A DNA stretch of 64,000 nt from Eledone cirrhosa. Lineage: Eukaryota. Below are positions 1-64,000 of this stretch, one piece after another. The translations under genes were made by a program, and so were the position numbers. The notes under the pieces were generated by a model. It saw only the letters and a program-made list of their open reading frames with translations. It searched no databases and was not told the origin of the DNA. The stretch spans positions 69,998,001-70,062,000 of the forward strand of contig OZ024740.1 of the NCBI GenBank assembly GCA_964016885.1. Reading direction: 5' to 3'. Position 1 is the stretch's first letter; each line of letters opens with the position of its first letter.

Positions 1-49
1 ACTTTCCCCGTCCCCAAATTGCTGGTCATGTAAATCATAAACTATTATG

Positions 50-236
50 CGGTGGTTTGGCAGTATCGGTAGAGGGTCGGACAACATGCCTTCCTGCACA
101 GAGTTACACCCTTTCTGATCTGAGTTCAAATCCTGCCGAAGTTAACTTTGCTTTTCATCCTTACGGGGTCGATAAAATAAAGTACCAGTAATGCACTGAA
201 TTACTTGCTGGCCTTGTGCCAAAAGTAGAAACAATT
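50..236 (+). mobile_element. tRNA-derived SINE (family repeated in this window)
   Basis: A-box-like TGGCAGTATCGG and B-box GAGTTCAAATCC, followed by the conserved TTTCATCCTTACGGGGTCGATAAAATAAAGTACCAG and an (ATT)n tail. Same sequence at 0.6, 1.2, 33 and 57.4 kb. Confidence 0.8.
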
Positions 237-551
237 ATTATAATATTTGTTATTGAGTGTCTCAAGACGAATTACACAGCGCTTTGTAAGTTTGTTCCTT
301 TTTCAGGCTGTTATTGGTCTATCTCATTCAAATGTTGTTATTAGTTTGTAATTAAACCAGTCAGTAACTTTGTCAGCTGGCTAGTCTATTTCTACCTGTA
401 ACCCTGCTCAAATTAGGATGGCGGACAAAACATCTGCGACGGCTAAACAGCTTAACTTGCTGTACAATGAGTAGAACAGCAGGGATTCACAAGACAATAA
501 GAACAGCTGCAGCAGCAACAGCAGCAGCAACAACAACAACAACAATAATTA

Positions 552-765
552 TTTCTACTTTAGGCACAAGGCTAGCAATTTTAGAGGGACGGCAAAGTCG
601 ATTAAGTCGACCCCAATGCATTACTGGTGCTTTATTTTATCGACCCCGTAAGGATGAAAGGCAAAGCTAACCTCGGCGGGATTTGAACTCAGAACTTAAA
701 GGGCTGTAACACTATGTTGCGAAGCATGTTGTCCGACGCCCTACCATTTCTGTCAACCCACTGCC
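552..765 (-). mobile_element. tRNA-derived SINE, same family
   Basis: Reverse complement of the SINE core (ATCGACCCCGTAAGGATGAAAGGC...GGATTTGAACTCAGA). Confidence 0.8.
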
Positions 766-1145
766 CTTAACAACAACAATAATAATACCTTTAGCAACAG
801 TATCAGTAACAACACCACAACAACCAAAACCGAATTTCACGTGCAGCAGCCGCGAATGAATTTGATTTTCCACCAATGCTAATCTGAATATTGCTCTCCC
901 AGCGTAACAACAGTTGACACAGCCAAAACTAACACCCATAACACTACCATCATCACTACCTCTGCAACAACTGAAACAAAAACCAAAAGTAATACAAACA
1001 CAGACGATAGCAACAGCACAAATAACAACAACATGAACAACAATGACAACAATAAGAATAACAACAACTTAGGACGATAAAAATATGTAATAGAATTCCC
1101 GAATTTTATAATGTGTGTGCCACCACAAAATCTACTAATTAATGA

Positions 1146-1352
1146 TTTCTAGTATAGACACAGGTCATTAATTTAGGGCGAGGGGAAAGTCGATTAAATC
1201 GATCCCAGTGTATTACTGGTACTTTATTTTATCCACCCCGTAAAGATGAAAGGCAAAGTTAACCTCGGCGGGATTTGAACTCAGATTGTAAAGGGCCGTA
1301 ACTCTCTGCTACATGGTGTCTGACTCTCTAACGATATTGCCAATCCACCGCC
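1146..1352 (-). mobile_element. tRNA-derived SINE, same family
   Basis: CTGGTACTTTATTTTATCCACCCCGTAAAGATGAAAGGC...GGATTTGAACTCAGA. Confidence 0.8.
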
Positions 1353-1599
1353 CTACAAAAACTACTAATTAATAAAATGTACACAACTAACACAAATACT
1401 ACCGCCAGCAACTCAACAACAACAACAAATGTAACAGATACAAACAACAAAATTAACAGCAACACAGACAAGTATGACAACAACAGCATGAATATGTTTA
1501 GCAGTAACAACAATAACAATACTTTTGCAGCAAAAGCAACATAACTGTTCGCAATTAACCCCACACAGAAAGACACTTATTTGGCCCAAAGAGCCAAGC

Positions 1600-3110
1600 T
1601 AATCAAAATCCGAAAGATATGGGCCGATGTAGCTATCACCGCAAAGGTGTTGTTAGCAACGGAAAAGGAAAACCTCATATATAAATGTATCAGCACAGAC
1701 ACGAGGTGGACTCAAGTGGAAAGGGCACTTTAAGGCATAATGCCCGACATAGACCACATTTTAATAGCCAAATTGTATGTTAGCATTTCAATGCTCTTTG
1801 AGGGTGAAACTATAGCCGTAAAATACTCAGTGGTTCCCTGTATAAACGACAGTTATGTGCTTTTCCGTTCATATTTAGCGAAGAGAACAGTATGGCTAAT
1901 GATTTCTGAGATCACACCAGAGATGAATATCTGGTAAATGTCATCCCTGAATGTATAACGAACACGCAGAGAACACTGGTCTGGAATCAGCTTGGAATTT
2001 CTCCTCCATATAAAGCCAGAGAAAATACACAAGATCCCAAACATGATTCGCCTTCCAGGAAGAATTGATCTGCATATTGTTGAAAGCCAAATGCCCCGTT
2101 GCCTTCTACATGACGAAAGTGGCCATTTGTGAGCTTTTTGTCATCTACAGAAAACGGGTAAAAATCGAGCCCCATTTTTGGGAACTTCAGGATCCCAACA
2201 ACTGTAAAAACTACACTAGCAGTGAACAGCAACAGCAGTGACAGCAACACCAGCACATTAGCTACACCAAGAGCAGCACTAGCACTAGGAAGATGAAGAG
2301 TCCCATCAACAGCAGCAACAGAAGAATAACACCATCACACCCAGCAGCATCACCAAAAGGAGCAAATTAACCACAACCAACATATCTCAGCTGCTGTTAT
2401 CGGCTTTTCGCAGCACTCCGCATTACTCGCAGAAAGTCACGGCTGGCAGCAGATTGGGTGTATTCCCAGTTCTGTGAGTCGGAGAGTAGTAACGAGATGA
2501 GGACAGATGAGAACAAGAGGGACGTTTTAGATAATTCTTGAACGCAGTGTCTATGATTTTGGCCAAAGTGCCAGCAGCGAGGTTGGCATTTGTCGTCGAG
2601 ATACAGGTAGGAGAAGCACAGGCATGCTCAATCCCGATCAGGTCCATACACGACAACCTCTACATTCCGTTACTTCATAGAGCGGGTAGGGAGTAAAATG
2701 TGCTTTGGTGGGGCTCTGATCAGTTTATATCAATCGAAAGCTTTCATTAGGGTCGAACATTGACATATGGACGTTGTCCTCAAGGCAGCTAGCTTCGGTC
2801 CCGTCTTTAAAGCTGGATCACTGCAATGTACAGCCGCATATGTTCGGTCGTCAAAGTCTGCGATCACCTATCAGAGACGTTCCAGATCACGCGCTCGATC
2901 TTCTCCCTTCTGTACATACTGACTCTCGAGCCACTACTATGGGAGCTGGGGCTGTTGCAAAGCAAATGCTCCAACCGGCACGTGGTAGGGCTGCCCTGGC
3001 ATACGTGGACAACGTCACCATGATTGTGTAAAGCATCACGGAAATAGAGGAAGTTGGCAACATCTTAGACGAATATGAAATATTGACAGAATTTTCACTG
3101 ACCGCATTGC
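1600..3110 (+). pseudogene. Highly decayed Tx1-like LINE (ORF1 knuckle remnant plus RT fragments)
   Basis: Near 2050-2130 reads LHIVESQMPRCLLHDESGH (ORF1 knuckle-like). 2720-3030 matches the 14.3-14.6 kb RT at DNA level (ATCAATCGAAAGCTTTC; LLYILTLEPLL; AYVDNVT = YADD). Confidence 0.65.
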
Positions 3111-3379
3111 ACAACTGGTAAAGCGCTGTGAGAACCAGAATACATTCCTGATGTAAGGCGCCCTGTTTCTGTCTTCGCTTGTCCCAAGACTGCAGCTCAG
3201 TCAAGGGGACAAAGCTGTGGAATGGCGCGCCTGACCACGTCTTTCCCTTTCTTAAATATATCAGCATCATGTCTTCTCTCGTGTATTTCATGAACACCTT
3301 TCTGTTCTGCTGAACTTACGTTTCTCATATATCTTCCAGTGCACGATCTTTGAAATTTTCACCATGCCTCCATTTGCAT

Positions 3380-4290
3380 TGCTTTCGTGCTAGTGTACTT
3401 CGTGCATTTTCAAAATGGCTGAACATGTCCCTTTCCATTTTTTTTTTTTTTTTGTATAATTAGCTCTTAGTGACTACTATTGTGTTTCACATATCAGAGC
3501 GTTTGTATCGATCGTAAGGGATGATCTTCGCATCCAATCCATTGATGCTTGCTTATCTACTTTACTTTATATCTCAGTTATATAATAGGTATGCATCAAT
3601 TTACCCATCTAGGTTTTTTCTTCTATTATTCTGTTATTATACGTATTCTTTTCAAAGCAACTTTCAGTCTGTAAAGTGCTACAGTTATTTATTGCAATCA
3701 GACATGTTTCAATACAGTATCAACCTCGTTTTGGGAAACAGATTTTATAAATTATCAAACCTTTACTACCATTGGTACTGCTGAGTTAATTTCTATTATC
3801 ATTTTGTGGGAGTAGTGCAACTTTTCTTTTTCTTTTTAGTGTTTTAGTATTCATCCTCTTAATATTTTCCTTGCTCCATTTGATAGCACCAACTCTGTAC
3901 ATTATCACTCAATCGGACCCTTTTTTGTTGCCGTAATCGTGTAATTTTCATTTCAATTTGCATTTTTTTCCAACTTCAACCTTTTCAAATAGTTTTGATT
4001 ATGCTCTGTTCATTAATTTCCCTTGATCTGATAAATTTCCAATATGCTTAGATATTTCCATTCACTGTCTCCTATGTCTACCAGAGTTTCACCTAACTGA
4101 TGACACGATTACATTAGATGATAGGATTTCTCTTCGCTGTAAAAGCCGTGAACGCCACTTCCAGGTCATGAAATCCATTTCTATGTATTTGCTGAATATA
4201 TGAACTGCACGCTCTCTGCTGTACATCGATAAGCTATAATATTTTCCACAAAACGCTAAATGAAAAAATCCAAATATTAGTAATCAATGG
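3380..4290 (-). pseudogene. Possible decayed RTE-like LINE RT fragment
   Basis: Only faint minus-strand motif remnants (R-EILS, KHIG for KYLG, GHV), with many stops. Confidence 0.3.
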
Positions 4291-4336
4291 ATGTTTTGCG
4301 TCGTACTTCTTCCTACTTTTAAATCTACCACTCTCT

Positions 4337-4338
<2 letters not shown>

Positions 4339-4431
<93 letters not shown>

Positions 4432-4462
4432 ACTCACTCACTCTCCCCCTCTCTCTCTCTCT
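4339..4462. repeat. (CT)n microsatellite
   Basis: Directly visible. Similar (CT)/(GA) tracts at 16458-16535, 17489-17553 and 37021-37122. Confidence 0.95.
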
Positions 4463-5093
4463 CATCCACTCCTACCTACATATCGCTTTTCCCTCCATCA
4501 CACTTTGTCTTTACCTTCTCTCTTTCTTTTATTCTTTACTTTTAATTTCTTTTGCTGGTCACATCACCAATATCTTGAGATTAGTTCATTCAATCACTCG
4601 AAGATTTCGCATATAGTTTTCTGACAGGAATATACGAAATGACAAGATATCGTGAATAAATAACAAATAATGTTTGAATTAGTAATATATAAACATAAAG
4701 GAGTTGAAAGAATCTACTGCATCTATAGCAATAAAAGGTCAATTTCCAGACAAAGCGGTTGACATTAAATGGAAGCTATAGAATATAGGAATAACAGCTA
4801 TTTAAGAATAGAGGTTGCTTTTTTTCCATATATCCTATCTTTCTAGCTAGCTAACTACGTATATTTGTAGTATTATATGTATATATATGTGTGTGTCTGT
4901 ATATATATATATATGCTCTATTACTGGTTTAAGTCATTCAACCGCAGCCACGCTGTGGTATATCCGCCTTGAGCATATTTATGCATACATAGATACATTC
5001 ATACATATATGCATAGGTATATATATATGAGTATCTATATGTGTATGTATGTGTATGAGATGAAGTGACAAATAAGATAGGATTATATATATA

Positions 5094-5165
<72 letters not shown>

Positions 5166-5539
5166 AGGGTGTCCTGATATATAGAGTGCGTAAGAAAGAA
5201 AAGAAATCTATGGGAGGGCAAAAACGAACGGAGAACAGGAAAATAGAAAATCAAGACTACGCACAAAGAAACACACATAGTCTCTGACAAGATGGAGTAA
5301 ACAAAATAAGATCAGAACGAAGCGGAGGTACAGAAGAAAACAGTCATTGTTGGGGTCACAGAATGTGTGATGAACGAACTTTGACAATCACATGAGATTA
5401 CGAACTAATAATAAAAACAAAGTGAAAATCAGAAACTGAGTGTGTTTTTTATTGGCAACATGAACCTCTTGTAATATAATAATATTATCAAAATAAGATT
5501 TCACATCAAGTATCTAACAAAACAAATATACAGACTGCA

Positions 5540-5540
<1 letters not shown>

Positions 5541-5624
<84 letters not shown>

Positions 5625-5627
5625 GCG

Positions 5628-5697
<70 letters not shown>
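5541..5697. repeat. (CA)n microsatellite
   Basis: Directly visible. A (TG)n tract also occurs at 7086-7204. Confidence 0.95.
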
Positions 5698-5704
<7 letters not shown>

Positions 5705-5708
<4 letters not shown>

Positions 5709-5968
5709 TAATAAAAGGAATTCCAACTTTGTCTGATTTACTCGTTTTATTTACAATCCTTTAAAATTTTATAATGGTATTAGAATGAAATAGTATGGTA
5801 GAATATTAAATGTTAAGTATTAATTGAACAAGTACTTTCATGCTTTCGCAATCTTCAGGTTCATATTCTGTGGTGACAGTCAAGTTTGCAATTTTCAACT
5901 GTGAAAATTGCAAACTTGACTGTCACCACGAGTAAATCAGACAAAGTTGGAATTCCTTTTATTAATAT
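5705..5968. mobile_element. Fold-back Penelope-like 3' terminal fragment
   Basis: 5705-5744 is inverted at 5929-5968, with an internal 28-bp-stem hairpin at 5870-5929. Contains a hammerhead and is flanked by TA runs. Confidence 0.65.
5825..5863 (-). ncRNA. Minimal type I hammerhead ribozyme
   Basis: Minus strand UGAAC CUGAAGA U-UGC-GAAA-GCA-U GAAA GUAC UU GUUCA: stem I UGAAC/GUUCA, GNRA-capped stem II, palindromic GUAC in stem III. Confidence 0.75.
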
Positions 5969-6388
5969 AATTTTCTATACAGAATCATACATGCCCGTGT
6001 ATATTTATTTATATATATATCTATATATATATAATTTTATATATATATATATTTATTAAAATAACAGATTAAAGTTTAAGCAAAGAATCGCTGCTTTCAC
6101 CCTTAACAGGATCTTCTGAAACTAAAACAATCAATCTGTGAACGCAGAAGTAAATATTTCGAAAAACGTTACAACCGAAGGAAGACAGGAAGACGATACT
6201 TTGGTTCGTGGAAACGTTCTCTGGCAAAGAACGGAAAAAAAAACGTCATTATTTGGAGCGATGAAAATAATTACACGCAAAGACAAAACCACATTTAAGG
6301 TAATAATTTATCAAGTAAAAAATGGTTAAGCTTACATTTCACCGACCGGATCGTAACGGTTTTGACATATGAAAAAAATTTGCTAATT

Positions 6389-6467
<79 letters not shown>

Positions 6468-7111
6468 TGTGTGTGTATGTATGTATGAAAGTATGTAATC
6501 CATGAATGTATATATGTACATATTTATATATATCAGGTCTCTCTTCAGCGCTACTGGTAACTTGTAACCCAGTACAATCTGTTCATGATCGGGTCGTCGG
6601 CGACTAAACCGGCAACCCTGCCTTGCTTTCTTGGTGAGGAGGGTGATTTTGGACACCCCGCGGGTAAAAAGCAAAACCTTTCAAAGAGGCGAGGAACTCA
6701 AGTTAATCAACGGCCATCCAATAAAGTGTTTTTGTTTTATTTTTTTGGGGAGCGAGAGACTCCTAGTCCTCATTAAAGAATTCTCCCTAGAAGAAGGTCT
6801 CTCTGATATAAAACCGACTTTGTCTGGATCTAATGATGTAGACCAGTTCTTCTTTTGAGGAAAATACATTCGATGTTCAGAGAGTAGAATTGGCTCCGTG
6901 CAAAGTCTTTCCTCACTTAAAAAAGCTTCAAGCACAGGAATCGCTTGATATGTAGCATCTGTTGCGATGCATGTCATTGCTGGCCATATTCAAGTCTCGA
7001 GCAGGACTAAAAAGCCATGTCTGTTATTATCATGCTTAAGTATCAAGCGATGGCAGCCATCATATACATATATATATATGTATGTATGTGTGTGTGTATG
7101 TGTGTGTGTGC

Positions 7112-7205
<94 letters not shown>

Positions 7206-7479
7206 CACTCATTGTGCTTATTGTTTTATTGAATTAATATATCCAGTAATGGTGCTAGTAAATATATATACTATACCTTTATTTGTAGGAGTAACTGTTC
7301 TCGCTGTTGCTACAACTGCTGCTATTGTTAATAATATGTTAGTTGAAATAAAGGTGTCAGTAGTCTTATGAGTGCCGATTGATATAGGTGTGGGGAGTTT
7401 GGTTTGGTATGGTAATTCCATATCTTTTAACCAGTCACATATTTCTGATCTGTTTATAAATTCATTAAACACATTCAAA

Positions 7480-9700
7480 ATAATTTCATGTAGTCTCATC
7501 TGTTCCAGCTTAGTATTTTAACCAGAAATTGTTTATTTCACAAATTGCCTAGTTATTCTAATAACTAAATTTCTTGTTTTATCGGGAATTTCTTGTTAGT
7601 TATGTTACACATTGCCTGTACTATTACTATATTTCCCCCTCTCTAATCCATTGTGGTACATTATTATGCTGCTGCATATTTTCCATACATAGTTTCTCAC
7701 AATATGGCTGGATTTATGTAAATGTTGATGTATTGGCCAGTATTATGCATTTCTTTCTCTCTTTTTTATATTTTCTAATGGACGTTTCGTTAGAATTTTT
7801 TCGGCATTTATTTCAAACAAGAAAGAAGTGATTATGCCTCTCATAGCTTCTTATCCGGCATGACTTTGCTAAGGTTATTCTTTTAGACTTTCTTTTTATT
7901 TCCAAGATTTCTTCTATTTTTCTCTATTTTTATTTTGTTGTTGGTGTGTGTGTTGGTTTTCTTTTCATTTTCTTAATACTTGGTTCGTTTCCTTTTTACG
8001 TTCATTTTTCTATTTCATTGAGCAAGGCTTGATCTTTCCTCTTTTTATCAATATTGTATAATGCATTTTCTATCCACTTTTACTGTATTAGAATCGAACG
8101 GATTTTTCTTGATTTTACCATGACTACAGAGTAAATAGGGTCATTTAGCCTGTTAATGTTCAGGTTTTCTTCTGATTCTAAAGAAAGAACATTCTTGGGG
8201 TGATAGGGGACCTTGTTTCGTATTTAGCTATTATTTGTTGGAGATATTTATTTATTCCTGAGCTTGGAGAGTTGTTTCCATTGATCCATGTGTATCGATT
8301 TTTTTCTTATGGACTCTCCTCGTATTATATTTATCGTTTCTTCTGATAGATTTTTTCCTCGTTTTTGACTGTGATTAATCTCTTGTGGTGGGCGAGTGTC
8401 TATGTTTCTGTGTGGTTTTATTTTCCTTTTATTCTGTTTATTATTACGTATAGTGTCGAGAGTTTATTTTTGTTGTCGCTGGATATTTGCTTGGTTGTCT
8501 ATATAGGGAAATATTTAGTTATCAGTCTCGTTTGGGGAATTTTTTCATGTTTCACTGTGTTTGTTTGTTTATTCCGTGATGTCTTGTTCTTTAAATGTGA
8601 TAGCTTTTCTTGTGATATTTTCTTTGGTGTTCGTTATGGTTGTGTTTCTTATTTCTGTCGTGAGCACATATATATTTTGTGTGTCGACACAAACATGACC
8701 GAGTGTTTAAGAACATCGCATTTGCAACCGTGAAGCTGAGGGTGCGATCCCATGGCGTAGCATAGTTGGCAAGTCACTTCTACCATAGAAGGGAAATTTT
8801 GTTAAAACACTTCTGATGGATGTTACCTGCAATTCAAAGGCTCAACCTTGTCATACTGTGTCACGCGAATTTGTGCAGAAAATTACTTTGAGAATATATG
8901 CGTTTGTGGAATACTCAACCACATTAATTTGACGAATATAGTTCAGTTAATTGAATAACCGATAGAGAATCCATTATCACTTATATATTTTGAGTTGAGT
9001 TGATTCTGTTTTGATGTTTTCAATGGTTAAACGTGTAGTTGGTTGTATTCTTTTTATATTCAGTGTGTATTTTTGTGTGGTGTGTTGTATATCTACTTCT
9101 GGAATGTGTTTATTATTTATTATAAATCTCTGTACAATAACTAATATGTTTGTGTTTAGTTTTTATCTTCGGTTTTTCTTCTACATATCACGTGCGTCCC
9201 TTTACGATAGTAGTTGGTTTTCGGTATAATTATCGTTGTGTAGCCAGTGTGTAAAGAATGAAGGTTTTATTCTTTGATCTATCATTCCCTTATAACGTTT
9301 CTTTTATTTTCATGGACGTTAAATATAGAAAATGAAAATAAACCTTTGGAGAAGTCGCCATTTCTGAAATTTTTGCTACAAATGCTACATAGCGTGGTTG
9401 CCCTAAACTCCATCTATAACACTCATCATAAAGCCTAGGCCGGTGGATATTATTTTTAAAGGGTTTCTATTATTCGACATCGAACGTGTGCTGATGTATA
9501 GCTTTGGTTTCATTTTAGTCTGATTCACTTTACTTTATGTCTCGCTCTTACTTGTTCAATATATGTTGTTATATGTTTTGATATTATGTAAACAACAATA
9601 TGTTTTATGCATTATAAAGGGAACAATTATATCAAATAAGTATCAGCTCTACGTTAAAAGGATCCGAAAAGCACAAATATCTATTCCTTGCTTGTAAATG
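7480..9700 (-). pseudogene. Possible very decayed Penelope-like RT/EN region
   Basis: A-rich minus strand with faint motif remnants (TNYYRKGT resembling the PLE RT 'YRKPT' motif). No open frame. Confidence 0.3.
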
Positions 9701-10683
9701 TTAATCTTGTTTTCGAAGATGTTCTTCGATATATATATATATATCTTTATGTGTTTGTTGTTGTTCCATTTTAGCCTAGTTTTCATGTTCGTCATAAATG
9801 TGCACAATGAAAGACCAAACCGTTCGTAACGCAGTCCTTAAGTCTCTAAACTTTACTTACTTGGGGAGTTATGTTGAACAGGTGTCGTATGTAGAACGGA
9901 TTCGATTCTTGGCCGAGTACACAGTTCTCAGCCGCTTTTTTGTAAGGAATGGTCAAGCAGTGTATTTTATATTTTAGCTATTTGAAAAGCGGTTGATTTG
10001 TGGATAAGATTAAGGTAATTAAGGACATTACATTTTCTCTCAGTCAAATTGTCGTCAACTTTTTCTCTGCCACCTGAAGAAGACGAGGGTAGGGATTAAA
10101 ATTCCCCACACCATCCCTTCGTATATTTGTTGAGATGGATAAGAGAGGGGTTGGTGGCTTGTGTGAACTAGCGGGAATATGTAGGCCGAAGAGGATGCAT
10201 GCAGTTGGCAATTGATTTAATTTGCCCTTGGTGTTACTCCTTCTATCTAGAGAACTTAATGTCATTATATATATTTATTGTAGATTTTCACACCAGTTTT
10301 TCAGACCAACTATGTTTGACATTTGTCTCTGCAATGCCTCATCATGAAAGCTGCTTTTGGTAAAACAAAGAATGCAGATGGCTGTCAAAGTAAGGACATT
10401 TTCGTTCTTGTACAGTTTGCCTTGATCAGGGAAGACTTGTCTTCTTCTTCTTATTATTATTATTATTATTATTATTATTGAATGCCATGGTTGACAGAGG
10501 CTCGGCTCTGTAAGGTATAGTAATTTTTAACCGCTATAACAATTGTAAATTGTTTTAAACTTTAACCAAAAACACCCTCCTCCTCGTGAGAGGGGTCTTT
10601 CTGCCCTTTATTTGGCCCTTCGGGGTTAAATAACCGCTTATTGGGGTTTTGTGCCCAATATTCATTTTAAACAAAAAAAAAAC

Positions 10684-12617
10684 ATGGCTACAAAAAGGAA
10701 TTTACACAAGTCACTCCCACTCATTCCGTCTTCTTCTTCCTCAATCGTCACTACATCAGTGAGAAGATTGTCTCTCTCCCTCCCTTCTCTAAATGTGTCT
10801 CTCTCCCTCCCTTCTCTTTCGCAAGCGACGTCAGTAAAGAAAAAGAAAAATATAGTTTCTGATAGTTTCTTCGAGCACGTGCAAACCGAGGAACATTCCT
10901 CCACGACGACGACAACGCCGAATAATGTGTGCGGGAAATACGAAAACCCATTTCATTCGTCTGACGTCATGAATAATAGCAGTAGCAGCCGTAATAACAG
11001 CAGCAGCAGCAACAGTGATAAGGAAAACAATAGTAGCAGCCGCAACAGCATCAGCAGCAGCATAAACAATACCAGCAGCAGCAACAACAACAACAACCAC
11101 AGCAACAGCGGTGGCGGCAGTCGTAGTACCAGCAGCTACAACAAAAGTAACAGGAGCTCTGGCGACAACAATAACAACAACAAGAAAGAAAAACCAATCT
11201 CGTTTGCAGGTATCGCAAAGAACCTGGAAACCATCCTTATAACAAATGAGGAATTACAGGAAGCAAAGAAGATGGTGACGAAAACTGGACAACGAGCAAT
11301 CTGCAAGGCAGCCGAAACATTTTTCGAAACCCAACAGCACTGTACGGTCACGTACCGTACAGTAAGCACAAAATCCCGTAGTGTTGAAAGAGCCACAGAG
11401 GCTCAAATACAAAAAGCCTTAAGATCTGTGTGGCAGCGGAAAACGCATATCACCCGAGGCAAGAACTATGCCACCGTAGACGTGCTTTTGGCCACAGCCC
11501 AGGAAGCAAAGGCTCAATCCTTAGTGACCCTAAGGAGCCAAGAAATGGTGTCGGTGCCCTCCTACTGCGGGCAAAAATTGTGAGGGTCAAACTGACGAAC
11601 ATCTCCCCCGGGATAGCCCCTTCTTGGCTGGCCGCGTCTGTCCTCGTCGGAATCGAGGACAAAACAACTGTACTGCAAGTACAGAAAAAAGTAAGAGAAG
11701 ATTGGGTCGGCACCTCCATTGAGATATTAATACAAACCAACCAGGAGTGCATCGAAGCTATCCCGGATGTGATGGACTTCGATAATGACACTCAACTGCC
11801 CATAAGTGTTGAGGGCAAACGCCCGAAATGCTTTCGCTGTGGATCGAAGACTCACCTCGATGAGAAGACCCTGAGAAAGGAGAAAACCCCCCTCCTTCCG
11901 AAACCAGCTCCACTGCTACCAGCAACAGGACAAGCGGCAACCAGGAACGATAGGTCCGTGGCACCCATACCCACGCCACGGAAATCAAGAACAGCAGCAG
12001 CAGTGGAAGTATTAACAACAACAACAGTAATACCAACTGCAGCTGCAACAGAGACTCCACCGCAAACATCACCAACAACAACAAGTGAAAGAGTGGAGCT
12101 GGTACCCCTCCCCGACCTCACAGAATCAGATATGGAGTGTGAGGTGGGAGAGGGATGGCAAAAGGTTGCAAGAAGACACAAACGTAGAAGCAGCGCATCG
12201 TCGCCTTCGAAAAGGGAGGAAAGAAATGAAAAAAGGGTAAAGGCTACTGCAAATAGACTCACAGCAGCAACACCACCAATACCATCACCACCCACACTAG
12301 CACCACCATCACCACCGGCGACAACGCCACCGTCAACAACAACAACACATTCAACACCACCACCACAAGCACCAACATCGCAAACACAACAACAAAACAC
12401 ACACACCCAGCAACAACGACAAGAAAATAGCAGAACCACACCCCACCCCCAGAAAAACAAATGCACGGCAATAAATACACACAACAAGAAACTAATGACT
12501 TACATAATTGAACACACAGACATTTCACAGCACGACTACATAATACCAGCACCAATCAAAACACCAAACGAACATAAGACTGGTAAGAATAGCACAGAAA
12601 CAATACACAAACATTAA
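10684..12617 (+). pseudogene. LINE ORF1 (gag-like, partial zinc knuckle), frameshifted near 11575
   Basis: ORF 10651-11583 joins ORF 11430-12617. Shows an S/N-rich N-terminus, ISFAGIAK, VEGKRPKCFRCGSKTH (CX2CX4H, last Cys missing), GWQKVARR and a P/T-rich tail. Confidence 0.75.
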
Positions 12618-12838
12618 AACGAAATTCCCCAACGCAGTTGCTGATTTCAGAGACCTAGGAGGGACTCTCAACCGGAGAGTATATTCGGACATACTCATAG
12701 AAGAGCCGACGACCAGCCGAAGGGACGATCCAACGGTCACTTCACCAGACGATCAAGTGAAAAGGGATGGAGGAACCATCCTTCCTCTACGAAAAGTAAA
12801 GCAAGTGGTCTTTCCCATCATTTCCACTCCATTTCAAC

Positions 12839-15800
12839 ATGACCTCACTCAGAATAGCCAGCATAAATGCGCGTGGCTTGGGGTCGTCATGGAAGCAGGG
12901 TCACCTGCTCAACGACCTCACGTCACTAAACATAGATGTAGTGGCCATCAGCGAGACAATAATCTCCTAAGCAAGGGCCCTCGCACCGATCTTCGGCGGC
13001 TACGATGTGTATACATCTCCCAGCCGTCCTGGATTGGGGGGAGGAGTTGCTGTGCTTTTTCGGAGAGGTTTGGATCTCGCCATACGGGCCATCTTCCTGG
13101 ACCCAGAAGGTAAGTTGGTGGTGCTGGACGTGAGCAGCGGAGACGGGAAAGCTTTCAGGCTAGTGGTCGTCTATGCCCCGACAGGAGCAGGGCGGCCTGA
13201 TTTGTTCCGGCGTCTGGAGACCTTTCTTGGAACGTCCCGTTCTTTAGTGTTAGTGGGTGACTGTAACGGGATATTAGATGCACGCTGGGACTGTGTGGGA
13301 TTAGCAGATAGGGGAGGAGGGTGCAAGAGCCTCACCAACCTGCTCAGGCGTTTTGAACTGTCTGACAGGTACCGATTGGATTTCCCGAATGTACCAATGT
13401 GGACTTGGACAAATAAAATAGGGTCATTCAGATAATATCTAGATAGAGTATTTTGTAAGGCTTTAGCAATAGAGAAAAATAGTGCAGAGGGAGAACTAGT
13501 TAGAAAATTAGACGAGGCGCTTAGTAAAGGCATCGCGACCGACGTACTTGCGGCGAAATTGGCCCTTGACCAATTCTTCAATGCAAAGCACGAAGGCTGC
13601 CTTGTCAGAGCTAGGGTGCGTGCTCTCAGACACGAGGGGACGAAAGCCGTTCAATGGGCCCGAGTGGCGGAGGCGCGTCATGGCAACAAAGCCACGATCC
13701 GATCTTTGGTGGACCACGACGGGCGCATGCTATTCGATCCCGGGCAAATGTGTGAAGCTTTCCAGCGACACTTCGTCCAGTTGTTCGGGGGCAGCGGCGG
13801 GGCGGATCGAGGGGTGGACTTTATGGTCTACCTCGACGGACTGCCGTGGCTCTCAGTCACTGAGGCGGAGTGTTGCGAAAAGCCGATAACAGCCGCTGAA
13901 GTACGGGAAGCAATGACTGGCTGCACAAGGGGTAAATCGTCTGGTTTGGATGGTCTGCCCTATGAACTTTACGTACAGATGCCAGACTTGTTCGGAGGCC
14001 TCTTGGCCGTCATCTACTGCAACTGGCAACAGAACGAGAGAATTCCCAGCTCTCTGAGCCGAGGAGCGGTGGCCCTGCTGAGAAACGATCCGAATAAGGG
14101 GGATAACATAGATAATTTCAGGCCCATAACTCTGCTAAACACAGAGTTCAAGATTTTGGCCAAGATGCTAGTAAAGAGGTTGGCGCTTGTCGTTGGTGGT
14201 CTGGTGGGAGAGGCGTAGACGTGCGCCATTCCCGACAGATCCATCCACGACAACCTCCACCTCATGCGATACATCGTAGAGAGGGTAGCTAGGGAACCTG
14301 GCACGGGTAGGTCCTTGATCAATTTAGATCAGTCTAAAGCTTTCGATAGGGTCGACCATCGTTACCTAGCAGCAGTCCTGAGGGCGGCTGGCTTTGGGCC
14401 CGTCTTCAGAGGCTGGATCGTTGCCATGCACAGCGACATCTGCTCTGTGGTGAGAGTGAACGGTCACCTTTCGGAACCGTTCAACATCATGCGCTCAGTC
14501 CGCCAAGGATGTCCCCTCTCGACCCTCTTGTACGTATTGACTCTCGAGCCATTACTGAACAAACTGGAGACGTTGAGGGGGTCCCGCGCGAACTAGGATG
14601 CGGAAGATCCGTGTCAGCATATGCGGACGATATCAACGTAGTGGTGTTGAACGCCAAACACATCGAGGCGATCGACACTACACTAAGAGAATACGAAGCG
14701 GTGACAGGAGCAATGATCAACCAGGACAAGTCAGTGGACCTGCAGCTCGGCACCTGGAGAAGCATGTCCATGCCGTCCAACAGCGTCGTCGGGCGCTGGA
14801 CGGACGGACCGGTTAAATTGCCAGGGGTCTGGTTCGGCCCGGACCTCCAGACGGACAAAAACTGGGACGAGGTGACGAGCAGGGTGGCTTCTCTCACCCA
14901 GAAATGGGCGAAGAGGAAGCTATCCCTGAAAGGTCGAGCGGCGGTGGCTAACGCGTACATCGCGTCCGTCATCTACTACCGCCTGACCGTCGTACTTTGT
15001 CCTAAGCCCCGCCTGACTGCGCTGGAACGTTTGCTCTTTCGCTTTTTGTGGAAGGGACGCGCTCCGATGGTCAGGCGGTCTATCTTCTGTCAACACCCGC
15101 TACGTGGAGGGTTGGGAATGCCGTGGCTGATGATGCGCAGACACGCGCTCAGGCTACGACATCTCCACCTCTTCCTCGACGGTGATCAGGTGTGGTCGCC
15201 GTTTGCTAGACACGTATTTCCCTAGCTCGTTTCCTTGACGGACCTGCAGTCCTGGGTCAAGCGAAGACCGAGAGGGAGCGCCTGGAGACTGGAATGTCTT
15301 CAGGCGCTCACAGCCCTCGACCAATCGGGCAATGTGATCGGTGGAAACTCCACCTTGGCGTTCTATAGAGGATTAGTGGAGGGGAAGAGCGACGACGTAC
15401 TTGGGGAAACTCTAGGCGTCGACGAAAATCAACTAGCCAATCTCTTCGGAAGAACTTTCGGGCCGGGACCTATGGACAATTTCCAGAAATCTCTGGCCTG
15501 GCAGTGCTACCGAGGAGCCTTGCCAGTCGGGATAACCTCTACAGGCATGGAGGTGCCGTCAGCCGGGCATGTCCGAGATGCGCGCAGGGCGACGAAACCG
15601 TCCTGCACGCACTCGTCCAGTGTCCGAAAATTGCTGACTTTTGGGTTTATGTCGAACACCTGCTGTCGCGTGTAGGACGGATCCGGCTATCATCTGAGTC
15701 CATCGTGAGGATCGCCTCGCCCTCTTCCTTTAGCCGGGAAGGGCAGGCAGTTTTTATCTGTCTCGTGGCCATGGCGAAAGAGATAGTATGGTGGACACGT

Positions 15801-15986
15801 TTGAAAGGGCTGAAGACGAGCACTTACCTCTTCGGTGATGCCCTGATTGACTTTTTCAAATTTCATTTGAAAAGGAAAATCAGAGTAGAGAGGGAAGTGC
15901 TCTCTTCCCAGCATTTTGTTGAAAGATGGGTGAGAGAAGCAAGAATGGTCCGAGTAAATGGGCCTACTCTGAGTATATATCTGTAA
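12839..15986 (+). pseudogene. LINE ORF2: AP endonuclease, reverse transcriptase and C-terminal zinc finger; disrupted
   Basis: MTSLRIASINARGL, VAISET, GGVAVLF, VYAP, GDCN, YLDRV; GLDGLP, FRPITLLNTEFKILAK, LDQSKAFDRVDH, VRQGCPLS, AYADD; CPRC...ETVLHALVQC. Stops at 14216 and 15223, several frameshifts, and an internal deletion near 13460. Confidence 0.92.
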
Positions 15987-16229
15987 ATTAAAGGTGGAAA
16001 ACTGGGAGAGGGCACTTGCCTTGGTGGTCAGGGTCACTGGCCTTTTACTGGGCTTTCTCCACAAATGTCCCTCCAAAGTCTCCCCCCTATTGGGAAATTT
16101 TTTATTATTTTTTGTTACATCCTCTGTTTTTGTTTTTTACACGCAGAAATGCCCATTTGTACCGTCCTGTATTGTCCTGCACTCTCCTTAATGTCTACTT
16201 TATGTAAACCCTTGTGGTTAATAAAGAAA

Positions 16230-16263
<34 letters not shown>

Positions 16264-16451
16264 GATCCTTCTTATTATTATTATTACAGATACAAAGAAT
16301 TTTGAACGAGAACCCTGTCATGAAATGACAAGAGGTGCAAGACACTTAAATGTGAAGAGAGCAAAAGTCGAACATTTTGAAGGTTTAAAACTACTAATGT
16401 TATGAAAGTTTCCCAGTACCATGTTCCTTTTTTTCTTTCTTCGTTCTTCTA

Positions 16452-16541
<90 letters not shown>

Positions 16542-16658
16542 TACTTGTCTTTCCCACTACTTCATTTAAATTCTATTTAGTTCTGTTCTTTATTTTTGTT
16601 TAGCTGCCTCTTTATTGAGATGTTTACACGCCTCACTGCTGAATTAAACACGCACGCG

Positions 16659-16716
<58 letters not shown>

Positions 16717-17483
16717 TATGCACACACACACAAGTTCCTGTGCAAAACTACACATGAACACACACACCCATACACCCAGGCAAGTATGCATATGTCTGTC
16801 TGTGCATGTATATGTTGTTAGTGTTGTTGTTGCTTAGGGTGATTTGTTAGTGTGATAATGTTGTTACTGTATTTGCTGTTATTGCTGTTGTTGATTTTGT
16901 CATAGTTGTTAGTGATGGTGTTGACGCTGCTGTTGTTGCTTATGAACCATGTGTAAAAAAACAGGGGATAGGGAGAGGGGTGTAGGCATATGTGTGAAAA
17001 GGGTAGATGCGATAAAAATAGAATAGGGAACAAAGACTGCCTGGTTGGCTGGAGCATTTTTGGCAAGGGGACCAGGAAAAGGAAGATCAAGGGAAAAAGA
17101 TCTTGAGGATACGGAAGTATGAACGTGATTGTGGCTGTGAATGAAACGGAGGATATATGTGTGATGATGATTTGACGGTTTTCATAGTATTTACTGGACT
17201 ATGTGGGTTCCAGAATGAGCTACAACAATCAATGGAATGGAGACATGAAGCAGTTTAGCCAACAAAATCCAACCGACAAGCGGAACAGATGCAGAAGAGT
17301 AGTGGCAACATGCCAAACATTCAGTTCTTAGGTAAGAGGTGGTTGACAGATTATTCGATTCGAAAATCTTGCTGCTGTTCAAATTGGAAAGCCCCCGCAC
17401 CACTGTCACCACCAACACCCCATCTGCATACCGTCCCCACCGCCATCACCTATTCACCGCAGCATTCTATTTTCTTACTGTAT

Positions 17484-17558
<75 letters not shown>

Positions 17559-17859
17559 GTCATTGTTAGTATATTTCTATAGATACCTGCATGTATATAT
17601 ATTGCTATACATACATACATGTATATATTCATATACATACATACATGTATATATACGCACATACATTTATGCACACACACACTTACACACGACCGCGCAC
17701 ACACACCCATACGTACATACACTGCAGTTATCTATGGATCTATAGTCGTATATCTAACTAGCTGTCTTTGTCTGTCTGATTTGAGCTGAATATATGTCTG
17801 TCTGTTTATCTATTAGTTTACCCATCAATAAATTTACCAATATATCTATCTATCTATTT

Positions 17860-18257
<398 letters not shown>

Positions 18258-18562
18258 ACCTTTTGTGGGCATACAACACGTACGTACGGCCAATTACACC
18301 TTTCATTTCAAGTTCTACATATGTAAACCTGTTCACTTTATTTAAATATGTCTGCAGAGTCTTTCTCTTTGGTCCCTTTTTCTCACTCTTCCTTCCCCCC
18401 TCTGTCTTTTCCCTTTCATTTCCTTAATATTTCTCTCTACTTTTCGCTTCTAGTTCACTTCTAGTTTGCTCACTTTCCACACCTTTCACTCTTACACAAT
18501 CACACACACATACACACACACACTGACACTGACACACACTCACTAACATGCGCACGCGCCCA

Positions 18563-18600
<38 letters not shown>

Positions 18601-18602
<2 letters not shown>

Positions 18603-19935
18603 TTAGTCCTTCATCAGTGATCTTCCAACCATCATTGGTATTTCATCGCTTTAAAGACCATATACTTCCGGTTGGTGCGAGCAACGGCTAAAAAAAGTCG
18701 TTTGGACACGTAAATAAAGGGGACACGAGAGTGTAAACAAACAAAGATGGTGAAGCAACCTGAAGTGAGGAAGAAAGAGTCACTCTGTTAGCCTCTTCCT
18801 CACCATTCACTCACTCACTCTCTGTTACTATCCCTCCTCCTCCTTCTTCTTCCCGTTTGACCTGTGCGTAATTCTTTTCTTTCGTACCCTTGGTCAGGCA
18901 GGTTCGCTTTTTTTCTCTCTCTCGTCTACGATTTCACAGAACTTATGTTCACCGAATTCACATTAGACCTGTACGGAATTCCTTCCTTGCTCACATTCCA
19001 ACCAGGTTTGATGGTCTTTATTCTCTCTCGTTCACGATTTCACCGAACTTATATTCATGGAAATTTGGGACTTGACTCTTTCTTCCTCACTTTTCGTTGC
19101 TTCACCATCTTTGTTTGTTTACACTCTCGTGTCCCCTTTATTTACGTGTCCCAACGACTTTTTTTAGCCGTTGCTCGCACCAACCGGAGGTATATGGTCT
19201 TTAAAGCGATGAAATACCAATGATGGTTGGAAGATCACTGATGAAGGACTAACTTTATTCATATGTAACCCATTAGCAACCACGCAGCACGTTTATTCTC
19301 ATATTTACACATATTTCTTCCCCCGCTGTGATCCGTCTATTTCGTTCTTACTGCTTCCTCTTTCTCTGTATCTTTACCCTCTCTAACAGTCACTCTCTCT
19401 GTTAGCCTCTTTCTCACCCTTCACTCACTCACTTTCTGTTACTATCTCTCCTCCTTCTTCTTCCCGTTTGACCTGTGCGTAATTCTTTTCTTTCGCACCC
19501 TTGGTCAGGCAGGTTCGCTTTTTTTCTCTCTCTCGTCTACGAATTCACAGCACTTATGTTCACAGAATTCACAGACTAGATTCCTTCTTCCTCCCGTTAG
19601 ACCTGTACGGAATTCCTTCCTTGCTCACATACCAACCAGGTTTGATGGTCTTTATTCTCTCTCGTTCACGATTTCACCGAACTTATATTCATGGAAATTT
19701 GGGACTTGACTCTTTCTTCCTCACTTTTCGTTGCTTCACCATCTTTGTTTGTTTACACTCTCGTGTCCCCTTTATTTACGTGTCCCAACGACTTTTTTTA
19801 GCCGTTGCTCGCACCAACCGGAGGTATATGGTCTTTAAAGCGATGAAATACCAATGATGATTGGAAGATCACTGATGAAGGACTAACTTTATTCATATGT
19901 AACCCATTAGCAACCAAGCAGCACGTTTATTCATA
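18601..19935 (+). mobile_element. Tandem ~610-635 bp direct repeats with an inverted partial copy (Penelope pLTR-like architecture)
   Basis: 18781-19300 is repeated at 19390-19935, and 18601-18780 is the reverse complement of ~19077-19253. Starts at a (TA)n. A diverged minus-strand copy lies at 34705-35140. Confidence 0.65.
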
Positions 19936-20464
19936 TATATGCTTCTCGCTGTCTTTTATATCTGCGATCTAACTTAATCGGTCCTCAATGTTGCCATTGA
20001 CTGACCGACGGTCAAAAATAATACAGATACAATATAGACACAAACACATATATATAGTTTACATAATTTACATAAATCTTTCGTTGCACATCTGCAACAT
20101 CGTCAGTGGTGTTATATTTTTTCCTCCTGTTGTGTTGTATGTCTACGCTATTTTTTATTCAGTCTGTCTATATATTTATTTATTTATTTGCTTGTTTGTT
20201 TATTTTATTTTGTCTTCTTTGCGCATGCGTTTGCGTGTGTGTACAGTGTTGTGTGTGCTGTGTGACTAGTGTGTATAGTGTTGTGTCTGCTGGGTGACTA
20301 GTGTGTGTTTATGTGCTTGTTGTTATTGCGTTTGTGTATGTATTTATTTATCTTATTTTATTTTATTTTATTTTATTTTATTTTATTTTATTTTATTTTA
20401 TATTTTATTTTATTTTATTTATTTAAATAAATAAATAAATAAATAAATAAAATAAATAATATAT

Positions 20465-20722
<258 letters not shown>

Positions 20723-20838
20723 TTCTGCATCCCCTTGGATAGAACCACAAAGTTACTAAGACAAAACATATATATTTGCTAGCATAGGTATGCATCTGTA
20801 TACATTTGTCGGTAGATATATTAATTCTTTATATATAC

Positions 20839-23925
<3,087 letters not shown>

Positions 23926-24350
23926 CAAGATAAGCAGAACAAGTAAAATTCAACCAATTTTTCAAAATAAACCAAAATTAATATACAATTAAAATTAATC
24001 AAAATTAAAAAATATAATATAAATATTTACCTATTCAAATGGCCCTAACTGTACAGTTTCACGTTGCAAAACATTAGATATCATGTGGATATTAATGGAA
24101 AAGCAAAGATCATCAGAGAAGCATTTTCCTCTCCTAGGGTTAAAAACCCCAGGAACGATAAAATATATGACCTCACTCCAACTAATACAGGTCTGAAATG
24201 TCGTGATAGTGACCCATAAATACGTTGGTGTATAGTGAAGGCGGGAAATCGTAGACTGGTCGTCTATGATCGCTACCAAAAAAGATTTTTAGCAGCTAAA
24301 TAGAACGACAGGATTTTTCTCTACATACTTGGAGAATATTGAATAAGGTT

Positions 24351-24414
<64 letters not shown>

Positions 24415-24975
24415 CACAAACATACACACACATTCATACGCACTTATTTACACAGACACACGCACACACACTCACAAATTTACTCACATTGCCTGAGTGC
24501 CTACAGGTTTTGAAAATGCTGTGTACTTTATTGGTCTATCTCTTTCTTTTACATTTATCTCTCTTCTCTCTATATCTCTCTCTTTGCTTTCTTTCCCGCC
24601 AAATATTAATAATGTAGTTCTGTAAAACCAATAGTAATAAAAATCTCAATCCAATTCCTTGTATTGAATCCTTTAATGTATGACTAGTTACACAATTCTC
24701 TGATTAACATTAACTATGAATACACACATATATATATATAATAATAATAATAAAAAGGACGATTTGTTATATCTTCATTACGTTTATTGAATAATGACGC
24801 GCGTTTCTCTAAAAATCAGCTCAAGGTTCGATCTGTATCGATCTAGCCCGACTCTGGAATTAAAAGCTCGTCGGACGTCTGCTTAATTCTACACCTCTAT
24901 ACTTCTATACTTACTGGAAACTACGCATCGAGTGCTCACTCTGGTGAACCTACAGTAACTGGTCGTTATATTCCC

Positions 24976-25056
<81 letters not shown>

Positions 25057-25200
25057 GCGATACGTTATGTCCTTGAGCAAAACACTTTAGTTCACGTTTC
25101 TCCTTCTACCTGGAGTTGCGACCGATAGATAGTACTACCAACTGGAAAGACCGACGAAAACATTGTTTCCTCGGTCCGATTTGACGAAAGTCGATCGATC

Positions 25201-25260
<60 letters not shown>

Positions 25261-25849
25261 CACGAGTGTTGTTCATATTAGTTGTTACGTAGTAACTTCC
25301 TGATGATAAGCAGGTCCTAGCCATCCAAAGCTCAACACAGTAGTTTATCCCAGGTAGATGATAAGGAGTGACAGAGTATTAATTAATCAAAAAATGGTAG
25401 TTAAGACAGGATTAAATCACCATAATTGTTTATTGCATTATATATATATTTCTGTCACATGGTTACTCATGTGATTTCGTCAGATCCTTACGCAATCATT
25501 GGTGCAGTTATGCAATTATTATTATATGCACGTCTATCCAGTATATATATATATATATTACCACTTTCTACATATATATATATATATATATGTGTGTGTG
25601 TAGAAAGTGGTAATAAATACTGCAAGGCATTTTTTCCTAGACTTTAACGATTTGCACAATTCACCACCGACCTCCTCCATTTAAAAATAACTAGACACTA
25701 GAGTATCAAGAGATAAATAACCCATGGAAATGAAATCTTACTCCCTGTGCCCATAGGCTTCTAACATATTGAAATATTGGAAAAATGTTGGTAATTTTCT
25801 GTGATTTAAAATATTTAAATTTTTGTTTTATTCACCTCACCATAAATGA

Positions 25850-26220
25850 GACAATCTCTATGTGGCAATAAAGTCTTCGAAAATGTAAGACCCACTTGAG
25901 ATAACTTTTCAGATGAGTAAAGCAAATATTTTTGGTTTCTTAAGACACTGAATGAAATTTACTACCTCGTATTTAAAGGGCAATTCACTCTTTCACATAA
26001 AAAAATCTAATGCCACATACAAGTGAAGAGGATATTATTATGCCTGCTGTAATGGAGGTTATAGAAACTGTAATGTGTCTTAGCCTATTCTGAAGTTTAT
26101 TTCTCGAAGTAAAAATACAGTAAAAGTTTGTTTTGGAGAGACAACAGAATACGTTGAAAAGACGATAGCCTCAGAATTTCAATAGTGAAAGTTTTCTATC
26201 CAGTTGATAGGTTTACTATT
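25850..26220 (+). pseudogene. Decayed hAT (Charlie/Buster, ZBED5-like) transposase fragment
   Basis: Translates to MPHTSEEDIIMPAVMEVIETVM (cf. KPHTIGEELILPA), SRSKNTVK (cf. LSNNTV) and FSIQL. Confidence 0.6.
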
Positions 26221-27193
26221 CTCAAGCATTATTTGAATTATTAGTGGTAGTATAAAAGGCATTATTGATGGATTTCTCTGCAAAACAGCTTAAATCTGAA
26301 GCGATTTTTTGGTAGGTGTGAGGGATTTGAATACGATTCCTCATAATAATTTCACGATAATTGCTTTTATTGCAGCTAAAGGCCGTGCCGTAATATTAAA
26401 CAGGGAGACAGATTTAGGATTAGAACTCAGAATGCAAGGAACTGAAATTCTTCAATACAGGATAATAAAATCTTAATTAAAAATGAAATAAAAAGTAGAT
26501 TTAAGGTATGGAAGTGAGAGCAAGAGACGAGTGCGAGAAATTAAAACGGGATGATAGTATGAGGGAGAGAGAGAAAAGTTCAGTTAGACTTGGAAAGATA
26601 AAACATGCTGACTCAACACAGGAGCAGTAGCGGAAAATGGGTGACAGCTATATAGAAAAGAAACATGGCGGTCTACATTTACATAGACGACATATATATA
26701 TATATGGCGACATATATATCAGTCACTAATTAGTTCATAAATAAACACTTCAGTTTATTAACTATAATACAAGTGGTGTATATAAAAACCATTAATCTGG
26801 ATACCTAAATATGGAATGTTACGCGATGGGGCTATGATACGTATGCACGTATGATACGCATGCACACAAAAATGCACGCGCACACACATACACACAGACA
26901 CACCCACACACACACGTATATATATAATATATATATATTTTGATATAATATATATATAATATATATATAATAATTAAGTTAAAGATGTACATCCATATAT
27001 GTATACTGAAATACTAGTATGTATATGAATACACACACGTATACATATGTAGATGTACCAAGTTTTTTCACTGGTCACTTTACTGTGAGTGGCCAGCTAT
27101 TCTGTATGTAAACACACAGACAAACCGGTTTTTAGAGTCATACTGGTTTTTGAGGAAACACCTTTCCTCTATTCTCCAGAAAGCCAGACAAGG

Positions 27194-27238
27194 AATATTG
27201 AACTAGTTTCGTTGTTGTTACAACTCATCAGCAATATT
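27194..27238 (-). ncRNA. Type I hammerhead ribozyme (467-bp unit)
   Basis: AAUAUUG CUGAUGA GUUGU-AACA-ACAAC GAAA CUAG UU CAAUAUU. Confidence 0.88.
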
Positions 27239-27660
27239 TACCTATCTTCCGGCCTCTCTAGAGAATCGTAAAAGCACATATCGTTATATGCTTTTTCTAT
27301 GAAAATTAGTAGTGGGCAGACTAATTTGCATAGAGTGTGAGTAAGTACCGGTTCAACGGAGACGATAAAAACAAATAACGAAACGAAATTAAATTTCGTT
27401 TCATTTGTAACTCACTTTTGTATGACTGACGCTTAAACAATTAAGTTAAAGATGTACATCCATATATGTATACTGAAATACTAGTATGTATATGAATACA
27501 CACACGTATACATATGTAGATGTACCAAGTTTTTTCACTGGTCACTTTACTGTGAGTGGCCAGCTATTCTGTATGTAAACACACAGACAAACCGGTTTTT
27601 AGAGTCATACTGGTTTTTGAGGAAACACCTTTCCTCTATTCTCCAGAAAGCCAGACAAGG

Positions 27661-27705
27661 AATATTGAACTAGTTTCGTTGTTGTTACAACTCATCAGCA
27701 ATATT
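27661..27705 (-). ncRNA. Type I hammerhead ribozyme (467-bp unit)
   Basis: Identical copy 467 bp away. Confidence 0.88.
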
Positions 27706-28226
27706 TACCTATCTTCCGGCCTCTCTAGAGAATCGTAAAAGCACATATCGTTATATGCTTTTTCTATGAAAATTAGTAGTGGGCAGACTAATTTGCATAG
27801 AGTGTGAGTAAGTACCGGTTCAACGGAGACGATAAAAACAAATAACGAAACGAAATTAAATTTCGTTTCATTTGTAACTCACTTTTGTATGACTGACGCT
27901 TAAACAATTAAGTTAAAGATGTACATCCATATATGTATACTGAAATACTAGTATGTATATGAATACACACACGTATACATATGTAGATGTACCAAGTTTT
28001 TTCACTGGTACATATATGGATGTACATCTTTAACTTAATTGTTTAAGCGTCAGTCATACAAAAGTGAGTTATTTAATTTCGTTTCGTTATTTGTTTTTAT
28101 CGTCTCCGTTGAACCGGTACTTACTCACACTCTATGCAAATTAGTCTGCCCACTACTAATTTTCATAGAAAAAGCATATAACGATATGTGCTTTTACGAT
28201 TCTCTAGAGAGGCCGGAAGATAGGTA

Positions 28227-28271
28227 AATATTGCTGATGAGTTGTAACAACAACGAAACTAGTTCAATATT
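28227..28271 (+). ncRNA. Type I hammerhead ribozyme (467-bp unit)
   Basis: AATATTG CTGATGA GTTGTAACAACAAC GAAA CTAG TT CAATATT read directly on the + strand. Confidence 0.88.
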
Positions 28272-28693
28272 CCTTGTCTGGCTTTCTGGAGAATAGAGGA
28301 AAGGTGTTTCCTCAAAAACCAGTATGACTCTAAAAACCGGTTTGTCTGTGTGTTTACATACAGAATAGCTGGCCACTCACAGTAAAGTGACCAGTGAAAA
28401 AACTTGGTACATCTACATATGTATACGTGTGTGTATTCATATACATACTAGTATTTCAGTATACATATATGGATGTACATCTTTAACTTAATTGTTTAAG
28501 CGTCAGTCATACAAAAGTGAGTTACAAATGAAACGAAATTTAATTTCGTTTCGTTATTTGTTTTTATCGTCTCCGTTGAACCGGTACTTACTCACACTCT
28601 ATGCAAATTAGTCTGCCCACTACTAATTTTCATAGAAAAAGCATATAACGATATGTGCTTTTACGATTCTCTAGAGAGGCCGGAAGATAGGTA

Positions 28694-28738
28694 AATATTG
28701 CTGATGAGTTGTAACAACAACGAAACTAGTTCAATATT
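28694..28738 (+). ncRNA. Type I hammerhead ribozyme (467-bp unit)
   Basis: Identical copy 467 bp downstream. Confidence 0.88.
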
Positions 28739-29145
28739 CCTTGTCTGGCTTTCTGGAGAATAGAGGAAAGGTGTTTCCTCAAAAACCAGTATGACTCTAA
28801 AAACCGGTTTGTCTGTGTGTTTACATACAGAATAGCTGGCCACTCACAGTAAAGTGACCAGTGAAAAAACTTGGTACATCTACATATGTATACGTGTGTG
28901 TATTCATATACATACTAGTATTTCAGTATACATATATGGATGTACATCTTTAACTTAATTGTTTAAGCGTCAGTCATACAAAAGTGAGTTACAAATGAAA
29001 CGAAATTTAATTTCGTTTCGTTATTTGTTTTTATCGTCTCCGTTGAGACTTTAATACATGAATACACTTACATCTAACTATACACATCAAACATATATAT
29101 ATATTTACTTATTTATATACATTTTCACATATATATACACATACT

Positions 29146-29203
29146 TATGGACGTTTTTAGACACATTCATTATCGCATATTTGCACCTATTCTCATCGGC
29201 ATA
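29146..29203 (-). ncRNA. Degenerate hammerhead in the Penelope 3' region
   Basis: UAUG CCGAUGA ...UAGGUGCA/UGUGUCUA stem II... AAAA CG UC CAUA. Core deviates (CCGAUGA; AAAA for GAAA). Confidence 0.45.
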
Positions 29204-29314
29204 TCTTTCCATTATTAGTGTGGTAATTTAAGGTTATTAATATATGTTGAGAAGAGATTGTTTTTATATTTTTTAACTAGATTAAGGTTTATATAGTTGG
29301 GGGATGTCCCTCTT

Positions 29315-30592
<1,278 letters not shown>

Positions 30593-30774
30593 CATATATA
30601 CATATTGCCTTGTCCGACGAACGAATGAGGACGTTTCTTTCGTATTCGTCTTATTCGGGAAGCCCAGAGGCTTCCCGAATAAGACGAATAATGAGGTAAT
30701 TATATTGTATTGTTTATTATACATTATATATATATATATATATATATAAAGAGAGATAGATAGATAGATAGATA

Positions 30775-31110
30775 AATTTCTTTATTAGCCACAAGGGCAC
30801 AAAAGAAGGGGACAAATACAAATGGGGAGTTTACATACAGGTAAATGAAAATAAAACTATTAATAAAATAACAAATAACAATTGAAATCCCCAATAGGGG
30901 GGAGGCGTTACACAGGGGTTGTATACACCCCGAAATAATGTACAACCCTCATCTCCAGGAGCACCAAGTGTGAGTACTCCCTTCCTCTCTTTCTCTTTTT
31001 CCTCAACCTACAGGCTTATATAGAGAGAAGGCCCAACCACTCGGGCCATCTTTGCCACATTGACCCACCTTTTATAAAATTTGCTGGGGTACAGCACCTC
31101 TCTCTCCATA
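30775..31110 (-). mobile_element. 3' end of a Tx1-like LINE related to the 10-16 kb element
   Basis: Encodes KFYKRWVNVAKMARVVGPSL (cf. ERWVREARMVRVNGPTL) and ends CCCTTGTGGCTAATAAAGAAAT followed by (TATC)n. Confidence 0.8.
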
Positions 31111-31311
31111 TAGAAAGATAGATAAACAGTGTGCTTTATTAATGCAGGTGCATAAAGCATTTCTATATTGAATAGAAAATATGAAGAAATTTCAAACATA
31201 ATTTCAAACATAACTGATTTGTTATTTTTACTGATTGTTGAACCACAATCTTGAAGATTTGCTGCCGGTAACTTAACTACCTTGAAATTTTAACATTGTT
31301 TACCCTTGTAA

Positions 31312-31343
<32 letters not shown>

Positions 31344-31368
31344 TACACACATATATATATATATATAT

Positions 31369-31399
<31 letters not shown>

Positions 31400-31864
31400 T
31401 TATATATATATATATATATATATATAATTACAACGGTAACATAAACTGGTACTCATGTTTTGTTGGATTCTGCACCCCAACCCAACGAAACTTGAGTACC
31501 TGTTTATGTCACTGTTGGAATTATTTATGCTAAACTTGTCCTATGGACTGAGTGCTCTTACTCTTGGATATTTCCACTTAACCTTTACTCCGAATTTATT
31601 ATTATTACTATATATATATAGGAAAAGAGTTAGGACCCCAACGGCTGAGCTCCAGCCGTTTCGACAGCTAGATCCGAACTAGGCCAGCAGTCACACATAA
31701 TATATATATTTATTTATTAAAATAACATATTAAAGTTTAAGCAAAGAAACACACACAGATGATATGATAGATAGATGGATTGAAAGTTACCAGTTTAAAC
31801 TACTATGACTATGTCGGCGCGAGTTCAGCTCTAGGACACTAAGTTTTCTCTCAATATATATATA

Positions 31865-32080
31865 TAAGGGGTGCTGAAAAATTCTTGAGTTTGGATAAAA
31901 GAAAATACAGGATGATCAGTTAAAAGAAAATACAGAAGGATCAGTTAATTATGATGTTATTCAACATATTCCCTTCTCATATTCACACACATATTGCAAC
32001 GGTCCTATCTCCTCTGTAAAGGTAACACCTCCACCATTTGGCGATACCCTTAAAGCCAGGAACATGGCAGCAACCCCTCG
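31865..32080. mobile_element. Tc1/mariner-derived MITE
   Basis: Imperfect TIRs TAAGGGGTGCTGAAAAATTCTTGAGTTT / AAAGCCAGGAACATGGCAGCAACCCCTCG with TA on both sides. Confidence 0.6.
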
Positions 32081-32417
32081 TATCTGTATATATATATATA
32101 TATATTTGTGTGTGGGGGGGGGTGTAAAAAGTAAACAAATATCAACACAATCGGTACAGTATATGGAAGGAATATATTAGGTTAACGCTTGATATAGCAG
32201 AAAGAGGGTCTTAACGATTCGGACGCTAGTCCTTCGTATATTAAACTAGTATAATTAACGAAGATCGCTGGTATAAATACATCCTTCGGCTAGTTCACTC
32301 AACAAATCTACTAAATATCTTGTAAATTGCAGTTATGCAGCTGCAATCAACTGTTCAGAGTGCACACATTTAGTTTTACCGTAGAGCGTTGGCTGTGTTT
32401 TTCATTAGATATGGATG

Positions 32418-32493
<76 letters not shown>

Positions 32494-32749
32494 ATATATA
32501 TATATATATATGATATATATGTATATAATCTGAGTTTTTCGAATATTAATAATAACATTCGATTCGTTTGCAATTATGAAAACAAGCCTCATTTTTAAAG
32601 CTATGTCAGTAGAATGAACCCTTAATTCTTGCTCTTGTGTTGGCATGTTCTGTTTTCATGCCAACACATGCCAACCCAAGAGCAAGAATGAAGGGTTCAT
32701 TTATTGTATTCAGCCATTTAGAGCAAGAATATATATATATACAATATAT

Positions 32750-33953
32750 ATATGCAGACAGAGGGTGAAGTGCACCCTACTGCTGCATTAAGTGTGGCCG
32801 AAACTCGAGTCCGAGAACTACTATAGGCACCCGTTTTACGTGTGTTGAATTGAAGCGAATAATTATGTGTATACTCTGGGAATGTTTCCTACATTACCTA
32901 TTGAGTACAACCGGTCCTGGCATTGATAAATATGCTGGGTCCGTCAACTCTGCAGTATCGGTAGAGGGTTGGACGCCATGCTTTCTAGCATAGTTACGTC
33001 CCTTTACAGTATGAGTTCAAATCCCGCCGAGGTTAACTTTGCCATTCATCCTTACGGGGTCGATAAAATAAAGTACCAGTAATGTACTGGGTAATTGCTG
33101 GCCTTGTGCCTAAAGTAGAAACAATTATTATTATCTCCCAACTAGCAGACTAATGAGAGTAAGGTAAACAATTTTTCACTTTTTTTTTTATTGTGTTTTG
33201 TTTTGATATGCACTCTATTTTCCTGCTATTAATTTTATCTCTCACTCTTTTAACTTGTGAAATAGACTGGTTTTACGCACGTGACTGCCGCAATCCAGCT
33301 CGCTACTAGATATCGCTGTATAATAGATACTCGCATTTAATGTCCGTTAAAGGTTCTTGGCACTACCGTTGTTACTATCGCTTTCCTCTAGCCATGGGGC
33401 TTGTAGACATGAGCCGAATGCTACCATTCTATTATACATCGATGTGGGACTGCTCTTTCTAATAACCATCTTTTCTCTATCTTATTAATTTGTGTTTGAG
33501 ACACGTTGGCTGAGTGCTCTTGACGGGAGCGAAAATATTTGTTTTCTAATCTCCCGCCACCACGTAAAGTTTGTAAATCGGTGGCTGGTCGGGGAACAGA
33601 GTTGTATCAGATTCCAGTTGCTAATCACTTTACTGTGTCGGCCGTCACAAACAGTCATGGCCGTCATGGGCTAGGGTTTGGATCTGTCGATAGATTGGTT
33701 ATTGATTAGGCGTTACCCGCTGATGAAGCCACATGCGCCGATTATGCATTGTTGCATAATATATGCAGACAGAGGGTGCAGTGCACCCTACTGCTGCATT
33801 AAGTGTGGCCGAAACTCGACTCCGGAAACTACTATAGGCATCCGTTTTACATGTGTTGTATTGAAGCGAATAACTATGTATCCTACATTACCTATTGAGT
33901 ACGCTGAGATACAACCGACCCCGGCATTGATAAATATGCTGAGTCCGTCAACT
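32750..33953 (+). repeat. Two dispersed ~190-bp copies (32750-32950 and 33763-33953) of a Penelope-like 3' end
   Basis: Near-identical sequence with a 5' hairpin; the first copy has the hammerhead 3' half GAAA CTCGAG TC. Confidence 0.6.
32953..33132 (+). mobile_element. tRNA-derived SINE, same family as 50-236
   Basis: GCAGTATCGGTAGAGGG...GAGTTCAAATCC...CATCCTTACGGGGTCGATAAAATAAAGTACCAG. Confidence 0.8.
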
Positions 33954-34095
33954 CCTTATTATATATATATATATATATATTTATAATGCATTTCTACACT
34001 CTACCATCTCGTATTGAGTAGTCACCCGGTTAACGTCTGAATATCTTAAATGCGACCGTATTTTAAACATATATTTTAATATATTCTAATACATA

Positions 34096-34151
<56 letters not shown>

Positions 34152-34515
34152 TATTCACAGAATTACCAATATACATGTGTGTTCTTGTGAATTTATGCGT
34201 GTGTACAAGAATTTGGTAAAGCGGGAGTAAAGGTGGAAGATACAGAGAAGATATGTTTAAATTCGGGGTAGGAGTGAGAGAAGTGGGATCAGAATCTGTT
34301 GATGTGAGAGCATAGGTGAAAGCAAGGGTTGGAGAATCTGTTAAAGAGGAAGCGGAGGTGAGTGAGAGGGGGTGGATAGAATGTGTTAAGCGAGGATGAT
34401 AGAATCTGTTAAAGTAAGAACAGAGGTGAGAAAGAGATGGTGGAGTGGAGAAGTTTGTAAAGTCGGAACACATGTGTGTGTGAGAGAGAGAGAGTGTGTG
34501 TGTGTGTGTGTGTGT

Positions 34516-34550
<35 letters not shown>

Positions 34551-34652
34551 CAGAATCTATTAATGCGAGATCAGAGGTTATAAAGAGATAGCTAGAAAGA
34601 GAGGAGATAGAGTGAAGAAAGATACATATGTATATGTATATATGTATGTATA

Positions 34653-34692
<40 letters not shown>

Positions 34693-34704
34693 GAGAAGAA
34701 AGAG

Positions 34705-35140
34705 GAATACTGCGTGGTTGCACATGGGTTACATATGATAAAAATAGTCCTTCGTCAGTGATTTTCCAACCATCATTGGTAATTCATCGCATTAAAAATC
34801 ATATACCTCAGGTTGGTGCGAGCAATAACTAAAAATAGTTATAGGGACCAGTAAATCGCATAAAGCGAGGGGGACAAGTAAACAACATAGAAGGATAAAA
34901 GCAAACCAAAGAAAGGAAAAAAACAAGCAACATGGTAGTCCTGGTCAGCATAAGCTGGGTGGATTTCATGAGCGAAAGGTACAAACGTCCGACGTGAGTG
35001 AGATGAAAGCAAGAAGAGACCCACTGTAAACCAAACGGGAGGAAGTGAGAAGGGGAGAAACAGAGAGTGGGTGGAAGTGGGAGGAAGCGGTCAGTCGAGA
35101 GAAAGTGTAACTGACAGAGGGGGCGAAATATATAATACAT
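34705..35140 (-). mobile_element. Diverged copy of the 18.6-19.9 kb repeat
   Basis: AGTCCTTCGTCAGTGATTTTCCAACCATCATTGGTA...GGTTGGTGCGAGCAA matches 18605-18685. Confidence 0.75.
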
Positions 35141-35359
35141 TAACAGAGAAAGCTTTTAGCGATACTCCGACCAACTCCCATCTCACTCAACAAACATTAG
35201 GATATACCTGAGTATAATCCCGATTATACGTTTGGGGTGCTAACTATATTGTATTTCGTGGATAGTCGGCTGTATTATTTTATATGAGACATAATTAAAT
35301 AAATCTCTCTTTCCATACGATCGTTTCGTTATAAGATATACTTTTTCCTATATATATAT

Positions 35360-35477
35360 ATATAGGAAAAAGTATGACCCCGACAGCAGAGCTCAAGCCG
35401 TTTCGATCGACGGCTATGTCCATAAATAGCCGTCGAAACCGCTTGAGCTCTGCCGTCGGGGTCATACTTTTTCCTAT
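35360..35477. repeat. Fold-back of a dispersed terminal sequence
   Basis: TAGGAAAAAGTATGACCCCGAC...GTCGGGGTCATACTTTTTCCTA. Related single arms at 31619-31665 and 37687-37727. Confidence 0.8.
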
Positions 35478-35553
35478 TACCCACTCTACTACCCTAAGTA
35501 TTGAGTACTCTGGTGCGTTATGGTCCATCTGGTTCCTTACCACAATTCCTTCG

Positions 35554-36206
<653 letters not shown>

Positions 36207-36425
36207 ATTAAGTTAAAAGTGTACATCTACATATGTATACTGAAATACTAGTATGCATATAAATACACACATGTATACATATGTACATGTACTGAGTTTT
36301 TCCTGGACACTTTACTGTGAGTGTCCAGCTAGTCTGTATGTAACCAAACAGACAAACCGGGTTTTAGAGTCATACGGGTTTTCAAGGAAACACATTTCCT
36401 CTATTCTCCAGAGAGCCAGACAGGA

Positions 36426-36468
36426 ATATTGGACTAGTTTCGATGTTATTACATCTCATCAGCAATAT
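36426..36468 (-). ncRNA. Type I hammerhead ribozyme (variant)
   Basis: Reverse complement of 36655-36697. Confidence 0.88.
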
Positions 36469-36654
36469 ATACCCATCTTCCGGCTTCTCTAGAGAATCGT
36501 AAAAGCACATATCGTTATATGCTTTTTCTATGAAAATTAGTAGTGGGCAGACTACGTTCTATGCAAATTAGTCTGCCCACTACTAATTTTCATAGAAAAA
36601 GCATATAACGATATGTGCTTTTACGATTCTCTAGAGAAGCCGGAAGATGGGTAT

Positions 36655-36697
36655 ATATTGCTGATGAGATGTAATAACATCGAAACTAGTCCAATAT
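36655..36697 (+). ncRNA. Type I hammerhead ribozyme with GUC cleavage triplet
   Basis: ATATTG CTGATGA GATGT-AATA-ACATC GAAA CTAG TC CAATAT. Confidence 0.9.
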
Positions 36698-36985
36698 TCC
36701 TGTCTGGCTCTCTGGAGAATAGAGGAAATGTGTTTCCTTGAAAACCCGTATGACTCTAAAACCCGGTTTGTCTGTTTGGTTACATACAGACTAGCTGGAC
36801 ACTCACAGTAAAGTGTCCAGTGAAAAACTCAGTACATGTACATATGTATACATGTGTGTATTTATATGCATACTAGTATTTCAGTATACATATGTAGATG
36901 TACACTTTTAACTTAATTGTTTAAGCGTCAGTCATACAAAAGTGAGTTAGAAGCGAAACGAAATTTAATTTCGTTTCGTTATTTG

Positions 36986-37023
<38 letters not shown>

Positions 37024-37049
37024 GAGAGAGGGAGAGAGAGAGAGAGCGG

Positions 37050-37128
<79 letters not shown>

Positions 37129-37749
37129 AGAGAAATAGAGACGGTCTGACAAAACCCAGAAACAGCAACAAACTCTATCAAACTATTTTCATCAGATACC
37201 GTATAGATAAGGTGGTAGCGTAGACAAAAGTCTATTCTTGGTTAGCAGAATTTCAATCTTTTAATTTTATTGCTATTGTTTTGTAGTTTTATTCCAGTCA
37301 CTAACGCTTGCTTAACTAGAAAGAAAAAAATACGCTAAGATTCTTGTGTATACTTTCATATTCGGAATTCATTAAATTATTTGAGTTAATACACACACAC
37401 ATACACACACACACGTGTATATGTGTATATACAAACATACATACATGCATACATACATATATTTATATATAAAATATATATTGATTTCTATTTCATATTT
37501 CAAGTTTGAAATAAGAAATAGAAGCTTTCGCCGTATTTTTTTCTAAAGAAATTTTAGCCTGATAGTGGGGTTTAGTTCCATTTCTTAGAGGGTTCTAAAC
37601 CCTGTTGTCAGGCTAACAATTCTTTAGTAAAAAAAAATACGGCGAAAGCTTCGATTTCGAATATATATATATATATAATCAGAATGGAAACGGCCGGAGC
37701 TCAACCGTCGGGGTCCCAAATTTTTCATATATATATATATGGGCATACA

Positions 37750-37905
37750 TGGCCATGTCGCCAAGGAGTTCACTAAGCATCCATACAGGACTGGGTTCGG
37801 TTCTGCTGCGCAGTCATTTGGGGCAAGTGTTATCTAGTATGGACTCTGGATTAATCAATGCATTATGAGTGGAACTTGGTAGATGAAAACTGCAGAAGCC
37901 CATCT
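37750..37905 (+). mobile_element. Second, older tRNA-derived SINE family
   Basis: GGGTTCGG B-box-like motif, then TTGGGGCAAGTG and GAGTGGAACTTGGTAGATGAAAACTG. Weaker relatives near 8690-8790 (+) and 52790-52890 (-). Confidence 0.5.
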
Positions 37906-38973
37906 CATGTACGAATTTATGTGTGTGTGTATATGTGTGTGCGCTTGTGTGTATGTTTTTCTGTCTGTGCCTCTGTTTATGTCTGATAATTTAGCGATTC
38001 GACAAAAATTGATCGATAAAATATGTGATGCTGAGGGAGGAATTTATCCTCAAGCTAGAGTGTTCCGAATGCTCATAGAGTGTTAGAACCCATCCACTAA
38101 TCGGCGGCACATTGCTAACATCTTGGGGATATGTGCATGAAACGATGTATGATTAATCATATCGATCTGCGGATCAATCATCGATTCTGATTCAGGATCA
38201 CCACCCCTCGTGATCCAATGTATCTTTATTACTGTTTGTGTTTGCTGACTGCTTAATAGCGGACTTGAAATTTTTAAGCGATAAATTGCATATTGCTGTA
38301 TTCGGCTTATTTGTATATTGCTTGTCATAGTTTGTGAGAGTGGCTGTCTCTATAAGTGAGGAGATCTCTGAGATTTTCTATAAACCAATGTGACCGCAAA
38401 ACCGTTCTCTGAGGGACTCAACTCCTTATTATTGTTTCTCATGGGAGAGAACATTTGGCTGTAACTTAAGATGTCATGTTGTAGGGACCAAATCTATTGT
38501 AACATATCATTCATGATAACATGATAACATGATAATCTTTGTCGAAACCTTTGGCAAAAACGATATATATCACTTGAGAAGTTTAGTAATTATTTTAACG
38601 CTCAGTTGCAATGTGCGATCTGTGAAATAGACCTGTAGTTTTAGCAGCTGTTATGCCTCCCTTTTATAGACGCAAGGGAATGTTTATATAACATTTCATC
38701 TGATATGTAAATCTGGAATATGTTGTAAAATATTCATCTTCCTATTGAATATTCTGATCAAATTCTTTTCTATTTATCTTTATTTCTCCTCTCTGTTGCA
38801 TTTGAATCAATACAATGTTGTTTCCATTACCGGTCGTAAGCCGCTTCCCTGAGTTTATACATGTATATAATGAACCAATGAGCGAGATTTCAATATATTT
38901 TCTCAACCTTATAGACCTAATCGCCAAATCACACTAAAATCATACCCTCTTGTTTAATGTTACTTTGATAAAA

Positions 38974-39003
38974 TACCCGGGCATCACCGGGTACATCTTC
39001 TAA
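38974..39003 (+). mobile_element. Helitron-like 3' terminus
   Basis: Hairpin TACCCGG-GCATCA-CCGGGTA, then 10 nt ending in CTAA (CTRR) and followed by T. Confidence 0.55.
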
Positions 39004-40039
39004 TATAATATAAAATTACAAAACTATATAAATGTAAATCCACCTACGTTTACCTTAATAAATGAAAGCTATTTCTATACTCTCTCTCTAACAATAGTAA
39101 GCATATAGACTTAAGTTAGAGTGATTTAATATAGAAACTATTCAACGGAAATAATTAGTAGGAACTTTAAATATATATATAAATTCTGGTAATCACGCTA
39201 GAGCGGTTTTATTTTCTCTCAAAGTATATCCAAAGCTGATTGAGATAAAATGTATTTTGCCCCAGTAATTAATTATTCAAATTTTCTTTGCTGCACCACT
39301 AGATTACAGAATTTCTTGTCCCTCTATATCTAACAAATAGAAAAGTTACTTTATTAAGATCGATATGTTATGTTCGATATTTTTCTCTAATCAGTTCCTT
39401 TTGTCATTGAGAATTATTTTGCTTCAAATAAATCTTATTTTGCTATTTTTGTATGTGATCGTACGAAAATATGTCAACAAGTGGAGAGGAAGCCGTTTGT
39501 TTTCTTTTCATTTCAGACTGACGGATTCTGGATAGGAAAGTTGATATATGATATTAGAAAGCCTGATTGCCTGTATCACAGTTCACAGTCGCCCACTGGC
39601 CAGCTAATAAGTCATGAAGTCGTTCAAGTTCAAATAATCAGTTTATTCCTTCGTGTAAAACATTGCTGTTCTTTCAAACATTCTCTTTCTAAAAACAAGT
39701 CTATTGGCTTGATGCCTCGCTCTTTAGGCTCCGAGCCAAGCTATTTGTTGGAATCAACACAGAGGCCTTCTTTTTCAATTCTAAACTCAGCAGTGTGCAA
39801 GGTTGGTGATAAATGATTTCGATTTAAAGTTATTTGAAACTGAACGAAATAATCCTTGAAAATTGATTATTTAAAACCTTACTGATTGCCTTGTTTTCTC
39901 TCAAACTAAATTCAGAATACTTTCTTCCGTTTCCTACTTTTGCTGTAGTATTTTTCTGATATTTTATTAGAAAATTTAAAATCTGTTCATAGATGCATAT
40001 CATTGTTTTTTTGTTTTTGTTTTTTATTAAGTAGTTGGG

Positions 40040-41170
40040 AGAGGTTGAAATAGTAAAGTGGACAAGTTGTTGGAGTTATAGCCAAATGGGTTTCATTTTT
40101 ATAATAGTGACTGCACTATTTTTGGTTACATGTGATACTAACATGTCAATGTCTCAGTTCATCTAACTGTAAATATTAATTGTTTTTATTAAGAACAGGG
40201 GAGATTTACAAATGACAATGGAGACTGGGTGCTGCAATTTGAGCCTCATGATCGACAGGTTGTATTTCTATAATTTCCATTGCCTTCCTGTGATTGGAAG
40301 ACTGGCATCTCCGATGTACTTAAAAGAAACCAATATTTACCAAGCTGCAAATACAAAGTAGATAGTGTTTAAGTTCCGGCTAAATGATCAGCGGATTACA
40401 TTTCTAACATTGACATTACGACATTTCACTGTCTCAGATCCCTTATTTGTAAATAGTAGGTAGACAGATTTCATACCAAAAGCAGTGACTCAACATAACT
40501 TTTGCTTGTTTGTTCTTTTAACTTTCAGTTCTGAGTTCAAATCCTTCTATACACTTTAAGGCTTCTGATACCAACCCATCCAAAATAGCCTCTGATTATA
40601 TGAAAAGAATAACACCCTTTATAATTGATTCCTATTGAAATTAAATCCTTCCACTGTGATGTATGGCTTTCCAGCTTGATGCAGATACATAACTTTGGTT
40701 TTGCTGGTGTTCATTGTGAGCCCAAATTTGTCGCAGACGTATGAGAAGCAATCTTATGTTGTTTGCTGGAATTGAGGACACAATCACCACTGAACAAGAA
40801 GTCTCTGGTGAAGGTCTATTTTACATGTCTAGATGCAATTGAGGCCATCAGTGTCATACGTATTTCACTGTGCCCTAATTGCACTCCACAGCGCCTTGCT
40901 AGGTCCACCTTTCTACGCGTTTGATCATCAAGTGGTGGTTTCCTTCCTCTTGTTCACCAGATCCAATTTTTCCATGCATAGACAAGCCCTAGCTTACTAA
41001 TGGAAGGCCGTTGACTTCACCTTGTCATGGACTTTTTTTTCATCCCCTTAGGTGTCGAATAAATCTCCTCCGCAACAAGCTAGCTTGGTTGGGCTGCCAG
41101 TTTAGCCACGGATGACCCAGCCATGCAACATGTTGTACTGTGTTACATGTTATCAGTAACACTTGACAGA
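40040..41170. pseudogene. RTE-clade LINE fragments
   Basis: + strand GRFTNDNGDWVLQF (RTE APE NDNG motif) near 40200; - strand CDKFGLTMNTSKTKVM (RTE RT) near 40690-40737. Confidence 0.6.
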
Positions 41171-42963
41171 GACCTGGCTGGTAATACAATAACACTTCAA
41201 AAATTTACATCTACGTATCTTCTGATTTTGTCTTCTTAATATCAAGATCGTTTGAGGTTGGTAAACAAAATATTTATTTGATGGAAATACCAAATTGGCT
41301 TTGATGAGAAAAGTGTAACCTTCAGCCTGTAAGACACAGAGTCAATTGTACATGATTTATTTCGTAACAAAAGTAGTGCTTTCAACACCAGAAAATATTT
41401 TCTATAGTTCTATAAAAGTGTTAAAGTCACGCCAACAAATAATGATGTGATGGGATAATATTACAAGATAAAAAAATTAACATCATCTTCAATTGCGTCA
41501 ACCCTATTCAAATCAGGTTTCTTTATTTTGTACATCTAGACAGCACTTGTGTTGTTGATATCGTCATTGTCATTATTCTTGTTTTTATTGGTTTTGTTGT
41601 TGTTGTTGTTTAGTGCCAATCCTTTATTACTAGTTTATTTATTTTTCTTTTATTTGTTGTTGTTTTACTAATTCCACTTCATTCGTTCTTCATGACTGGT
41701 TTTTGCATTGGTTGATCGGTTTTCATTCTTTATTAAGATAACACATTGTTATGATCTCAGGCAAACAAAAATGTTACAAATATAACAAAGAAAAAAAAAC
41801 GAGAAGATAAATAGTTTACTCGTATATATTTCCTTTGTCTGTTTGTCGAAGCAACTAATTCTAAAGTAATATCAACCGATACATCTTAGAAATATTTCAC
41901 ATTATTATATTTTATTTTTCACGGCTGAGAATAGGCAGAGTTGTTTGAACATCGGATTAAATGGTCACCGCAAGATGTAAGAATGACTAAGGCTGTATTT
42001 CATCTGGCTTCTTGTTCTTTGTGTATCGAATCCCACCTAGGTCAACTTAGCTTTGTGCATTTTTGTGGTCGATAAATAAAGTACTAGATAAGGGAGAATT
42101 TGACTGGCAGAAATGTTAAAGAATAGCATCGGATGGTATGCTTTCCAAAGTCTCTTTCAGCCTTTTGCCTTCTGCATTTTACAGTGATGCTTCAGTCAGG
42201 AATTACAATGGGCAGATAGTATCATCAATGGAAAGATCAATGGAAATATAGTTTACTTGGTCTGATCTGACGATCGGCTCCTTTCCTTTTATTCTATTCT
42301 TTTAAAAAACTTTCTGGTTGGGGGTGGGGTCAGAACAGTACGAATGATGATATATACGTGAAACAAAAAATAACAATCACAAACACACAGCGAGAGAGGC
42401 AAAAACCATAACATCAAAAAGTACGATAAACCAATCAAATGGTTTGTTTGCTAAATATCTTGTCATGATGTGGTTGATGTTTTTAAAAGATATGATCAAG
42501 CAGCGTAAGTTAGGTTATTACTTTTTTTTTTTCTCTAAAGACAAAACGAAATGTAACCGTACAATAAAAAACGAATAAGAAAAATGAGGTTCATGCAGTG
42601 GTCAATTAGGTTTACATTTAGATAAAGATGAATTGAATTGAGCCAGCAGATGAATAGTGGTCATTAATTTAACTTACAACAGCACTTAGATACACTCTAT
42701 AGGAGGTCATAGCACACATACACAGCAAGCAAAGACACATATACAGAAATAAATGAATAGTATATATTACACACAGACACACACTCACACCACAGGAAGA
42801 GAGAGAGTGAAAGAGAGAGATGTATACATACTTATACATGTATAATAGACACATACACAAACACACACATATACATGTGTGTGTGTGTGCGTGCGTGTAC
42901 ATTGTATGTACATTTCTATGTTTCTGTATATATATAGATACATATATATATATATATATTATA

Positions 42964-43053
<90 letters not shown>

Positions 43054-43070
43054 TATATATAAATATACAT

Positions 43071-43143
<73 letters not shown>

Positions 43144-43843
43144 AAGAGACCCGTACATAAATACTTACTTAGATACATACATAATATTAAGATGGTGATA
43201 AGGATAATAAATGAAACCTTTGCTTTTATTTTTGATCTTCATTACTCATATGCTCGCGATGATGGTTTGTGTTATTGTTGATATTTATGTCGAATTTGTT
43301 CTTGTCTTCTTTGTTATTGTGGGCGTCGTCGTCGTTGTCGTCGTTTGTGTTTTCAATATCCATGTTGGCAAAAGTCAAATTTGGCTCAAAATCTGTTGGA
43401 AAACATCATTGTTGGTGGCGGGGATTATCAAGCAAACCTTTCAATTTATTCTTATTTAATCCATTTACTTTTCTAAAATAAATACTTTTTCACCCTCGTC
43501 TAATTTCAACATCTTTCGTTCATACTCTTTATCTCCATCTGGTTTGTTAGCCCCCACAGTTCATTTCATTTCATTCGTTTTTTACTATGTTTTTTTTATT
43601 ATTATTTTATCCTTTTAATCTCCCTACTACTGCGTTTCTTCAGTTTCCTACCCTCGCCGATTCATTCTTCTCCAATTAACATTTGTTTTCTATTTATTCA
43701 TCTATTTTGTTATTCTATTTCGTCTCCAGTAACTTCGTAAATTTGTATTCAACCTTATCCATCTATTTGTTTCCTTTTAAAAGTATTCAGTTTACATTTA
43801 GTTCATTGCTGCTTGTTTGTGTGGCGTTAAGAGAAAGGCTTGG

Positions 43844-43907
43844 AGAAGAAGAAGAAGAAGAAGAAGAAGAAGAAGAAGAAGAAGAAGAAGAAGAAGAAGA
43901 AGAAGAA
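43844..43907. repeat. (GAA)n trinucleotide repeat
   Basis: About 21 units directly visible. Confidence 0.95.
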
Positions 43908-45737
43908 ATCACTAGAGAAAAAGAAGAAATGCTTGCTCATTAGTATCAGGACGAACGAATTAGTAGCGTTTAGCAGCCGAAAATCATTATTCATCTTAAT
44001 ATCCCAAATTATTGTCAAATTTGTCAAGCAGACAGGTCAACAAAGGGCGTTATGAAGCGAAAGTGTTCGCTGACTTACTCATCTAATCAAGTAATATCAA
44101 CAAATCTATCCAGCAGCAACGTTAAAGAAAAAATAAACAAACAAACATCTACACTTTGGAAGCTGTCGTCGTTGTGGATAAAGATTGAAAGAGAAAGAAG
44201 TGATGGAGTGTGGTTGGGGGTTCTGCATTTGTTGGCAATGTTTCCAAAATGTGATGCATATTTCGCTCTTGATAATAAATCAAAAGATTGCATTTGCATG
44301 GCCGTGATGACAGTCGAGTAATAATCATTTTGACTTGCCTTGACTATCGCTCTGCTGTACTACAAGATGGCGTGTTGCAACTGGAGTAACAACTTTGTAA
44401 TGATCAGTAACCTCGTAGGATGGACAGCTTCCGGTTGCACTTTCAAGTCGTCGATGTACGTGCATGAATGTGTATGAAAGTGGGTGTTGACGTGGGTGTT
44501 GGTGTGTGTGAGTTTGGAAGGTGGGGCAGCATGTTGTTTAAATTGTTTGTTTTGTTTCTATTTTATTTTTCGTTCCAGCTATTTGGTGGAAAAACAAAAC
44601 CTAGTAAATTTTTATTAACGCATTAAAGTCATCATAAAACAGCACTGATGAAGAAATTGGCTATTGTTGTGTGCCTTATCAAAACAAGATCAATTGAAAC
44701 CTCAGTGACATAACTATATTTTAATGTTTGTTTAAATTAGCGACGTATTTAAACGTTACTCCAGGAATTAGCAAAGCTTTTACACAATTAATTGAAGTCA
44801 TGTTAAATTCAGTTATTGACAAACACAAATGTTTAGGTAATATAGTATTAGCAATAAGCTGTGTAATTATTGAATTAACAAAGTATCTACCAATGTATAC
44901 AAATAAAGGAAGAGAGAAAGAGAGAAGTTAAAAGCAAGAACAGATGACACGATTGATAGAGCAATGGGCAGCCAGTCGAATATGGTTCGTATAGTGCTGT
45001 TGTCATATAATTTTCAAACGATTTACACTTTCTAAATGAAAATAGATACCGCAAGGTACATACGCGAGAGTATTTGATTTGTTAGAAATAAAATGATTTT
45101 ACTGAAATAAATAAAAGATTAATGAAAACCAAAATATATCAAGATGATTATATAAATATTTTCCTCCAGTGACGTTGCATTAGAGAACCCCACAATTCTG
45201 TTCTTCTATCTCTCCCCCCCCCCCCATCGTAACGTGCTCTGTGGCACCTAATTCTACTTGGTGTCAACTTTCGTGTTTGGTGGAGTATGATAATTGCCAG
45301 CTCGAAATGAGCTTAGTTCATGTAGTTAGCAATGTATCTCTAGTAATTATTTCAATGTTTATACTTTCCTCTTCTACTAACTCGTCTTATGAAACCATCC
45401 ATTTATCTAAGTCCTCACTTGCAATTAAATACTCACCCATTGCAATTTTTCTGCTCAGTTACATTATTGGGATTTTCATGATGTACTACTGAGTAGGATC
45501 GGTCTATTCATTGTTTTTTTATTACCTTGTGTTAGAGTTCACTCTTTTTTTCAGCTCTTTTATTTTTTAATCTCCAGTGCATTTACTGACAGTTTACTCC
45601 CTTTGTTCCTTTGTTCCTTCACTAACTTTTCCTCACAATAGCTGACTGAATACACACGCGCTTTTTAAAAAATATATTTTCTGCTGCTTCCTCATCTCAC
45701 TCTCTGTCATTCCGTTTCATCTTATATTTTACATTCA

Positions 45738-45775
45738 ATCTTCTGATGAAGGACTAGTGACTGAAAAGTAAAGAT
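45738..45775 (+). ncRNA. Degenerate minimal hammerhead in a Penelope-like 3' end
   Basis: ATCTT CTGATGA AGGACTAGTGACT GAAA AG TA AAGAT: stem I intact, stems II and III eroded. Confidence 0.5.
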
Positions 45776-46374
45776 CTTTTCCTAATATATCAAGCGTTAA
45801 ACTAATAAATGTCTTCATTGTCCCGTATTGTTTGCTCTTTTGTTTCCGTTTTCTTTTTGCATAAATAAATGTATACTCCCCCGTATCATTTGGGTATTGG
45901 TAACACCCATATTACAGTATGTCTAAGATTAACAACCAGTGCGTCGTGTAGCATGCCAATCAGTTCTTGCTCATGAAGATCAAACCTGTACTGGTCTAAT
46001 GTTTTCCATCCCTTTTCCAGGCTTATTTTCTGGGAAAGACACTCTCAACCATAGCACAAAATATAATTATATTATTATAAACAAACAAAAAAACAAATAA
46101 AAAAAACAAATTGATATCATTCAAATATTTTAATGTCTTAATGTTATAAAATTATGTAAAATTATGTAAATTGTATGTTATTACTGTTATGGGGGGGGGG
46201 GGCATTTCTGAATGGGGGAGGCCAAATTTGGACAATTTAGTTATAGTGATTAGTTTAGCTCTTTGCACTCTAAAATGGTCAGAAAACTTCGATATACGAT
46301 AAACATAACATGTACATAAATTGTAGCTTATATCCAAATAGATGTGTGTTTTGGTAGTAAGGGGAGAAAATATA

Positions 46375-47290
46375 AAGCCAAACTCTACCCCTCTCTATAT
46401 CTACACTTATCTCTCCCAATCCCTCTCTGTATAGCAATCACCCCTAAACTCCAAACTATCCCCCTCTCTAAATCTACCATGCACCACTCTCTCGCATTCC
46501 CTCTCATCCTATCCTTCACTACCAAACTCTCCCCCTCTATATCTATCAATACCTATCTCTATAAATCATCTCACTCTATTCATTACCTCCAAACTCTCCC
46601 CCTCTCCATATCTACTACACGAACGTTCTTCCAATATTTCTCTTTATATCAATAATCATCAACCTCTCCCCTTCTCTATATATAGTATAAAACATACTCT
46701 CTCAAACCCCCTCATTATATGAATTACCACCAAACTATCCCCCTCTCTATATCTACCATACAACATTCTCTCTCATTCCCTCTCACTCTGTCTATCACTA
46801 CCAAATACCCACTCCCGGCTCTATATCTATCAAAACCAATCTCTATCAATACTCTCACTCTATTTATTACCACCAAACTCACCCCCTCTCTACAGCAACC
46901 ATACAATATATTCTCCCAATACTGCTTTCTATATCAGTTAACACCTAACTCTCACATTCTCTATATCTACTACATGGAACTCTCTTCCAATACCCCTCTC
47001 TATATCAATTGTCACCAAATTCTCCCCCTTCCTATATCTACTACACGGTACTCTCTTCCGTTCCCCCTCTCTATATATCAATTAGCACCAAACTCTCCCC
47101 TTCTCTGTATCTACTATACAGAACTCTCTTCTAATCCCCCTCTTTATATCTACTACACGGAAGTCTCTTCATATTCCTCTCTCTATATTAATTAACATCA
47201 ATCTATCCCCTCTCTATATACAACACACTCTCCCAACCTTCCTCTCCATATCAGTTACCACCAAAATCTCCCCCTCTTTATAACTAATTC
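46375..47290. repeat. Degenerate pyrimidine-rich minisatellite
   Basis: Recurrent ACCACCAAACTCTCCCCCTCTCTATATC motif, bracketed by direct TGTGTGTTTTGGTAGT copies at ~46343 and ~47340. Confidence 0.75.
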
Positions 47291-47776
47291 TTTATCTCCC
47301 GTCTGTCTCTACATAAATTGTAGTGCATATACGAATATATGTGTGTTTTGGTAGTTTGGGGGAAAACGTAACATTATTGGGGTGGGGGAGGCATGCCCCT
47401 CCCCGCACCACCACTTCCAGTACCCTTGTTATGTGAAGGTTTCATGTAAATATTAATTTTAGGTGGGTAACCACTAAAATAAATCGTCTTATCTAGATCA
47501 CTCTAATATGGGAATTCATTAAATAAATATAAAATATGTTTACATATATATATATAAATATAAATATATAAGCATGTATACGTACATACATATATGTATA
47601 CAGACGTACAGTAGTATGTATATATATATATACATACATGCACACATATATATGTACGTATGGATTCACCGAACATTTATTATAATGCTCGGTGTGTTTG
47701 TAAACAAACAACCCGAATTAAGCCGTACAGTGTCTAGCAACCATCGTTGCTCATTTGTTCAACACTGACAAAGGAA

Positions 47777-47817
47777 CGCTGTACTAGTTTCAAGCTTATT
47801 AGCTATCGTCAGCAACG
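47777..47817 (-). ncRNA. Type I hammerhead ribozyme, intact core
   Basis: CGUUG CUGACGA U-AGCU-AAUA-AGCU-U GAAA CUAG UA CAGCG. Confidence 0.85.
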
Positions 47818-48228
47818 CATACCTTCCAGCCAGATGGTTGAACGTCTGAAAGTATATACTTTCCTTATGCATATTAACGGCTGAGCAGCCTAATTTGCAT
47901 ATCGAGTGAGTTAATCGGCCGGGCGCACCGAAAACAATAAACGGAAAAAATGAAACGAACAAATATATATGTGTGCATGTATGTATATATATATATACAT
48001 ACTACTGTACGTCTGTATACATATATGTATGTACGTATACATGCTTATATTTAAGTAACAGCCATACTAAGAGTGAGAAATGAAATTTAGTTTCATTTTT
48101 TTCCGTTTATCGTTTTCGGTACCCCGGCCGATTAACTCACTCGATATGCAGATTAGGCTGCTCAGTCGTTAATATGCATAAGGAAAGTATATACTTTCAG
48201 ACGTTCAACCATCTGGCAGGAAGGTATG

Positions 48229-48269
48229 CGTTGCTGACGATAGCTAATGAGCTTGAAACTAGTACAGCG
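48229..48269 (+). ncRNA. Type I hammerhead ribozyme, intact core
   Basis: CGTTG CTGACGA TAGCTAATGAGCTT GAAA CTAG TA CAGCG. Confidence 0.85.
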
Positions 48270-48535
48270 TTCCTTTGTCATTGTTGAACAAATGAGCAAC
48301 GATGGTTGTTAGACACTGTACGGCTTAATTCGGGTTGTTTGTTTACAAACACACCGAGCATTATAATAAATGTTCGGTGAATCTATACGTACATATATAT
48401 ATGTGTGCATGTATGTATATATATATATACATACTACTGTACGTCTGTATACATATATGTATGTACGTATACATGCTTATATTTAAGTAACAGCCGTACT
48501 AAGAGTGAGAAATGAAATTTCGTTTCATTTTTTCC

Positions 48536-48569
<34 letters not shown>

Positions 48570-48716
48570 TATTTTCCGTTGTATTGTAATATAAATATTA
48601 CACACAGTAGATTGACAGCTCACGTAGAGTTTGCTCGACGGTTCCAGTTGTAGTTCCAAAAGTAATCCGGAGAAAAATAGAAAGATTTGAATGGATACAG
48701 TTTAGTTGAAAGGAAT

Positions 48717-48837
48717 TTATTGACACGTGTTTCTATAACAGTTACATAACCTGAAAACAGCTGCTATCTACAAAGTTTTAGTTATGTAGACATTCAATAT
48801 TTCAATGTTATTATTTACTGTCATTTCATCAGAATAA
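48717..48837 (-). ncRNA. Hammerhead with extended stem II (inverted copy)
   Basis: Reverse complement of 49013-49133. Confidence 0.7.
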
Positions 48838-49012
48838 TATTATTGAGGACCTATTTGGTTTTTATAGAGAATATTAGGAGGGAGGGGTGAAGTTGTTAGA
48901 AGAATAGTTGAGGGAGTGGTTTGTTGATAGCAGTGAGAATTTTTGGTGGCAGTGAGTAATTAGATTCCCATCCTAATATTCTCTATAAAAACCAAATAGG
49001 TCCTCAATAATA

Positions 49013-49133
49013 TTATTCTGATGAAATGACAGTAAATAATAACATTGAAATATTGAATGTCTGCATAACTAAAACTTTGTAGATAGCAGCTGTTTTCAGG
49101 TTATGTAACTGTTATAGAAACACGTGTCAATAA
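49013..49133 (+). ncRNA. Type I hammerhead with ~90-nt stem II domain
   Basis: TTATT CTGATGA A-ATGACAGT...ACTGTTAT-A GAAA CACGTG TC AATAA. Confidence 0.72.
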
Positions 49134-49165
49134 ATTCCTTTCAACTAAACTGTATCCATTCAAAT

Positions 49166-49227
<62 letters not shown>

Positions 49228-49312
49228 AGGAAGTGAGTTTTATTGTAGCAGAATAAAGCAATGCAAATATCGGATAAGTAGCACTCTACAGTTTGTAGGA
49301 CTGGAGTATAAA

Positions 49313-49393
49313 TAATATAAGATCAAAAGATGGTTAAAAGAGTTCCAAGTATTTTATAAAATACTTGGAACTCGTTTAACCATCTTTTGATCT

Positions 49394-49400
<7 letters not shown>
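49313..49400. repeat. 88-bp near-perfect palindrome
   Basis: TAATATAAGATCAAAAGATGGTTAAA...TTTTATAAAA...TTTAACCATCTTTTGATCTTATATTA with one mismatch. Confidence 0.9.
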
Positions 49401-49430
<30 letters not shown>

Positions 49431-49447
49431 AACACACACACTCACAC

Positions 49448-49478
<31 letters not shown>

Positions 49479-50866
49479 CGTATGTGTGTGTGAAAGAGAG
49501 TTCTTTATATGAGTGTGCATCAGTATGTATGTATGTACGTGTCGTTTATGTATATACGTAAGTCTATTTACTGATTGCAATTTTTTTCCAAACGTTGACG
49601 AGTATAGTTAGCAAAGACAATGATATGAATAAAGTTCAAAATATAAAATACAATTAAATATTATGTACCCACGTTTACTGTTGTTGTGTGTTGGCCGAAG
49701 TATATTAGATATTAACTTAAGATACGTTTGATCTTCTTTCTAAAGAAAAGAAAAATACCCGTTTTGTTTTGTTTAGTTGTTTCTCTGTTTTTCTTTAGTT
49801 GTTTTTGTGTCTGTTTTTTTTTTTTTTGGGGGGGGGGGGTAATACTAAATTCTTTCTCGTTCAGTTGTCGCTGTGTTTCTCATGCATTTTACTCCACGTA
49901 AAGACTAACAGTAAGCACAAATAAAAATAGAAGAAAGAAATAGACTTTTTATCTCTTGCCCAATCATCCTATTTCTATCACGAACTATGTCACCGTATTT
50001 TTGTCACGAATTACTGATACCTTATCCGTATAAAAAAAAGAAAAGGGTTTTTCATTTTCTTATTTATTGATTGATTTATTTATTTGCCTTGCTATTTGTT
50101 TTCAAGATCTATTTTTTTTTTTTTATTTCTGGCCTAGTGGTATTTTTTTAATTTTGTTTATATGTGTATGCCCCTTTTTTTTTCTTTTATCATACATATG
50201 TCATTGTAAATTTTTTTGTTGTGTATATATGTATTTTGTTTAACTTATTTATTCATTTCGTTTGCCCTTGTTATCTTTCTGTCTGTGCCAGTTTTGGAGG
50301 AGGGTGTTAAGTTCGTCCGATTGTACAACAACGGCAAAGAATTAGTGACAATACATTAGAGCCACAACTCATTAACTGATGAAGAGATGCATAAAATTAT
50401 GTTCAGTTGAGTGTGGCAGGCGGACTAAGTTAAACTTGCACACATACTATCTGAGCGACACAGGAGTGTCTGTCGATCACCAATCCCAGTGGTAGCAGTT
50501 ATAATGTGTCGAGATGGTGTCATTGCAACACTTTCAATTAGTTACAAGCAGGGGTTTACTTCCTGTAGCCCAGTTGCTGAAATAGATACTGTCATCAAAG
50601 ATACCGTTTTTTTTTGTTGTTTTTTGTAGTTTTTTGCTATATTTATTTTTGAATTTTTTTCCCTTCTGTTTTAATAAGCAGTCCAGAAAACGCATGTTAT
50701 TTGATCTATTGGTGTTAACTTTAATTATTAATAGTGATTGGCCCTGAATAACTGCTCCCTACTGGAGATATTTTTTTCATTGTCAATAGCTTTTTTTTTT
50801 TTGTTATCCATTAGTTTTATCATTTACTATTTATCATTTATCATTTACTATATTTTTGTTACATAC

Positions 50867-50905
<39 letters not shown>

Positions 50906-51189
50906 CACATATATATTATATTATATATTATACATTATATGACATGTACAAAATTGTCTGCTTTTATATGGTTGTTATTTTTATATGGTCTTAATCATCT
51001 TAGTGCCCTTGTGGCAAATAAAGAAATGTTTATTAATGTTGTTGATGTTATTATTATCGTTATTAGTTTATACGGACGATTATACGGCTTGTGCAAGTTT
51101 ATTAGTTTTCATTTGTTTCCAAATGCTTTTTTTGCCAATTGTTTTGTCACAAACTGTTTATAGGGTGCCCTGACTTGACCCTCAATGAA

Positions 51190-51840
51190 GGCGACCCCAT
51201 AATATATGGGCCTCACACAATACATCATAGAAAGAGTAGAGTGTAAACTTGGATTAGGTTGAGCTCTGATCAGTTGAGATCAATCGAAAGTTTTCGATAG
51301 AGTCGACCATCCATACCTGAAGGCTGTCCTCGAGGTAGCTGGCTTCGGTCCCGACTTCAGAGGCTGGATCTCTGCAATACACAGCGACATCTGCTCGTCT
51401 TCTTGGCAGCGCTGCAGTCCTGGGTCATGTGGAGGCTGAGAGAGAGCGCTTGGAAAATGAAATGTCTTCATACGCTCACAACCTTCAGCCAATTGGGCAG
51501 TACTATCGGTGCAAAATCTACCTTAAATTTCTAGAGAGATTTAGTAGTGAGTAAAAACAACGACGTTCTAGGAGAGACTCTGAATGTCGATGAATCGACT
51601 AGCCACTCTTTCCCAGAAGACTTTCAGTACAGGGTTCATGAATATTTTCCAGAAATTCCTGACCTGGCAATGCTACCAAGGAGTTTTGCCAGTTTGGGGT
51701 AAACTCTATAGGCATGGAAGTGCCGCCAGCCGGGCCTGTCCCAGGTGCACGCATGGCGATGAAACTGTTCTGCACTCAGTCGACAAGTGTCCGAGTGTTA
51801 CTGACTTGTGGGTTTATGTCAAACATATACTGTCACAAAT
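51190..51840 (+). pseudogene. Internally deleted Tx1-like ORF2 fragments
   Basis: DQSKVFDRVDH and FQKFLTWQCYQGVLPVWGKLYRHGSAASRACPRC..DETVLH, homologous to 14.3 and 15.5 kb. Confidence 0.85.
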
Positions 51841-53463
51841 CATTATTATTATTTGTCTCAATTCGATGAAATTTAACTCTATTTTTCTTTTTAAGTTTCC
51901 TTGTCTGAATTGTTTTCAAACTGAGAGCCCGCCGAAATTCTTGTGTTTAAGACATTACATCGGTAAAGGAAAAAATTGCTTTTCAACATTTTATATAGCT
52001 GCACATTTTGGAGATGGCCTCTTCTTCATCATCTGCATTTGTGGTAATATGTAATGCCAGGAAAGAGAATTTCATTTAATGTCGCCTCTGAACGCATGAA
52101 AACGAATTTTAAAAAAGAGAGTTAACAAAATTCGTTTAAAAAGATGAAAAAAAAGTGCAAAGTTTTCAGAGATTAAAATTAATGAGAACAATTATCACAA
52201 AATATTCAGCACAAACAACAACGCATATGCATACATTTACTCACAGACGAACGCTAAAAATAGTAGAGGAGTAACAATTTTAGATTCGCTCAAGCTGTAA
52301 GTTAGAGCAAATTTTAAACGTGAACCAGTCAGCAAGTAACCCCCCCCCCCTCCAAAAAAAAACCAGAAATATACCTGTATCACAAACCCTTTTATTCAAG
52401 AATAGGAAAATAGGAAAGTTCCCAATTTATGTCGAACATAGAGAAGGGTGATTTTCCTCGTGTTCTCAAAATAACAATTGGAGGCAGCCCTGGTTGGACT
52501 GCTGTGTCATTCGAGGGGGATTTTAACGTATTCAAAATTGTCGACGGATGAGAAAAACAGACTGTTTGCGTAAGTGTGTGTAAGAGTGTGTGTGTATGTA
52601 TGTGTGTGTGTGTGGTGTTGTGTGTGTGCTCGTATGCAAGGGCCTCATTCAGTCGTGACTAACCATGGGTTTGCAACTAGCAACTTCCTTTCTTAGGAAG
52701 GAACTAGACTAGGCAAGGTGTTTTGTGGAAGATCAGGAGTCGCCCGTGGATGTAAATCTCCCGCCTCTATAAAATGAAATGGTATCATCGCATCTCATTT
52801 TATCAAGCTGAGTCAACTGGAACTACGTGATACAATGCGCCAGCCGATCCGGGAATTGAACCTACAACCTTACAATCATGAGCCGAACACGTTGCATAAT
52901 TGTTTATATAAAGGTTTCGAATACTTTAACCAGTTATGAAATGTTGTAATCTTACAAATAGAAACGTTCCTATCCTTGAAGCTCAAAGCTAAATACGGAG
53001 GCACGTTATAAATGCTCAACCACCTATGTATTCATCTTAAGAGGGCGTGGATGGTTATGGCAGGAATGTGGTTAACGTGTTTTAGACGAGCAGAGAAAAT
53101 ATGCAAACGGACGGATAATTTTTTCAGCTTCCGTAAATAGTTTTAAATTATTGATGAATGGATTTGATGACCAAGTAGCTAATATAGATTGATTAACAAT
53201 TAGTGGGAAGCAGTTAGTTTCTTTGAGATAGTTATCTTTATACAACAAGAAATAGCGTTATATATATATATAGTGAAAGATTGAAGAATAGCATGGTCAA
53301 CAGTACAAAAAGGGTTTTATTTACAGTATTAACAATTGTTTCATTGATTAAGTTGCCTAAGGAAACCTCTTGTTGAGTCAAACAACGCCGTACGCTAAAA
53401 GTATCCACAATACGGAGTATTCACAACCTCTAACTGGATTACCTATAACGATCATTTGTTAAC

Positions 53464-53530
<67 letters not shown>

Positions 53531-54010
53531 TTATAGATCTAAATTCCTTGTGGTTTAAATATGATTGGTATTTCTCACTAATACCCTTCCCTAAAATTTT
53601 ACTCTCCTTCGTTTTATAACATTAAATGTTCGTGTACACTTCACCGGCTTGATCTCTTTTCATCCCCAAAGTATTCTTTTCATTCAAAGTATTCTTTACA
53701 TTCAAAACATAAGTCTGCATTCCTCTACCCCTAAATTAAATTTCTACTACTACTATTCTATCAACTTGACCTCTTATTACTTTTCTATTGGTCAATTCAA
53801 AACTTGTTCCCAAACAGACCTATTATATTAAATCTTTGTTGGGTTTTTTTTCAATAAACAAAACTCATCATTTCTGAAGACAGCGTATATATATGAAGGT
53901 ATGTATATTTCTTGTATATATATGAAGGTATCTTCTCTTTTCGTGATATTTGGATTACATTGAGTTCTTCATACGGATTGGACACTACCGTATATTTTGG
54001 TAGATTTATC

Positions 54011-54096
<86 letters not shown>

Positions 54097-54565
54097 AGTT
54101 TGTGTTGTGTGTGAGTCCCAGGTTCAATCGAGGGTAACCACAGTAAATAACTTACTCAATACATTAGTAGAATGTAAACATCAAATTTAATATAGAAATG
54201 GATTCTACATGACTAGAACAGTTTCATTCCAAAGAAATCATCAGGAAAGCCCTGGTGATTTCTTCCGTGTGAAACATTTATAGTCCAGTAGAAGCCACTT
54301 ATTAAATTTGATATATATATGAAAGAGGGGGAAGAGAGAAAGAGAGAGTAAAACATTGTCTATAGGAGACAGTGGGAGTGAACGGAATAGGGTTGTGGTG
54401 AGGCATTGGTGGTGTGTTTAATAATATATTGACCTAGTCATTTCTGTTCTCAATCGAAAACCCTTCCAGTCTGACTTTCGCTTCCATCCTTCCCGGGTCG
54501 ATAAGGAAAACTACCACGGAAGAACATGGGACGGATATCGTGGACTGTCCCTAGGTAAGAAATTA

Positions 54566-54810
54566 TTATCATCATCACCAACATCCTCACCAGCATCATG
54601 ATCAACATCATCACCAACATCATCACCAACATCATCACCACCAACATCATCATCATCATCACCATCATCATCATCACCAACACAATTATCACCATCATCA
54701 CCATCATCATCATCACCAAAAACATCATCATCATCACCAACATCACCAACATCATCACCAACATCATCACCAACATCATCATCACCATCATCACCGTCAT
54801 CATCATCATT
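54566..54810. repeat. (CAT/CAC/CAA) compound repeat with a 12-bp CATCACCAACAT unit
   Basis: Directly visible. Confidence 0.9.
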
Positions 54811-55312
54811 GTAATCTCCAATAATAGTATATTACAATAACTTGTGAGATATGTGAGATGAAACTATATAAATTGTTTCATTAACTAACATTCAAGTAAA
54901 CAAGATAAATCATTGAAACAAAACATAAAGTCAGAATTATACTGTTACCTACTTATATATATTTGAAAAATGGCGGAGCTGACATCATTATATTCTCTCC
55001 TCCCACTTCTATATACTGAATAAATTAATAAATAAATAAACAAACAAATAAATAGCATTCTTTTTTATTATTATTTTTTGTTTTACATTTATATACATAC
55101 ATATATATACATATATATATATATATACATATATGTATATATATATATATATATACACATATACATATATATTCAAATATACAAACACACACACACAGAC
55201 ATATATATATAGTCATATATATATATACATACATGTATATATAGATATATTTATACACATATACATATATATATATATATATGCATATGTATATATACAT
55301 ATGTGTGTGTGT

Positions 55313-55364
<52 letters not shown>

Positions 55365-55378
55365 TTATACACACACTC

Positions 55379-55410
<32 letters not shown>

Positions 55411-56744
55411 GCTGTAAAAAATGTGGTAGAAGTAAAAGAAAGAGATATATACTTTATATAGCAATATTCATGGCATTTTAGTTTCAAGGGGATTTATAAG
55501 GTTAATTAGAGTTGCTCAGCCTAGAATATCATCTTCTGCCTTAATGCGTTCTACGCACGCGCGTTTTTAATCATGTGCAAAAGGCAGACGGAATATCGTT
55601 GCTTTATTGAACAATGACGTGACAAGCTAGTGTCACAGCCATCTTAGCTCCCGGTAACCAATGTGGCATAGCTTTGAAGAAGACCAGTAAAAAAGGAAAT
55701 GAAAAAGGAAGAAGAAAGCAATGACTTCTATACGTGTGCTTTTCGCAATGTCGTAAACAGTTATGAAAGAAAATGACCGCCATTTTTACGGGTTACAAAG
55801 CTTTCAGCAAATCTTGTGGAGGTCCAAACTTCCCTTTCAGTATAAACAATGACGCCTACGCGTGCAGCCACACGTGTATGCACACACACGCGTTTACACA
55901 AGTGCCAATGCTTGGATTTTTATGTGTGCCTTTACGTGTGCATTTCTTTGTGTGTATGCGTATGTATTTGTATATGCGCGCATCTGCTCATTTCTGTGTA
56001 TCATTGTAAATAAACATCGTATTTTTTTGTTGTTCTTTTTTTTTTTTCGAAATTTTAATTAGGCAAACTATAAACCTTCTATTTTAAGAAGTTGTGCCAA
56101 TCAGGAATTTCTCAACAATTATTTGAGTGATGAAATTAAAGTGAAAGTAATTACTTAACCGAATATCAAACCCGACACGTGAATTTGATTTACCTTTATT
56201 TCACACTCCATTCAACATTGTTTTCATGGCGCAGTCGTCGAAACAATGACTCTTTTAAAATGTTTGTAATATCCCGAAGTCATGTTATATTTTCAACTTT
56301 AAAAAAAATCCTTCCATTAATGTCTAGTGAGTCAAATGAAGTATTTTTTAAATTTGACGTAAATAAATTTACAGAATTGCGTATGATAGGAAGACTGAAG
56401 GGGGAAGTTAATGAATATGAAGAATACTCGCGTGTCAGGAACATTTTGAAGACCTTTGCTCAACATCATTTTTTTGGCGATGCTTAACACTATTTCATTC
56501 CTATTCCAGATTAGTATCTTAGTATGAAATTACTATTTTATTTTTTTTCGTATTTTTTATGTGTGCCTTTGCGTAAGCAAGGAGACTGAAGCTGAACCAG
56601 ACTTTTAAACTCTCGATGACCGCGTGAAGGGCGAAAAAAAGTAAACGTACCTTTCTCCACTTTCGGAAAAAAAGAACGAATTCTAACAAAATGCAACACA
56701 AAAAAGACAATTCAGAGGAGTCCCCCTCGATAGAAGAAACTCAC

Positions 56745-56828
56745 GGTTTGTGTGGGCGTACGGGTAACTAACGCCATGCTGATAGTCACATTCTTCCAGT
56801 CATCGTCGACATCAGTCCGCAAAATATT
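56745..56828 (-). CDS. Candidate 84-nt internal host exon (NILRTDVDDDWKNVTISMALVTRTPTQT)
   Basis: Minus strand: pyrimidine-rich tract then AAG| ... |GTGAGT. Only the phase-0 frame is open, in locally higher-GC unique sequence. Product not recognised. Confidence 0.3.
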
Positions 56829-57380
56829 CTTGGTAGAGAATTTAACAGAAAGGGATATATAAACATGCTCCCAATAGATTATTAATAAGGTGCTCACCAG
56901 CATGCTCTGAATATGTAATAGAAGCCATACTTGGGGATTTTTTTATCGTCTTAAATTAGAAAGAGCTTTCCGTTGCACAGGAATTCAATATTCGTGTAGC
57001 GAAAGGATACAACATAGGAATGTTTTTTCCTATCTAAATACAGTTCCTACCCGTATTTGATTTTGAAGTATCTACTTTTTATATAATATGATTTTTTTTT
57101 TTATGATCGTGTTTATAAAGATTTTCATCGTTTTTATGATTTCATCGTTTTCGTGATTTATTAACTTTATAATCCTTCTATTGCATAACAATTCTTTACA
57201 CCTCCATTATTAGATGAACTTTAGCTAGCAGAACAAGTAGTGTAACGCCAATGTTTTAAACCTTATAGTATGTACGATGTTTTATATTCTTGGGGAGCTA
57301 ATATTTTGCAGCCTGAAACCACGTGGTCAATGAGCGGAACATGCGCATCACATAATCGACATTATTATTATTATTATTTG

Positions 57381-57699
57381 TGGATTTGCAGTATCGGCAA
57401 AGCATCGGACTTTGCAGCACAGATTTACGGCCGTCTACGTTCTGAGTTCAAATCCAGCCGAGGTTAACTTTGTCTTCCATCCTTACGGGGTCGTAAAATA
57501 AAGCACCAGTAACGTACTGGGGTCGATTTAATCGACTTTCCCTCCCCCCCAAATTATTGGCCTTGCGCCTATAGTAGAAACCATTATTATCATTATTATT
57601 AGGGTAGTGGATTGGCAGTATCGGTAGAGAGTCGGACGCCATGCTTTACGGTCTGAGTTCAAATCCCGCCGAGGTTAACTTTGCCTTTCATCCTTACGG
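57381..57699 (+). mobile_element. Two tandem tRNA-derived SINEs, the second cut off by the satellite
   Basis: B-boxes at ~57444 and ~57655; the second copy stops at CATCCTTACGG. Confidence 0.8.
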
Positions 57700-60600
57700 C
57701 ACTTACTTAAATGTAAGTATGTATGTATACGTACATACATATATGTACAAAGACGTACAGTAGTATATATATATATATACACACATATATATATGCACGT
57801 ATCGGTTTACCGAACATTTATTATAATGCTCGGTTTGTTTGTTTGTAAACAAACAAACAGCCCGAAATACGCCGTACAGTGTTTAGGCAACCACGTCACC
57901 TTTTTGTTCAACACTGACACAGGAACGATGTACTAGTTTCAAGCATATTAGCTATCGTCATCCTCGTATACCTTCCTGCCAGATGGTTGATCGTCTGACA
58001 GTATATACTTTCCTTATGCATATTAACAGCTGAGCAGCCTAATTTGCATATCGAGTGAGTTCAGACGGCCGGGCACACCGAAAACGATAAATAGAATAGA
58101 ATGAAACGAAATTTAATTTCTCACTCTTAGTACGGCACTTACTTAAATATAAGTATGTATGTATACGTAGATACATATATGTATACAGACGTACAATAGT
58201 ATATATATATATACACACATGCATACATATATATATGCACTCATCCTGTTTACGGAATATTGATTATAATGCTCGGTTACTTTGTTTGTAAACAAACAAA
58301 CAGCCCGAATTACCCCGTACAGTGTTTAGGCAACCAGGTCACCTTTTGGTTCAACACTGACACAGGAACGATGTACTAGTTTCAAGCTTATTAGCTATCG
58401 TCATCGTCGTATACCTTCCTGCCAGATGGTTGAACGTCTGATAGTATATACTTTCCTTATGCATATTAACAGCTGAGCAGCCTAATTTGCATATCGAGTG
58501 AGTTCAGATGGCCGGGCACACCGAAAACGATAAATTTAATAGAATGAAACGAAATTTAATTTCTCACTCTTAGTACGGCCCTTACTTAAATCTAAGTATG
58601 TATGTATACGTACATACATATATGTATACAGACGTACAGTCGTATATATATATACACACATGCACACATATATATATATGCACGTATCCCGTTTACGGAA
58701 CATTTATTATAATGCTCGGTTTGTTTGTTTGTAAACAAACAAACAGCCCGAATTACGCCGTACAGTGTTTAGGCAACCACGTCACCTTTTTGTTCAACAC
58801 TGTCACAGGAACGATGTAGTAGTTTCAAGCTTATTAGCTATCGTCATCATCGTATACCTTCCTGCCAGATGGTTGAACGTCTGAAAGTATATACTTTCCT
58901 TATGCATATTAACAGCTGAGCAGCCTAATTTGCATATCGAGTGAGTTCAGACGGCCGGGCACACCGAAAACGATAAATGGAAGGGAATGAAACGAAATTT
59001 CATTTCTCACTCTTAGTACGGCATTTACTTAAATGCAAGTATGTATGTATACGTACATACATATATGTATACAGACGTACAGTAATATGCATATATATAC
59101 ACACATGCACACATATATATATATGCACGTATCGGTTAAACGAACATTTATTATAATGCTCGGTTTGTTTGTTTGTAAACAAACAAACAGCCCGAATTAC
59201 GCCGTACAGTGTTTAGGCAACCACGTCACCTTTTTGTTCAACACTGACACAGGAACGATGTACTAGTTTCAAGCTTATTAGCTATCGTCATCATCGTATA
59301 CCTTCCTGCCAGATGGTTGAACGTCTGAAAGTATATAATTTCCTTATGCATATTAACAGCTGAGCAGCCAAATTTGCATATCGAGTGAGTTCAGACGGCC
59401 GGGCACAGCGAAAACGATAAATGGAAGAGAATGAAACGAAATTTAATTTCTCACTCTTAGTAAGGCACTTACTTAAATGCAAGTATGTATGTATACGTAC
59501 ATACGTATATGTATACAGACGTACAGTAGTATGCATATATATACACACATGCACACATGTATATATGCACGTATCGGTTAACCGAACATTTATTATAATG
59601 CTCGATTTGTTTGTTTGTAAACAAACAAACAGCCCGAATTACGCCGTACAGTGTTTAGGCAACCACGTCACCTTTTTGTTCAACGCGGACACAGGAACGA
59701 TGTACTAGTTTGAAGCTTATTAGCTATCGTCATCAACGTATACCTTGCAGCCAGATGGTTGAACGTCTGAAAGTATATACTTTCCTTATGCATATTAACA
59801 GCTGCGCAGCCTAATTTGCATATCGAATGAGTGCAGATGGCCGGGCACAACGAAAACGATAAATAGAATGGAATGAAACGAAATTTAATTTCTCACTCTT
59901 ATGGCGGCACTTTCTTAAATGTAAGTATGTATGTATACGTACATACATATATGTATACAGACGTACAGTAGTATGCATATATATACACACATTCACACAT
60001 ATATATATGCACGTATCGATTAACCGAACATTTATTATAATGCTCGATTTGTTTGTTTGTAAACAAACAAACAGCCCGAATTACGCCGTACAGTGTTTAG
60101 GCAACCACGTCACCTTTTTGTTCAACACTGACACAGGATCGAAGTACTAGTTTCAAGCTTATTAGCTATCGTCATCATCGCAAACCTTCCAGCCAGATGG
60201 TTGAACGTCTGGAAGTATATACTTTCCTTATGCATATTAACAGCTGAGCAGCCTAATTTGCATATCGGGTGAGTTCAGACGGCCGGGCACACCGAAAACG
60301 ATAAATGGAATAGAATGAAACGAAATTTAATTTCTCACTCTTAGTACGGCACTTACTTAAATGTAAGTATGTATGTATACGTACATACATATATGTACAA
60401 AGACGTACAGTAGTATATATATATATATACACACATATATATATGCACGTATCGGTTTACCGAACATTTATTATAATGCTCGGTTTGTTTGTTTGTAAAC
60501 AAACAAACAGCCCGAAATACGCCGTACAGTGTTTAGGCAACCACGTCACCTTTTTGTTCAACACTGACACAGGAACGATGTACTAGTTTCAAGCATATTA

Positions 60601-63600
60601 GCTATCGTCATCCTCGTATACCTTCCTGCCAGATGGTTGATCGTCTGACAGTATATACTTTCCTTATGCATATTAACAGCTGAGCAGCCTAATTTGCATA
60701 TCGAGTGAGTTCAGACGGCCGGGCACACCGAAAACGATGAATAGAATAGAATGAAACGAAATTTAATTTCTCACTCTTAGTACGGCACTTACTTAAATGT
60801 AAGTATGTATGTATACGTAGATACATATATGTATACAGACGTACAGTAGTATATATATATATACACACATGCATACATATATATATATGCACTCATCCTG
60901 TTTACGGAATATTGATTATAATGCTCGGTTACTTTGTTTGTAAACAAACAAACAGCCCGAATTACCCCGTACAGTGTTTAGGCAACCAGGTCACCTTTTG
61001 GTTCAACACTGACACAGGAACGATGTACTAGTTTCAAGCTTATTAGCTATCGTCATCGTCGTATACCTTCCTGCCAGATGGTTGAACGTCTGATAGTATA
61101 TACTTTCCTTATGCATATTAACAGCTGAGCAGCCTAATTTGCATATCGAGTGAGTTCAGATGGCCGGGCACACCGAAAACGATAAATTTAATAGAATGAA
61201 ACGAAATTTAATTTCTCACTCTTAGTACGGCCCTTACTTAAATCTAAGTATGTATGTATACGTACATACATATATGTATACAGACGTACAGTCGTATATA
61301 TATATACACACATGCACACATATATATATATGCACGTATCCCGTTTACGGAACATTTATTATAATGCTCGGTTTGTTTGTTTGTAAACAAACAAACAGCC
61401 CGAATTACGCCGTACAGTGTTTAGGCAACCACGTCACCTTTTTGTTCAACACTGTCACAGGAACGATGTAGTAGTTTCAAGCTTATTAGCTATCGTCATC
61501 ATCGTATACCTTCCTGCCAGATGGTTGAACGTCTGAAAGTATATACTTTCCTTATGCATATTAACAGCTGAGCAGCCTAATTTGCATATCGAGTGAGTTC
61601 AGACGGCCGGGCACACCGAAAACGATAAATGGAAGGGAATGAAACGAAATTTCATTTCTCACTCTTAGTACGGCATTTACTTAAATGCAAGTATGTATGT
61701 ATACGTACATACATATATGTATACAGACGTACAGTAATATGCATATATATACACACATGCACACATATATATATATGCACGTATCGGTTAAACGAACATT
61801 TATTATAATGCTCGGTTTGTTTGTTTGTAAACAAACAAACAGCCCGAATTACGCCGTACAGTGTTTAGGCAACCACGTCACCTTTTTGTTCAACACTGAC
61901 ACAGGAACGATGTACTAGTTTCAAGCTTATTAGCTATCGTCATCATCGTATACCTTCCTGCCAGATGGTTGAACGTCTGAAAGTATATAATTTCCTTATG
62001 CATATTAACAGCTGAGCAGCCAAATTTGCATATCGAGTGAGTTCAGACGGCCGGGCACAGCGAAAACGATAAATGGAAGAGAATGAAACGAAATTTAATT
62101 TCTCACTCTTAGTAAGGCACTTACTTAAATGCAAGTATGTATGTATACGTACATACGTATATGTATACAGACGTACAGTAGTATGCATATATATACACAC
62201 ATGCACACATGTATATATGCACGTATCGGTTAACCGAACATTTATTATAATGCTCGGTTTGTTTGTTTGTAAACAAACAAACAGCCCGAATTACGCCGTA
62301 CAGTGTTTAGGCAACCACGTCACCTTTTTGTTCAACGCGGACACAGGAACGATGTACTAGTTTGAAGCTTATTAGCTATCGTCATCAACGTATACCTTGC
62401 AGCCAGATGGTTGAACGTCTGAAAGTATATACTTTCCTTATGCATATTAACAGCTGCGCAGCCTAATTTGCATATCGAATGAGTGCAGATGGCCGGGCAC
62501 AACGAAAACGATAAATAGAATGGAATGAAACGAAATTTAATTTCTCACTCTTATGGCGGCACTTTCTTAAATGTAAGTATGTATGTATACGTACATACAT
62601 ATATGTATACAGACGTACAGTAGTATGCATATATATACACACATTCACACATATATATATGCACGTATCGATTAACCGAACATTTATTATAATGCTCGAT
62701 TTGTTTGTTTGTAAACAAACAAACAGCCCGAATTACGCCGTACAGTGTTTAGGCAACCACGTCACCTTTTTGTTCAACACTGACACAGGATCGAAGTACT
62801 AGTTTCAAGCTTATTAGCTATCGTCATCATCGCAAACCTTCCAGCCAGATGGTTGAACGTCTGGAAGTATATACTTTCCTTATGCATATTAACAGCTGAG
62901 CAGCCTAATTTGCATATCGGGTGAGTTCAGACGGCCGGGCACACCGAAAACGATAAATGGAATAGAATGAAACGAAATTTAATTTCTCACTCTTAGTACG
63001 GCACTTACTTAAATGTAAGTATGTATGTATACGTACATACATATATGTACAAAGACGTACAGTAGTATATATATATATATACACACATATATATATGCAC
63101 GTATCGGTTTACCGAACATTTATTATAATGCTCGGTTTGTTTGTTTGTAAACAAACAAACAGCCCGAAATACGCCGTACAGTGTTTAGGCAACCACGTCA
63201 CCTTTTTGTTCAACACTGACACAGGAACGATGTACTAGTTTCAAGCATATTAGCTATCGTCATCCTCGTATACCTTCCTGCCAGATGGTTGATCGTCTGA
63301 CAGTATATACTTTCCTTATGCATATTAACAGCTGAGCAGCCTAATTTGCATATCGAGTGAGTTCAGACGGCCGGGCACACCGAAAACGATGAATAGAATA
63401 GAATGAAACGAAATTTAATTTCTCACTCTTAGTACGGCACTTACTTAAATGTAAGTATGTATGTATACGTAGATACATATATGTATACAGACGTACAGTA
63501 GTATATATATATATACACACATGCATACATATATATATATGCACTCATCCTGTTTACGGAATATTGATTATAATGCTCGGTTACTTTGTTTGTAAACAAA

Positions 63601-64000
63601 CAAACAGCCCGAATTACCCCGTACAGTGTTTAGGCAACCAGGTCACCTTTTGGTTCAACACTGACACAGGAACGATGTACTAGTTTCAAGCTTATTAGCT
63701 ATCGTCATCGTCGTATACCTTCCTGCCAGATGGTTGAACGTCTGATAGTATATACTTTCCTTATGCATATTAACAGCTGAGCAGCCTAATTTGCATATCG
63801 AGTGAGTTCAGATGGCCGGGCACACCGAAAACGATAAATTTAATAGAATGAAACGAAATTTAATTTCTCACTCTTAGTACGGCCCTTACTTAAATCTAAG
63901 TATGTATGTATACGTACATACATATATGTATACAGACGTACAGTAATATGCATATATATACACACATGCACACATATATATATATGCACGTATCGGTTAA
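57695..64000. repeat. ~442-bp satellite with 6-monomer (2650-2652 bp) higher-order repeat; mutated hammerhead in each monomer (minus strand)
   Basis: Monomers start at ~57695, 58131, 58574, 59017, 59461, 59901, 60345... Identical ORFs recur at +2650/2652. The array runs off the window end. Confidence 0.95.

Follow-up and report, generated by a model that had tools for sequence, protein, structure and literature searches.

Does a mobile repeat have to lose its ribozyme before it can grow into satellite DNA? The question arises at the right end of a 64,000-nucleotide stretch of the Eledone cirrhosa genome (here, the window), where a tandem array of hammerhead-bearing units shows A instead of C at core position 3 (C3A; A3 and C3 for the two states). 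The initial annotation proposed that one catalytically dead retrozyme copy had seeded this satellite. We find it probable instead that a very abundant hammerhead repeat, likely a non-LTR retrozyme, expanded here locally and in tandem. Neutral concerted evolution is then the likely cause of the spread of C3A, a hitchhiker carried by chance rather than because loss of cleavage helped.

Layout of the 21-kb array

The ~442-bp tandem array that the annotation had placed at 57695..64000 (minus strand) was recovered by TRF with 14.3 copies, which are the left 14.3 units of a longer structure. The array continues for ~15 kb beyond the window, to about extended position 79,140, and totals ~21 kb in this assembly (G000:C1 ~70,055,695-70,077,140), with 48 direct units followed by one inverted partial unit that begins at extended position 78746. 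Units are 432-445 bp long with 37% GC, and no open reading frame of at least 120 aa was found in 57695-64000. They fall into 17 monomer types, mostly 3-8% apart (for type Q, the segment compared crosses the inversion junction), in the order ABCDEF ABCDEF ABGHIJKEF ABGHIJKEF ABCDEF ABGHIJ LMNOPQ.

This order describes 6- and 9-unit higher-order repeats whose copies are 0-4 substitutions apart per 2.6-4.0 kb. Two six-monomer copies (types A-F) lie in the window at 57695..60344 and 60345..62996, neither assigned a strand, with a period of ~2.65 kb and 4 substitutions over 2,650 aligned bp. The 14 hammerhead motifs of the window thus represent six monomer types and are not independent, because these types are repeated in the 6- and 9-unit blocks. 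Units that are not adjacent share variants in mosaic tracts. The higher-order repeats support the suggestion of DNA-level growth and, with tandem arrangement and concerted evolution, give it a satellite-type organization, although its length of about 21 kb in this assembly is below the hundreds of kilobases or more of a satellite by size. That the near-identical blocks are partly an assembly artefact, the true array being shorter, would fit their very low divergence and the fact that no read or contig compared at the locus spans a unit, but we consider it highly improbable: unequal exchange is expected to leave just such a succession (6,6,9,9,6,partial 9) with recombinant types, and small but consistent differences between blocks, and other arrays contain comparable blocks. 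Neither the 17 monomer types nor the mixture of A3 and C3, moreover, depends on the block count.

At the left junction (57600..57700, plus strand), a truncated copy of another short dispersed repeat abuts the array, the two overlapping in the letters TACGG, with neither a (TA)n flank nor a target-site duplication, unlike most short relatives of the family. These relatives are short tandems inside (TA)n, often with an inverted arm, and the direct-plus-inverted layout of the 21-kb array matches theirs.

A hammerhead family resembling retrozymes

The first motif (57926..57966, minus strand), followed by one per unit, consists of stem I, AUGACGA, stem II with a U.U base, GAAA, a palindromic ACUAGU helix III and a GUA site; its position 3 is at 57961 and the predicted cut lies between 57931 and 57930. 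Position 3 of the motifs within the window, all on the minus strand, falls at 57961, 58404 and so on to 63708. The annotation was too generous about what surrounds it: stem I (CGAUG/CAUCG), said to be usually retained, is perfect in only 4 of the 14 motifs, with one mismatch in the other 10, GAAA-CUAG is intact in 10/14 and stem II unchanged in 11/14.

Its description of the unit as retrozyme-like is supported, and the unit has a type I fold whose stems covary. The family has the core CUGANGA ... GAAA ... UH and three helices in type I order. Across 8 variants from three families, 7 of the 12 helix pairs have changed on both sides, and 92.7% of cells are paired versus 23-43% in slid controls, the variants being hand-picked and related and the percentages not a probability. 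Reading the core in another register (as AUGAUGA in the CGAUG units) was rejected by inspection, as stem II and the GAAA spacing are lost. Among the 150 rows listed of 365, an Rfam scan gave no hammerhead row for the 442-bp unit and matched HH9 only to a related 467-bp family (37.7 of the 52 bits of the gathering threshold); most of these rows paired TA repeats with microRNA models, and none of those matches reached the gathering threshold. The circular monomer is predicted to fold with a z of about -5 relative to 40 dinucleotide shuffles (one array unit and one dispersed unit), a value partly raised by the TA-rich and palindromic parts of the unit. The octamer ATGCAAAT (58042..58049, minus strand), ~85 nt upstream of the hammerhead, is kept in 47/48 array units and is also present in the 467-bp family; we take it to be a putative promoter element from its likeness to snRNA-type promoters, and we found no link between octamer and repeat in the literature, mostly open-access.

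Genome-wide, the family has 10,718 exact C3 motifs and arrays of 1-136 units, with many dispersed monomers, dimers and multimers. As described in the accessible parts of two sources, metazoan non-LTR retrozymes are non-coding tandem units of 150-450 bp with GC under 50% and one type I hammerhead each, present in thousands of copies from monomers to long multimers, including 62-mers in coral and up to 180-300 units (PMC7229834; bioRxiv 10.64898/2026.07.22.740005). In its DNA sequence, the Eledone family is alike in unit size, GC, single type I hammerhead and copy range, and helix II of its units starts from a U.U mismatch, as does that of axolotl HHR_Amex2, which cleaves according to the same sources (PMC7229834; bioRxiv 10.64898/2026.07.22.740005). 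It differs from the retrozymes described there in that most array units are core-mutant, and those parts contain no description of 6- and 9-unit higher-order repeats.

The family also resembles the pLTRs of Penelope-like elements, which carry minimal hammerheads or ones with a palindromic helix III (PMC4209133; PMC8557442), of a kind that works as a dimer (PMC4209133), and for which a tandem and inverted layout and a microsatellite bias have been described (PMC8557442). Common to both are a short helix I, a dimer-suited palindromic helix III, insertion into (TA)n and a tandem plus inverted, 5'-truncated layout. Unlike pLTRs, the units have no ORF, and no matching autonomous pLTR was found in the one young family compared, a 785-aa family (30 short loci, two 9-kb loci) that shares no homology with the unit and gave no Pfam or PDB match; this missing partner counts against our preferred explanation. 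Satellite DNAs that bear ribozymes were already known in 1987 (PMC6155905), and newt satellite 2, Schistosoma Sm-alpha and Dolichopoda pDo500 are transcribed hammerhead satellites (PMC6155905; PMC2808323). Unlike these, the present case is one local 21-kb array rather than a genome-scale satellite, and is seen here as DNA only.

Position 3 in the array and in dispersed copies

Three dispersed copies in the window are homologous to the array monomer at 84-87% and read CUGACGA, as annotated. Two form a back-to-back insertion flanked by TA runs (47561..48541, no strand assigned) with intact cores at 47812 (minus) and 48234 (plus); the third is a truncated copy (23022..23334, plus strand) inside a 2-kb (TA)n run, whose CUGACGA at 23276 is accompanied by U16.1>A, so that it too is core-mutant. 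They belong to another subfamily (stem I CGUUG/CAGCG) than the array, whose closest kin, at 94-96%, is the CGAUG/CAUCG subfamily; its closest dispersed loci (12 examined, two overlapping, hence 11 distinct) are all C3. A comparison of the private variants shared within short insertions, bearing on a rolling-circle origin, was uninformative (median 0.039 within versus 0.043 between).

The annotation held that every hammerhead of the array carries C3A. This is true of the 14 motifs in the window, all AUGACGA, but not of the whole array, where 41 of the 49 motifs have A at position 3 and 8 have C, with A3 in 13 of 17 monomer types and hence not fixed. At least one core change is present in 47/49 units, and A3 stands opposite G8 in 41, so the 3-8 pair of an intact core is absent. 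Intact cores remain in two units, both at the right edge (extended positions 78235 and 78677), and in 0/42 units of the block-duplicated part, where the two C3 types have G12A or G5A; so extreme an array counts against chance spread. Contigs from three runs of one study (kind not stated, share 0.37-0.40) read G at 57961 on the plus strand, that is C3, in >99% of summed depth, but none spans a unit and the reading is a family-wide rather than an array-specific signal.

Loss of the 3-8 pair leaves a hammerhead with little expected catalytic activity, and A3 units are predicted to have little of their own; the literature, mostly open-access, yielded no measurements of the effect of C3A. The cleavage-site side is intact in 32/48 array units, which in principle leaves these units open to cutting by an intact partner. 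Because hammerheads of this kind act as dimers (PMC4209133) and so many of these sides survive, the suggestion that lost cleavage would allow long satellite transcripts is weakened.

Outside the array, A3 is at background level (110 exact motifs, next to 87 G3 and 245 U3), whereas 21 of the 131 exact A3 motifs lie within it. Of the 131, 31 fall outside the matches listed, which leaves room for a small A3 cluster on later contigs. This concentration of C3A in a single array supports the annotation in part; other long arrays mostly keep C3. A dispersed A3 subfamily was rejected on counts of 12 CGAUG-A3 motifs outside the array versus 1,723 CGAUG-C3 (pattern lengths differ slightly). Both off-array A3 matches inspected are truncation junctions, and the five CGAUG-A3 copies examined of the 12 are single A3 units, four with -67C and one unreadable at -67, among which no A3 lineage was seen.

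Relative to 56 dispersed CGAUG segments, three changes have reached a majority in the array, at -104 (100%), -67 (91%) and position 3 (85%), and two of them (-67 C>T and -104 A>T) lie outside the ribozyme. C3 is carried by the two right-edge units (P and Q) and by two inner types, three of these four also having the ancestral base at -67, which disfavours seeding by one dead copy. If the founder had nevertheless been inserted with A3, -67T and -104T, the C3 units would be later conversions drawn from thousands of intact copies across the genome, and the array's growth would even then not depend on the dead state. Inverted arms usually form at insertion, and this one does have A3 and -67T, the nearly star-like types (120 singleton versus 42 shared alleles) look as if many units had arisen together, and dimer action would let an intact neighbour excise an A3 unit for copying (inference; PMC4209133). 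Against this, the family state would have had to be restored by conversion about four separate times, C3 and -67C occur together in P and Q at the edge, where founder states are expected to persist, and the five dispersed CGAUG-A3 copies examined show no A3 lineage and mostly -67C. The ancestral -104A of the arm, moreover, and the later variants that it has in common with types D and G are consistent with conversion from the array. We therefore consider a dead founder unlikely. A simple order of C3 founder and later sweep does not fit the A3 of the inverted arm either, so that a conversion event is required, and the A3 units group weakly in the tree (84/76), which also counts against our preferred explanation.

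Core integrity in other long arrays

The same family forms six other arrays of 21-136 units, in which C3 is present in 277/300 units, A3 in 4/300 and an intact core in 200/300. Matches with a changed position 3 (two G3, one A3) had led to three of the six, and one more adjoined such an array, so the C3 share is biased downward. The longest has 136 units, 134 of the 136 with C3 and 115 with intact cores, and near-identical block duplications of its own, with intact cores in 24/27 duplicated types. The proposed tie between a dead copy and satellite growth is thus unsupported, as long arrays elsewhere do keep CUGACGA, an outcome that the annotation itself had named as refuting: on the present data, ribozyme activity need not be lost for array growth. 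A second array, G000:C28:36.03 Mb, has undergone an independent core sweep (G8A in 45/62 units, with a compensated U3-A8 form in 7) and counts against chance spread; 2/7 long arrays are mostly core-mutant, the 21-kb array included.

At some loci, selection might still favour the loss of cleavage in long arrays. An intact array that is transcribed could, for example, swamp the cell with mobile circles or cleave a read-through transcript of the host, and dead units would then be retained and amplified. The re-amplified part of the 21-kb array reached its lack of intact cores through three changes (C3A, G12A and G5A), the C28 sweep is independent, and the octamer has been kept. We nonetheless find such selection quite improbable. 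A majority core change is absent from five of the six other arrays, in four of them most cores are intact, and core sites show no excess of variants (5 alleles at 11 core sites versus 157 at 319 other sites among the 17 types; Fisher p = 1.0). Leaving aside the 21-kb array, selected on account of its core change, one core sweep remains in six arrays, at a CpG; and with a departure of 2.5% per core site, two of four C3 types changed again in the core are expected about 1 time in 5. A bolder version, in which cleavage-dead alleles repeatedly come to dominate long retrozyme arrays, being favoured once an array is transcribed and kept mobile by intact partners through dimer cutting, receives little credence from us; if true, cheater ribozymes would drive the transition from retroelement to satellite.

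Chance spread of C3A is the likely reading since other long arrays of the same element keep their cores intact. Under local expansion with a hitchhiking C3A, an RNA copy would have been reverse-transcribed and inserted by the enzymes of a Penelope-like element, unequal exchange and gene conversion would have extended and shuffled the array and in doing so spread C3A, -67 C>T and -104 A>T together, and recent block duplications would have happened to copy an A3-rich stretch, leaving the C3 edge units single. The locus is then a tidy example of a known process, in which a mobile ribozyme repeat gives rise to a local array, higher-order repeats and ribozyme decay. With at least seven arrays (21-136 units) of one family, ranging from 4% to 85% intact cores, the genome offers a natural series in which the relation of ribozyme activity to array growth, and the cutting of dead units by intact partners, could be tested.

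Layout and monomer types of the array

To the window (G000:C1:69,998,001-70,062,000, on contig C1 of the 3.0-Gb assembly G000) we added 30 kb of adjoining sequence, carrying its numbering past the right end as extended positions. The 442-bp tandem array starts at 57695 and ends at about 79,140 (extended); its 48 direct units, whose hammerheads lie on the minus strand, are followed, from extended position 78746, by an inverted partial unit with a TA run at its end. Because the left end has no TA flank and is fused to a truncated unrelated repeat across five common letters, the junction suggests a deletion at some later time.

The initial annotation had every array hammerhead carrying AUGACGA instead of CUGACGA (C3A, at core position 3), with C3 in dispersed copies. 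Within the window this is borne out (A3 in 14/14 array motifs, C3 in 3/3 dispersed ones), but in the whole array A3 occupies only 41 of 49 motifs, and the 14 in-window motifs represent just six monomer types. Seventeen types (A-Q) follow one another as ABCDEF ABCDEF ABGHIJKEF ABGHIJKEF ABCDEF ABGHIJ LMNOPQ, with 0-2 substitutions per 330 bases among copies of one type and 9-30 between types, type Q diverging by more over a compared segment that spans the inversion junction. A3 is found in 13 of the 17. Of the four that keep C3, H also carries G12A and J carries G5A, and only the edge units P and Q have intact cores.

In intact units a 5-bp stem I is followed by CUGACGA, then by a stem II of 4 bp resting on a U.U base, GAAA, a palindromic ACUAGU and a GUA site, and 7 of the 12 hammerhead pairs are altered on both sides in a gap-free alignment of eight hand-picked variants from three families. 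An active axolotl retrozyme hammerhead also has U.U at the base of helix II (PMC7229834); a weak palindromic helix III is reported to mark dimer-cutting hammerheads (PMC4209133), and positions 3 and 8 form a base pair for which U3-A8 is a natural variant (PMC4209133; PMC3884650). When two A3 motifs are co-folded, the predicted lowest-energy form is a double-hammerhead pairing, and pairings that include a C3 motif give a different predicted fold of similar energy. Activity is greatly lowered when the 3-8 position is unpaired; the literature searched yielded no activity measurement for C3A. An octamer upstream of the hammerhead is kept in 47 of the 48 array units and the cleavage-site side is intact in 32/48, so that the long satellite transcripts proposed in the initial annotation, if made, could by the dimer model still be cut by an intact partner.

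Spread of C3A within the array

Over 275 bases compared with 56 dispersed segments of the array's subfamily, three changes reach a majority in the array: -104 A>T (100%) and -67 C>T (91%), both outside the ribozyme, and C3A (85%). Variant alleles are not denser in the core (5 at 11 core sites versus 157 at 319 others; p = 1.0), and those common to several units form mosaic tracts. All array units except Q form one clade (94/90), in which the grouping of A3 units has weak support (84/76) and leaves out J, P and H. C3 occurs together with ancestral -67C in J, P and Q. The simplest order of events is that the founder carried C3, that C3A would then have risen through partial sweeps, and that an A3-rich stretch was probably copied recently as blocks. 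A founder already dead, with A3, is possible: the inverted arm carries A3 and -67T, yet it retains ancestral -104A, is nearest to types D, G and C, and fits conversion from the array.

Genome-wide, the exact 29-letter motif occurs with C3 in 10,718 copies, A3 in 131 (21 in the array), G3 in 87 and U3 in 245, against 0 for reversed-motif controls; at about 1%, A3 outside the array amounts to no more than the usual load of mutations. Nor is the array alone in its stem I (CGAUG/CAUCG), which 1,723 exact C3 copies have as well. The closest dispersed loci (12 fetched, 11 distinct) are 94-96% identical and all C3; they are short tandems of 2-4 units, mostly adjoining (TA)n and frequently with an inverted arm. 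For Penelope-like elements, published work describes complex tandem and inverted insertions as well as a bias towards microsatellites (PMC8557442).

Long arrays and ribozyme decay

Six other long arrays of the family provide a test that the initial annotation had itself set for its proposal that a dead ribozyme seeded the satellite expansion, namely whether long arrays at other loci retain CUGACGA: C2:382.98 Mb (136 units; C3 in 134, intact cores in 115), C28:36.03 Mb (at least 62; 55 and 16), C28:29.34 Mb (37; 29 and 28), C5:84.42 Mb (at least 23; 21 and 19), C28:36.02 Mb (21; 18 and 13) and C8:34.01 Mb (21; 20 and 9). Pooled, C3 is kept in 277/300 units and the core is intact in 200/300, in a non-random set of which three were found through position-3 variant matches, one as the neighbour of such an array and the remaining two by similarity. 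Near-identical block duplications also occur in the 136-unit array, where 24 of the 27 types duplicated are intact. Neither long arrays nor higher-order repeats therefore require a dead ribozyme.

Pulling the other way, decay has gone furthest in the present array among the seven (2/49 cores intact, 0/42 in the duplicated part), and a G8A sweep covers 45/62 units at C28:36.03 Mb. The present array was selected on account of its mutation; leaving it out, a single core sweep among six arrays, and that at a CpG, does not demonstrate selection for core loss. All seven C3U units in the G8A array (G000:C28:36,030,000-36,056,000) also carry A8 and so form the compensated U3-A8 pair that is already known; they stand at 3-10 substitutions from the first of them, and a single origin, and hence chance, may account for the association.

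The array belongs to an already known kind of repeat: hammerheads in satellite DNA date from newt work in 1987 (PMC6155905), coral non-LTR retrozyme arrays reach 62 units (PMC7229834), and others reach 180-300, unequal crossover having been put forward as the means of local amplification (bioRxiv 10.64898/2026.07.22.740005). For pDo500, a cricket satellite, the hammerhead region is reported to be conserved no better than the remainder (PMC2808323). Only the higher-order structure and the span of decay over sister arrays are mildly fresh.

Related families and neighbouring repeats

A very young insertion of the related 467-bp family (26969-29046) sets 2.2 units against 2.3 opposing ones, with arms 100% complementary over 893 nt; the array's octamer recurs in it, four of its hammerheads are intact, and Rfam HH9 matches at 37.7 bits, below the 52-bit gathering score. 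The 310-bp unit of a third family (G000:C28:29,326,600-29,328,000) has hammerhead stems UAAUC/GGUUA, UUCU/AGAA and ACGCGU, which differ from those of the array but are identical in length and in the U.U helix II base. At G000:C1:19,315,055-19,316,767, a five-unit insertion alternates 422- and 420-bp units of two types, the pattern expected if a dimeric circle had been copied by a rolling-circle mechanism or a dimer had been duplicated.

Minus-strand sequence at 29315-30367 is the 3' portion of a young element. At least 150 copies of it share 98-99% of their protein sequence, and those that are complete have a 785-aa ORF, direct repeats of about 398 bp and an inverted truncated copy. The element's ORF matched nothing in Pfam or the PDB; the layout, and what we take to be a GIY-YIG-like motif, suggest a Penelope-like element. 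Within the direct repeat of about 398 bp is a CUGAUGA...GAAA motif whose stem I is unusual. Elsewhere in the window lie a frameshifted LINE-like element (10630-15986, plus strand; weak RVT_1 matches, E 0.03-0.07), an RT-like fragment (21361-21960) broken by a (TA)n run containing the dispersed copy at 23 kb, and a degenerate, pyrimidine-rich 71-bp tandem repeat of about 10 copies (46451-47188).
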